Shown in pieces: positions 1 to 64,000 of a stretch of 64,000 nucleotides of DNA (the stretch's first letter is position 1; every line of letters starts with the position of its first letter). This DNA comes from Minutocellus sp. GHC0000111. Lineage: Eukaryota. The stretch is taken from the NCBI GenBank assembly GCA_977018835.1, contig OZ361256.1:4092001-4156000 (forward strand), read 5' to 3'. The notes under the pieces are model-generated. The model was not told the DNA's origin, searched no databases, and worked only from the letters and a program-made list of their open reading frames with translations. Both the position numbers and the translations under genes were made by a program.

Positions 1-227
1 AAAAAAAGCAAACCGTCGTGGCAAAGCAACGTGGCTTGGCGGGAACGTCACTGTCCTCGGCCGTACATCAATGGTCTCCAAACGGTACCCCTCTCCACCC
101 ACCCAACTCCAAACCACGTAGCTAGAGGCGCATTGATTTAATCGTATCGAGAAGAGAATGACGAGTCTACGACCAGCTGTGGAATCAGCACAACACGTGC
201 ATCTTCCTCCACTGAGCTTGAATACCA

Positions 228-1973
228 ATGACGGTACTGGACCGGTCGGACCAGTCACCCTTCCACTCGTGTGGGGATGATGATGCCGATGGCGACAGCG
301 GGCAGCATGTGGCGGCGCTTTTTCAAGGCTACGGGACTCACTACGTTGACCTGTGGGTTGGCACCCCGCCTCAGCGCCAGACCGTGATCGTCGATACTGG
401 TTCGGGTCAGACGGCCTTCCCCTGTTCGGGCTGTGAAGACTGCGGGGAGTCGTACCATACTGATTCCTACTTCATCGAAGCTGATTCCTCAACATTTGAA
501 CGGTTAGAGTGCGACGCATGTTACAAGGGTCACTGTGCAAAGGGCAAGACCGAAGCGGGATCGTCGGGGAAGGAATCCATTTGTCAAGTCAGCATGTCGT
601 ATTCCGAGGGATCGAAGTGGTCGGCGTATGAGTCCAGAGACTTGGCTTACGCTGGTGGAACGCATTTTGAGGCCCTGTCGGCTGAAGAGGTGGAAAGTGC
701 TGGCCAATTTCCACTGTATTTTGGTTGTCAGACTCTGCTCACCAAATTGTTTTTGACGCAGCTGGCCGACGGCATCATGGGTATGGTCAACAAAGGTACC
801 AGTTATTGGTCCCAAATGTACGAAAGTGGCGCCATGTCGGAAAAGAGTTTTTCCCTATGCTTCACCCGCCAACCCACGGCCAGCCGAGAGGGAACCGAGG
901 CCGGTGCATTGACGCTGGGAGGCACCGACGCCCGATTCCACATGACACCTCTCGTGTACGCACGAAATGTCAAGCCCAGTTCGGGATACTTCACCGTCAA
1001 TCTTCAAGAAGGAGGGGGCGAATCCGCGGGAACCAGTAGCGTCCAGGGAGGCCAATATGCAATTCATGCCTTGGAGGTTGACCCGGTGATTCTCCAGAAG
1101 GCCAACTCGGGCCACTCAGTGATTGTCGATTCTGGGACGACGATGACATACTTGGACAAAAAGATCGGAGCAGTCCTCAAGGCCAAGTGGGAAGAGATCA
1201 CTGGAATGGATTACACCAACGATGCCGTGACGCTGACCGACGAGCAATTGCATTCCCTACCGACGGTATTGTTTCAATTCGAAGCGTCGGGCGACGGTGC
1301 CAACGAGAACATCGGTGATGGAACCAAAGAGACCGTTGTTGGATTGACTGGTGCTATTGATGAGTCGAGTCCAACCGATGTCATTGTAGCAATGCCAGCA
1401 TCGCACTACATGTTTTATGATGAGGATGAAAATACGTATCAGAGTGGACTTTACATTGACAAAAGGTCAGGCTCCACCTTGGGCGCAAATCTTATGATGG
1501 GACACGATGTATTGTTTGACGTAGCCAACGGTCGAATCGGATTCGCCGAGTCTGACTGTGACTACTTCGACGTGACTGGCCACACACCACCTGGAAATGC
1601 CAATGGGCGAGAAGGTCCTGATGAACAAGAATCTGATGTTGAAGACAGACCGCCTCCATCGGGACAAATCGGAGTGAGCCCAGGAGAGACCGACGTCGTC
1701 TGCCCAACTACTGGGTGTAAGATGGGAGTCCTTGCCGTGGTATCTGTCCTCGTCACATTATTTATTGTATACCGACGCCGATATGGCTATGGTAGCAGGC
1801 CGACTCGTCGTGATCGTCGAGGAACTGCAGCTGTTCCCACCATGGATGATGATCTCGAACTTTATCAGGAAGAAATTGAGGATGCCGATGATACTGCACC
1901 TGATGAAGAGGAGGACGAAAGTTCAAGCCATGATGGCCGCGATACGAAAGATGAATCAGATTTTACAATTTAG
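228..1973 (+). CDS. Pepsin-family (A1) aspartic protease, plasmepsin V/ASP5-like, with C-terminal TM helix; 5' end uncertain
   Basis: Catalytic motifs VIVDTGS and VIVDSGTT; Cys-rich insert TAFPCSGCEDCG; ADGIMGM; LGANLM..HDVLFD..NGRIGFAESDC; hydrophobic VLAVVSVLVTLFIVY followed by RRR. No signal peptide in this ORF. Confidence 0.9.
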   Translation: MTVLDRSDQSPFHSCGDDDADGDSGQHVAALFQGYGTHYVDLWVGTPPQRQTVIVDTGSGQTAFPCSGCEDCGESYHTDSYFIEADSSTFERLECDACYKGHCAKGKTEAGSSGKESICQVSMSYSEGSKWSAYESRDLAYAGGTHFEALSAEEVESAGQFPLYFGCQTLLTKLFLTQLADGIMGMVNKGTSYWSQMYESGAMSEKSFSLCFTRQPTASREGTEAGALTLGGTDARFHMTPLVYARNVKPSSGYFTVNLQEGGGESAGTSSVQGGQYAIHALEVDPVILQKANSGHSVIVDSGTTMTYLDKKIGAVLKAKWEEITGMDYTNDAVTLTDEQLHSLPTVLFQFEASGDGANENIGDGTKETVVGLTGAIDESSPTDVIVAMPASHYMFYDEDENTYQSGLYIDKRSGSTLGANLMMGHDVLFDVANGRIGFAESDCDYFDVTGHTPPGNANGREGPDEQESDVEDRPPPSGQIGVSPGETDVVCPTTGCKMGVLAVVSVLVTLFIVYRRRYGYGSRPTRRDRRGTAAVPTMDDDLELYQEEIEDADDTAPDEEEDESSSHDGRDTKDESDFTI

Positions 1974-2031
1974 AAAAAAGAGATTGACTTATAATGTGTA
2001 TGTCTTTTGACTTCAGTCTCTGTGTGTTCGT

Positions 2032-2867
2032 TTAGTCCTCAATCTTGTTGACATGCGGCTTGTTGAGGAACGAACTTGCGATGGTGTCTTTGTATTCAGG
2101 TTTCTTTTCCGACTTCTTGACCGTCGCTGCGTCCAAAGCGTGATGAAGCTCACCGAGCTTGGATCCTTCTGGCACGCTAACTTCTCCATACAATATCTTT
2201 TTGGTGAGACTTTTTCACCGAAGTATTCTTCGTTTGCTCGGAACCTTGGTGTGATGATTCCTCCTTCAAAACTAATGCCAAACGCTAATCCTTTGGTATG
2301 GGCAAAGCTTGAAGTACTTGCAACACCTCTATTGCTAAAGTGAGCATAAAAGTCATCTTCCTCACCCTCTGGTCCAAGGGTGAGGGTTATCTGAGATCCA
2401 ACCCGAAGCTGAAATTCGCCCGATAATGTCTTCATCGCAGCTTTCTCGGAGAGGAACATGATGCTCTTTTTCTCGATGCCCGCTTGGATGCCGGCACCTG
2501 CACCGCCGAGTCCGATCGCGCATGGCGCAGACCATTTGTTCTCCTTCTTGTCGTGTCGAAGGAGAATGCCCGTTCCTCCGTTCGCGGAAAAAGAAAGCCG
2601 GCTTGATATGCGCTCATGAGGACAATACCATCTGTGGAGAGAAAGGGAAAAGAATGTCGATGAGCATATTATTTTCTTTTTCCTCATTAGTAGTTGGAAT
2701 GGGAAAATAAACACCACATAGTACTCACGACAATGCTTGAAGTAGAGTTCCATCCCTGGTTCGGACGAAAATTCTTCCACAATTGATAGAGCTTCATCGA
2801 TGAGATTTTCCATCTTGGCCGATGGTCGAGCTGCTGGTTCTGATGGTGGTGCTGGCGCGTCAGACAT
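2032..2867 (-). CDS. SYLF/Ysc84 domain protein (SH3YL1-like); intron 2632-2728; apparent homopolymer frameshifts near 2590 and 2200
   Basis: Spliced reading gives GIVLMSAYQAGFLF(S)ANGGTGILL...WSAPCAI...GIQAG...GLAFGISFEGGII..R..ANEEYFG; GTGAGT donor and CAG acceptor. Confidence 0.8.
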
Positions 2868-3513
2868 ATTATTATTAGAGATCAACTTTCTGCCTTCTAC
2901 TTTTGGATCGGCAAAAGACGTTTGATAAGGAGTGGAAGCGAAGGAGATTTCTTGATTGATTGAGAATGATGTATATTTTGCAGATAATAGTAATGTATGA
3001 GTCGCTAGCTAGGAAAGCCGGTGTAATCGTTGTTGCTTTGGGCTCTGCGGCATTGGCCTCCTCCATTCCCCTCGTAATCGTGCGATCGCATCGTGCTGGG
3101 CGGGCAGCACAGGCAGGTGCGGGGCGCTGATCGGAAACAACATTTATGCCCGATCCAACCAACCAGCCAGCGAACACGTCACGAAGAAGCGAATCTGACA
3201 GCGCAGCCAGCGCAGCAGCAGCGGCGTGGGCGCCGACTTCGTGCCGCGCCGTTGGCCATTGCTATTGGTTGGTTCTATTGCTCGTTGCTGACCCAACTAC
3301 GTGTAATATTGTGCGTTGATACAGTGTTCGAAAAGGTAATTTGCACATTGGCCCCTCTTATCTTGGATTTATTTTTCGTTCTGCAGGTTCAGTGCTTCGT
3401 GTTTTCTGTCCATTCCACTCTTGCTCCTCTCGTCTCACTTGCTTGTTGATATTTATGTGCCTGTGATCAGAAAACAAATACGTGCCCAATTTGACGTGCC
3501 CCATTCATTGACG

Positions 3514-4263
3514 ATGAGCTACTCGTATGCTGACGATGACGATGATGTGTCGGTGTCCCAGCCTCCTGAAGCTCCGATAGTGGTGCATGACAATGATGTT
3601 CTGTCTGGCCGTGGAGTGATCATTGCCGAACATCCCGGGAACAAGAGATACCGATCGTTGATTTCCACCCACTACGACAAGGACTATTGCGAGACGTACA
3701 CTACGTCGGAGAAGAGGGCCGTGGCAGAGAACATCATTAAGCACATTCGGGAGCTGGACCCGCCGGGACGCTTCCTCCAGCGGGATGGTAACTGCAAGAA
3801 GGTCCGAGGCCTCACGGGGCCATGGGAAGTCATCAATCACGATGCCGTTGTGAAGAAGGTATGTCAGGCTCTCCGAGATTGCAACCGGCAGGATCGGAAG
3901 GGGTATGCCAACGGCATTAAGCAGCCCGACGATGTGCAGGTCTCGCTCGAAAAGAGGCAGCGGTCGGGCCTTACCAACAAGCAGCAAGCGGCCGCCGCAG
4001 CTGGAGCGGCTTCAGCCTACATGGCGAGCTTGGCCCACTTCGACGCCGAACCAGCGCCATACGCCGCGATGCCCGCTATGGGAGGTATGCCGGGCTCAGA
4101 TGTCGATGCGCTGGCTGCGGCAGCTGCCGTAGTAGACGATGATGGCCCAAGCTCGAAAAGGTTGCGTACTGATGATGGACATGTCCCCGGTGATAATCAT
4201 GGTGTGGCGGGAGAGGAAGCGGGTGAAGAGGATGATCATGAGCTCAACGTGGGAGTGCTGTGA
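3514..4263 (+). CDS. DUF6824-type diatom protein
   Basis: NDVLSGRG...HPGNKRYR...GRFL...W...KKVCQALRD signature of this diatom-expanded domain. Confidence 0.8.
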   Translation: MSYSYADDDDDVSVSQPPEAPIVVHDNDVLSGRGVIIAEHPGNKRYRSLISTHYDKDYCETYTTSEKRAVAENIIKHIRELDPPGRFLQRDGNCKKVRGLTGPWEVINHDAVVKKVCQALRDCNRQDRKGYANGIKQPDDVQVSLEKRQRSGLTNKQQAAAAAGAASAYMASLAHFDAEPAPYAAMPAMGGMPGSDVDALAAAAAVVDDDGPSSKRLRTDDGHVPGDNHGVAGEEAGEEDDHELNVGVL

Positions 4264-4593
4264 GGTTCTCCTGTTACCTGTTACGTACAGAGTATTTATT
4301 TATGCACTTGAAGGCTGACTAGCTATTAGCTAGGCCTAGACTGACTAGTGGGCCTATGGAGAACATCGCAATGGCATGCTGCTTGGGGCTCCGCGACAAG
4401 TATCCATTATACCGCTCTTCCAGATTATGGGAAGGCGGATAAGAATGTTTGATTTTGTTTCGGAGAAAGCACAGCTATTACCTTGCTACGTAGGTACCAG
4501 TTTTGTAGAATCAATTGCGCCGTACAAAGATATGTAGGTTTTAACATTTTAACTTACTACGTAGAGAGCAAGCCAACTCGTAGTATTTCATAA

Positions 4594-7455
4594 TTAGCCC
4601 GGTCCTACTTTCTTGATACCTCCAAGTGTGTCGGCGTTACTTTGGCGATTGATGATGGAATTGACGAGTTGAAATATGGAAATCTTTGGTGCAGCCTTGG
4701 TATGGCTTGGCGATCCATAGTTGCTCTTACGATCGACGACAGCGAGACTGGTTTGTTTCTTCTCCTCAATGAGTATGTCAATCTGTTCGTCTACGTCAAA
4801 ACAGCGCATCCAAATGCTCGTGACAGGTTTCGTCTGACCAATGCGACGGACTCTGTCTTCTGCCTGCAAAGCATCGCCGGGCGTCCATGGTCGATCGAGC
4901 AATATAATTGTAGCCGCTGCAGTCAGAGTGAGACCGACCCCGCCAGCACCGAATGTACACACAAATACTGCCGAGAGCCCAGCCTGAAAGTCATCAACCA
5001 TTGGCTGACGCTTCTTTGGCGGAGTCTCACCCGTCAGAACATGCCCATTCCACCCCGATTCCCCGAGTCTTTTGTGCACTTCTTTTGCCACCGCAACAAA
5101 ATTTGTGAATATAACTACTGCTGGCTCCTTTTCCAAGACGGCTTGGGCAAGGCGAACCGTTCCACCGATTTTAGCCTCCGAAGCGATAAGTCGTACTCGA
5201 TTGAAGGCTCCCAATAGTCTGTCCCTTGAATCGTCTCCCTTCGTGTCGCTGTGCATTGATTGATATAGCTTTGCAAGGTCATTCATGGCATTGGTATGCT
5301 TTAATTCATCCCGGCTGCTCACTGGAATTTTCCTGAACTCACGGGTCTTGGGCGGTAAATTTTCAAGGCACTCTTCCTTCGTCATGAATAGCATGTGATT
5401 GGCAATGTGCGCATTGAGATGGTTCAGATTACTGGATCCGCTGGCGTCCCAAGTCATTCTCCCCCCAAAATTTTTCTGCATACCATTGCAAAAAAATGTC
5501 TCGAATAGCCTCTGATTGTCACCAAACGGATGTCGGACTGCGCGAAGCAGAGGGAAGATATTGCACGGTTTGCCATTCTTCATCGGTGTGCCCGTCAGAA
5601 GAAGTACTCCGACGCACCTCTTATCCTGCATCAAAGCCAGAGCATCCTTCGTTCGTCCAGATGCTATGTTTTGCATTTGATGGGCTTCATCGGCAATGAC
5701 AACAAAATGTTTGGCCTCCTCCGGCACCTTACGAGGACTGGGTATCTTTTGCCACGAGCAGACGTGCATGTCCATTTCGGGCGATGGACTTTCCTCCTTC
5801 CCATCGTCATCACAGTCCAACCCCACGATGGACGATGCCGTTCGAATCCATTCCTTGCTCAAACTTACGGGGCAGATGGCATAGATCTTGAGATCGGGGT
5901 ACGTATTTTTGAATGCCTTGCCCCAAACGCATCCGACCAAGGTCTTCCCCAGTCCCATGTCGAATGCCAAAATGAAGCGACGCATTTTTGAGTCCACGCA
6001 GCACGCCCAACTTTTGGTGCGGTAAGATTTTCCATCCATTCAGCAATTTCTTGGAAAGTTCCGCATGCTTAATCAGCTCGGCCCTTCGACCATCATCGAC
6101 TGGTGCCACCCGCTCGGGATCATAGGCTATCATCGGAGGCAGTGGCGGAAGCTCTTTTGCTCGGCCGCTGGCCATTGCACTGGAAGAAGAGGATGGTCTA
6201 CTAGTAGAAGTGCTTGCAGCAGGGGCGGCACCAGCGTTGGCATTGCCATTGGCACTACCAGGCCTTGTTGTAGAAGCTAATGGTGCTGATACTGATGATC
6301 CACCCGATACCCCCCTTTGTACTTGTGGCTGCTGCTGCGGATTTGACCACGCCGTCGGTCGACCAATGCCCGAAGCTAGCGAATAAGGATTATTCTGTGG
6401 CTTACTCGACTGGCGAGATTCTCCTCCCTTCAAATTCGATGCTGATGCTGGTGCCGTCTTTTCTGTAGACTTCGCAGCTGTAGCCGCCTTATTCACCGCA
6501 ACTGGATCACAATCTTTCCGGCCAATATTTCCTGGATTGTCTGCGTTGTTCGTGCCGGCAGTGCTTGTAGTCTTCGTCGTCCCGACTCCAGTAGCAACAC
6601 TCATATCAAAAGCCGACCAATCGATCCCCCCATCTCCATATTCATCACCGGCACTGAGCTTGCCGTTGGGCTGAGGCAATGCCGATGCAGCACTAGTAGC
6701 ATTGGCGGTAGCACAGGTACTAGTATCCCTGGGAGCTGCTGCAACAGCATTGGTCGATGGTTTGGCGTTTGCATAACGATTCGACGAAGCTGACACACTG
6801 GTCGCTGGTGCCCGTTGCATGACGTGCTGACCTGGCTGGCCCATTTGCGGCTCTGCATGTGACACTGCTCCTGGCTGCGGTTTTGGCTGCTGCGGCATCC
6901 GCTTCGCGTACGGGTTGTGCGGGAGCAGAGCCGCCGGAGCGGCGGCGGAAGTGGAAGCTGTGGTCAGCCCACCCATCCCACTGGCCGTCGTAGATGATGA
7001 TGAAGATGCCGTCGCTGTTGCGTGATAAGTATTGACTGCCTGGACTGGAGCTGCCGCAGGGTTGCGCCGGCATTCCGATCACCGGTGGCATTGCTACTGC
7101 CATTAACACCTACGTGAAGAGTCGAGGGCTGGCCGACCACCACAGCACCAGCTACAGCACCGCGATTTGCTTGAGGTTGAGACTGTTGTCCATGCGATTG
7201 GTGTTGCGGCTGTGCCGACGGTGGCTGCTGCTGCTGCTGCTGCTGAACCTCCGCCCTCGGCCTCTTCCTGGTGTTGGCATACGGGTTGGCAGGCAACGGC
7301 AACTGCCCACGCCGGTCGCCCTGCTGAAGTTGACGCTGCACATCGATAGAATTGATAACACCGCCACCACCAGCTTTAGCAGTAGCACTATCAGCACTGC
7401 CCCTCGCCGACGGCGCTGCACGCGGGTCGGCCGGTCCATCCATTCCAGTCTCCAT
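4594..7455 (-). CDS. SNF2-family helicase (SMARCAL1/ZRANB3-like) with long low-complexity N-terminus; split over three ORFs by frameshifts (~5985 and ~7100)
   Basis: LPHQ...ILAFDMGLGKT (motif I), IADEAH (II), LLTGTPMKN (III), AGGVGLTLTAA, DRPWTPGDALQAEDRVRRIGQ (VI). Removing one base of the T5 run at 5985-5989 joins GLK to MRRFIL. Confidence 0.88.
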
Positions 7456-7935
7456 TGCTCAAAGTACTGTATCCGCGGCTCCTTGCCGTTTTTTCATCAG
7501 GCTGGGCGGGATGTATGGCGATGGCGCGGCGGTTTGAGCCGGGTTGAAGGTTTTTCGTCAGACTTTCATCAGATCGAAACCACCGAGGAAACCACCTCTG
7601 CCATCGCCAGCAGTCTTGCCAATGCCGCGAGTCAAAAGTTACCGGTATCAGGTGCATGTAGGCTACATGGGATCCCTATGTGCCGTGGCAAGCAAAGGGG
7701 AGCAGTTTTGCTTCATTATGACCATGTAATATTGTTCTTTAGGGCTACATCTAATGTCGTACTCAAATATGCTAATGAAAATGTCTTGTCCTGCTATCTC
7801 GCGCGGAAACTTTGCGCGCGCTTTCTTTCAACCCAATCTCTGACCCGGGGTGACGCTCTGATGATATATAATATTTTATGAAATGTTTGGATGTTGGTTG
7901 GAAGAAGGGTCACTCCTTACCACGACCCCTTTGGC

Positions 7936-10036
7936 CTATCGTTGACTTCCACCGCTTCCACCACTTCGTCCAGTGCTGCCGCTGTCGTCGGCATCATCGT
8001 CGTCCCCCTTGGAGCCGCCCTTCCCTTTTCCTCCTTTGGATCCGCCGGAAGAGTCATCGTCATCGTCGTCGTCATCATCTCCAGAGCTTCCTTTTGATCC
8101 ACCCTTGCCCTATTGACCGAAGTAAAAATATGCATGTGGAGTAATACGAAGTTAGAAAAAGACATGATGACATATCGCCATGCATTGAACACATTTCAAG
8201 ATACAACACATACCTTTCCACCCTTGGAGCCACCAGATGAGTCATCATCATCGTCGTCGTCTCCAGAGCTGCCCTTGGAGCCCTTGGAGCCGCCCTTGCC
8301 CTTCGAGGAGCCACCGGATGAATCATCATCGTCATCATCGCCGGAGCTGCCCTTGGAGCCCTTAGAGCCACCCTTGCCCTTCGAGGAGCCACCGGATGAA
8401 TCATCATCGTCATCATCGTCGTCATCGCCAGAGCTGCCCTTGGAGCCGCCCTTGCCCTTCGAGGAGCCACTGGACGAGTCATCATCGTCGTCATCGCCAG
8501 AGCTGCCCTTGGAGCCCTTGGAGCCGCCCTTGCCCTTCGAGGAGCCACCGGACGAGTCATCATCGTCGTCATCGCCGGAGCTGCCCTTGGAGCCCTTGGA
8601 GCCGCCCTTGCCCTTCGAGGAGCCACCGGATGAATCATCATCGTCATCATCGTCGTCATCGCCAGAGCTGCCCTTGGAGCCCTTAGAGCCGCCCTTGCCC
8701 TTCGAGGAGCCACCGGACGAGTCATCGTCATCGTCATCATCGCCGGAGCTGCCCTTGGATCCGCCCTTGCCCTTCGAGGAGCCACCGGACGAGTCATCAT
8801 CGTCGTCATCGCCGGAGCTGCCCTTGGAGCCCTTAGAGCCGCCCTTGCCCTTCGAGGAGTCACCGGACGAGTCATCGTCATCGTCATCGCCGGAGCTGCC
8901 CTTGGAGCCCTTGGAGCCGCCCTTGCCCTTCGAGGAGCCACCGGACGAGTCATCATCGTCATCATCGTCGTCATCGCCAGAGCTGCCCTTGGAGCCCTTA
9001 GAGCCGCCCTTGCCCTTCGAGGAGCCACCGGACGAGTCATCGTCATCGTCATCATCGCCAGAGCTGCCCTTGGACCCGCCCTTGCCCTTACTATCAGATC
9101 CTCCAGAGCCAGAACCAGAACCGCCCTTGGAGTCATCGTCATCGTCGCCAGAGCTGCCCTTGGACCCGCCCTTGCCCTTACTATCAGATCCTCCAGAGCC
9201 AGAACCAGAACCGCCCTTGGAGTCATCGTCATCGTCGCCAGAGCTACCCTTTGAACTCTTCGATGCCTTGGCAGTCTTATCGGAGCCGGAGCCACTGCCG
9301 CTGGCGGTACCACTGTCGGATCCACTGCCCTTGGCACTCTTCGATGATTTGCTGGCCTTGGCAGTCTTATCGGAGCCGGAGCCACTGCCGCTGGCGGTAC
9401 CACTGTCGGATCCACTGCCCTTGGCACTCTTCGATGATTTGCTGGCCTTGGCAGTCTTATCGGAGCCAGAGCCACTGCCGCTGGCGGTACCACTGTCGGA
9501 TCCACCGCCCTTTGTCTTCTTTGATGATTTGGCACTCTTGTCAGAATCGGAGTCGGAGCCAGAGCCAGAGCCACTGTCGCTGGCAGTACCGGTGGAGGAT
9601 TTCTTGCTCTCAGATTCACCGCCACCGCCGCCGCCAGTACCAGACCTCATGGCAACACCAGCTCCGGTTCCTGATCCGACGACGGAACCAGAGTGATCGT
9701 CGGATGAATCATCGCTGTCCACGTACTTCAGAGTTCGAAGGAACTGTTGTGTGGTCATGATATAGAAAAATTGTACAGACATGAAGATATGAGAGATGAA
9801 AACGAGGGTTATCTACCGATTGTGGTGGCGACAATACGCCATTTCAATTGTGATCAGCATTGAGGAGGAGAACGAGCGGGCGCAAAGCTTACCTTGGCAA
9901 TGAGACCAGCTTTGTGATGTGACTCGGCGCCATTTCTCTTACGGATGTATGTTTGCTGCAATTTATTATTATTTTCAGCAGCGGTCCGGTCCAGGCTGGT
10001 TGCCGCCAGGACAACTAGGGCATAATGCAGCTTCAT
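7936..10036 (-). CDS. Secreted silaffin/cingulin-like Ser/Gly/Lys/Asp repeat protein; exons 10036-9893, 9743-8214, 8109-7936
   Basis: Signal peptide MKLHYALVVLAA; RXL site FLRTLK at the start of exon 2; many KxxK motifs (KSSK, KASK, KGSK) alternating with poly-Asp; both introns are GT..AG and preserve frame. Confidence 0.75.
8040..9590. repeat. Coding tandem repeats (three unit types) within the silaffin-like gene
   Basis: About a dozen units of SSGGSSKGKGGSKG(SKG)SSG-D(5-9); 2 units of DSKGGSGSGSGGSDSKGKGG; 3 units of GSDSGTASGSGSGSDKTAKASKSSK. Confidence 0.95.
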
Positions 10037-10829
10037 TGTGATGTTGATGTTTTGTTCTGTAGTGTACCAATGGATTACTGCGTTTCACAAGCACAAAAAG
10101 TCAGGAATAATATGAAGGACCTTGGGTAGCAAGTTGAGTTATCTCGAAAACTTGTACTGCCAAAGGGGAGAAGTGATATGTCTATTCATGGGATATCGAT
10201 GAGAATAAAGTATGGCGAAAAAGAGAATTGTGAGTTGACAGTTTGAGCGGGGCAAATGTGTTCTTTCGAAAAGAACAAAGTAGCGAATGAATGCCAATGG
10301 ATGGACTTTGTCATTGATTGAGAGCTGGTAGAAGAAGCAGTAGAAGCCTGTGATATGGCAATGGAATCGACACCAGCCCATCTATCTTGTCGTGGTCCGT
10401 CAGCCAATCGCTCATTCATGGTACCGGAAATACGCTGGCTGTGGAATCCAATTGCTGTTCTTTATGAATACCAACCCGATCGATCCACCAGCTGATGCCA
10501 TCACAACTGGCGCCACCTGCCAACTGACCAGCCATACAATTAAAGTCAGACGGTTGCACCACTGAATACCCATCCAAAGGCTACCGCAGATACCAGTATC
10601 ATGATGTCTCATGGGTTGTTCATGCATTCCTCACCTCCAAAGCAAAGAATTATGCTGATGGGGCCAGGTGTACATGTAGATCTAGTCTTTGTGTGATGAT
10701 GCTACATGGCTGTAATTCATCGGCATCGGCACCGGAACAATGAAAGCGCTGCAAGAGATACTAGAGTAGTGAAACCATTCCTGTGCTATTGAGGTATCAG
10801 TTCCTAAAGGTTCAGAATCTGCGCAAGAG

Positions 10830-13112
10830 TTAAACCAACCCAGCGGCCTTCAATTTCTTGTGTTCCGACACAGCTCTGGGAAAGAACCGAGCATTACCTG
10901 GCGGAGTTCCACTAAAAACATTTCCTGCAATGATCCCTTCCATCAAACCTCTAATCACTTCGTTGTCATTTGTCTCCGAACGGAACCTTTCAAAAGGCTG
11001 TGCACAATGAGTATCACCCTCGGAGAACCATTGAAGCAACAAACAGGCAATGTCAACATATAGTGAATGTTCGGGATGCTCCAGCATGTAAATAGCAAAT
11101 TGCACCGCCGCTTGCTCAGCAAGAAGAAGGACGTTACTTCGTAGCTTTTTGGAACGTCTATTGAAACCTTTTGGGCAAAATGTCGGAGGATAGCTTCTCA
11201 TAAATGTATCAAAGTCATCCATTCCCGTGCACTCGAATGCGTTCGAGCTGATTTCTCCTGACATCAGCAAGGCGTCTATCTCATCTTCCCATAAGTTTTG
11301 CAGTGGCGAGACACAATAGCTCTTATCTCTTTTCCTGCTGCCCCTCCATGGTGAAAGGAACCGAGCAGTCTTTTCTTTACCGAGACCATGAGCGAAGCGG
11401 AAGAGATGAAGGGCGAGCATAGACTGGCAAATGAAGTTGTCCTCATGTACGTCAGCGGCCTCGAATCGTCGTTTAGTAGCATTGAATTCAACTTTCTTCA
11501 AAAGCAACGGATCGAACGAAGCCTTTGACACCATGAAGATTCCGTCGCGATAAGATCCAAGGAAACAGTCAATGCTCTTTGCAGTTGTTTCACGAGATAT
11601 TTTATCTCCTTTCTCGAGAAGTGCGTTACTGATGACCGCGCGTCTGGCGACCTCTTGAGATGAGAGAAAGGCACATTTCGTTTCAGATTCAGAGGGACGA
11701 GCTACGCCTTCGTTGTTCACGTCCCCGATTTCTTCATTTTGACCAGGGCCCTGTTGGCTTGAATCCTCCGCTGGCTCATCACGGCGACAAAATCTCTTGT
11801 ACTCTGAGACATATTGAGATATGTCGTTGTCATGGATATCCTCTGTATCGTCATCTTCATACTCCACTCGATAATAAGGACGTTCGTTGGTCGGTAATCT
11901 GGTAATCTCACCCTCGAAGAAGCCATACCCGGGGAAATTCTTGCGAATCTTGTCACCAAGGCCATGTGCCCTATGATCACCTTCGTCTGGATCGGGGTAA
12001 GACTTTCGCTTCCCACTCCTACTGACAACATCTGCCCCGCCTTCTCCTTCAACGTCAACTCCCTCTTTGCCTGCCTCTGTATTATCGGAAGAACCGGACC
12101 CCGCAGCTGATGACGACGACGATGGAACGTCATTCCTCGCTGCCTCTTTTCTCTCCAAATAGCGCATGGCGAATTTGTTGACAACGAACTGTTCGTTCTC
12201 AGAATGGAACGGCGCATTACAACACGGGCAAGGTATCTTCTTTTTGTTGCCGCTCAACTCCGTCACCTTGGCGGTCCGATGCAACTCGGTGCATTGCATG
12301 CACAAGGTGTTGCCGCAGCAATTGGGCGTGAGGACTGGTCGTCGGTCGGTTGGACTTCCTGCAGATGAGCCAAGATTGTAGTGCTCGTTGCAGATGAAGC
12401 AAATATCGAGGCTGTCATCGCCCACGCCCCTTTGTAGTTCATTCCTTACCAGAGTGCGCGAGTGAATGGTTTGGTTTGATTCCTCCATGCTCCCTTCGCT
12501 TCCTCTTTCCAGAGCCGTCACAAGTGCAAAATTGGCATCGGCCGCCGGTTCGGCAGTAACAGCAGCAGCCGACAAAGACGAATTCGCCACAGCAGAAGAA
12601 GATTCGCGTTGGTCGTCTGACGCAAGAGCGGCAAAAAAGCTGCTGATGCCGGCGGTGCCGCCACCACCTATCGCCGGCAGCTCGCCGGACTCGCCTGGTC
12701 TCTCCGCCGCAGCGCATTCCTCCTCGTGCTGGCATGCCTCCTCGAACGATTCGAATGATGCCTCCTTGCAAACATCGCAAAGCCACTTCTTTTGGGTCGT
12801 GGTGCTTATTTTGGTGATATCGCTCATAACTTTGTTTGGAGACGAGGCGCACTTGGGAATGTTTATTCGAGGTGCTGGGAGCGGAGACTGTGGAGGAGTG
12901 AATATTCCGTGGTGGTGGCGCAACAACTTTGCGTCAAGTATTTCCTTTTCTGTGGAGAAGCAGTCTTGGCAAAGCTTTCGGGCGTCATTCAGGGAAGTCT
13001 TCGCTACACTTCTCTTTGGATTGCCGTGTCTTGAGAGGCAGCCATTTACACAGGGAGCTCTTGGCATTGAGGCCAGGGAACAGGGCCGAGCAAATATCAT
13101 TTCGATTGACAT
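10830..13112 (-). CDS. RING-finger plus Tudor-like domain protein with an N-terminal C2HC-type zinc motif
   Basis: CFIC...PNCCGNTLCMQC...CPCC (RING-like); GDKIRKNFPGYGFFEGEI...YYRVEYEDDDTEDI (Tudor-like); WLCDVCKEASFESFEEACQHEEEC. Confidence 0.7.
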   Translation of the reverse strand: MSIEMIFARPCSLASMPRAPCVNGCLSRHGNPKRSVAKTSLNDARKLCQDCFSTEKEILDAKLLRHHHGIFTPPQSPLPAPRINIPKCASSPNKVMSDITKISTTTQKKWLCDVCKEASFESFEEACQHEEECAAAERPGESGELPAIGGGGTAGISSFFAALASDDQRESSSAVANSSLSAAAVTAEPAADANFALVTALERGSEGSMEESNQTIHSRTLVRNELQRGVGDDSLDICFICNEHYNLGSSAGSPTDRRPVLTPNCCGNTLCMQCTELHRTAKVTELSGNKKKIPCPCCNAPFHSENEQFVVNKFAMRYLERKEAARNDVPSSSSSAAGSGSSDNTEAGKEGVDVEGEGGADVVSRSGKRKSYPDPDEGDHRAHGLGDKIRKNFPGYGFFEGEITRLPTNERPYYRVEYEDDDTEDIHDNDISQYVSEYKRFCRRDEPAEDSSQQGPGQNEEIGDVNNEGVARPSESETKCAFLSSQEVARRAVISNALLEKGDKISRETTAKSIDCFLGSYRDGIFMVSKASFDPLLLKKVEFNATKRRFEAADVHEDNFICQSMLALHLFRFAHGLGKEKTARFLSPWRGSRKRDKSYCVSPLQNLWEDEIDALLMSGEISSNAFECTGMDDFDTFMRSYPPTFCPKGFNRRSKKLRSNVLLLAEQAAVQFAIYMLEHPEHSLYVDIACLLLQWFSEGDTHCAQPFERFRSETNDNEVIRGLMEGIIAGNVFSGTPPGNARFFPRAVSEHKKLKAAGLV

Positions 13113-13494
13113 GGCTGCTGCTCGTGGCGTTCGCGTGAAATTTTGGTCATTTTTTGGTCTGTCCGCCCATCACACGGCGCAGGTCAGCGCTGCCTTGGCT
13201 GCTCTACCAATCGCCATGGTAGGCCTACATGAACTGCAACGGCCACAAAGAAGATACCGCACGCGAGCCGAAGCAAGAGCGTACTGCGGCGTCGTCGGTG
13301 TGTTGGATATCGTTTTTAAATTGACTGTTATTGAAGAGGCCAGTGTAGTCGCACTTGCATTTCGCTCCAAGTCAAACTTTTTACACAGCGATTAAAAACT
13401 ACGTAGCACATCAAGCCATCACCCCAGAAAGTGCCGACGAATTGCGAACCTGATCGAGGACCCATCAGTCAGCCCACGCACTTTACATCTCACC

Positions 13495-15152
13495 ATGCTC
13501 CGCCAGCTCAAGCGGACCGCCCTGCGGGCCACCGCCACCACCGTCGGTCTCGGCGTGGCCCTCGAAGTAACCACCCATCTCCCATCCGAAGGTCGATCGT
13601 CGCAATTTTACCACACTTTATCGGACAGCATCGTAATGCCTCTGGTGCGACTTTGTCTAAATCCCGAACAGGCGCACAATTTGGCCATCGAGGCGGTCAA
13701 GGCGGGATGGGCACCTACGTACCGATCGTCGGGACGGGCCGAGGACGGATGGAGGGTGCAGATGGACAGCAAGCCGTTTGGCGAGGGTGGCGACCAGAAG
13801 GGAGGATTGGTATTTCCCAACCCCGTTGGCTTGGCTGCCGGATTTGACAAGGATGGTGTGGCCGTCAAGGGTTTGCTCGAGTTGGGATTTGGGTGAGTCA
13901 TACATATGTTGGCGTTGTGGCCGGAGACGCACTGTTATTGGTCACATTGTTGGATCTCTTGACTCTAAATGTGCTGGCTTTGTAATTGCGGCGCTTGACT
14001 AATGCTTTGTACGTTACCTGCCCATGCTTGAACATTTGCTACCAATTGTGCAGGTTCGTGGAAGTGGGTTCCGTAACTCCTCTTCCCCAACCAGGCAATC
14101 CCAAGCCACGAATGTTTCGTCTGACCGAAGACCGGGCCGTCATCAATCGATATGGGTTCAATTCGACCGGTTTGGATGCCGTGGAGTCCAACTTGAGGGA
14201 TTTTGTCATCCAAAGAGAAGCTCAGATGGATGCATCGGCGGTTGGAGTGGCCAGCTCATCCCAAAGCTTTAGTGAAGTGTGGAAGCGGCTTACTGCCGAG
14301 GTTGCTGAAGATTACGAAAATAAGGGATTGCGAGTTGCCAAGGTTTTGGCGTCGTATCTGGTGTCGCTTGTGCCATTGCCCAACTTGCGTCAGCCCAAAT
14401 CCGCCACAACACCGGGCCTACTTGGAGTGAATCTTGGCAAGAACAAAACTAGCACAGATGAGGTAGCTGACTATACCCGTGGTATCCGACAGCTGGGCCC
14501 GTACGCAGACTATCTGGTGGTGAACATATCGAGTCCCAATACTCCTGGCCTCCGTGGGTTGCAGCGTCGGGAACCTCTTCAAAAATTGCTCGATGCGACG
14601 GTCGCCGAACGGAATGCACTCCCACCAAGCAAGTCAACCATTCCTCTCTTGGTGAAGATTGCGCCCGATGTGACCGATCAGGAGTTGGACGACATTGCCG
14701 CTGTCGTACAAGAGTCTGGGGTCGATGGAGTCATTGTTTCCAACACGAGCACATCGCGTCCAGAATCTCTGATTTCGTCCCATCGGAAGGAAACCGGTGG
14801 CCTGTCGGGCGCTCCTATTCGTCAAATGTCGACGGATTGTATTCGCAAGTTATACGCTTTGACGGATGGAAAAATTCTCATCGTCGGCGTGGGTGGGGTA
14901 GGCAGCGGCCACGACGCTTACGAAAAGCTCAAGGCCGGTGCCAGTCTGGTGGAGATATACTCAATGATGGTATACGAGGGTCCAGGGGTCGTGAGTAGAA
15001 TACGGAGCGAGTTGGCCGATCTCATGGTGCAGAACGGACACCGGCGGGTGGAGGATGTGGTTGGTTTGGACCATGAGGATATTTACTGGCGCAAGAGGGA
15101 GGAAAGAATGAAGGCTGCAAGGTCTGCCGAGACTGTTATTGTCGAAGAGTAG
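13495..15152 (+). CDS. DHODH: Dihydroorotate dehydrogenase (quinone), class 2, mitochondrial; intron 13893-14053
   Basis: PEQAH; NPVGLAAGFDK; GFG|FVEVGSVTPLPQPGNPKPRMFRL; INRYGFNS; VNISSPNTPGLR; LVKIAPD; GGLSG. Confidence 0.97.
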
Positions 15153-15261
15153 AGAAATTAGTATTTTTTAGTTCGGTGCTTTTGAGAAAAGAACGTTTAT
15201 TTCTCTGTGTTATTCGAAGTCACAGAAAAGCTGGGTTAGTAGTGGCGGCCCGCACTTCTTG

Positions 15262-17294
15262 TCATCGAGCAAAGTTGGGCTTACGGATACTAACTCCGGT
15301 GCACTTCTCAGTAAAGGTTGCCTCCTTTCCATACTCGATGTAATCTTCCTCCTCTTCAATAATGTACTGCCCTGTCAAGTCAAGTTCCACTCCCTCTTGA
15401 CTTCCATACGATTCCTCCGTCGTTTCTGAACCAGCCGCCGCCAAGAATCGGCTGTACGGGTTGTTCTTTCGTCGATTGTCCATAAAGCTTGCCGGTCGAT
15501 GCATCCGCGCCACATTGGGATCCAGAACGCCACCGCATGCCCAAATGACGGCGGCGTTGAAACCCTCCCAATTCTCAATCATGAGGAGATGGCCGGAATT
15601 CCGCACGGCCCGAACCGACACATTGGGCACGTCGAGGTTGCCCTCGGCACGCTGCTGACGACAGTACCGCTCGACGTCCATCCCGGCGGTGGGGTCCATC
15701 CAATCCTTTTCACCATACAAAAATACCACCTCGGACACCTTGAGATGGGGGACCCGGTCACATAACGGATAAACGGCATAGGCCCCGGGCAGGAGGAGCC
15801 GGTTCAAACATTCCTCTCCGCTTGGCGGCAACACGGCATTGTTGTACAGATACTCAATGAGGGCGGTGCGTTCCTGAGGACATTTAACGCCCGGTAGACG
15901 CTTGTCGACGTAGCTCTCCACCGCCATCACCCCCTGCGTTTGGCCGACGGTCCGGATGACGGCACCGGGAGTCCAGCCGCTGTCGAAGAAGGATCTGGCC
16001 ATCCGTTTGGCCACCTTGGCCACGATGGGCACGTTGGACTCGGTGGGGGACTGTGGCAGCTCGCTTTTGGGATTTTTTTGGGCGAGGAAGTCGTCGACTT
16101 GGGCTCTCCCGGCACCCCCACCGGACTTAGCAGCAACAGTTTGGCCACCCGCTCGGGATATCGCTCGGTATATGCCACCGACACATACCCGCCGAGGGAA
16201 TGTCCGCCCAGTACCATCGATTCGACACCATTGGCCTTTCGCCACGCCTCGAGAGATTCCACAAAAAAGTCCTCGGCCTCCCTGACCGATTGCTTCTTGT
16301 GCTCGTCACTCTCTTCGGTGTCATGATCGTAGGTGGGAAAGGACGGCCGGGACGACAGTCCCCATCCCATCATGTCGACGGCGTAGATGGTGGCAAAGTG
16401 CTTCGATAATCCGTGAAGGTTTCTGTAGAAGTACAGCGCACCGTTGGCATAACCGTGGAGCAGGACCAGCGGTGGTTGTGCGCTTTGGCTTTCTTGGTCT
16501 TCTATTAATGATGATGTTTCTGGTGATGGATTCTCTTGGTTTTGTTGCTGTTCCTGTTGGTTTTCATGCTGTTGTTGCCGATGATGGTGCGGCGAAGTGA
16601 TCCGTATGGCGTGCATGTGCAACGTCTCGTCGTCCGGCTTGGTATGGACCGACTTGTTGGTTCGTGCCGTCGAGGCCGAGGAGGTGAGGCTGTTGGCGGC
16701 AGTGCTCGGAGGACGTACTGCATTGGTCTCCTCGTCATTTTGCGATTCCGCCGCCGCCAGGCTGTTCCGGCTGGCACTTTCCACGAGGCTGTTGTCCATC
16801 GCCGAGTCTCTGCCATCTTCACCTTTATCGTCGCCACCCTCCAGCCGCATTCCATCCTCCACATCATCGACACCATCCAAACAGCCGACGCTGGGCGCGA
16901 CGCAGCTGGTGATGAGGCTGGACCCCATCCGCTTCAGGCTCCGAACTCGGCCGAGGCCCTCCTCTTCCGCATTGACTTTTGGTGGTGTGGATCCCTTCGG
17001 CAGGACGGATCGGGGGATCGTCGTATCGAACTGCTCCAGGAGGGCATGGGCTCCGGTATCTCTTGCCTGCTGCTCGTGCTGTCCACGTTTTGGCGATTGC
17101 TGCTCCGCACCCGACTGATCGTCGCAGGGCACGGGCGAGGCTGCACCGGGTACGTAGCGGTAGCTGCATTCCAACAACCGAGCCTCGGCACGCCGCACCC
17201 CCCGCTCGTATCGGCACTCGCACTCCGGATGATCCCGATCGAACGGGTCGGACGGCTGGCTGAACAGCGCATTGAAGGCCGCGAAGGACGACAT
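15262..17294 (-). CDS. Alpha/beta hydrolase, ABHD4/ABHD5 (CGI-58)-like; frameshift near the T7 run at 16073-16079
   Basis: LVLLHGY..G..YFYRNL; AVDMMGWGLSSRP; GHSLGGY nucleophile elbow; LLSPVGVP; FLYGEKDWMD; SGHLLMIEN. Confidence 0.88.
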
Positions 17295-17737
17295 AATGCC
17301 GTTTCAGGTATGTTCGCCGAGACGAGATCGAGAGGAAAATGCTTTTTCGCTGCTCGTTCGATGAGCAAGCAAGGGTCGGGCGATGGATTCCGACCGGCAC
17401 GGCCACCCCCTTCCACCGCGGTATCGCTTAGCACAACAACCAGTCACACGCAATACACAAGAGGCAATGCAACTTGTTACGTAGTTATTTATCGGCAAAA
17501 CCGGCACAAGATTGAAAGATGCGGCTCGAAATTCAAATGCAGAAATTGATTGGCTGAGGCTTTCACTACTAGTACTTGGTTCCGGCTCCTCACGACACGG
17601 CGCCTGATCGTCGTAAGAAGCCCTTGACAACACCTCGAAGGCAATGCAATCAATCAATCAGTACCGACTGGCCTAGCCTTGTTGAATGCTTGGCGAATTG
17701 ATGGGTCCCAGTTCCAACGATACAAAAAGAAACCGTC

Positions 17738-18964
17738 ATGACGGCGCACTCTCATGATTTCCGGGTGTCCTCCAAAGATATGAAGGTTCTCTACGGCGTC
17801 AACTCGGGGATAGATACCCCAACCTCCTCATTGCTTGCTTTTTCGCCACAGAACAAGACAGCTGCCGGCCGAGAGCGAGCGAGAATCCTTTTGCCATCAT
17901 CACATCAAATCATGCCGCCGGGCGCAACTTTCCCGTGCAGCAGCAGGAAATGGCAAGATAAAATGGACGCAATTACCGCCGACACTGCTTTCTCATCCCG
18001 CGAAGAGGAGGACGGCGAGGCCGCCAACCCGACCGATATTCTCACCCTCAACGTGGCGGGAGAAGGCAAGATAGCCGTCCTGCGCCGAACTTTGTGCCTT
18101 GTCGAGAATTCCATGCTGGCCACCCAATTCTCCGGCCGGTGGGACGGGGGTCTGCCCCGTGACAAAGACGGGCATGTCTTTATTGATCTGCCCTGCGAAC
18201 TATTCAAGGCCCTGGTGGACTTTCTCCGGATCAAATCCATGGCGGCCCTGTCCGACCCGTTGCTTTGCATCACGGCGTGCGACTGTGCCGATGCCAAGCT
18301 GGTGCAAAAGCGAGACTTTCAGCGGATGGTCGATTACTACGGCCTGACGCTGTGTCTGTATCCCATCATCCTGGAGAAGAAGGAACAGCTCAGCGTCGAC
18401 CTCAAGGATAATGCTACCGTGCTGCAGTGGCCGGACATGATTGTTGAAAAAGAAAAGAGCTGGTACCCGCCCGCACGATTTCACATTCTGCCCCACAAGC
18501 ACAAGCGTATCATCAAAAGCATTGAGATGGTCGTCCAAAAAGCTACGGGTGGTCTCAACATAGAAATCTATCGTCACGGAACCAGCGGATCCGATGGCGA
18601 CGAGGATCAGCATCACCGGGGATGGACCAGCATCGAGTTCAACGAGGCGACCAAAATCTTTCGATTCTACGGTTCCAGGAAAGAGGCCCATTGTGCCGTC
18701 GAGCCCTTCGGTGAGGAGGTGCTCACGGCGTTGTATGCTAATCGCAAGACCGATGCTGGTCTCAAGGCAGGCACGAGGTTTGAGTTGAATTTCGATCGGC
18801 AGGGATCGTCGTCTGTCCTTCGGGACATTTCGGTGTGTGGCAAGGTTGTGCTTTCCCCCCAGCATTTGAAGGAGCATTTTGATACGCCGTGGCCGTGCCG
18901 GTGCAACATATCGATCGGACGGTGCGGCAAGATTCAGATCACCGAGGTTACGTACCATGTTTGA
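17738..18964 (+). CDS. BTB/POZ (KCTD-type T1) domain protein; true start may be ATG 17912 or 17963
   Basis: LTLNVAGE...RRTL...SMLATQFSGRWD...RDKDGHVFID...FKALVDFLR...DYYGL. Confidence 0.85.
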   Translation: MTAHSHDFRVSSKDMKVLYGVNSGIDTPTSSLLAFSPQNKTAAGRERARILLPSSHQIMPPGATFPCSSRKWQDKMDAITADTAFSSREEEDGEAANPTDILTLNVAGEGKIAVLRRTLCLVENSMLATQFSGRWDGGLPRDKDGHVFIDLPCELFKALVDFLRIKSMAALSDPLLCITACDCADAKLVQKRDFQRMVDYYGLTLCLYPIILEKKEQLSVDLKDNATVLQWPDMIVEKEKSWYPPARFHILPHKHKRIIKSIEMVVQKATGGLNIEIYRHGTSGSDGDEDQHHRGWTSIEFNEATKIFRFYGSRKEAHCAVEPFGEEVLTALYANRKTDAGLKAGTRFELNFDRQGSSSVLRDISVCGKVVLSPQHLKEHFDTPWPCRCNISIGRCGKIQITEVTYHV

Positions 18965-19129
18965 TGGAGGACAATTTGGATGTAAGATTGGAGCTATCCA
19001 TCTATTTGAGTGGCATGGGATATCGTCCTCCGCTCATTGTTATGTATGGTATTTTGTGAAGTATATATGTATTTGAAATGTTACATAGTAGATAAATTGA
19101 ACGGAAGAAAGTTATACAGACCTCGAAGC

Positions 19130-20245
19130 TTATCCAACCACTGTGTGTTCTGCGAATTCACCATCTTTGCTGTGGTCATAATCCGGCGAATCTGGATCAG
19201 GTGTCAGTGTAATAAGACCCAGGTCGAGGAGAACATAGAACGCACGCTCACCGATTGAAGCATAGTCCCTGCTTGATGGTTTGCTTGCCAAAGCTTCTTC
19301 AAGGCGTTTGCCCTCCGATTTAGCACCTGACTCTTTCTTCTTTTTGCTTTGTTTGACCTTTTTCTTAGTGGCCTTTGGCTTTTCGACCTTTGCGGAGACT
19401 GCCGTCTCTTTCTCGGCGCTAGTATTGATATCCTTCACACCATCTTCACCAGTCCCGACTCCTTTCAAAGGAACTACATCATAGGCATACTCCCGTCCAG
19501 TGCCTCTCCTTGTGTCCTTTCCAGTCTTGAATTCAACGGACTGGCCAACCTTGAGTTCTCTGTACCCCCTCATCTTGATGTTGCTGTGATGGACGTATAC
19601 ATCCGGCGATCCATCTTCCAGCGCAATGAAACCAAATCCTCGTCCTGGATTGAAGGAAACCACCTCGCCAATCTTGATCTTGACCCGCTCCAGTTTGGCA
19701 TCGGCCTTTTGATAGGCTTCGTTACATGCTTTCAGGATCTGCCCGTCACTGTATGCCTTTTGATATTCGACAATCACAGGCACATTTACAAGCTGCGAAT
19801 CGCCACGACTGCAGATGGCTTCGATGTACACCGACTTGGACGATATTCCCTGCACGGCAACGCTTTCGATGCTTTTGAGATCAATGTCACTGTTTGCCGC
19901 CGCCAAGATGGCCAGCGGGCCTCGCATATCTTTTGCATTGAGGTGCTTGAGAAGGGCATCCTGAGAGCGCTGGGAGAGGTCGGATTCAAATGTGTCGCTG
20001 CTGCCCAGGGCGTCGACTGCGGATTCTAAATCTTCGTCGTCGTCCTTCATCACTGTCCCATCGGGCATGTAGACCAAGGCACACAGGGAGGAAGAGGCGG
20101 AAACACAATTGGGCCAATTCCGTCTGATGCTGAATAGAGACGGGGTCACACGCCGGTCAGTCACAAATGCAGCAGAGCTGCATAATAAGCTAAAGAGGCA
20201 TAAAACGGTGATTTTAGCCAATACCGATGTCCGTATCCTGGTCAT
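19130..20245 (-). CDS. Cold-shock domain protein, probably plastid-targeted
   Basis: GEVVSFNPGRGFGFI...DVYVHHSNI...GYRELKVGQSVEF (RNP1/RNP2 of the CSD); signal peptide ending CSSAAF (ASAF-like). Confidence 0.85.
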   Translation of the reverse strand: MTRIRTSVLAKITVLCLFSLLCSSAAFVTDRRVTPSLFSIRRNWPNCVSASSSLCALVYMPDGTVMKDDDEDLESAVDALGSSDTFESDLSQRSQDALLKHLNAKDMRGPLAILAAANSDIDLKSIESVAVQGISSKSVYIEAICSRGDSQLVNVPVIVEYQKAYSDGQILKACNEAYQKADAKLERVKIKIGEVVSFNPGRGFGFIALEDGSPDVYVHHSNIKMRGYRELKVGQSVEFKTGKDTRRGTGREYAYDVVPLKGVGTGEDGVKDINTSAEKETAVSAKVEKPKATKKKVKQSKKKKESGAKSEGKRLEEALASKPSSRDYASIGERAFYVLLDLGLITLTPDPDSPDYDHSKDGEFAEHTVVG

Positions 20246-20402
20246 GGTGGGAATCAAATCAGCGAAAGAACTCAAAGGTGTCAAAGTAGCGAAAAGTGGC
20301 GTGGGGACTTGAAGAGATGGATCTGGCGCATGCAAGGCGGCGACGGCCAGACACGGTTGCAAACCAAGAACCCTGAGGCCCTCAGCTACGCGTTCCAATA
20401 AC

Positions 20403-21641
20403 TTGCTTGCAAATAACGCAGCTCGTAATGGAGCTTATTGGTATCTTGAAAGCGTTCCTTCTGCTTCAGGCAACAAATTTATTGCCGCTGAAAGCCGTCC
20501 ATCATGGGACGTCATCGTCTCATCGGGGAGCTCGGTCGTTCGTCCTCCGACGGCCTTCGTCCGTAGCATGCCCGCTCATCGCGAACGTGTGAGTGACACC
20601 AAATACAAAATGCTCGTGGGGGAAGTGCGCGCTTTATCTCGAGGGGCTCCTATATACCGATCGGTTGCTCTCTTTGCCAAACCGAAACCAACTGAGGAGG
20701 AGATGGAGAAACGAAGGGAGCAGCTACGAGAATTGCTGTGTGCTACGGAATCAGAGATCGAAAAACTTGTGCGTCAGAACCCAAAGGTTTTGCATCGACG
20801 TGACATAATGCAATCTTATGGTCCAAAACTAGCCCTGCTACAGGAACAGTTTGGGATCAGTCAAAAGGAAGCAGGGAAAGTTTATCTCCACAACAACAGA
20901 ATGTTAGGCATGTCGCTTGCGTCAATAACTGAAACACTGGAAGAAATGACAAATTGGATTCAAGCATATTTGCACTTGACTGATGAGGAATTGAGCATAC
21001 TTGTCAGGAAGTTTCCAAAATTCCTTGTTTTGAATCCCGAGGAAAATCTTGAAAAGTTTCGGTATCTTCGTAAAACTCTCGCGTTAAACGACGATTCTCT
21101 GAGAGACCTGCTTCTCAGGATGCCCGGACATTTTACCTACAGCGAGAAGACAATCGAAAAGAAACTGGCATTTTACAGCAAGCTTTTGGGAGAGAGCGAA
21201 GCCAAGAGATTGGTTGCGGAGAGCCCGTACTTTATGGTCAACTATGGTCTAGAGAAGCGATTAAAACCTAGATTGGAGGAAGTTCTAAAGTCCGGTCAAA
21301 AGGTGCAGTGGGATAAAACGTTGGTAAGTCGACTTGCCACTCGAACTAACGAACAATGGGAAGAGTATGGGCTGGGAGATGCAAGCGAGAAGACAATCGA
21401 CAAGAGGGTGGCATTCTACAGTAGGCTTTTGGGTGAGAGAGAAGCCAAGAGATTGATTATGCAAAGCCCATACTTTGTTATCAACTATAGTCTAGAGTGG
21501 CGATTAAAACCTAGGTTGGAGGAAGTTCAAAAGTCCGGCCAAAAGGTCGAATGGGATAAAAAGTTGGTGATTCGACTGGCCACTCGTACTGATGAACAAT
21601 GGGAAGAGTATGGGCTGGGAAATAAAAAATTGGACAGGTAA
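20403..21641 (+). CDS. mTERF family protein; start uncertain (a signal-like frame from ATG 20428 is out of frame)
   Basis: Repeated mTERF-like helices (LVRQNPKVL, LVRKFPKFL, YGLEKRLKPR). Confidence 0.8.
   Translation: MLANNAARNGAYWYLESVPSASGNKFIAAESRPSWDVIVSSGSSVVRPPTAFVRSMPAHRERVSDTKYKMLVGEVRALSRGAPIYRSVALFAKPKPTEEEMEKRREQLRELLCATESEIEKLVRQNPKVLHRRDIMQSYGPKLALLQEQFGISQKEAGKVYLHNNRMLGMSLASITETLEEMTNWIQAYLHLTDEELSILVRKFPKFLVLNPEENLEKFRYLRKTLALNDDSLRDLLLRMPGHFTYSEKTIEKKLAFYSKLLGESEAKRLVAESPYFMVNYGLEKRLKPRLEEVLKSGQKVQWDKTLVSRLATRTNEQWEEYGLGDASEKTIDKRVAFYSRLLGEREAKRLIMQSPYFVINYSLEWRLKPRLEEVQKSGQKVEWDKKLVIRLATRTDEQWEEYGLGNKKLDR
21141..21620 (+). repeat. 243-nt direct duplication of the mTERF C-terminal module
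   Basis: AGCGAGAAGACAATCGA starts at both 21141 and 21384; SEKTI...RLATRT.EQWEEYGLG occurs twice. Confidence 0.95.
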
Positions 21642-21725
21642 ACGAATATTTTATTATATCTGAACTTGCCATTGATTTACATTTATTAAAATATATGCAC
21701 AAATGTAAGCTCAAAGAATTGGCTT

Positions 21726-22165
21726 TCAAACAGATTCCAAGGATGGTAGTGACTCGTCGTCATCAAAAGGTGCTTGGGGGTTCCCGGTGAGTTGGAGCAA
21801 CTCGTTCTCGGTGGGTGTCAAGGATGGGTCGTTTACAAAAAACGCATGGGAAATGTTGCGACCGTCCACGATGAATGTTCCGAGAGGTCCTACATGTGTC
21901 ACCCTCCTGGCCAAAGGTTCATGGGAGTTGCGACGGTACATTGTCAGCCCTAACGCCGGGTTATCGTAGTAAGCAGTGGTTTCTTGAGCTATATCGCTTT
22001 CTTGGCCAGCACATGTACTAGTACTTGCAGCATCTGCTTCATCGCTGTTACTTTTGCTCCGTCGACGGTTCCACCATGCCCGCGAGGCTCCGAGAGAATC
22101 GCAGAAACCGCAGAGTAGCCAATGGACGTTGGGCGGAAGTGGCGGAAGTGGCGGAAAAGCATAGT
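21726..22165 (-). CDS. Possible small hypothetical gene or gene remnant
   Basis: Two short adjacent ORFs of protein-like composition; no recognisable motif. Confidence 0.25.
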
Positions 22166-22517
22166 GGTCATTTGGATGAATGGATGGTCAACAGAGAATG
22201 AAGGAGGGAGAGACGCGGAATACGAGACTGGTGCATCGAAAAGTAGAGCCTCTTGAGCTGGCTCTTATCTTCGCAGTTTGGTTCGCACCGGACGACGGCC
22301 GGACTTGCAACTGCACTTCGCACTTCGCACACGGATCGAGGACAGACCAAACATTTTCAGGCCAAGAGAATTTTGGGCACGATCATACTCCATCCCAAAG
22401 CCAGAGAACCGACGGCTTCCACAAAGCGTCCGAGCATTACGATATCCGCTGCGCATCTACTCAGTTATAAGCACATTTATCTTGTGCCGTTCTCTTGTTT
22501 TATAATATTCCATCACC

Positions 22518-23885
22518 ATGGTCAAGCATCATCAGAAGGAAAAGAAGAAGCTGTCCAAATCCAAAAAGGATGAGGCCGCCAAGGAGCGCGAATTGCGTCT
22601 CAACAATTTGGATCAGTTTGCCGGTTCCAGTGATGAGGAAGAGGTTGATCCCAAGGCAGTAGCCGCTGCGAGTGATGATGACGATGACCAATCTGGCGAT
22701 TCGTCCGATGATTACGAGCAGTATGACCAAAAGCAAAAGGGACCCCGTCGTCGTGGTGGCGTCGGTGCCCGCAAACGCTCGGCCAGTGTCGGCAATGAGG
22801 CCGATGTCGAGGAAGATGAGAGCAGTGACGACGATGATAGTGAGGACGAAGTAGAGCAGAAGAAGCCTTCCAAGGCCAGTAGTAAAAAGAGTAGACGCCA
22901 AGAGGAAGCTGACTCGTCAGGCGATGATGATGATGATGACGACGACGTCGATGAATACGGAGACGATGAGTTTGGCGACGGTGTTGCTGGTCAAGACAAC
23001 GAGATGGAATCGGCCGATGAATTCGAGGGAGGCGACACGTCTCTCTCGGCTGTTGCCAGCAAGAGCGCCGGTATGGCTGGTGCTATGGCCCGTATTCTTG
23101 GGGCTGGCATTGGTGGGTCGGCTCCTCCATCGCAAAAGGCACCCTCCAGCAAGTCCCAGTCCACCACCAACGCCACTGGATCGGTCATTCTGTCCAAAAC
23201 CAAGACGCCACTGCAAAAGCTTCAGGAAAAGCAAAAGTCGGCCGATGCGGCGTTGCGAGAGAAGCACCGGCAGCGCCGTGAGACCAACCTGACGGCCATG
23301 CACGTCCCCCTGAGCGCGGCGACGTCCCGCCCCCTGTCCATATCGCAAGACGGGCAGGTCATCAAGAGCGCCATCGCCCAAGAGCTCGAGGAGGAACGCG
23401 CCCACCGCCGCGTCGCCACCCGCGGCGTCGTGGCGCTGTTCAATGCCATCTCCAAGCACCAGGACAAGATGCGGGAGGAGGCCAGCGCCGAGCACCGGAC
23501 GGCCGCCAAGGCTGCGGCCTCCAAGTCCGGCGGCAAGAGCGCCGAGGAGGTCAAGGTCATGTCGAAGCGTGGATTCTTGGACATGCTCAAGACCAATGCC
23601 ACCAAGGTTGATGGCGGTGCAGCGGCCAAGTCTGCCGAGGATGAGACATCCAAGGATGCCACCTCCTCTAAGTCCAAATCGGGCGGTTGGAATGCTCTCA
23701 AGGATGACTTTATGATGACGTCCAAGCTCAAGGATTGGGATAAGGAGCTGTCCGACGAGGAAGATAGTGATGACGACGACGACGAAGCTGGTGGCGGAGG
23801 AGGTGGCAATGTGGTGAATGATGACTGGAGCGATGACGATGATAAGGTATCGTCGGCTGCCAAGAGGCAACGAGTGCGAGCCTGA
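22518..23885 (+). CDS. RRP15: RRP15-like ribosome biogenesis protein
   Basis: Acidic N-terminus; ERAHRRVATRGVVALFNAISKHQ, SKRGFLDMLK, WNALKDDFM...KLKDWDK. Confidence 0.9.
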   Translation: MVKHHQKEKKKLSKSKKDEAAKERELRLNNLDQFAGSSDEEEVDPKAVAAASDDDDDQSGDSSDDYEQYDQKQKGPRRRGGVGARKRSASVGNEADVEEDESSDDDDSEDEVEQKKPSKASSKKSRRQEEADSSGDDDDDDDDVDEYGDDEFGDGVAGQDNEMESADEFEGGDTSLSAVASKSAGMAGAMARILGAGIGGSAPPSQKAPSSKSQSTTNATGSVILSKTKTPLQKLQEKQKSADAALREKHRQRRETNLTAMHVPLSAATSRPLSISQDGQVIKSAIAQELEEERAHRRVATRGVVALFNAISKHQDKMREEASAEHRTAAKAAASKSGGKSAEEVKVMSKRGFLDMLKTNATKVDGGAAAKSAEDETSKDATSSKSKSGGWNALKDDFMMTSKLKDWDKELSDEEDSDDDDDEAGGGGGGNVVNDDWSDDDDKVSSAAKRQRVRA

Positions 23886-23965
23886 AGTCTAGTAGGGCAC
23901 ATTAAAAATCGTCTACATATGTAGATCTATCTACATTTTTTAAATTACGATGTACAAATCCGTCC

Positions 23966-24137
23966 CCACCTACATGTATATAAGCAATTTCTGCTGAGAG
24001 CCCAGCCCTCAAATTTCTTATTTTGGAATAAGGAATAACATGCGAATGAGGTACCAATTCGCTCTTAGAATAAGCAATATGTTCAGAATCTCAGTCCTCA
24101 CCTAAGCAATTTGAAATTGCTTATAAAAGGTAGGTGG
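23966..24137. mobile_element. Candidate MITE (~170 bp) with terminal inverted repeats
   Basis: CCACCTAC..TATAAGCAATTTC (23966-23991) is inverted as GAAATTGCTTATA..GTAGGTGG (24113-24137); internal TAAGCAAT copies at 24071 and 24103; AT-rich and non-coding. Confidence 0.55.
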
Positions 24138-24717
24138 CTACATGTACGGACTGTACACATGATTCAAGACGTCAAAATCGAGTAGACTCTATATGTAGAT
24201 CTACATACATGTACATGTATTGTTTGTACAGTACACGTAGATCTACACACATATTCATTCATTCAACTCTTTTGCCGGTTATAGACCCAATCTCACTGCA
24301 GAGACTAACTTGCGGGCGACACTGATGGTCTGGACGGACGGCGGCTGCATACGGGCCTGTTTTGTGTGTGGCGGCTGGGGGGGGACGGACTCGAGTCACT
24401 ACATGTTATGACCCAAGAGGGGGCTAAGTGATTTGAGGGCAGTAGTGTGAATGTCACCCAAGGCGCAAGAACCCAAGGCAAATAAATGAGACAATTAGAT
24501 CATTGGCGCATTATATCCGAACATGACACGCGAAGCGCACCGCGCCACCAAGTTGCTAAATTTGTCATGCAATGGCTCCATTATTGTAGCGGCACTCACA
24601 CAGTGCAACGGATCCTTTGATCGCCACTCTCACAAATTGAGTGCAACGGATCCCAGCGAATCGAAGCACAATATTTGCATCGAAAGAAGACGACGACGCC
24701 AAAGTACAACTTTCATC

Positions 24718-25912
24718 ATGTATTCGTCCCAGGTAATCTTTGCGACTGCCGCTATCATCGTCGGTAAGCCCGTTTGTGCGCCGCTCTTATTCATACTTAT
24801 ATGTAGTGTTTGTCACCGTGCCGTTTGATGATCTCATGCATGCATGCAGCGATCCGATGAGTGTGATGTGCATTGTAGCTGCTTTGTGCATTTTGACTTG
24901 TGCCCATTCATATATTCTAATAAATACTCATACTTTACATTTTCTCTTTCTCTTCTTTTTTCATCGACAATATCTGATCCCAACACAGGCTCGATCGTTG
25001 AGATCGAGGCTGGGAAAAGTGGTATTCGCAATCTCCTCCAGCTCCGTCATGGTGCCGACAACAAGGTAAGCGAGTGAATTTCATGTATTCATAAAGATAT
25101 GGCTACTTATTTCGTTGTACGAGTGATTCGCAATTGAATATATTGAATTGCCTTCTACCCCCCGTAATACTAATACTATTTTGACTGCATAAAAAATGCA
25201 GCTCGATAACAGGCACCTCCAAGGTGCGCCTCAGCATCCAGATCTTTCGAACGTTGCGACTACTGGCGGGAAATTCTCTGCCGATGTGACCTTCTATCAG
25301 CAAGGAAACCAATACATTCGTATCCTCAAGAACGACTGCAAAACCAAATTCACCCCCGGTGTCGAGTTCTCTGCTGATAGTAAAGCTAGTTCCAAGTCCG
25401 AGTGGGCGGAAACGGGTGGAGCCAACGACGTAGTTCCCTTCGAGATCCCTCTAAAAAATTTCCTCAATCACATTGCAGACGACAACAGACAGGTAGATAT
25501 ATGCATCCAACTCGAGACTGATAATACCCTCACGAATATCCAATACGAAGTGAAGCTAGATCTTACTCACGAGACTGCCGCCTTCAGCGTCGACGTCAAG
25601 CAGCCAGATGCCGTCGTGGCTGGCGTCACAGTCAATACGCAGCTCACCGCCTGGGTATGTGCCGGCGATGATGCAAGTCCTGTTTTAGCCAACAAGATCG
25701 ATGAACTTGAGGTACCCGGAAAGATCTACATATGCATCAAATGCACCGACGGTTACGCCATCCGACGTGGCGAACTTTCTGCCGATGCGGCTGAGACAGG
25801 GCCAGGTTCTGACAAGAAAATCGCCAACTACATGACCCTAGCAAATGGAGTCACTGGGCAATACGACGTCGATGATACCTATCAAGTCATGTCTACCAGC
25901 GGTCAAACATAA
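24718..25912 (+). CDS. Secreted RXL-motif protein, truncated paralog of the next gene; exons 24718-24763, 24989-25065, 25202-25912
   Basis: Signal peptide MYSSQVIFATAAIIVG; NRHLQ; HPDLS...YIRILKNDCKTKF...VDICIQLET...AWVCAG...LEVPGKIY aligns with the downstream gene. Confidence 0.7.
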
Positions 25913-25953
25913 AACGCAATCGAATCGAACACAACGAAGTCAATTGTAGAGAT

Positions 25954-27856
25954 ATGTTTTCGCCCCGCATATTCCTCGCCATCGCATTCGTCGTCGGTAA
26001 GTACAATCATTTGAGAGGAGACTCATTGCGACAAGTGCCGTGGCCGAGCGAGATGCGAAGGCCACGTCGTATCGTTGGCCTTCGTCGGTCGCTGAACATT
26101 GGATCCTGACTTACATCTTACATCCTCCCCCGCCTTTTCTTCTTTTTTGTCACGAACACATATCATCCGACAGGTTCTATCGTTGAGGCCAAGACAAGTA
26201 CTAGTAGCACCTCTCTTCGGCGTCAAGTTGTACTTCATGATGATGTACCCGCAATCTACAGGGCGGACCCAAGCATCCTGATCTGAGTATCACTTCCACC
26301 AATGGAGGAACCATTACCGCTTCCGCAGAGTTTTTTCAGGGCGGCAATCGCTACGTTCGCGTTTTCAAGAACGACTGCGAGACCAAGTTCGATCCCGATG
26401 TGGACTTCACCGTTGGAGGCGTTTCCTCTGCCGACTCGGAGTGGACCGAAAACGGCAATGCCAACGAGAAAGTAGACTTCGTGATACCTCTCAAGCATCT
26501 CAACGGGCACCTCGACACCACTGACGCAGGGAAGGTGGACGTTTGCATTCAGCTCGAGACCGTCAACACCCTCAGCAATACTCAAGTGACTGTCCAACTC
26601 GACCTTACCCATTCAGCTACAGCAGTATCCGTTGAGGCCAAGCAGCCAGATGCCATCGATCTTGCTCCGGTGAACATCGAAACTAAAGTCGATGCCTGGG
26701 TATGTGCTGGTAATGCCGACAATCCAGCCATTACCGACACCAAGATTGATTCTCTCGAGGTCCCCGGTAAAATCTACGTGTGTGTGGAAGTTAATGAAGG
26801 CTACGCCATCCAAAGTGGCAAGCTCGTTGCCGATGCCGCTCGGACTCAAGGCGACGACAAAACTATTGACAACTATATGGTCCTAGCAAGTGGTGTCACT
26901 GGGCAATACAACGTGGCCGACACCTTCCAAGTCTTGAAACCGAACCTTGTTCGAGTTTCCATCATGGGTGACAGGAATTGGGCACCTGTCTTGTCTTCAG
27001 GCACTCTTACCATTACCGTCGATGCCTACTTTGTGCCCACCGCCGATCGTCGTTTGGCATCATCTCGTCACCTTGCCAAGTTTCAGCCCGGCAGCCTACG
27101 CATCAAGAACGCCAACGCCAAGGAGCAGAAATTTGCTTCCGCCTTTACGACGGTTCAGCTTAGGGCCGCTTCTGATACTGGTCCAGAATTGACGTCTGGT
27201 GCTGGTCCTGCTCCTACTTCTGGAGTTTTCCTGACGACACTACTTCTACCAATCAACCAAAGACGAACATACCGGTCATTGCTTGTGCCGCCGGCGCTGG
27301 TGCTTTCGTGGTGCTGGTTGCGGTTGCCTTCCTCCTTATTTCTCGCAAAAGGCGCCAGAATGAGGAAGCCAACGAAAAGGCTGTCGCCGCCCTCAACACG
27401 ACCGACAAGGGTTCCCTCGACTCCACTACCAGAAGCTCTCTTCGAAGCTCTATCAGCTCTAGCAATGGCAGCGATCATGATACTTCTCGTACCAGCGCCA
27501 GTAACCCCAGGATCTCCGGGAACCCCAATGCCCGTGGCCCACCCCATCGTCCACCTCAAGACTCTCAACGCGCTTCCCCTCGTCGTCCTCAACAAAGCTC
27601 TCATCGTGGTCCTTCTCACTGTCAGCCAGAAGGGTCTTTACGTGGTCCCCCACGCCGCACCGATGGCAGCATTCCCACCGGTGCTCCCCGTAATGCTCCT
27701 CCTCGACGTCCCAATTGTCCACCCCGCTCTAACAGCCGTTCTAGAGGCCCCGTTCTCGCCAACGGAGGTCGCGTTGCTCCTCCCCGTCGTCACAATGGCA
27801 ATGTCCCTCGCCCCCCCTACGGTCATCTTCGCCCCAAGACCCCTCCCCCGTATTAA
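25954..27856 (+). CDS. Type I membrane RXL-motif protein with Pro/Arg-rich cytoplasmic tail; intron 25997-26173; frameshifts at ~26250 and ~27228
   Basis: Signal peptide MFSPRIFLAIAFVVG; RNLQ and RRLASSRHL motifs; TM VIACAAGAGAFVVLVAVAFLLI followed by SRKRR after frame correction. Confidence 0.7.
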
Positions 27857-28100
27857 ATTCTCAAGAAGGGTTTCAGTGTGCCAATTGCTCAGAGCGCAAA
27901 GTTAAGCCAATATCATGTCAAAATTTATCAAAAAGAAGTAAGAAAGAAAGTACAATGTGTTGCAATTTGGATTGCAACTTCCGCATAAAATCAATTACAT
28001 TAAATTAATTAAGGTTACATGTATAAAGTTATACATTGAGAGTGAAATGAAATCGAAATAAATATACAGTAAGAGGACTTAGTAGTCGTACTATATATAC

Positions 28101-29545
28101 TTATTCAACAATCTCGATGATAGAACCGCGGAACTGGACGTCCATCTTCTTCCGGTTGATACTGAAGTGTAGGGCGGCATCACTGACCAGACGTCCGGTG
28201 GTCCTGAGAACTGACATGCGCATGACCCGCTTCCTCTTGGCAGCTGCCAGCTCATCCAAATCTTCAATCTCACGAAGGAGAATGCCACGGAAAATCTCTC
28301 GATAGTCCTCAATGGTCAGCTCCTCTTCGTCATCTTCATCGTCTATGTATCCCAAGTGCAAAAGTTTCAGACCAACGACGCCGATGGCATCGTCCAGGGC
28401 GGCCTTGTCATCTTCGCTGGCGGCGTCGTCAATGGGCAGGAACTCCTTTTGGCATCCAAGGACGTAATGTGCGAGGAAGACGAACCACCCAGCCCAAGCA
28501 ATGCAATTTCGGTACGTTTTGCAGAGGAGTTCTTCGTCCTTGCCTCCCTTCTCGACCATGACCTGGGCATACTCATCCCACAACTTCTCAATGATACCGA
28601 GGAAGGCATCATCGACCGAAAATGCGTGGCCATTGATGGCATGAGCCAACAGACACGATATTGGCCATGACCATGACAATCCAATATCTCTCCCAATCGG
28701 CCCTGCAAACACCATCTCAAAGTCACACAGTACCACGTCGCCATTGGGACCGAATCTCTCCAACGTGGCCACGTCGGGCTTGGCCTCTACCAATATGTTG
28801 AAGGCATGGGCATCGGAATGCACCAAACAATCTCGATCATCATAATTCGCCCTATTGGCATCGATGATTTGGTCGCACATGTCCTTGCCGTACGATTTCG
28901 CCAGCTCGGCGACACGTCCGCCCTCCCCATCTGGCAGGGCCACCATTTGGTGCAGTTTCTCCTTCATGGCTGGGAAGATGGTGAGCATACACGGGCGGAC
29001 GTTGGTGTTGAATTCCGGATCAAAGTCTGCACAGTGCAGCAAAGCCAGCGTTTCGGCCAACTTTGGGACGGGCCGATATCGTCCACGACCCCATCGATGA
29101 ATTGGTTGGCCCACTGCTCATCGGCGTGGTTGGTCCACTGCGTCACCAGCAGTTTCATGTCTTGCACATCGACGCATAGGTAGGGAGTGGCAACTGGCGC
29201 CTCGTCCATCATGTTGACACACGTATTCATGATGACGAATTCATTTTCGGTACGGACCAGGCTGTAGTCCACGTCGGGATCGGGATTCCACAGGGCGTAG
29301 GGGAAGCATAGCTTGGCAAAGAGGGCCACGTCGGGTTGGTTTTGGAGGGAAACCTTGTAGGAAAAGTTGGTACATCCACCGCTGATGACCTTGGCGGTGA
29401 GTTGGTCTCCGTCGTTTTCGATGGCAGAGCGGATGGTTTGGAATTGATCGAATTTACCAGAAAGATCGGTGACGTGAGAGGTGATGGTTTCCTCCACAAG
29501 GGTCAAAAGTTGGGAGGGATCGCTCGGTCTTTCGTCGGTGGACAT
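28101..29545 (-). CDS. APH/choline/methylthioribose kinase-like phosphotransferase; frameshift at ~29075
   Basis: ISGGCTNFSYKV...LFAK; CLVHSDAHAFNILV (Brenner-type motif); LCDFEM..AGPIGRDIG. Confidence 0.82.
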
Positions 29546-30269
29546 TTTCGAATGTAGAAATGTTTGTTATCGATATATATGCTTTTGGATCGGAGGATAT
29601 CGCATAAGAGTGACTAAAGAGACTGCTGATGGGGGCGAAGCAGGAGGATATGCTTGGCGAAATGAAGGGCGGATGAGGAGGGGGGGCAGGAAGGTTGCGT
29701 TCCAAAAAGTCGGATGTTGCTCAGATCATCAGAAAGATTGAAAGATATTTCGAATGCTATGGGACCGTTTGGGACGTCCTGACCTTCGTCGGTCTCGGCA
29801 ACTCGGGAGTAAATTACGTCATTGAAGAACCCACATCAGCCACGTTCTACGACCAAATAAAAGGAATTGACTTTCGATTTCCGACGGGACCATCAGGAAA
29901 AGCACGCGGCGACATCGCCGACAATGCTTCCGCTCCACGCACGCCTTTCCCTTTTCGCCGAGCGAGCGATGCCATCTCACTTTTCACGACAAAGGAGGAG
30001 CGGAAAGCGAAGACAGTAGTGAATTGAAGATTCAAGGCAGCGACAAATCGGACCACCGTCTGTATCTATTCGAAAGGTGGCAGTCGTCATCCAAACTTTC
30101 GAATTTCTCACGTATCTGTCGCTCTCCCAATTGTAGCATATCTTGTGCCGGTTTTCGCTTTCTCAGCGGTCGATCCCCCTTCTTCGACTTCTTGTGTGGC
30201 GTACAGTCCAGGCGTTCTGCCCGATCATCACACACGCACATCGCATCTTACTCGTAGTCGCTAGCCAAA

Positions 30270-32833
30270 ATGGGCCTCCAAGATTCTCCCTCTGCCGCTT
30301 CAGGTGTATCCTCGGCTACAAGTACCGGCGGCGCTAGTCAGCATCCCAAAACCCGCACCAAGAACGAGGGATTCTTCGCCAACCTCGCCAACGCCGCCGC
30401 CTCGGCGGGCTCTCGCGCCATCAGCGCCCTCGATGACGAGAAGCACGACGACGTCAGCACGGCCGCCTCGTCGACGCACGATACTCTAGTCGGGACGCAC
30501 TTTGTCGCCTCGCTGGGCGGCGACGGAGGAGGGGGGGTCTGGCGGCCGGTTTGGCCCGCATCCGACGAGTCAATTCCGGCGGGGCCATCGACAGCGCCAG
30601 GAGAGAAATGGCCAAGGAAGAAGCTGTCAACAATACCGACATTTCTGCTCGGCGATTCTCGGAAAGTGCCGCCGCCCAATCGGCCCAGATGCTGCAAGAC
30701 ATGCTGAACGATGACTGGTCCGACGAGAGTGACGTCGATGAGGACATGCTGCATGGCCATGGAGGTTTGGGAGGGTCGAATCATCAGTACTTTGGCGCCT
30801 CGTCCAAGCTTGGCACCACCACCAATGCCCTCCTGCAAAAGCAAGAGGAGGAACTCAAGGCTGCCACTGATTCCTTCCGCTCGTCTCGTTCCAATGGCAA
30901 GTACACCTACTCCCCTCCAACCGGAGATGACTCCAACCGTTCCCTTCAAAGCGTTGGCTTGCACAACAATGCCAATACCCAGCATCCATCGTCTTCGAAT
31001 CGTTCCTCCCCGGTCTCGGCCGCCTCGTCGGTGACATCCGACCGGCGCCGATCGCGACGGTCCAAGAGCTCGTGGGGGAAGAACCAGCCCATGCGGAAGC
31101 CACAGGCACCTCCTTCCTCATCCAGTGCCGTGTCCTCCATGAGAGGTACCGAAGTGTCCAACAGGCCGACGGTGCCCGTCAACGAGGTGCGGAATGCCTG
31201 CACCCTGTCCATCGAGATCATCGGGTCCAGCTCGACCAACATCGGTATCGGCGATGATGCCAACGGTACGTCTGCGGCTCAGGTCCCTCCTGCCGCTGCC
31301 GATGCTAGCATTGGCGGAGGCGGTTATGGGACCCGTAGACGCCGAAGCAGCCTCCTCGTTGTCAACGATATGCAAGCCAGCACCCTCGAGGCGGAGGCTC
31401 GGCAGGCAGTGAAAGATGCCGAGCAAGCTGCCAAGGACGACGGGGACAACGAGGCGGCCAAGAACAAAAAGCAAACTGGTCATCTGGCATCAGGACCGCT
31501 TTGGGCCGAGATCCGTCGTCTGCTCAACTTGGCGTACGGGTCGGCACCCAACAGGCATGTCGTGGAAGACTTTGCTGTCGTCCCTGCCCAAGGCGATGGA
31601 TGTGCCATCTGCATCCTCCGCGCGGCACCAAATCATCCCACCAAGGAATTCACCGCCGTTTGGTTGGCCGCCCGACTTCTGGTGTGGAGCTCGCAGTATG
31701 GCAAGGACGAGGCCTACGAGAACATGCTCCTTGGCAAAGAAGGCGTCTATGACCCCAACGCTCCCTTTGTCAACCTCCGTTGTGGCATAAATTGCGGCGA
31801 AGTGCGCGTTGTCCGCGATGTTTACGGCGATCCGTCGGTGGTCGGCGAGTCCATCGATCTGAGCTGCCGTATCTGCGATTCGGCCCAGCCCAACCAGATA
31901 CTCGCTAGTTCTTCGACGGTAATTCCCAAGTTGGTCCGTTCGACCATTGGCAACATCGTCAGTGGCATCCGCAGTCTAATGACCACTCGTCGTCGCAGCA
32001 GCAACGGTGCTGGCAAGGGCGGACATGACAATGACAAGAACTACCACGGCGATAATTCTGGCGTTCGGTACAATGTGGATATGATCCCCAATGAAATCAT
32101 CGTTGGGATGAATCAGGGCGCTACTAGCCTGGTCCAATCCATCACCTGTTCTGTGGAACAAGTGAAACTAATTGGCAGTGTGAGCCATGGCGACCTCCAG
32201 GCTCTTATGGAAGCCACCGAAGCGACACCCCGCGTCCAAGTTGGGAACAACGCAAAACCACTGACAAAGTGGTACATGAAGATCAAGCCAACCGAACTGG
32301 CCGAGGATGAGACGACGGGTATGAAGAGTAAAGTATCGCCGACAGACCTAATCCAGAGGCACGTGTCGATTGCCTTTGTCGGAGTCAACCATGATAGGCT
32401 GGCACAGGTCTTCTCGCGTGTCATTGACCAGGACGAGAGCCTTCGGTGGGAGAGAGTGTACATCCTCTTCCTTACTGACTCCTGTATTGAAAGCCTCCAT
32501 GTCGCTACCGACGGAAAAGAGTCGGAGGCCGAGGCCGAGGCCGAGATTCGGAAGAAGAACAAGTCAAGAATTCAGCTCGAGGCAGTTTTGAGCGGCCGGG
32601 TCAATGACCTGCGCTTTTACGAATACGACCAGCCCTTCTTCTGCGGCAGTTTTTGGGACTGGGATGAACGCGGGGGCTTTATTCATGTATCTCCGCTTGT
32701 TTGGGGCTGTAGCCCAAAGCGGTGTCCCGCCATTAACTACTTTTGGCAAGAGCGAATGCCATCCGCCGACTATCAGAGCTATCGTGATGGATTGAAAGGG
32801 TTGTTGAAGATGGCTCGGCCCTTTGATCTCTAG
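30270..32833 (+). CDS. Atypical class III nucleotidyl cyclase-like protein with a C-terminal domain resembling DUF5919; frameshift in the G run at ~30531-30538
   Basis: TLSIEIIGSS, QGDG, LRCGINCGEV...VVGESIDLSCRICDSAQPNQILAS follow the class III cyclase pattern. Confidence 0.7.
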
Positions 32834-33047
32834 CATGCTGTTGTCAGTACCTAGACTAGGTAAGAGTAGTTTAGCACCTTGAATACATGCTCAGCGGCAT
32901 AGCAGATCTCTACGCTTAGTACAGTGCTTTGCTACAATTGTACACAAAAACATAAACCACCGTACAATTTTTTCATTTCATCGTCAGATTATAAAATGGC
33001 CATGCTCATGAGGGGGCTTGGCCTAGTCTAGCACAAACATGTCACAT

Positions 33048-36000
33048 CTACACTTCATCTCCGCCGTCAACCTCTTCCGCATCTTCACCAATCTGTTCAT
33101 TGAAGGATCTATCGATAGCCCAAGCCGCCGCAGCTGCTGCTCCCTTTGGCGACTCCCCGTCTTCACTGGCCTCCTTCTTGTACTTGCCACTGAGTTCCAG
33201 GACACGCTGCCAGTTGTTGTTTTCAATGGCTTGTTCCAGGGCCTTGATCTTATCGGTGTTGACCGAGCTTCCGCCGATGGATGAGCCGTCGTGCGAAGAT
33301 GATAAGTGACTGCCGGCACTCTGGAAGTCTGATGATGCAGCACTGCTGATACCCCCGTCGACATGGGACGAAGCATCGGAAGAACTCGCGCCATCGAGCA
33401 TGTTGGCGGCGGCTTCCTCGACCGCTGCCCAATTGCCAGTTTCAATCGCCACGTCGAGGTCATCGACGAATGATCTGTGGCTCATAGCGTCATCGGCATC
33501 AGTGTCGGTAGGGATGCTGGCAGACGCCGATGAAGCGTAGATGTCACTGGACACATCGTTCAGGGTATCGCCGGTAATGACGTTCCTCGGAGGAGGCAGA
33601 GCGGCGGCGGCAGCAAAGGTTCCGGCATTGTCTGGCACCCCTGTCCGAGAACCAGGTACCATACCGCTGATATTGCTTGAAATGTCGGATGGGAGTGAGC
33701 TTTGCATCTCCTCCTGGGCGTTCATTGCATCACTACCGAGACTCCTGCTCTCGACGGAGGAGTCTTCAAGCATCGCAAGATGGTCAATGGCTTCGGAGGC
33801 AGACTTGCTCTTTCCACCAAAGCCAAGCTTTCGCTTCCAGGAAGCCTTTGGAGTAACATCTTCGTCGTAATCAGAAGATGGAGAACTATTGGGGCTCGAC
33901 TTCTTGGACCCAGCAAGACTAAACAAATTCTTTGGGCTCTTCTTTCGCTTCTTATCCCTCGCAGAAGCGAGGAGCGGACGATCGGCCGAGATATGCGAAT
34001 TGTTGTCGGACATGGATGCATTTGGATCCAGAAGAGAAGATAAATTAACAGCAGCTGCATTGCCCCCTTCTTCTTGGTTGACGAGGTAAGGGTTGGTCGC
34101 AAGATTGGAAGATTCTGAGTCAGGCGAGGACTTATCGGGGGGACTTGATGCTACGGGACTATCTTCACTTGAATGCGTGGGGGCAAGTGCGATAGCGTCT
34201 TGGTTGTCATTCTGTCCAGACTTTTGAGGTGTTTCACTTTCCTTCTCAGCAGAAGAGGATGATGCTACTGCAGCTGTGCCGGAAGCAGTCTCGTTGTTGG
34301 CTCCTACACCAAAGAGTCGACCGAGGAAGGATTGCGCAGATCTTGCAGTCTTCTGGCTTGCGTCATCGTTCAAATCCAGAGAATTTCTCATGGAAACCTC
34401 ATCCTGATACTGCGAAGCAGCTTCACCGACCTTGTTCCAATCGCCATGGGCAATCAGTGAGTCGATATGCGCTGCTTTCTTTGCGTCCTCTTGGCTCAAA
34501 TTCGTGCGATCAACTGTAGATGATGCAACGAAACTGGCTCTAAGGCTGGACATCTCCGACATAAGGGACTGGTTGTCGTCATTGGCTGTAATGGTATTGG
34601 CTTCGGTCAACACGGCTGCCCAGTCACCGGTGTTGAGGGCGGCATCGATTCGGTTGAGAGCATCCTTTTGCTCGGGAGAAACGAGAGCTGACTTGCTCGC
34701 GAGAGATCGATCTGCCTCGCTGGGCTTTTCGCTGATGAAGGAGCCATCAAAAGATTGGTCGTCGCCATTGCGACTCGAAGTCGCAATAGCAGCCCCCGCC
34801 GCGGCGGCAGCACCGGTCATGGCAATTCCAGTATAGCCAATGGTTGGACCGCTCTTGTCTGGACTGCTATTGGCCGTGGAATTCAGATTGCTGACGACTC
34901 CTGAAAGCGAATCGTTCGTCCTTGCCTGGGTGCCTGTTGCGGGCGTTTCCTCGCTCGCAACAGAACTTCCTCCGAGGCTCCGGCTACAATTCAAGGCCTC
35001 ACCTTGGGGGCTGAGCTGAGGAACATTCTCAGGTGCTACAATGCTCGTGAGGCCGTCTTGTGAGGGATGGCTAGTGCTCAGGGAGTCCGGCGGAAGATCA
35101 AATAAGAGCTCTGCGAATACCGAGCCAGCCCGATCCTCTTCTTGCGTTGGAGTTGGCACCCTGGAAGAAGGGGCGATGGATGAAAGTTCGTCGCCAAAGT
35201 TTGCTTTCGACGAAGCAAGAATTGCAGCCGTGGCACCGCACGCCGCCCAATCGCGTGAGCCCTCAGCGGTCATTTCACCAGATGACTGGGGCACCGATGC
35301 CGCAAGACTTTCGACCTCGACGTTGTGATCAATCGATGCATCACCGTCCTTGGGAATAAATCCTGTTGCGATGGACTTGCTTGGAGATAAGTCCTTGCTG
35401 ACAGTGGCACTTCGGAGCTCCTGAGCCTCGACATCGTCAATGTCCTGCTCAATACTGACATCGTCTCCACTTCCTCGACGACGAGACAGGGCGAAAAGTC
35501 CGCCAGCAAGTAGCACGGTGAGACAAACCGATAGGGCGGCAATGCCTCCATTGGATATGGATCTGTTATCGCCCGTGCCATCGGTACCAAGATTGACAAT
35601 TGAATCTTGGCCGGCGCCTCCAGATATCCATTCAACCTGGACGAGCCCATCTAGGCCAACCGTTTCCTCAAATGTATCGGAGATGGGCGCCATGGACACG
35701 CGCAGAGGAGTTTGAACGGCGTTGTCGACACTATCTTGGTCCTCGGTATCGGCTTCGGCCTCGACACGGACGAGGGAGACGACGAAGACGCAGGACTTTA
35801 CCACCTCAGCCTCCGGGCAGACGGCGTCGACATAGTTGATGTTTTCAATGGGAGTAGAAGCCGTCGACAAGGCAACAGATAGGCGACGCGACACGCCTTG
35901 GTCTCGAAGGATGATGGCGATGGTGCTGGCGATTTCAGCGTCGTGATACGATGCCAACGTCTCCGCGGTAGTGGATTCATCGCTAAAGTCCATTCGGTAG

Positions 36001-37373
36001 GTGAAGAAAACATCAAAGTACTCAGTAGTCTTGGTGGCGGTTGTATCATCGTCCAGATCAATGTCGAGGTCATCGGCATTGATAACAGTCGGTGCCATAA
36101 CCGGAGCGGCTGTGGTAGGCAAATCCGCAGTGGGCGTTCCTTCTGCGGAAGGATAGCTCACAGGCGCCAAGGTGAGGCTGCTGCTGCCGTTATCGGCAGA
36201 CGCGGTGGGCTGGTCAGCAGGTGTTGGGCTTGCCACTGGGAAAGATACAGGGCTCGATTCGGTCGGAGAGGCCACGGGCGACGGGTCAGTAGTAGGGGCA
36301 GTACCGTCGTTATCGTCGGTGCCTGCAAAAAACGTCGAACGAATTAGTGATGTGAGCAAGTGCTTGGAACGAGGAGAATTGCTAAAATATAACCCGAGAT
36401 TTGTTCGCCACTTGACTTACCACCCTCACTTCCATCCTCAGCATCTTCGGTGACATCGTCCTCCTTAACAATGCCCTGTCGGACAACATCGGCATACACG
36501 TCGCTGCACATGTCGGTTACCTGAGTCCGTATCTCATCCTCGTTCTTTTCATTCCGCTTCAGCTTGAATCCAAACTCTCCATCGGACCGATCGTTGCCGC
36601 TGGCCTCCAAGTCGTTGAGACATTCGTCAACCTCGCTGGAATCATGCGTCTGATCGCGGGTAGTGCAGATGCCGCACACGAACTTGACTTGGGTCTGTAG
36701 ATATGTTGATTTCATCGGGATGAGTTACAATGTGAGCCAGTGAAGCAACAAATAAAAGTAGAAACTACCATGGTACAGCACGCAATAGTACAGTTCGCGC
36801 ATGAGGACCAAGCAAGAAAACCACCCAAGCCAAACTCACCGTCCAGTAGAGGTTGTGAAACATGAGGCCCTTGGCCTCGCCATCCGTCAGTCCATTCAAA
36901 AACTCGGCAAATTCCACCTGCGAAATGAGCCGATCGTCCGTGTTGGGGGATGACATGAGAGCCGATACGCACTCCTCCGTGAATTCCATCTGTGCCTCCG
37001 ATTCCTCCAAATGACGGTACGGTCCGGGCGCATCGTCAATGGTTGCCACGGCGCTAGCATGGGCACGCATCTGCTGTCTCACTTGGTAGTATTCCGCATA
37101 GCTCTGCACAAATGTCGACTTGTCCAATGGCTCGATGCCCCGACTCATGGCGTCAAAGTGATACATGGTTGAAATACCAGCATCGGCGGTAGCAACCGAA
37201 GCCGAAGCGCCGATGGCTGTCGACAGGATCAGTATCAGCGTGGACATGAGCATCGTGGCAACAACACCTGATCTTGGAATGATCCGAGCTGGTTTGGCTG
37301 CTGATAGTGGTATCGACCGACAACTTGCAACCTCCGGCTGCGGCGGCACTTGGCTCGAACTCGAAAAAGGCAT
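33048..37373 (-). CDS. Large diatom-type type I membrane protein; exons 37373-36840, 36694-36421, 36322-33048
   Basis: Hydrophobic N-terminal segment; RHL and RRL motifs; Cys-containing ectodomain; PT/PV-rich stalk; TM GGIAALSVCLTVLLAGGLFAL-SRRR; Ser-rich tail with four G(D/N)W-x2-V helices; both introns GT..AG and in frame. Confidence 0.75.
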
Positions 37374-38094
37374 AACAAGTGCTGGTTTTTGAATAATTGT
37401 TTCCCCTCAGCGCCAAGATACCGACCGCAACACAATTGCCGAATCGACTTCCACGGCACCGGATTATCAAACAGTTGAAATCTGCCGGCTTCACCTCAAA
37501 ATCAATCCAGATCTTGCGCACTTCTGCTGTCGGACTGCTTCCCTTCCGTCCTCCTGGCGTACTAGTAGGCGGCAGGTGGCGAATTAGCTGGAGGGCGCGT
37601 GCTCCGGCGGGTTGCACTGAGCAGCAAGTAAGTATTGGATCGGCAGCAGATCCGAATGAATCCAAATATCTTGAACTATTTGCAGATGTGAGCGATGTGA
37701 CCTGCTCTCCCCCTTGACTATCGTCCCTTTGTGATTGTTCTCGACAGATAAGCGGCCGGCAGCAGCAGCACATTCCTTGCCTGATTGGTCGCGGCGGCCA
37801 GATTTGAATTCTCGAATTTTTGGGGTGATCAAAATAATCGAGCACAGGCGAGCTCGTCGAGGGGTGGCCGGCGCGGAATGGCAGTCATTCCTTACAACTG
37901 CCCTGCCCTACAGAGTCATTGCATTTGTTATTTGTTTCGACGGACAGACGATCGCCACGCCACGTCGATCACTGTCGATGTCTGCATTTCTTTGAAATCG
38001 GACGGACACGGCGCATGTCGGCGACCTCAACCTCCACAAGCAAGCCTTTGAGACATTACTCCTCTTCTGCAGTACGTACGAGCTAGTGGAGACA

Positions 38095-39453
38095 ATGTCC
38101 CACTATGAGGTGAATCTCGACTACTACACGGCCATGGCTGGCCTCCCGCTCAAGCCCAAGCCGGCCGACGAAATTCGACTCATCCAGACCCTGCCCCGAG
38201 TTACCGGTGCGCTATCCCTCGTCGGTTCTCTCCTCGTCATATACATGGTCGTCGTCTCGTCCAAGAGTCGTCTGTCGCACACCCGAAATCGCTTCGTGTT
38301 TGCCATCTCGGTGCTGGACATCCCCTTTTCCCTAATGTTCGCCTTGGGGCCAATTCTGATGCCCCGCGGCGCGCACGACGATAGCATAGGAAACGACGCA
38401 ACGTGCAGCATGCAGGGGTGGTTCCTCCAGACGGGATACGGCCAGCCCATCTACAACGCCTTCTTTATGATGTACTTTGCCATGCAAATCATGGCCGGGG
38501 CGAGATCAAACCCTGGCAGCGGATCATCATTGTCGTCATCATTGTCGTCACTGGCGTCTCGCCTGTATGAACCCATCGCCCATGTCGTCTCGATCGGATT
38601 TGCCATTGGAACTGCCACAGCCGGGCTTTTCGTTCAGAATGGTCTGTACGGCCCAACGCCCATTATTGGCCGATGCTTGGTTGTGGCCAGTCCCTTTCTT
38701 TGCAACAAAAACAAGAGGATGGACTGTGAGAGTGGATGGAACTACGAAGCCTATCAGCGTGGCTTTCAGACGATACCAACGCTGGTCGGTCTTGCCATTC
38801 AGTTATCCACGCTGGTGATAATTTCAGCTTACGTGGTTTGCCACGCCCTCAAAATGAAGAGGAAGCACCAAGATCGGTTGCGACAATCGGGCATTACCAC
38901 CAACGTCGCCGACAAATCATCTTCCCGGGACAGCACCAGAAGCATCAGCGGCGGCGGCAACTCATCGTACTCGAGGGAAGTCGTTACTACAGCCATAATA
39001 TACGGATTGGTATTCTTCAACACCTACTTTTGGTCGGCCATCGTCTTTCTCATGAGTTGGATGAAGGCCGAGTTCTGGATACGTTGCATGGCGGTTGCAT
39101 TTCAACCCAGTCAAGGATTGTTCAATTTTTTCATCCAACTCCGGCCACGATTTAGGGATGTGAGGAGGGCATATCCCGGCTTATGGTGGTGGAAGGTCGT
39201 ATGGGTGGCCGTTGTCCGTGGGAGCTATGATTTACCTTCGAGTGCAAACGGCAGATCAACCGCTACCGTATCCAGGAGCACGAGTGCTAGAAGAAGAAAG
39301 TCTACTTCTTCATTGGATAGCCTTCGCTCATTTGGAAGGAAACTGTCCAGCTTTTCATCGAGACGATTTTCCAACCCATCATCACTTGGTGATAGCGATG
39401 ATGATAGCGACGATGATGATGAAAACGTCGCTAGCAATGAACCAAATCTGTAA
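38095..39453 (+). CDS. 7-TM G-protein-coupled receptor (cAMP-receptor-like family expanded in diatoms)
   Basis: Seven hydrophobic segments; GALSLVGS, RFVFAISVLD, GNDATCSMQG, YNAF, PSQGLFNFFIQLRPR. Confidence 0.85.
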   Translation: MSHYEVNLDYYTAMAGLPLKPKPADEIRLIQTLPRVTGALSLVGSLLVIYMVVVSSKSRLSHTRNRFVFAISVLDIPFSLMFALGPILMPRGAHDDSIGNDATCSMQGWFLQTGYGQPIYNAFFMMYFAMQIMAGARSNPGSGSSLSSSLSSLASRLYEPIAHVVSIGFAIGTATAGLFVQNGLYGPTPIIGRCLVVASPFLCNKNKRMDCESGWNYEAYQRGFQTIPTLVGLAIQLSTLVIISAYVVCHALKMKRKHQDRLRQSGITTNVADKSSSRDSTRSISGGGNSSYSREVVTTAIIYGLVFFNTYFWSAIVFLMSWMKAEFWIRCMAVAFQPSQGLFNFFIQLRPRFRDVRRAYPGLWWWKVVWVAVVRGSYDLPSSANGRSTATVSRSTSARRRKSTSSLDSLRSFGRKLSSFSSRRFSNPSSLGDSDDDSDDDDENVASNEPNL

Positions 39454-39511
39454 GGGAAACGATAGGAAATTCTTGTATAATAAAGCATTATAAAGTAAAG
39501 TTTTACGCATT

Positions 39512-42500
39512 TTAAGTTGTGCCAACCTCTTCTTCTTCTCCTACAGTCGTTGCATCCTCTTCCCAACTCCGAGCATCGGATATTATATGGATGAATTCGC
39601 CAGTTGGAACAACAAAACATTTGTTCTTATCTGCTCGGTCAGCCTGGCTAAGAATTCCAATAACTTCGCCTTGATCATTGGAACAGGGACAACCGGATTG
39701 CCCCCCAAGGGTGAGAGAAGTAACAATGGAAAAGTAATGCTTCCAAACATACCCACGCTCCGACCGTCCTCGCCACTCGGAGTTCATGAATTTGCGGGAA
39801 ACGTACCCACGATACACCTCAATTGACCGATCAATTGAGGTCTCGGTCGTTTGGCCATATCCAATGAGACGCACATTTTGTTCAATTTCACATCTTGGCG
39901 AGAGCTTCAGCTGATGAAGTCCCTCGTTCCGAAAGTCTTCTCGAGTTCTGAGGGTACGGATGTTGTAAAATGCCGACAACAAGTTGTCGTGTGTATCCAC
40001 GTCATGCTCTAATCGCGCAGTGATTCGTAACACAGCAGCGTCAACATTGCATACATCCTCGGCATCGATCCTGGCAACATATCGCCATACAGCCTCGGGA
40101 CCCACCGGTGAGTTCGGATTTGATTCTTTGCTGGAGGGCGGTAGGCCAACCAGAACTTGTCCACGTGACAGGCCGTAGTAACGCGCTTGTCTCCGAAGGA
40201 AGCTATTTGGCGGGGCAGCTGATCCGCTTGGATCGATCACTACATGCGCTGCGGTGACGACCAGACCCCGTTTTGCATCAACGACAAAGCCTGAACCGCA
40301 TCGATGAATGCGATGGCCATCCCACAACCCAATGAGACAAACGCCGGGGCAAATCTTTGTGTAGTGGACATTTTCGTTGAAAGAAGACTGCTCCTGGTAC
40401 GCAATCGGCCTATGTGAAGGTAGCGTTTCGCCCGTCAGGTAGCGCAGATCTACCTTGTGGTTGTTCTCACAGGTCAAAACACCTCGATCGCCCCTTTGGG
40501 CAGCTTCCCTCACTCTGGACCAGCTCCAGACTGCCGCAGTACGGACGTCGCGAGTAGCTAAACATTTGTGGCAGGCTGGTTCCCGACTGTAATCGAGGCC
40601 TCGATATTCACGGATGGTTCTATCAACCTCGTTGAGGATAATTTTGAAGCCTCCCTCCCAGATCAGCCGGGTATGCTGACTTTCCAGACCCATGCCAGAA
40701 ATCACAAGCCTCTTGAGCCCAGGCGCAGTAGAGTCACCAGCTACGCACGTTTCTGACGCCTGATCTTCGATCTGGGCAAATACATCTAGGTAGGACTTGC
40801 CATCTCGATTATCGATGGCCACGAACGAAGTCTTGAGTGTTAGCTGGAAGGCCTGGCGCCAGCACAAGATCTAAGATAGAAAGAGCGGAATAGAGCGGAG
40901 GACGTCAGATTGATGGAGGAATATATATACTGGTACGACGTACTCCAAGGGAACCGAATGTTTACATGAATAACAAAATCACTTTTCACCTCATCAAACT
41001 CAAGCTGGCCATTGTATCTAGCATCGTTTCGATCGGGGGAAGCTGTCGCAGCGTGCAATGCCCTGAGGACTGAACTCGTAATTCGCTCAAAGATACCAGG
41101 AGGGGCACCGTCGCGAAAGAGCCATGTGTGGCAGAGACAAACCTTCTTCTCGTCCGTAGTCTTGAAAGTGTCTTCGTCGATTTCACGACGGGGGCGCTCC
41201 CTCGGCTTAAGTTGAGACGGGAGAAAATAAAATACAGATGAAGGATCGTTTTCATGGACGAGCGGCCTGGAGTATAACTCATTTGATAACTCAACATTCG
41301 GCTTCATGAGATCGATCGGAACAAAGACACCGAAGTAAACAAGCAGCTTCTCCAAAAATGAAAATGCATCAAACGACAATTGCTCTGATGACGCCCCTTG
41401 CACCGCCCTACTTGCAGACATAAAAAGCTTAGCATTTGAACTCCACAAAAGTCTCGCATCACTATCTCGAAGTATCGGGCACCGGACAGCGGAGTTGAAG
41501 AAGCTGTCTGCCCTACCAAAGGTTGCCCACTTTGACGCTGAGGCGCGACCTGATTTAACTCCATCGAGATGCTGGGAAAGAACGTGTCTCATCACAATCT
41601 TCAGAGCCAGCACTAACCATCTCGGATTTATAAAGATAAACCGAGACAAACTGTCCGGTCGCATGCCAAGAACCTTGGACTGGAGCGAAAGGTCTGCAAT
41701 GCTACTGCCGGTGATGCTTGCATTGTCTTCGCTCATGCTAGGAATCAGTTGAATGTCGCAATCTGCGACAGTGTAGTCGTCAACCTCATCAGCTTCTTCA
41801 TCATCGCTGCTATCGTAAAAGATGCCGTCTTCGAACCTCGACGCAGCAATGTGCGGGCGTTCCTCGAGCCCATCCACTTCGCCAAAGAACAAGATTTCAC
41901 CGATGCGAGAGAGAAATCTGAGCGTATCATTCAGATCTGTATCGGAAGGTCGATATCCAAGCTCTTTTTCCACCCATTCCGCAAATGACGACCATTCGAG
42001 TAGCTGAAACTTGGCTCTTTTTTCCCGAACAAGTGCTCGAATTGCCAACCTTTCGGGTGGTATGACTGCACCGACATGACCTCGGAATAATGGGTAACGA
42101 TACTCTTCCGCGGTCGCGTTCCGCCCTGTTGCAATGCTCAAAATGCGGCGAAAATCCGGGCACTCCGTTTCTCTACCGGTAGCAAGATTGATGACCCGCT
42201 CCCTCAATGCTCCAAAGCCTCTATCAAAAGTTCCGCTGATTCGCATAACAGCATCGGGACCTCCGTCGTTTTGGAAGATGAGTTTCGGCAGCCGGTATGG
42301 CGACAGCAACTCTCGAATGCGCTGCGCCGCCGGGGAATCGGCTCGGTGGCTGTTCTCAAGCTTGAGAAGTCGCTTCCGAAGGCTTTGTACTCGTCGCTCT
42401 TCCCTGCGAAGGATCCTATCCTTCATGCGTCGGCACCTTCGCCTTGCTTCAGCAATACCACCGAGATTGTCGTCGTCAAAACAGTCGGCATGCGAAGCCA

Positions 42501-45500
42501 CAAAAAGAATAGCCGCGCCCGGCACAGACGACCGAATGCAGTCGATCCAGTACTGGACCTTATCATCAATGTCATCATCTAAAGCTTTCTCGGCGACCTG
42601 CTCGTTCCTTCGATTCTGTTCGTTCTCGACTTCTTCATCGCTATCTATCCACTGAAATTCTCCCTCGTCGTCTTCATCGGGCTCGACAACCTTTTCGATT
42701 GTTTTGTTATCAACGCCCATGTTCCATACTAAAACATATAATGCAGATGGTGAAAAGAAAATTGAATGCGTCGCTGTCGAGTGGATAAACGATCAACGAA
42801 GGGTGAGGGGAAAAAGAGGAACAAGAAGAAGACGTCAGATTCTTACAATTAAAATAGAAACAAATGTATCGTGCAGACACAAGATTATATCGCCTGACTC
42901 ACCATGATAATGTTCTTGCCCAGCAAAGTCAAACAGACTGAAACGAATGCTAGCATCGGTGATGTCCGGTGACTCATCTTCCTGGACAATCGATGTGATA
43001 AGATTGTCTGCATTAGGGATGCTATACTTCTCAAAATCCTCAGCTGGATTCCACGAATCAATGGAAATGCCGATGGTAGATTCCTCCTTCTTGGGTATTT
43101 CAGCGAACATCCCGGACTTCAATCTGTTCATGGCAGTAGTTTTCCCGCTCCTGTCAAACATTCATCAAACAATAGAAGGAGTTGAATCTGATATGAGTTA
43201 TAAGTGTACAAAGCACAGTACCTCTCAAGCATAAAATATGGTGTAACTCACCTACTCTGGCCCACAAACACAATTTTCAGTGTATCGTTAACCTCGGTTG
43301 GCTCGGGTTTTGTCGCCTCTTGAGTAGGCACTGCTGCCATCACTGCCGTCATGGCCATTTCTCGCCGTTTCACCACCGGTTCAGCACAGAGAGGTGATGG
43401 TGGTGGAAATGCGGTGATAGCCATGGCATTTATTGGCGGGGCTGTAGCCGACCGAAGGGGAACAGTAGAAACAGTTGGCATGCCACCGCCACCTCTGAGA
43501 GCCATCGCTGGTGCCAGTGCTGGCGGTACCTGTCTTGGAAGGGCCGGGGGCATGGGAGAACTTGCACTCGTGCCCATCAAGCGTCTCTGCGTTGCTCCTG
43601 GAGTCGGCACTGACATTGGTCGGGTTCTAGGCGATGGGAATGATCCCATCCTCGCTGGCGACCTTGGGGGTTCGGATCCAAGAATATCATGACCAGGCGG
43701 GCCTTGCTCCGAGTCCTCCTCTTCGTCGGACACGCGCGCTCCGATTTGTATTGAAGTCAGGTCAGCAGCACCATTCATAATACCGGCGTTATCATCATCG
43801 CTCGAACTTTCTGCCTCATGGATCGGCTGAGAAGGTTCAGAAACAAGGTCCTCAAGGCGGCTCCTCCGACGTTCTTTTCGATCCAAGGAGACAAAGTACC
43901 TTCTCATTGCAGCGATACCACGTTCACAGTCTGCAAGAGGAGGTTGAATGATTGGGTTCATGGTGACATCAAGCTCCGATAACTCCATTTTGCAGATATC
44001 TCGTGGTACATGTGTGATGTAATTGTTCGGCAATCGAAGAGTTTTCAGGCTGAACAGACGTGTGAGTCCTTTGGGAAGCTCGGAGATATGATTGTACGCC
44101 AAACTCAAATACTCCAGGTTCTCTAGAACAAACGGGCCTTCCTCGGGCAGATTGATTTCGTATATGTCATTGTTCGACATTGTCAATACCTCCAAATTAG
44201 GGAGACCTCTGAGGGCACCGGCTGGTAGGAACTTCTGCAGACTATTATGGCTCAGATTCAGGCGTCGCAGGTTGGGAAGGGCCCATTCGCAATCTGGTAG
44301 CGAGACGAGACCGCACTGCTGCAAGTCCATCGTCTTCAGCCCATTCAAAGAATAGACTATGGGATCTGGCAGATAATTGAGCAAATTTCCTGCCAGTGAT
44401 ATCTTCGTCAGCTCTGACCCAAGAGCATCGGAGAGGATGGAGTCGAGGGGCAACTCCTTCGCCGTAAGATTTAAGTCTCTAAGGAGCAATCGTTTGGTTA
44501 CGCTCGCTTTGCCCAACTCAAATTTGATTTGTTCCACGCGTCTCCCTCCCAAAGTGCTTGCGCTGGTTGATCTGTGAAAGGATCTCTCTACATTTTTCTG
44601 CGACTCACTTCTCGTAATCGACACAGCCTCGATGCCATAGTCATCATCGTGGCCGAACTCGGATTCGCCATACATGGCGTCGTGCCTCATATCTCGCATT
44701 CGCGTTCGCTTCTTGGCAAAGTACTTCGCATTTTTCTTGGCCTCGCGCGCCTTCTTCGCCTTGCCGTCGTTATCGTTGGCATGTTGCTTCCTTCCAGCAA
44801 TAGGAGCAATAGGAGGGGAGCGCAGTGGCGATATAGGTTCCTCATCCTCGATATCCACGGACTTGCGATCGATGGAGCCATAGCTATCGGCCGGTCCACA
44901 TCTTGACGAATTGCACTTTTGTCCCATCGATCCATGACTGTCGGATCGCTCTGGCGGTGCTGATTTGCCCTTGTTCTTTGCCTTCTTTTTGCCCTTTCCA
45001 ACCTTTGCTGATCGATCAGTGGCACGAGATTCGGGTGACCATTTGCTCAAAAAGTCATAGTCAGTGCGACGACCACCCTGTGTAGCACCGTGATGTGGTC
45101 TTGCAGGTAATGATTCCGGGGGACCCTCTTCCATAGTTAGAGCGCTGATGGCACTGACCGCTCGATCGGCTTTGATGGTGGGAAAGCTTGGGAACGACCC
45201 GGGCGATCGACCCAGGACCTCATCCGTCACCGATTGCTCTGGGTTAGCATCGGTCTGCGAACTCTTGAGGCTCTTGGCGTCATCAAAGCTGCTGACGTTG
45301 CGATTCAACAAGCTGCCGTGCAAATTGCCCTTTCCTGGCTTGGCCGATGAGGGCAGTATCTGAATGCCTCCGCCTCCGCCTCCACCTCCACCTGGCGCCC
45401 CACCAGCATCCTGCGGCAGAGGCCTCCCAGTGGTGCTGCCGAGAGCAGTTCCATCAGCACCGCCACCTCTCGGACTCAGCGGGCGATTGGCATTGTGGTG

Positions 45501-45701
45501 CAACGCCCCCGCCGACTTGGGTGGTTGCAATTGTGCCAAATCGCCATATTGTTGGTGAAATTCCTCCTCCATCGTCAGAAAGTTGTCATCGTTGAGATAT
45601 TCCGCCGTCTTCTCATAACTTTTGGATGGTTCCAGTTCGCTGGGCTTTTTGTTGATTTTATGAGGCGGAAAGTGGAATGGCTTGGGCTTGCCACTCGACA
45701 T
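39512..45701 (-). CDS. Roco protein: LRR-Roc GTPase-COR fused to a C-terminal trypsin-like serine protease; exons 45701-43252, 43150-42903, 42773-40990, 40870-39512
   Basis: LxxLxLxxN repeats; spliced P-loop KIVFVGQSRSGKTT; STIGI; FDFAGQEHYHATHSIFF; VASHAD; COR motifs INPRWL, YFLPSQL, PPGIFERI; protease GSGFVV..VTAAHVV, DAAVL, GQSGCP. All three introns are GT..AG and restore frame. Confidence 0.88.
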
Positions 45702-45997
45702 GATGGGTATGACAGATGTGATAACGCCCGTTGTATCTTCAAGTCTCACTGAAGCGAAGCGAACGAACCCAGCCAGATGCAGAATGAGACCGCCCGAAAA
45801 AGGGATAGGGGTGCAACTTGTGTCGAAATGAATCAATCGAAGTTAGGGAAGACCGAGCAAAAGGCAAGACGAAATGTGTGCAATGTAAAGAGCATTAAAT
45901 CGGCGAGATACTGAAAGTCAAGCCATCTCGACGATGCATGGGTCGTTCATGCTGCCATGGCTCTCGGCGGCTAAGCGAGCTCTCTGCCTGGGGCTGG

Positions 45998-48609
45998 CAC
46001 AGCCCCATCTCGTCTTGTTTCGCCGGTCGGATGAAGCGTTTTTCGGCAGAAGACGAACACGTCACGAAGAAACCCACCAAAACCCAATCTCGTTCGTCAC
46101 CCATTCTTTGACCGTCCAACACCATGGTGGTCCGTCGGCGTTGCGCCGGCGTATAACTATATTTTCGTACCAAATACGCATTCATTATCATGTTTGGATA
46201 TAGTTGAAGCTTACTGTATCCTCAGATTGGCCTCCGCTGCGTATCAACGCCACGAACCATCGGCCTGCTTTTCCTCCATCTGCCGGCCGTTCGTTTCTCT
46301 GGGGTGGTGGCACCATTGCTCCGTCTTTGTGCTCGTCGTGCTCCCGTTGTGATGCCCCAGACCCTCTGGTACTTTCCCACGTTGTTGTTGATGATAAACT
46401 GCCGGGATTGCGCCGCACCCCCCGTATGACTGACTCTCGCTGATCCCGACCGATCGCATCCCCACTCGACCTCCCGGAATTCCGACAACAATTTTGCGCC
46501 CGAGGAGAGACAGATAGTGTTGGGATAAGTTTATGCAACAATCAACCCGACAAAGGGACTTTTTGGTCTGGGAGATAAATGGGTGAGTTAAGAAGGACGT
46601 GATGTGTTTGTTTGGGTGTACTATTTACTTTTTTGCTCAATCGCGATACTGTTTGTAAAAGTTGGATTATGCAATTCATTTGTTGTTGTGCAGCAGCAGT
46701 GTAATTTCATTTTCTAATTTTATACATGCCCTGCTCCCATCTCTACATCCTCATCTCCATCGGTGGCCATCATGATCATTTGTTGGCGCTTGTCATCAGT
46801 TTCTGCTTTAACAGCTTCGGTCCTTGTCCTTCCTTTTCCTTGTTCTTGCCACCCGAGAGTTTCGCTCCCGCCTCTCCTCGACCTTTGGATTGGATGCCCT
46901 CTCCTCAGCCTTGAACTGCGCCGTCTGTTGGGCCTCATGTCCCTTGACGCCCTGAGTCCGACGATCTTCCTTAACGCCCTCTTGGTGGGCTCGCTCTACA
47001 AACGATTCGTCGAGCCAATAGATGCCGCCCCATCCATTCTTCACTAGCCAAATGTGTTGGTCCAAGATGTGATCTTCGAGTAAGTGCCACTTGGGCGTCA
47101 TGCTAACACCGATTGCCCGTGCTTGCTTGAGGGCACTTGCAATCAATGCTTCAAGCTCTCTCACAGCCTTCTTTGCCTCATCATCCCATTTCATGTACCA
47201 TTTCAGAAACCTGGAACACATTGCGTCAAGAGTGTGGAGCAAATTAGAGCAAGCTTTGCAGAGCTCTTTGATGTCGTCATCCGTCATGCCATCTTCCTCG
47301 CGATTGTGCTCTAGGAGAGTTCCTTTGGTGGAGGTGTTGTGGTGGATGAACTCTATTGTCCTTGGTTTCTTCTTGTTGTTGCCGCCATCAGAAATGACAA
47401 TAGATAAAAAGCTCTCCAGCATTCTGCCAGCACTGCCCTTGTTTTACCTGAGTCGGCCGCCTCAATGCCGGCCTTTTTCAGGAAATGGAAGTGAGGGGCA
47501 TCGTCATCCTCGGCATCATCGACAGCTCCCATCTCTGGCTCGCCATCACCGTGCTTCTGACGATTCTTCTCTCAAAGTACTGCTGCATGCATGCTTCATG
47601 TGTAGCGTCCTCTCTTGCAATATCAGCTTCGTCCTCATAACAGGGCACATAGTCCTCGTCTTCGTCGTCATCGTCCTCACTGATCTCGCCGACCTCCGTC
47701 GTGGTCAGGGTGCCCACCGTCCCAACATCGTCGTCATTGTCCCACCCATCGTCCTGGCCACTACACCCACCAGGGAACTTCTGGGCCTCGAGCAACATCT
47801 GCCTGTTGATTTCGTAGTCCATCGCCGCATATCCCACCGATATATGTGGTGCGACCGACTTGAGGAATGCATTACATGCCTTCGTCAAATTGAGCCGCGG
47901 CGGCGGCATTTCGAGGCGAAATTGTTGCTCGACCGTGACCATGTCGAAAGCCATCCATCCATCATCATGGAGAGCGTCGGCTGCACGAGGATTGATAGAG
48001 CCGAGGCGAACAAATATGCTCTTTTTGTATGGGGTTCGCTGAACGTTGTCGGCAAGGCAGTGTCTTGATACCATTTCATCCCATCCATTCTGGTTGTCTG
48101 TCCTCACAAAAAAACACATCGCAGTCTTCGTGTTTCTTCTTCTTCAAACCCAAGATGCCCGCAGTGTGCATGACGGCGCCGTACATGATGGGACTGCATC
48201 CCAACACATTCATCAAGGAGTCGTTGTTGTTGCCGATGAAATTGTAGTAATGAAGTTCCTTTCTTCGAAGACGGACGAGTAGTTCAGCCAGGGCGTCCTG
48301 CACCGCAATTCTTTCTGCGGTGTTGACCGCGGGATTGCGGCCGTTATTTTTTTTGCTCATGGAGAATTGTGGATCGAGACCAACGGGAATATCACCAGGA
48401 TGTCGGGAGTACCTGGTTGGTCTCGTGCCGTAATTCTCCCACACCAGCGCGAGATATCGCCTTCGTTCTGCACGTAGCGGCGGCAATTTGAATTTTTGCC
48501 GCCATGGTGGCTCGCGTTGGGCGCGCCGGTCGGTTGCTTCGCGCGCCGGCCGGCCACCGAAAGTGCGACCAAAAGTATGCGAGTCATCCGGCTGGCAGAT
48601 GGTGCTGTG
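45998..48609 (-). mobile_element. Internally deleted Transib/RAG1/Chapaev-type DNA transposon, copy A
   Basis: Termini CACAGCCCCATCT (45998) and AGATGGTGCTGTG (48609); near-identical inverted copy at 52708-55317 with sharp boundaries exactly at the CACAG ends. Confidence 0.88.
46720..48360 (-). pseudogene. Transposase remnant of copy A (N-terminus joined to C-terminus; central catalytic region missing)
   Basis: MTPKWHLLEDH (H-x4-H) and LDESFVERAHQ match the zinc-binding and catalytic-Glu region of Transib/RAG1/Chapaev transposases; several frameshifts. Confidence 0.75.
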
Positions 48610-48814
48610 GCACCAGAGCGAGCTGCTGCAACCAAGCAAGCAATACTACGTAGCTAGAGCTAGTAGTGCCAAATGGTGCAGAGTTCTCCTCCTCGGGTAT
48701 TTGAGCTGAAGACCCCATATTCAGACAATCTACTCTGCACATCTTGTTATATATATATATTGCAACTGCATGTGAAGCGGTTTCCCAAAATTTGGGCCTG
48801 TTGAAAAGTTATGC

Positions 48815-48916
48815 ATTCCAACGTGGTCCCCCACCGTAGTACTAACTGAGCCCGAAGGTGCTTAACTTCGCAGAGCGAACGGGATGCGGTGCTGCCACCT
48901 TGGTATGGTCGTTCCT
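48815..48916 (-). rRNA. 5S rRNA gene, 3'-truncated (likely pseudogene or variant)
   Basis: Minus strand reads AGGAACGACCATACC...CACCGCATCCCGTTCGCTCTGCGAAGTTAAGC...GTTAGTACTACGGTGGGGGACCACGTTGGAAT; the expected final ~17 nt are replaced by GCATAACTTTT. Confidence 0.88.
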
Positions 48917-48997
48917 GTCTGACCGGATGAAAATAAGGTATAATAACTAAAAAAATTTGAGCGGTCAAGCAAGGCGGAAAACACTGGGCAACTCCAC

Positions 48998-50152
48998 ATG
49001 CTCCTTTCCACCCTCGCTACTAGCTAGTACCAACCACGCCTGGCCGTTCTATCTCTGATACCTCGGACATGTTCATGCTTGAGCGCATCGGCGTTTGTCC
49101 GAGCCAGTACATGTTACGCTCGGCGAGCAGCATTTTCGTCGTCATCATCTGCACCCGCCCATAATGCCGCCGACCAGTCATCGTCCTCGGCACTTCCACG
49201 CTCCTCCGGCACGACGGCCCTCGCATTTGATACAGAAACCACAGGCCGGGTGGACTTCAATTTTCCACCGTCGCATCCATTTCAGCCCGATTTGGTCCAG
49301 TTGGGGATGCTGCTGGTCGACACCCAAACATGTCAAACCCGATCGCAAGTATCCATGCTGGTCCAAAGCCGTCCTGGCGTGACGATTGAACCAGGTGCAC
49401 AGGAGACGCATGGCATTTCGTCGGAAGATTGTCGTCGATGCGGCGTTGATCCAGATGTTGCCATTCGCATGTTTTTGGGGCTGTATGAACGAGCTGATAT
49501 TGTGGTGGCACATAATTTATCCTTCGACGCGGCTGTTATGGAAGCCGCACTCGGACGAACCAGAGCCTTGACCAAGGGACGGAATGAAAATTACTTTGAC
49601 ACCATGATATCGATTGGTCGTCCTGGAGATAACATGCAGCGAGTTTGTACAATGAAGGCCAGCACTGATTTGTTGAAGCTACCATCAAAATTTGGGTCGG
49701 GCTACAAATGGCCGAGCTTGGCCGAGGCGTATCACTTTGTTCAGGGCGAAGAGCTGGAGGGTGGTCACGATGCACTCGTGGACGCCAAGGCATGTATGGA
49801 TGTGTTTCGGTATCTCGTGGAGAATGAAACTATAGAGCTTGGGCAGTCAAAGAGAGAAAGCGATACCAGCGATTCCAAGGAGTCTCGGCAACTTGAAGCC
49901 AAGTTGTCTGATCATTCCAGTGATTCCGCAGATGAAGAAGCTGGAACACCGTCTCAAGTCAATCCATCACCTGAAGGCGTATTGGTTCAGAGGACCTCCC
50001 GTGGCTTTGTTGTAAGTGGCATTACGTATTGGATACGAGCTGCGTTGAAGGAGCACGGTGGACGATGGGACTACGTGCGGAAGCAGTGGAGATTCTCGGG
50101 GATGACGGCCCTTCCAGCAATTGAAGAGCTGACGGGATTGTCTCTCGGGTAG
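48998..50152 (+). CDS. DEDDh 3'-5' exonuclease (DnaQ-like), probable plastid presequence; in-frame TAG at 49025-49027
   Basis: FDTETTG (ExoI), VAHNLSFD (ExoII), HDALVD (ExoIII), CTMK, YKWPSLAE; ASAFV motif; small C-terminal TY.IR..LK..GGRWD...W domain. Confidence 0.88.
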
Positions 50153-50721
50153 ATCTAGGAAACGGAGACTCGACTCCTCTTTCATTATTAGATCTACATG
50201 TAGTCCAGATCTACTAGAGCAAGAAGGTTGAAAGCTTAGCAGAGTGGCGGATATTTTCTAATAGGCACAAGGAGTTATTGGCGCAAAGACCTGTCAGTAC
50301 AGAGCATTCATGTGGCGTACATGTACACAAAAGCTCTTGTCGATCGATGGTGGTGACTTTTCTTACGGACTGTACAATCTACTACCGTAGCTAGATCTAC
50401 CGGTAGCTAGGACCCGTGTTGGGCGCACGCTATGAGGCGTATCTTGTGAAATATTAGGAATTTGAAAGTCGCAGTTTTGATGACGGAAGCGAAGAAGAAG
50501 ATCGCTATTGTGTGCAAAATACCCTGATCAGGGTAGCTTCAGAGCTCCATTTTTCCCAGGAACTCACCCGCCCGTTTTCTGTCCGGGTCCTACTACGACG
50601 TACGTAGCTAGTCTCCGAGGCTCGTACGTAGGCCTAGCTAGTAGCGAGCGAGCTACGTACGTATCGCGCGCGAATGCGATCGCAAACACGTCATCGCGAA
50701 GCAAGCAACCATCGAACCATG

Positions 50722-50768
50722 AACGATGAGCTGGCGCAACGTCGCAACGATGAGCTTGCGCAACGGCG
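50722..50768 (+). repeat. Two-copy 24-bp tandem repeat in a CpG-rich intergenic tract
   Basis: AACGATGAGCTGGCGCAACGTCGC followed by AACGATGAGCTTGCGCAACGGCG. Confidence 0.85.
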
Positions 50769-50867
50769 ATCGTCGCGTCGCGTCCGACGTCCTACGACGC
50801 GCACATGGCACGGTAGTCGACTTGCGTACAAAGCATACAACCCGAAAGGCAAGGTCAACAAATAACA

Positions 50868-51716
50868 ATGCGCCCAATGCGAGGAGCGACGGCATTGGTG
50901 CTGCTTGCGCCGCTGCGCTGTGGATCTGCCTTTGTGGTGCCCCAGCACACCCAAGCAGCCACCCGTCGGCGCCCAACATCACATGCTATGAGGAGTAATT
51001 GCCGACAGCGGCAGCTCGCCCAACTTTCTGCCACTGTATCGACAGATGAAGACTGTGGATGTGGCGGTGCCATCGTTTCTGGTGCGCCCTCCGAGGCCGC
51101 GCGGGCGTTGGATCCCAGAGTGGCCATCCAGAGTACTTTGTTTACTCTCAATGGGGTGGAAACCAACATGGATAGTTTGCTGGGAGAAACAGGACCGTCA
51201 CTGGTCGTCTTCCTTCGAAGTCTCGGCTGACCCTTCTGCCAGGAGCAGATACTGCAATACAATAAACGCAGAGATGAACTCCTGGCGGCTGGTGTGAAGC
51301 TTGTAATCGTTTCTATCGGACTCCCCGAAAAGGGCAAGGCTTTGTGTGAGCATTTGGGTGTGGAAGATGGCGAAAGCTTTGTTGTTGTAGATCCAACCAA
51401 TTCCTTGTACAATAATCTTGATTTGAATAAGAGCCTGGCAAGGACCTTCTTCAATCCAGCGACTCCACTCGCATTCAAGAATAGATTATTCCGCGATGGC
51501 AAGATGTTCTCAGATGAGTTAAGTGAAGTTTTGTCCAAGTGGAAAGATGCTTTCTACATACCGCCAAAGCAGGACCAGGCATTAAATCAAAGAGGGGCAT
51601 TTATTTTCAATGGCGATCGAACGGTATATGCGCATTATGACGAAGCCACAGCTGCGCACGCTCTGCCAAATGAAATGGTTGACAAGGCATTGGCAACTGC
51701 AAGGCAATACATGTAG
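50868..51716 (+). CDS. AhpC/TSA-like (SelU/PRXL2-type) thioredoxin-fold selenoprotein; TGA 51228-51230 read as Sec; probable plastid targeting
   Basis: ORFs 50868-51230 and 51294-51716 are in the same frame; readthrough gives LVVFLRSLG-U-PFCQEQ (UxxC) ... KLVIVSIG ... VVDPTNSLYNNL ... NQRGAFIF; signal peptide ending GSAFVVP. Confidence 0.88.
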
Positions 51717-51775
51717 CGATGAATGGATAAATATGTGCACATGGAATGTCCTGCTTGAATGTTTTTTCTGAACGA

Positions 51776-51842
51776 CCTGATGAATGACGTTGCAATGCAA
51801 TGCACCAAGTATTTATAATTGCGTCGCAGCTGATAAATCAGG
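51776..51842 (+). promoter_or_regulatory. Candidate eukaryotic SECIS element in the 3' UTR
   Basis: CCTGAT/ATCAGG helix I; ATGA core (51784) opposite TGA (51831); helix II GTTGCAATGC/GCGTCGCAGC (9 of 10 paired, counting G-U); AA 11 nt after ATGA. Confidence 0.72.
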
Positions 51843-51980
51843 ACGCCAGAGAAAATCAGAAATAAGTGAAGTGTGTACAGCTGCGTAGCCACCGATAGCG
51901 GTATGGTTTCGATAGGAATTCCTATGATAGCATTATGTTACATTTTTATGAGTGTGTGACTACTGCGTACATGTAGCTAG

Positions 51981-52570
51981 CTAGACGACAATGATACAAA
52001 TAATAATGACAATATAAACACTCTGGATCGCAAGCACCACTTTTATTCGTTCCTCCCGGTTCATTTCTTTCTTCATTTGTTCACAACAAGCGCCACCAAG
52101 GATCGGCCATTTGAAGATGTTGCCAGATCTTCTCGCACCATTCGTCTTTGTGTCGGCTTCAGCAATGGGCGGTGGTGCAATTTCAATTGTTTCTTTTGGT
52201 ACCTTGTCATTGGCATACATGTAGTCGACAAAGGGGGACACGTACGCAGGACAGTAGAAGTGTTGGACGAACGAACGCAGGCGGCGGGAACAAAACTTGC
52301 TATCGAAAATTCATCCAAAGGAAACCTTTCCTTCAACGCAGGAAGTAGCTCGCGGCTGTTGAGTTGCACCACCACGCTACAAACCGGAGGGATGGCTATG
52401 TTCACGGAAACCAATCTATCAGTAGTGATACATCTGGTGGGCTCAGGAAGAAGGAGGTGCTGAATGCCTACACCGGTGTATCCTTGATTCGATTGCTCGC
52501 AAAATCCATCGCGGAATCTTGGCCATCTATCCCTCCCGACTTGCAATACTACGTAGCTACTAGAGCACAT
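51981..52570 (-). CDS. Possible hypothetical gene fragment with a C-terminal hydrophobic tail
   Basis: Two overlapping ORFs, the last ending VVLAIQSVYIVIIICIIVV*; no recognisable domain or clear start. Confidence 0.25.
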
Positions 52571-52707
52571 ACATGTACGTGTACGCCCTACTCTAGCTAG
52601 TAGCTACGTAGCTACATAGGTACTTCCTCGATGGGATTCATGACCTGTACCCACTAAAGCATGCCCCAGGCACTAATGCTGAACAAACGCACGACGCGAC
52701 GCCCCAG

Positions 52708-55317
52708 CACAGCACCATCTGCCAGCCGGATGACTCGCATACTTTTGGTCGCACTTTCGGTGGCCGGCCGGCGCGCGAAGCAACCGACCGGCGTGCCCAA
52801 CGCGAGCCACCATGGCGGCAAAAATTCAAATTGCCGCCGCTACGTGCAGAACGAAGGCGATATCTCGCGCTGGTGTGGGAGAATTACGGCACGAGACCAA
52901 CCAGGTACTCCCGACATCCTGGTGATATTCCCGTTGGTCTCGATCCACAATTCTCCATGAGCAAAAAAAATAACGGCCGCAATCCCGCGGTCAACACCGC
53001 AGAAAGAGTTGCGGTGCAGGACGCCCTGGCTGAACTACTCGTCCGTCTTCGCAGAAAGGAACTTCATTACTACAATTTCATCGGCAACAACAACGACTCC
53101 TTGATGAATGTGTTGGGATGCAGTCCCATCATGTACGGCGCCGTCATGTGCACTGCGGGCATCTTGGGTTTGAAGAAGAAGAAACACGAAGACACTGCGA
53201 TGTGTTTTTTGTGAGGACAGACAACCAGAATGGATGGGATGAAATGGTATCAAGAAACTGCCTTGCCGACGACGTTCAGCGAACCCCATACAAAAAGAGC
53301 ATATTTGTTCGCCTCGGCTCTATCAATCCTCGTGCAGCCGACGCTCTCCATGATGATGGATGGATGGCTTTCGACATGGTCACGGTCGAGCAACAATTTC
53401 GCCTCGAAATGCCGCCGCCGCGGCTCAATTTGACGAAGGCATGTAATGCATTCCTCAAGTCGGTCGCACCACATATATCGGTGGGATATGCGGCGATGGA
53501 CTACGAAATCAACAGGCAGATGTTGCTCGAGGCCCAGAAGTTCCCTGGTGGGTGTAATGGCCAGGCAGGACGATGGGTGGGACAATGACGACGATGTTGG
53601 GACGGTGGGCACCCTGACCACGACGGAGGCCGGCGAGATCAGTGAGGACGATGACGACGAAGACGAGGACTATGTGCCCTGTTATGAGGACGAAGCTGAT
53701 ATTGCAAGAGAGGACGCTACACATGAAGCACACATGCAGCAGTACTTTGAGAAGAATCGTCAGAAGCACGGTGATGGCGAGCCAGAGATGGGAGCTGTCG
53801 ATGATGCCGAGGATGACGATGCCCCTCACTTCCATTTCCTGAAAAAGGCCGGCATTGAGGCGGCCGACTCAGGTAAAACAAGGGCAGTGCTGGCAGAATG
53901 CTGGAGAGCATTTTATCTATTAATATTTCTGATGGCAACAACAAGAAGAAACCAAGGACAATAGAGTTCATCCACCACAACACCTCCACCAAAGGAACTC
54001 TCCTAGAGCACAATCGCGAGGAAGATGGCATGACGGATGACGACATCAAAGAGCTCTGCAAAGCTTGCTCTAATTTGCTCCACACTCTTGACGCAATATA
54101 TTCCAGGTTTCTGAAATGGTGCTACATGAAATGGGATGATGAGGCAAAGAAGGCTGTGAGAGAGCTTGAAGCATTGATTGCAAGTGCCCTCAAGCAAGCA
54201 CGGGCAATCGGCATTAGCATAACGCCCAAGTGGCACTTACTCGAAGATCACATCTTGGACCAACACATTTGGCTAGTGAAGAATGGATGGGGCGGCATCT
54301 GTTGGCTCGACGAATCGTTTGTAGAGCGAGCCCACCAAGAGGGCGTTAAGGAAGATCGTCGGACTCAGGGCGTCAAGGGATATGAGGCCCAACAGACGGC
54401 GCAGTTCAAGGCTGAGGAGAGGGCATCCAATCCAAAGGTCGAGGAGAGGCGGGAGCGAAACTCTCGGGTGGCAAGAACAAGGAAAAGGACAAGGACCGAA
54501 GCTGTTAAATTAGAAACTGATGACAAGCGCCAACAAATGATCATGATGGCCACCGATGGAGATGAGGATGTAGAGATGGGAGCAGGGCATGTATAAAATT
54601 AGAAAATGAAATTACACTACTACTACACAACAACAAATGAATTGCATGATCCAACTTTTACAAACAGTGTCGCGATTGAGCAAAAGAGTAAATAGTACAC
54701 CCAAACAAACACATCACGTCCTTCTTAACTCACCCATTTATCTCCCAGACCAAAAAGTCCCTTTGTCGGGTTGATTGTTGCATAAACTTATCCCAACACT
54801 ATCTGTCTCTCCTCGGGCGCAAAATTATTGTCGGAATTCCGGGAGGTCGAGTGGGATGCGATCGGTCGGGATCAGCGAGAGTCGGTCATACGGGGGGTGC
54901 GGCGCAATCCCGGCAGTTTATCATCAACAACAACGTGGGAAAGTACCAGAGGGTCTGGGGCATCACAACGGGAGCACGACGAGCACAAAGACGGAGCAAT
55001 GGTGCCACCACCCCAGAGAATCGAACGGCCGACAGATGGAGGAAAAGTAGGCCGATGGTTCGTGGCGTTGATACGCAGCGGAGGCCAATCTGAGGATACA
55101 GTAAGCTTCAACTATATCCAAACATGATAATGAATGCGTATTTGGTACGAAAATATAGTTATACGCCGGCGCAACGCCGACGGACCACCATGGTGTTGGA
55201 CGGTCAAAGAATGGGTGACGAACGAGATTGGGTTTTGGTGGGTTTCTTCGTGACGTGTTCGTCTTCTGCCGAAAAACGCTTCATCCGACCGGCGAAACAA
55301 GACGAGATGGGGCTGTG
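52708..55317 (+). mobile_element. Internally deleted Transib/RAG1/Chapaev-type DNA transposon, copy B (inverted relative to copy A)
   Basis: Begins CACAGCACCATCT, ends AGATGGGGCTGTG; colinear with the reverse complement of 45998-48609 apart from scattered substitutions and indels. Confidence 0.88.
52957..54596 (+). pseudogene. Transposase remnant of copy B
   Basis: MSKKNNGRNP... N-terminus, acidic tract, then ITPKWHLLEDH...GGICWLDESFVERAHQEG; frameshifted, with the same internal deletion as copy A. Confidence 0.75.
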
Positions 55318-55343
55318 CATCGCCTCATTATTTGCTTTGCATC

Positions 55344-58300
55344 ATGGACACCACCATCGAAGCTGGCGCTACTACGCCCGTCCTCTACACTAAAAGATGT
55401 GCTGCCAAGCAGCTAAAGACGGCGCTAGAAGCCTCAGGTCGCATCGATGTCGACCACAGAATGGGAGCTGCTGATCCGGCTGCATTCGCCTCATCTTCCA
55501 CCCGCAGTGAATGGAGGGAGGAGGGAGCGACGTGCTCGTCAGATGAATGCATTTGCATACCAGTGACGAATACATGTCTCAAAGAATACGAAGAGTGGCA
55601 CGAAAGTGGGTCGGAAGAAGTTGAGAACGGTGGTTGTGACTGGAAACGTCTCGTCGTCGCTTCAGGCCGACAGCACTGCATGGCAAGCGCATCTGCAAGT
55701 GCCAGAGCAAAGCAGGGAGGTCGACGAAAACGACAGTACAAGGCAGCGAATACTGACGGCCACGACCAACATCAGTACGAACCAACATTGACTCAACAAG
55801 CAATCATCGAAATGGTACAGCAATTGAATCCATCAGGATGTGAGAGGAAGGAAGTCGTTCGGACTATCATGGCACTCTCTGCTAAAGTTTGTCCTCACAA
55901 GCTGGAACGATGTGGAGATGATCGTTGTCTCGTCATTCCACGAAGTGCCTTGAGGGTAGACGAGAAGAGCAATATCGACGAATTCCGTGCATTTATCCCG
56001 ACGAAAAAGAGGCCTACTCCCGAGACAACCTCGACCACCTCTGTCACATCTGCAGCTGCTCAGTCAAAACCGTCGTCTGGAGGTGGAAACTTGATTCCGA
56101 AAAAGAAGCGCAAGACAGAGGCTACAAGTACATCCAAAGGCTCTGGACTTTCCTTGATCGAAACGTCGCCCGTCCCAAAGAAGGGAAAGATGAGCGCAAC
56201 GAGTGATAGTTCTATCGTGCCACTGCGGAAATCAGGAAGCTCCGCTCTCACGCAACGAATCAAGCGAAAGGATCGTGATGATACTCCATCTACTTCCAGT
56301 CTTATAGCAGCTTCAAGCCGTGGCGCAGTCAAAGCTCCGTCGACAACCGCGGCCCGTTCTACGCCCCCGATGAAGATGAAAGAATACAGCGTCTCTTTTA
56401 ATTCCAAAGATCCGCTGGGATTCTTTGTTATTACAGAGAACCAAAACGGCCGGTCGGTGTGCAAAATCACTTCTGTTAGTCCCAAGACAACTGCGAAGGA
56501 TCCTCGTATTCCAGAAGGAACCATTGTGGTTGGCACAGGTATGGTCAAGACCCCCGTAAGCACTCATGGGGAGCTTCGCCGAAAATACGAAGAAGAGAGG
56601 AGTACCACCGGAGGCAATTTTATTCTGCACCTCATCAATGCCGACGTTACAGCTTCGAATATGCCGAAAGCCGTCAATAGTAAGGCCATAGGATCGAAGA
56701 AAGGAGATTGGTCGACCAGTGGTGCATTTCGAGGTTTCAGTCGCGTTGGTGGGTGGGATGGCTGCTCCAAAAAGCTCCAAAATCAACAGGACCTTGAAGG
56801 AGCAAAAGAACTCAGGTCCTCGAGAGCGCGGCATATGCCATCTGTCTCTCGTTATATGCCCCGTGGCTCCATAAATTCCCCTGTGGCTCGCCCATCGGCC
56901 CAACAAGTAAGCCGGGGAGGGAACAGTATCAGAGGTAAAGTTGGTCCTGTCCAATCAATATTGAGAAAGGATGGTGATGCTACGACCAAGGTGCCTACTC
57001 AAGAATCCTTAAAATCCGCCGCGAAAGATAGTGAAGAAGTAGACGAGGACGCTCCAAAGGTGACCAAAATCAAATTCTTGCCAGATGAAGACCTAGAGCA
57101 AGTCAAAATGTTCTCGCAGGAAGATGATCATCGAAATATCATCGAGGATCCCGTTCCACCGCCCGGTCTTCGTCCTGGAGGAAACGATTCTCTTTCTTAT
57201 GCCATTGAACACAAGACCTATGAGGATGTTCTGGCTTTGGTTGAAAAGGGTGCGCATGTCAACACGTGGGATTCTGAGGGTATTCATCCAATGGATAGAG
57301 CGACACGTAAGTACGACGCTCTGAAGAAGCAAAAGCACGATCTTAGAGCCCGTCCTGCCAGTCAGGTTGTGGCAGAGTTAGAGCGCGTTGAAGGGGCAAT
57401 GCAGGATGCGGATCTCAAGTACCGAATCATGAAACTTTATCGCGATTCCGAGCGTATTATCGACTTGGCCGAGGCGTTGAAATTTAAAATGTGGTGTAAG
57501 ATGGAGGTCACCGTGAAGGGTGTTCGAAGACTCGATCTTACTCCAAAAGCAAAGAATCATTCTTCAAAAAATATGATTTTTCACCAGTTCCATTGCGATG
57601 GCGGCCATTCGTCCGATGGAAGGGACCCTTCAATGGCTCCACTCGGGGCTTCATCGCATTGGCCAAATGAAGAGAAGTATACATTTGAATTCAAAAATGA
57701 TACCGCGTACAAAGAGGAACACGAAACACATTATTTGGATATCAATCTATTCAAAGGTGATCCGAATGGGCCCAATATTCGTCTCACAAAGTGGAAAGAT
57801 TCCGTCGATCGCATTCGCAACATGTCTAAGAGATTGGAAGAAGTCGAGGGTGAACTGCATAAGAATGAATTTATCCACGATGGCTTTCTTGTGATGGGTA
57901 AGATGCAAATGTATGTTGTGTGCACATGAGCTTACGTGCGCTCTTGATCGTATTGCGGCGCATGTGATGTTATTCTTTGTGCGCTCTTCTGACTTCCATT
58001 TTCCTTTTCGCTTGTTACCGTCTGTCCAACAGGTCTCCAAGTACTCGAAATGGATGACGATTTGATCGAGAGGAAAAGAAGTGACATTATCAAAGGGTAA
58101 GTGTTCCGCGAGAGATTTCAAAATGCGTATTATTTGTAAATTTTATCTCCTAAACACACATGTTGTCCGCGATCATTCCCCCCTTCCACTAAATGGATTG
58201 TCGAAATTGATGGACAAGATCGACGTAGTTAGAAAAGACATTGCCAAGGTCAAGAATGGAAAAGCAAGCCTCCCCGGCAATATTTCAATACCCTTGTCAC

Positions 58301-61287
58301 ATAATTTGAGTCTTCTACATGCAGCAGTATTCGCTCACGATGAAGACTCTATCAAGCGACTACTCGATTCTTATGACGCCGACCCAACATCACTGGGCCT
58401 GTATGGAACAGCTTTGAGTTTGGCCGTCGATGAAATGGAGCAAGCTCGTGATGGAAACTCGGACCCTCAAGTAATACAGAAGCTCAAGAGAATCATGGAC
58501 TCACTTAGAAAGGCCGCCGCTGCGAAAGAAAAGGCAGGTGCCGACGCTACCGCCCTGCAAAAAACGGCAAATGCCGCCGACGCCGATGCCGCTGCGACCG
58601 AGGCAAGGGCAAAGAATAAGAAAGAAAGCAAAAGTAAGACAGCAGAGGTTGGGGCAAGCAATGCAAATCATGATGGCGAGGAGAAGAAATCGGACGAGAC
58701 TTCAAGTAAACCAACGCCCTCGCTCCAGAGCACCTCTTCTCAAGGAGAGCGAGATCTTGTCATTGGTGTAGAAACCAGCAAAAGAGCCGTTTCGAATCTT
58801 CCCGCATGGATGTCTAAGGAAGAAAAAGAGGCTTCGCAAGCCAAAACAGATGCCCCAAAGACTGGTGTCGTTGAAGAAGCTGCTGCTACTGGCACAACAA
58901 TGGAACCCGTACCGCGGGGCGACATGACTAGAGAGGAGCAAGTTAGCAGAATTCCTCTCCCAATACTCTCCAACGACCATTGGCTCCCCGAGGTTAAAAG
59001 GATGAGGAATACGAAGAATAGGAAGTGTGGAAAATTCGAGGGTCAAGGTTGTACTTTTGGCGTCAATTGTCGTTACGCTCACGTCCACGGCAAGGTAGGT
59101 CCTGTCCTCGATAGCCCGAATTTCACCACAAAGCAGAGAATGGTCGATGATTTTGTCCCACGAAATTACATCTTTACTCTCACTCGAAGCAATGATCGTG
59201 GCAAGCGATACCATACTGCCGCCTTTTGCCACAGCAAAGACGATATCATTTACTACGCCGAGCGAGGCCAAGGATCTTTTCTGAGCAGGCAGGGTGTCTA
59301 CTGGTACCGCACCATAGACTATGCCATGCAAGCTGTCCAGAGAGTTGTTTATTGCATCGTGAGTCCCGAGGGAACCGCCTTGCGAAAGGGCTTTCGCCAA
59401 AATGAGGATGAAGGCAAAAGAAAGCGAGCTGACGAAAACAATACCGAGGCAGGTCTGAGTTCCGGCTCCAAGAGACAAAAACAAGATACTATTATGAAGA
59501 GCGAGGAGGATAAACAGGCCGAATTCCAGAAGATTGCAAAGCAGATGGGGCTTTTAGGTGACGAGCCCACCCAGCGATCTCGGTCGCCGTCTCCTGTGCC
59601 TCCAACTACCAACACCCAAGAATTGACGCGAAGTACCAGCGGATGGCGGACATCAGTGACATCAGTAGCTGCCGCTGCAGTGACAGGGTCGACGCTTACT
59701 AGTAGCTCAAGTCAAAAGAATTCTAAGCTGAAGTGGCAACCGCCAACTGCTGGCAGCGCCACTGAACCAGTACCTGATGCTCCTACACTTATGGCACCAC
59801 CCTCGAAGCCTGTCCCAAAACCTTCGGCCAAGAAATCGGTGGGATCAGATCTGGCTCCGGCGCCGGAGCAGGCGCCTGCTCCAGCGCCAGCACAAGCGGC
59901 GGCAGCAGCACCTTCTGAGGCTGCAGCAGCATCATCCACCACAAAAGAGGACAAGGCCATGGATGTATCAGAGCTACCGGGCCTCGCCAAGAATTGGGTC
60001 GAGTCGAATCATCGGGTACACCCTCCTATTGGCAGTATTCTAAACAACGACACTTGGTGCAGGCTTGCAATGTCTGAAATGGAAGGCGAAAGGTCCGAAG
60101 GGTACGAGATCAAGGAAGAAATGAATGACGACACCTTTGATCTCTACTACACCGCCGCCTATGTCGATCCCTCAGCCGATTTTATCTACTATTCCGAACA
60201 GGGTGAAGGTGCAAAGCTGAATCCTACGACGGGTGTTTGGTGGTATGACTCCGAGGAGGCTGCCAAGCTTGCCGTGAAGAGAGTTGCCGCTGCTGCCCAG
60301 AAGACAAGGAGAGATGCAGCGCCAATGTTCGAAGAGAATGAGATCATAGTGGAAGAAGAAGAAGAAAAGCCAGCGATTATCGACGCGAGCAAGCCCGCGG
60401 TCAATGACGACTCATCTCTCAGTAACATGTCGATTGACGAGGAAGACGATGAGCCTGGTTCAGCACAACCCCCTTCTTCCAAGGTCGTTGATGAGTTGCC
60501 GATTTTAGATTCTCGTGACTGGGTGAAGGGGAAGTCAGTCCGCTGCAGATATTTCAACACCCCAAATGGATGCGGTCGAGTCAAGAGCTGTGATTTTGCG
60601 CATGTTCAATCTCCAATATCTCCCACATTGCTGACAAATGTCGATGTGACCAAGGTTGCTCAAGTTTCGAAGGAACACATCCACCAAAAGGAGGCCCTGA
60701 CCAATTCGTTTGATTTGTTTTACACCGCTGCTTATCTAGATCCAGATGAAAATGTCATTTATTACTCCCAGGGCGGTAATGCTGTCGGAGTAAACACTCA
60801 AGGTATATGGTGGTATTCAGAGGAAGAAGATGCCATTGACGCCGTCAAACGAGTCGTCGTAGCTACTGCTCCACAGAGAGCCAGCAGGAGCGCTTCTGGA
60901 GCAGCCGAGAGAACAAGTACCAGAAGCAAGACTCCACTGTCTCAAAACGAGGTAATGAGGCGACTGGGAAAGATTTCCAATCTTCAGCCTGTGCTCCAAA
61001 AGGCATTTCCAGGCGGAGTCCTACTGCGAAGAGACTGTTGGCAAATTAGGCACAGCGCAGATGGGTATGCTGTACGATTCCGCCCACCGCAAGAAACAAA
61101 AACTGGAATATCTGTCGTTGGTCCAAACTGGAGAGCCGGGACAATGAGAGATTCCGTCTGGTGGTACAAGGACGAGCGGACAGCCAAAAATGCTGCCTTT
61201 ATGCGATTTCTCGAGTTGTGTGTGGACCGTGGATATCTCAAAGACGTTGCCCACAATCTCGATGGACGTAAGTTATTGGATCAATAA
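55344..61287 (+). CDS. Large multidomain protein: PDZ-like, ankyrin, C2-like, ankyrin, two CCCH zinc fingers and four copies of a GxWWY module; intron 57898-58032 and a probable second intron from ~58097
   Basis: LSYAIE...LVEKGAHVN..D.EGIHP and SLLHAAV...LLDSYDADP..GTALSLA (ankyrin); C-x6/7-C-x5-C-x3-H twice; GTAAG donors at 57898 and 58097. No canonical AG acceptor is visible for the second intron. Confidence 0.65.
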
Positions 61288-62020
61288 TAGATGCACCTAG
61301 GTACCTTGCTGCTTCGATTCATCCTGCAATTCATTCGATCCATTCTTACCGGTACATGTATTCCTTCAGCAGCTGCTGCGCGCCGAGTGAGTGATGATTA
61401 CATGTACCGGTACATGTATTCGGTCGATCGATTCAACTCGCGTCCACCCGTCGTCCGGCCCTCTTGGACCACACGCCTCATCGTGCTGTCAATTTTTGAA
61501 TGGTCCGTCCGTCGCGTCGGTTTTTAGCGGGTGCGCCACATGCTCGTTTTATCGAAAGACGCAGACCATTTGCTTCCTGCCCGTGCGTGCAGCGTGCCTA
61601 CATGATGATACCAAGAAGTACATTGCATACAACAAAGCTAATGGTGGCGTTGGCGGATCCATCGACCGCCTCGTGGCCTTTTGATACATGTGTTTATTTA
61701 TTTGGCACATCATCATTTTTGTGCTGATTTTTTGCATTTCGATTTTTGAGTGAAGTCTTGGTTTGAAAACTCATGTTGATTGCCGCCACTTCTTGGCCCG
61801 ACCCAGCCAAGAGGCCATCCTGTTGATGGATAGAACGGTAAGTCAATGGCATTGGGGCATATTGCTTCGAGCTTATATGTACTGCATCACATTTCATTCA
61901 TCTCACGGTGTTGTTGCCTTGTATGCCCTTTTGCCTCTTTGCCAATACAGCCTGCTCTTCCGTCCGTTCTCCTCTCTCGAGTATCAGTGTCCGTTGCCTG
62001 CCCCCTTTGGCTCCTCGGAC

Positions 62021-64000
62021 ATGAGCAAGAAGGGCAAGAAGAAAGGCAAGAGGAAGGCGAGTGGGCCCGCGACCAAATCTTGCAATGGCTGTGGTAGAGA
62101 ATTGCCTCAAGATGACTACAGCAAGAAGCAATGGGGCAGAGAAGGTGGCGCTTGCATCACCTGCACCAATAAGAAGACGAGGAAGCACAATGCTGACGCC
62201 AAGGCTAGAGCTATTGCAGCAAAGACCGAGAGTCAGAGGGTTGAATCTGCTCCATTAGCCGTAGATCGTTCATTGGCAGCATTGCGTGCCCCTAGCAAGA
62301 AGGCATTGACCACTACTGTTGCTGGCAACAAGCCGAAGGCGGCCGTCTCTGCATCTGTACCCAATACCAGATCTGAGTCGTTACTGCTGGAGGATCGAGG
62401 TACTACGACGGCGGCCGGCTCTGCATCTGCTCCCAATACTAGATCTGAGTCGTCACTGCCGAAGGATCGACGTATCGTTGGTGGTACTGGTGGTGGATCT
62501 GCGACGGCGGCCGGCTCTGCATCTGCTCCCAATACCAGATCTGAGTCGTCACTGCTGGAGGATCGAGGTACTACGACGGCGGCCGGCTCTGCATCTGCAC
62601 CTCGATCTGCGACGGCGGCCGTCTCTGCATCTGCTCCCAATACCAGATCTGAGTCGTCACTGCTGGAGGATCGAGGTACTACGACGGCGGCCGGCTCTGC
62701 ATCTGCTCCCAATACCAGATCTGAGTCGTCATGATTTATCTTCTGACTTTGTCAAAAAGCCTCGCAGTTGGAGGAGACGGATTGCATCGGTTGCTAGCTC
62801 ATCAGATGATGACGACGGCGGCACCAAACTGCCCAGCAGCAGTGACGAGCCCGCTGCCGACGAGGAATGCTCAATCATCGATGCGCTGGGTGTCGATAGT
62901 GCAGAGATTTTGCGGAAGATGGTTTCAGGTCGCAAACCAGCTTCTATCCAGCTTAGTCTTCGGTCAGTGCTTGACCTTATGAGTATCGCCAAGGCGCACA
63001 ATGCGTGCCGTGTGGGCTGCCCTCGATCTGTGTGGAACACAGTCCACGAGGAAACAGCAGCAAGGACGAGGCTATCTCTTCCCATGGGCAGTGCAAGCGA
63101 GACCAAGGCCCAAGCTCTGCGAAATCTCTACATGAGAAACTACGATGATCACAATAACAAGGATGGCATTGTCATGATGACGATGTTGGCTGAATCGGTT
63201 GAATCTGATGTCAACCGATTCCCGTCCGGGGTGAACTTTGTATTGGAACGTTATTGCAGGGGAGAAGGTGGTCGATACGAAGCGTGTCAAACAGCCACCG
63301 AATCAGCAGGAGCTCTCCGCCATCGGGTGGATGCCATTGTCTCATCGAATTGGAGAGATCCGCGGGATGGACTCAAATCTGAGGTTGCAAAAGTATTTTG
63401 ACTCAAGCCCAAGAGTCGGCCGGTCCCGCCTCCTTGCATCGACGCTGCTAGTATTGAAAAGTTGAAAGTAATTGTCGAGCTACAGCAAATGCCCTCCGCT
63501 CTTTTCCGACGCATTTTGAGTTGCTTCAGGGAGGAGTCGTATGGCCCTGGTGACATCATCGTAAGAGCAGGAAAAGCAAGCAGGCTTTGCCTTTGTATCG
63601 ATGGTCACGTTAGGATTAGCATTCTCAACGACAATGGAACTTTCAAGGAGACTCGATCCATCCGCCCGGGTCAGTATTTTGGCGAAGGGATCTTGCTTCC
63701 AGTAGGTGCTGAACGTCGCCCCGCTCTCTTAACTGCTTTAGCTGTTGACGCCGATACAAAGTGCCTTACTTTGGATCAATCTCAATATGATCGCGCAATC
63801 GTCCAATGCTCTTTCGACTCAATCATTGACAGGGACAGTCCGTCCTCGTGGGGAGAGATACTCGCCACAGCAGGTACCGACACCGAGCGTCAGTGCATCG
63901 GGATGAGACGCTGCAAGAAAGCTACCGCTGCACGCTTATTGCAGACTTGGAAAAGGTATTGCAAAGAGATTCCAGAAAGCAGCACAGAAGCGAGCGACAT
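62021..64000 (+). CDS. Stc1-like zinc finger + tandem repeats + cyclic-nucleotide-binding domain protein; interrupted (frame break ~62731, in-frame TGA 63399-63401); runs off the window
   Basis: CNGCGRELPQDDYSKKQW...CITC; after the TGA the frame continues as FREESYGPGDIIVRAG...LCIDGHV...IRPGQYFGEGILL...RPALLTA (cNMP-binding pattern). Confidence 0.65.
62337..62731 (+). repeat. Imperfect 72-nt coding tandem repeat (about 5 copies)
   Basis: Unit CCCAATACCAGATCTGAGTCGTCACTGCTGGAGGATCGAGGTACTACGACGGCGGCCGGCTCTGCATCTGCT, encoding PNTRSESSLLEDRGTTTAAGSASA. Confidence 0.95.

Follow-up and report, generated by a model that had tools for sequence, protein, structure and literature searches.

Deleted transposon copies with ends offset by about one helical turn in a likely diatom, and their probable relationship to Chapaev

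The 64-kb stretch of DNA analysed here (the window) carries two inverted copies, A and B, of an element of about 2.6 kb whose two ends hold the same inner motif at different depths. This locus raises the question of whether such ends follow the 12/23 design of V(D)J recombination signals and, with it, to which branch of the RAG1/Transib group the element belongs. The two copies agree in 2566 of 2621 aligned columns (35 substitutions and 8 indels), and their parts are arranged as follows.

45998..48609, minus strand: copy A, internally deleted element of 2612 bp
45998..46034, minus strand: 3' (long) end of copy A, a 13-bp terminal box, an 11-bp insert and a 13-bp inner box
48584..48609, minus strand: 5' (short) end of copy A, the inner box directly after the terminal box
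46720..48360, minus strand: transposase remnant of copy A, frameshifted and internally deleted, with the junction near 47312-47317
45994..45997, no strand: CTGG, flanking copy A at its 3' end and complementary in reverse to CCAG at 52704-52707, with which it forms a candidate crosswise duplication of 4 bp
52704..52707, no strand: CCAG, flanking copy B at its 5' end, second half of the candidate crosswise duplication
52708..55317, plus strand: copy B, internally deleted element of 2610 bp
52708..52733, plus strand: 5' (short) end of copy B, CGGATGA starting at nucleotide 20 from the tip
55281..55317, plus strand: 3' (long) end of copy B, CGGATGA starting at nucleotide 31 from the tip
52957..54596, plus strand: transposase remnant of copy B, frameshifted, with residues 329-900 of the intact protein P0040 gone at about 54000
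54222..54251, plus strand: TPKWHLLEDH in copy B, by motif the H(4)H zinc ligands H978 and H983 of P0040
54309..54338, plus strand: DESFVERAHQ in copy B, by motif holding the likely catalytic Glu, E1004 of P0040 (alternatively E1008)

Read inward, the 5' ends (48609 and 52708) are CACAGCA-CCATCTGCCAGC-CGGATGA and the 3' ends (45998 and 55317) are CACAGCC-23 nt-CGGATGA, identically in copies A and B, so that the sequences, coordinates and box separation of 0 versus 11 bp given by the initial annotation all held. Within the window the patterns CACAG[CT][AC]CCATC and GCC[AG]G[CT]CGGATGA each occur four times, at the four element ends only. Counted from the tip, the inner box starts at nucleotide 20 in the short end and 31 in the long end, the places of the nonamer in recombination signals, and the family differs from V(D)J/RAG in having no RAG2, no A-rich nonamer and no variable short-end spacer. 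As the apparent 12-nt spacer consists of bases common to the other end, 13 bp + 0/11 + 13 bp is an equally good description, and whether the count comes out at exactly 12/23 is decided by how the box borders are drawn. For an inner box of 13 bp the two ends of the window family agree at 11 of 13 positions at offset +11, a score that 20 of 2000 shuffles attained; a 10-bp window gives 8 of 10, which by itself is not significant (p 0.31). Copies A and B represent one family with identical ends and are not independent samples of spacer variation.

Comparison of the flanks gave neither copy a target-site duplication of its own. We considered an inversion of 48610-52707 between the copies, but only one crosswise pair matches over 4 bp (chance about 2%) and the other pair is mismatched, which leaves it unproven. 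In the window the two copies are dead repeats.

The intact transposase of the window family, P0040, has 1,097 aa and is 83-97% identical to the window remnants save for one frameshifted stretch; a sister family (P0004, P0005) is 62-73% identical. Mapping of the deletion against P0040 would put the intact form of the element at about 4.3 kb. The internal deletion noted at the outset was thereby borne out, the remnants lacking P0040 residues 329-900, and the same junction recurs in 34 of 37 informative proteins of the window family. Contigs from the read sets stack on the element far above the level of its flanks. Copies A and B are thus non-autonomous, internally deleted members of a high-copy family. 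The element is also present in contigs from RNA runs, although contigs cannot reveal transcription.

TPKWHLLEDH and DESFVERAHQ, the motifs first reported from the remnant, are found in both copies, and the remainder of the putative active site was located in P0040 through a 102-row alignment. Counting rows with a residue at the position, D516 is kept in 68/70, D615 in 79/80, C632 in 78/78, C635 in 78/80, H978 in 80/85, H983 in 85/86 and E1004 in 85/87. D516, D615 and E1004 would accordingly form a conserved D-D-E triad accompanied by C(2)C (C632/C635) and H(4)H (H978/H983), roles assigned by motif, and an LH motif lies at L703-H704. With the deletion, copy B has lost the two catalytic Asp residues, the C(2)C cysteines and the helices resembling the nonamer-binding domain. 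P0040 further comprises an unassigned N-terminal domain of 150 residues, an acidic linker and a coiled-coil insertion of 120 residues. It matched no transposase Pfam family and no PDB sequence, and searches of PDB sequences with P0003 and with the 102-row profile returned no transposase.

The predicted structure of P0040 (mean pLDDT 76) has a RAG1/Transib-type catalytic core and retrieves RAG1 with a Foldseek E of 7e-13 (Z 24.5, rmsd 5.3, 472 aligned residues), followed by HzTransib 6pqx (Z 20.9, rmsd 4.0, 434 aligned). BbRAGL gives Z 20.2, whereas the P element, at Z 10.8, lies well below all three. The model aligns along the RAG1 core, with some rows reaching into the nonamer-binding domain, and P0040 is predicted to adopt a RAG1-like fold that includes nonamer-binding-domain-like helices at residues of about 331-400. 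These model comparisons support the RAG1/Transib kinship proposed initially. None of the chains in the fold-search results is labelled Chapaev, so fold matches cannot separate Chapaev from Transib. The N-terminal domain was modelled with pLDDT 77; it had no Foldseek match below E 0.001 and no Atlas match, and its best structural match reached Z 3.4, with many winged-helix proteins in the top rows. Such weak matches show neither a new fold nor a function for this predicted domain.

Among 70 related loci, 54 yielded no end pair and 14 distinct ones did (L032 is a duplicate of L028), the pairs being hand-picked from candidate lists by terminal identity and element length. CAC tips are shared by the window copies and all 14 pairs, CAC being mostly a search criterion, with one search that also admitted other starts. 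Flanking duplications were of 3 bp in seven pairs, 4 bp in one and 5 bp in none, and six pairs had no duplication. Elements with both ends are 3.5-4.6 kb long, and a single transposase frame of about 1,020-1,140 codons, or pieces of one, takes up their interior; none holds a RAG2-like second gene, in agreement with the initial annotation. Neither the end pattern nor the protein pattern led to relatives in viral contigs (no match for the former; 35 stretches and no confirmed relative for the latter). An exact pattern match in a bacterial genome (L071) was dismissed as chance, having a 14-nt gap, a position inside a bacterial reading frame and no similarity to the element.

The relatives that carry the offset are mutually only 21-30% identical, and their inner box lies 10-11 bp deeper at the 3' end. 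When relatives were pooled, leaving out the window, the offset test peaked at +10 with z 7.9 (0 of 400 shuffles), a sample that included L003 and a first, probably wrong, end pair of L012. The candidate 3' end of L003 was later dropped, as its contig seems to stop inside the true end. A second test, from which both were excluded, took one element per lineage: all 40 of 40 choices peaked at +10/+11, a level reached by 0-3 of 500 shuffles. Tested together, 4 of 5 lineages of relatives show the +10/+11 offset, as does the window family, with the long end at 3'. Most elements taken singly do not give a significant offset; L008 shows it weakly, and in L028 and L035 some other offset scores as well or better. 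L012 appears reversed (offset -11, 39 of 2000 shuffles, without a duplication). L002, the closest relative with both ends and a member of the same clade as P0040 in an unrooted FastTree phylogeny of window-family relatives with long branches, has its best box at offset -1 and looks symmetric; at the common GCGTTTTT tract its 3' end lacks 10 bp relative to that of the window family. Two-box ends that differ in spacing by roughly one helical turn, claimed at first for the window copies, are supported as a family-wide feature by these sequence comparisons, with L002 excepted and L012 seemingly reversed.

Other parts of the first description were not supported. CGGATGA is not conserved beyond the window family, each lineage carrying its own inner box (TCCTACC, GAATCCG, TTCTCGT and others), and an A-rich nonamer-like box was not seen in the window family or its relatives. 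Nor is the spacing exactly 12/23, offsets among relatives being mostly 10 and sometimes 11. A fixed spacing with a varying spacer, which the initial annotation had proposed as a check, was found within the CACATTCGTTT subfamily, where the inner box follows after 9 nt in 10 distinct 5' ends and after 19 nt in 7 distinct 3' ends, the 9/19 lengths being constant while the spacer sequence varies.

Membership of the CMCT clade (EnSpm, Mirage, Chapaev, Transib and RAG1; PMC12730594) is indicated by the catalytic and zinc residues, kept in 94-100% of aligned rows, and by CAC tips with 3-4-bp duplications in 8 of 14 end pairs, compatible with the CA...TG termini and 2-5-bp duplications of the clade. 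Within it, PMC4079192 defines Chapaev by CAC...GTG termini and 3-4-bp duplications, a combination present in those 8 relatives, the window family offering only its crosswise 4-bp candidate. The lineage further resembles Chapaev and Chapaev3 (PMC4079192, PMC4411706, PMC3985635) in its single gene and its C(2)C, LH and H(4)H motifs. For DUF1280, which PMC3985635 equates with Chapaev, the picture is mixed: at E <= 0.1 it is matched by 7 of 55 relatives, the best, at 1.5e-6, being the one over the curated cut-off, but P0040 itself has no match. The 25 of 42 Pfam families listed include no transposase family other than DUF1280 and no RAG1 family, and DUF1280 occurs on 12% of the members of the second-ranked Atlas cluster. 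The lineage differs from Chapaev in its probable diatom hosts and in having the N-terminal domain, linker and coiled-coil insertion given above for P0040 in place of an N-terminal Chapa zinc finger or RING: any CxxC occurs in only 2 of 36 N-terminal regions and none in P0040, and the N-terminal alignment has no conserved Cys or His. The complete proteins examined have no CxxC in their final 90 residues, where RAGL proteins have a Cx2Cx3GHx4C tail (PMC7204232). A position on the Chapaev side is likely, given the DUF1280 matches in a minority of relatives and the duplication length, and by the same sequence evidence the Transib label of the initial annotation is probably wrong.

We therefore consider it probable that copies A and B are deleted, non-autonomous derivatives of a single-gene cut-and-paste transposon, likely of a diatom and likely from a Chapaev-related branch of the RAG1/Transib group, with the inner box about one helical turn deeper at one end. 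An intact copy elsewhere in the genome would have mobilised them in trans. A transposase dimer may cut at the CAC tips, probably through the nick and hairpin steps used by RAG and Transib, while an accessory DNA-binding region would read the inner box; the one-turn offset would leave this box facing the same side of the helix, and a short and a long end could thereby fit one asymmetric synapse.

That the family might instead be a divergent Transib of the subgroup I type, with a shifted duplication length and thus an ordinary extension of a published pattern, seems unlikely to us. RAG1 and HzTransib are the top structural matches, the Chapa domain is absent as in Transib, all subgroup I Transibs have asymmetric ends (PMC9435367), and in a 2026 preprint some Transib-clade elements are described as departing from the 5-bp rule, with duplications of 3 bp or TA. 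The fold results, however, do not discriminate for the reason given above, structural-alignment identity is only 9-12% to HzTransib and RAG1 (9-11% to HzTransib), against an average of 26% between RAG1L and Transib (PMC9435367), and the absence of 5-bp duplications and the DUF1280 matches also speak against it. Less credible still is the view that the 11-bp difference arose when a 26-bp inverted repeat took up a single insertion, which spread with an amplified deleted subfamily, making the 12/23 match numerology. Both window copies do come from one deleted subfamily, the short spacer is shared with the other end and L002 has no such offset, but relatives tested without the window show the same +10/+11 offset far beyond shuffles, and at the level of the family this explanation is largely refuted.

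What the offset does is a separate matter. Helical phasing, or tolerance of one-turn insertions, would account for a real offset with no short/long requirement and no 12/23-type rule; this is compatible with a Chapaev-related classification, and we give it somewhat less than an even chance. The symmetric look and shorter 3' end of L002 and the apparent reversal of L012 favour it, RAG1 alone, without RAG2, reportedly has no 12/23 preference (PMC8355894), and invertebrate RAGL has been proposed to be fairly insensitive to asymmetry (PMC7204232). Against it, five lineages that share 21-30% identity and differ in their boxes have the offset in the same direction and of the same size, spacer length stays fixed in one subfamily while its sequence drifts, and ProtoRAG favours its asymmetric pair in assays (PMC8289069). 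A bolder proposal, which we regard as doubtful, is that the one-turn long/short design predates the split between Chapaev and Transib/RAG1, and that in the diatom lineage one transposase, unaided by RAG2, imposes it, as a one-protein 12/23 machine with interchangeable inner boxes.

Asymmetric ends have been described before in Transib and in RAG-like elements, those of an alga among them, which limits the novelty that the initial annotation had left undecided. RSS12/RSS23-like ends were described for Transib5, Transib2_AG and TransibN1-3_AG (PMC1131882), and the present lineage resembles these and subgroup I (PMC9435367) in its RAG1-like predicted fold, single transposase gene, heptamer-like CAC tip, short 5' end and long 3' end. 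It departs from Transib in duplication length (3-4 bp in the relatives versus 5 bp), in protein size (1,020-1,340 aa versus about 700 aa) and in having lineage-specific boxes where the 2005 families have an A-rich nonamer-like one. AanRAGL of the pelagophyte Aureococcus anophagefferens has asymmetric ends with spacings of 4/13, a 9-bp offset (PMC9435367), and shares with our lineage, likely of a diatom, a stramenopile algal host, a 13-bp terminal element followed by an inner element at unequal spacings, and an inner box unlike the RSS nonamer; PflRAGL-A ends have a 10-bp asymmetry (PMC10629977). We found no description of this lineage, nor of a one-turn end asymmetry in Chapaev, in the literature searched, Repbase and subscription journals lying outside its scope, and the extension of asymmetric ends to a single-gene, seemingly Chapaev-related diatom lineage appears to be new. 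The origin of 12/23 asymmetry and its dependence on RAG2 are debated (PMC8355894, PMC10629977, PMC9435367), and a large single-gene lineage outside Transib/RAGL that keeps a 10-11-bp offset while its boxes change would widen the age and range of the design. Five loci combine open reading frames with both ends (L005, L009, L022, L035 and L068), and together with the near-symmetric L002 from the clade of the window family they make the question directly testable.

The window carries two inverted copies of the 2.6-kb element, identical at 2566 of the 2621 columns of their alignment, with genes between them:

45998-48609, minus strand, element copy A, inverted relative to copy B
48800-48916, minus strand, 5S rRNA gene, between A and B
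49028-50152, RNase T-type exonuclease gene, between A and B
about 50817-51716, AhpC/TSA-like gene, between A and B
52708-55317, plus strand, element copy B, inverted relative to copy A

This uneven-ended pair is a real feature of the window, and the end sequences, which are the same in A and B, were found where the initial annotation had placed them. The 5' and 3' ends have 12 of 14 tip bases in common, as well as an inner 13-bp box (11/13 match) that lies 11 bp deeper at the 3' end. A 13-bp match of this quality was equalled by 20 of 2000 shuffles, and with a 10-bp window on the A/B family ends the inner-box match was not significant by itself. CGGATGA starts at nucleotide 20 of one end and nucleotide 31 of the other, the positions where an RSS nonamer starts. 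The exact 12/23 arrangement proposed earlier did not hold up, as the 7 + 12/23 + 7 division is a choice: the short spacer consists of bases that the other end has as well.

The offset bipartite geometry itself survives a family-wide test. Across 15 relatives' end pairs (window copies excluded, two doubtful pairs retained) the pooled best inner-box offset was +10 (z 7.9, next 2.1, 0/400 shuffles). These elements fall into five lineages that are 21-30% identical to one another, and when one element was taken per lineage, 40/40 choices peaked at +10/+11, which 0-3 of 500 shuffles reached. For single elements, over a range of -20 to +20, +10 or +11 was best in nine of the 13 used; L028 and L035 come close, L008 shows it weakly and L002 lacks it. 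The latter, which forms one clade with the intact 1,097-aa family transposase P0040 (FastTree support 100), has its best inner box at offset -1 (9/10, p 0.03), and its 10/13 match was equalled by 352/2000 shuffles. In L012 (L012:96-4569) an apparent 20/31 spacing is reversed, with the long end on the 5' side (39/2000 shuffles); its ends are uncertain and a target duplication is absent. Both loci count against a strict asymmetry rule.

The inner-box sequence differs from lineage to lineage, so that the anticipated conservation of CGGATGA was not found among relatives. Fixed spacing around a varying spacer was seen in one subfamily, where an invariant 11-mer (the search key) is followed by a TTCTCGT-like box after 9 nt in 10 distinct 5' ends and after 19 nt in seven distinct 3' ends, with differing spacer sequences. 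Besides its +11 box, L009 carries the 11-mer CTCAGTACAAA in both ends (L009:13-62 and L009:3474-3523) at offset -26 (perfect 10-mer), which hints that a third binding site exists. In a Verrucomicrobiota genome, a sequence close to the end pattern (L071:2178-2217) was attributed to chance, having a 14-nt gap and lying inside a reading frame.

The element had been labelled Transib/RAG1-like. The protein motifs behind this label do not point to Transib specifically, because PMC12730594 describes EnSpm, Mirage, Chapaev, Transib and RAG1 as all having C(2)C and H(3-4)H. Searches of P0040 gave no match to a transposase Pfam family, and seven of 55 relatives matched DUF1280 (best E 1.5e-6), which is given as a Chapaev transposase in PMC3985635. 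A metagenome contig scan reduced 596 pattern matches to 70 loci, 14 of which were distinct loci with CAC...GTG end pairs flanking the transposase (L032, a duplicate, and L003, a doubtful pair, were left out; the other 54, many incomplete, gave no pair). Target duplications were of 3 bp in seven of the 14 (L002, L009, L028, L029, L043, L050, L068; chance match of a 3-mer 1.7%), 4 bp in L005 and 5 bp in none, with no duplication in six. These lengths agree with Chapaev (3-4 bp; PMC4079192) and not with Transib or RAGL (5 bp; PMC1131882, PMC7204232), although one preprint describes 3-bp exceptions within Transib. Unlike canonical Chapaev, the family is without the Chapa zinc finger, any CxxC being present in just 2/36 N-terminal regions. 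As noted initially, there is no RAG2-like gene: the relatives' elements are single transposase frames with no space for RAG2, a further difference from RAGL. On DUF1280, duplication length and domain content, we place the family in the CMCT clade as a branch probably related to Chapaev, outside Transib, RAGL and canonical Chapaev, and drop the Transib label.

The suggested kinship of the intact transposase with RAG1 and Transib is borne out by its predicted model (mean pLDDT 76). At sequence identities of 9-12%, the model matches RAG1 with Z 24.5 (rmsd 5.3 over 472 aligned positions), HzTransib with Z 20.9 (rmsd 4.0 over 434) and BbRAGL with Z 20.2, compared with Z 10.8 for the P element. In an Atlas ranking, cnidarian clusters came first (0.96), followed by a cluster in which 12% of members carry DUF1280 (0.95) and by RAG1 (0.94). 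A 102-row alignment of P0040 and relatives conserves D516 (in DHG), D615, C632/C635, L703-H704, H978/H983, E1004 and E1008. In 3/50 rows the structural alignment extends to model residues 331-351 and RAG1 residues 395-408, which fall within the nonamer-binding region (387-480; PMC1131882). Residues 1-175 form an N-terminal alpha/beta domain common to family members, for which structure searches with the predicted model gave no clear match (best Z 3.4), and the LH motif and YHGG are separated by an inserted long two-helix coiled coil (733-850).

Alongside the observed ends, deletion, motifs, offset and relatives' duplications, and the predicted RAG1-like fold, a mechanism can be proposed by analogy with RAG, ProtoRAG and HzTransib. 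A transposase dimer would nick and form hairpins at the CAC tips, its core would recognise the terminal 11-14 bp, and predicted NBD-like helices or the N-terminal domain may recognise the inner box, which a one-turn offset would keep on the same face of the helix. Obligatory pairing of a short with a long end is a candidate on which the literature points both ways: ProtoRAG is reported to favour its asymmetric end pair (PMC8289069), and RAG1 without RAG2 is reported to have no 12/23 preference (PMC8355894). Asymmetric RAG-type ends are not new, stramenopiles included, since RSS12/RSS23-like ends are in print for five Transib families (PMC1131882), all subgroup I Transibs (PMC9435367), AanRAGL of a pelagophyte alga (4/13 spacers; PMC9435367) and PflRAGL-A (10-bp asymmetry; PMC10629977). 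Literature searches found nothing on the present diatom lineage or asymmetric Chapaev ends, which Repbase or subscription journals may hold; one supplement text of PMC9435367 contains no diatom or Chapaev names, and its other data files may have the family.

The 239-aa remnant matched five proteins, whose clusters include P0040. As the initial annotation stated, the element is internally deleted: P0040 residues 329-900 are missing from both copies, and the remnants are frameshifted. The deletion junction is identical in 34/37 informative family proteins, the other three being undeleted, and read-set contigs stack on the element (about 4,700-11,300 in run X1 against 10-44 in inner unique bins, which is not copy number). 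One deleted subfamily has therefore been amplified, we infer in trans. At E <= 0.001 the relatives of P0040 number 623. Ten of their clusters were looked up, and the two that carry an organism name are Thalassiosira exigua and T. oceanica, so the host is probably a diatom.

Copies of the family differ mainly at TA steps changed to TG or CA, a context accounting for 18/29 transitions between A and B (expected 21%; p 2e-6), the reverse direction of fungal RIP. Across 51 family proteins, the rate of change per cell was 0.30 for Tyr and about 0.006 for Asp, Glu, Gly and Lys; Tyr, Cys and His occur together at many sites, and the outgroup residue was Tyr at 11/16 of these. Read-set differences, few of which were listed, did not distinguish unique DNA (6/14) from the element (5/10), so they give no sign of repeat specificity. 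The terms TpA and hypermutation appear in a 2026 Bigelowiella natans preprint. The element is TA-poor, in contrast to the intergenic DNA, where overlapping TACGTA, TAGCTA and CTAG palindromes abound (48640-48670, 50590-50665, 51960-51990, 52540-52620).

Comparison of both copies' flanks showed no own target duplication around A or B. CTGG beyond the 3' end of A is the reverse complement of CCAG beyond the 5' end of B (chance ~2%), and the second crosswise pair does not match; this single 4-bp match hints at an earlier rearrangement. The 3' ends face outward, and the intervening 4.1 kb (48610-52707) could be inverted by recombination between A and B. Immediately 5' of the transposase start codon lies an imperfect hairpin (52878-52956 and 48361-48439; -19.1 kcal/mol as DNA, z -3.2, 2/200 shuffles), which is possibly regulatory.
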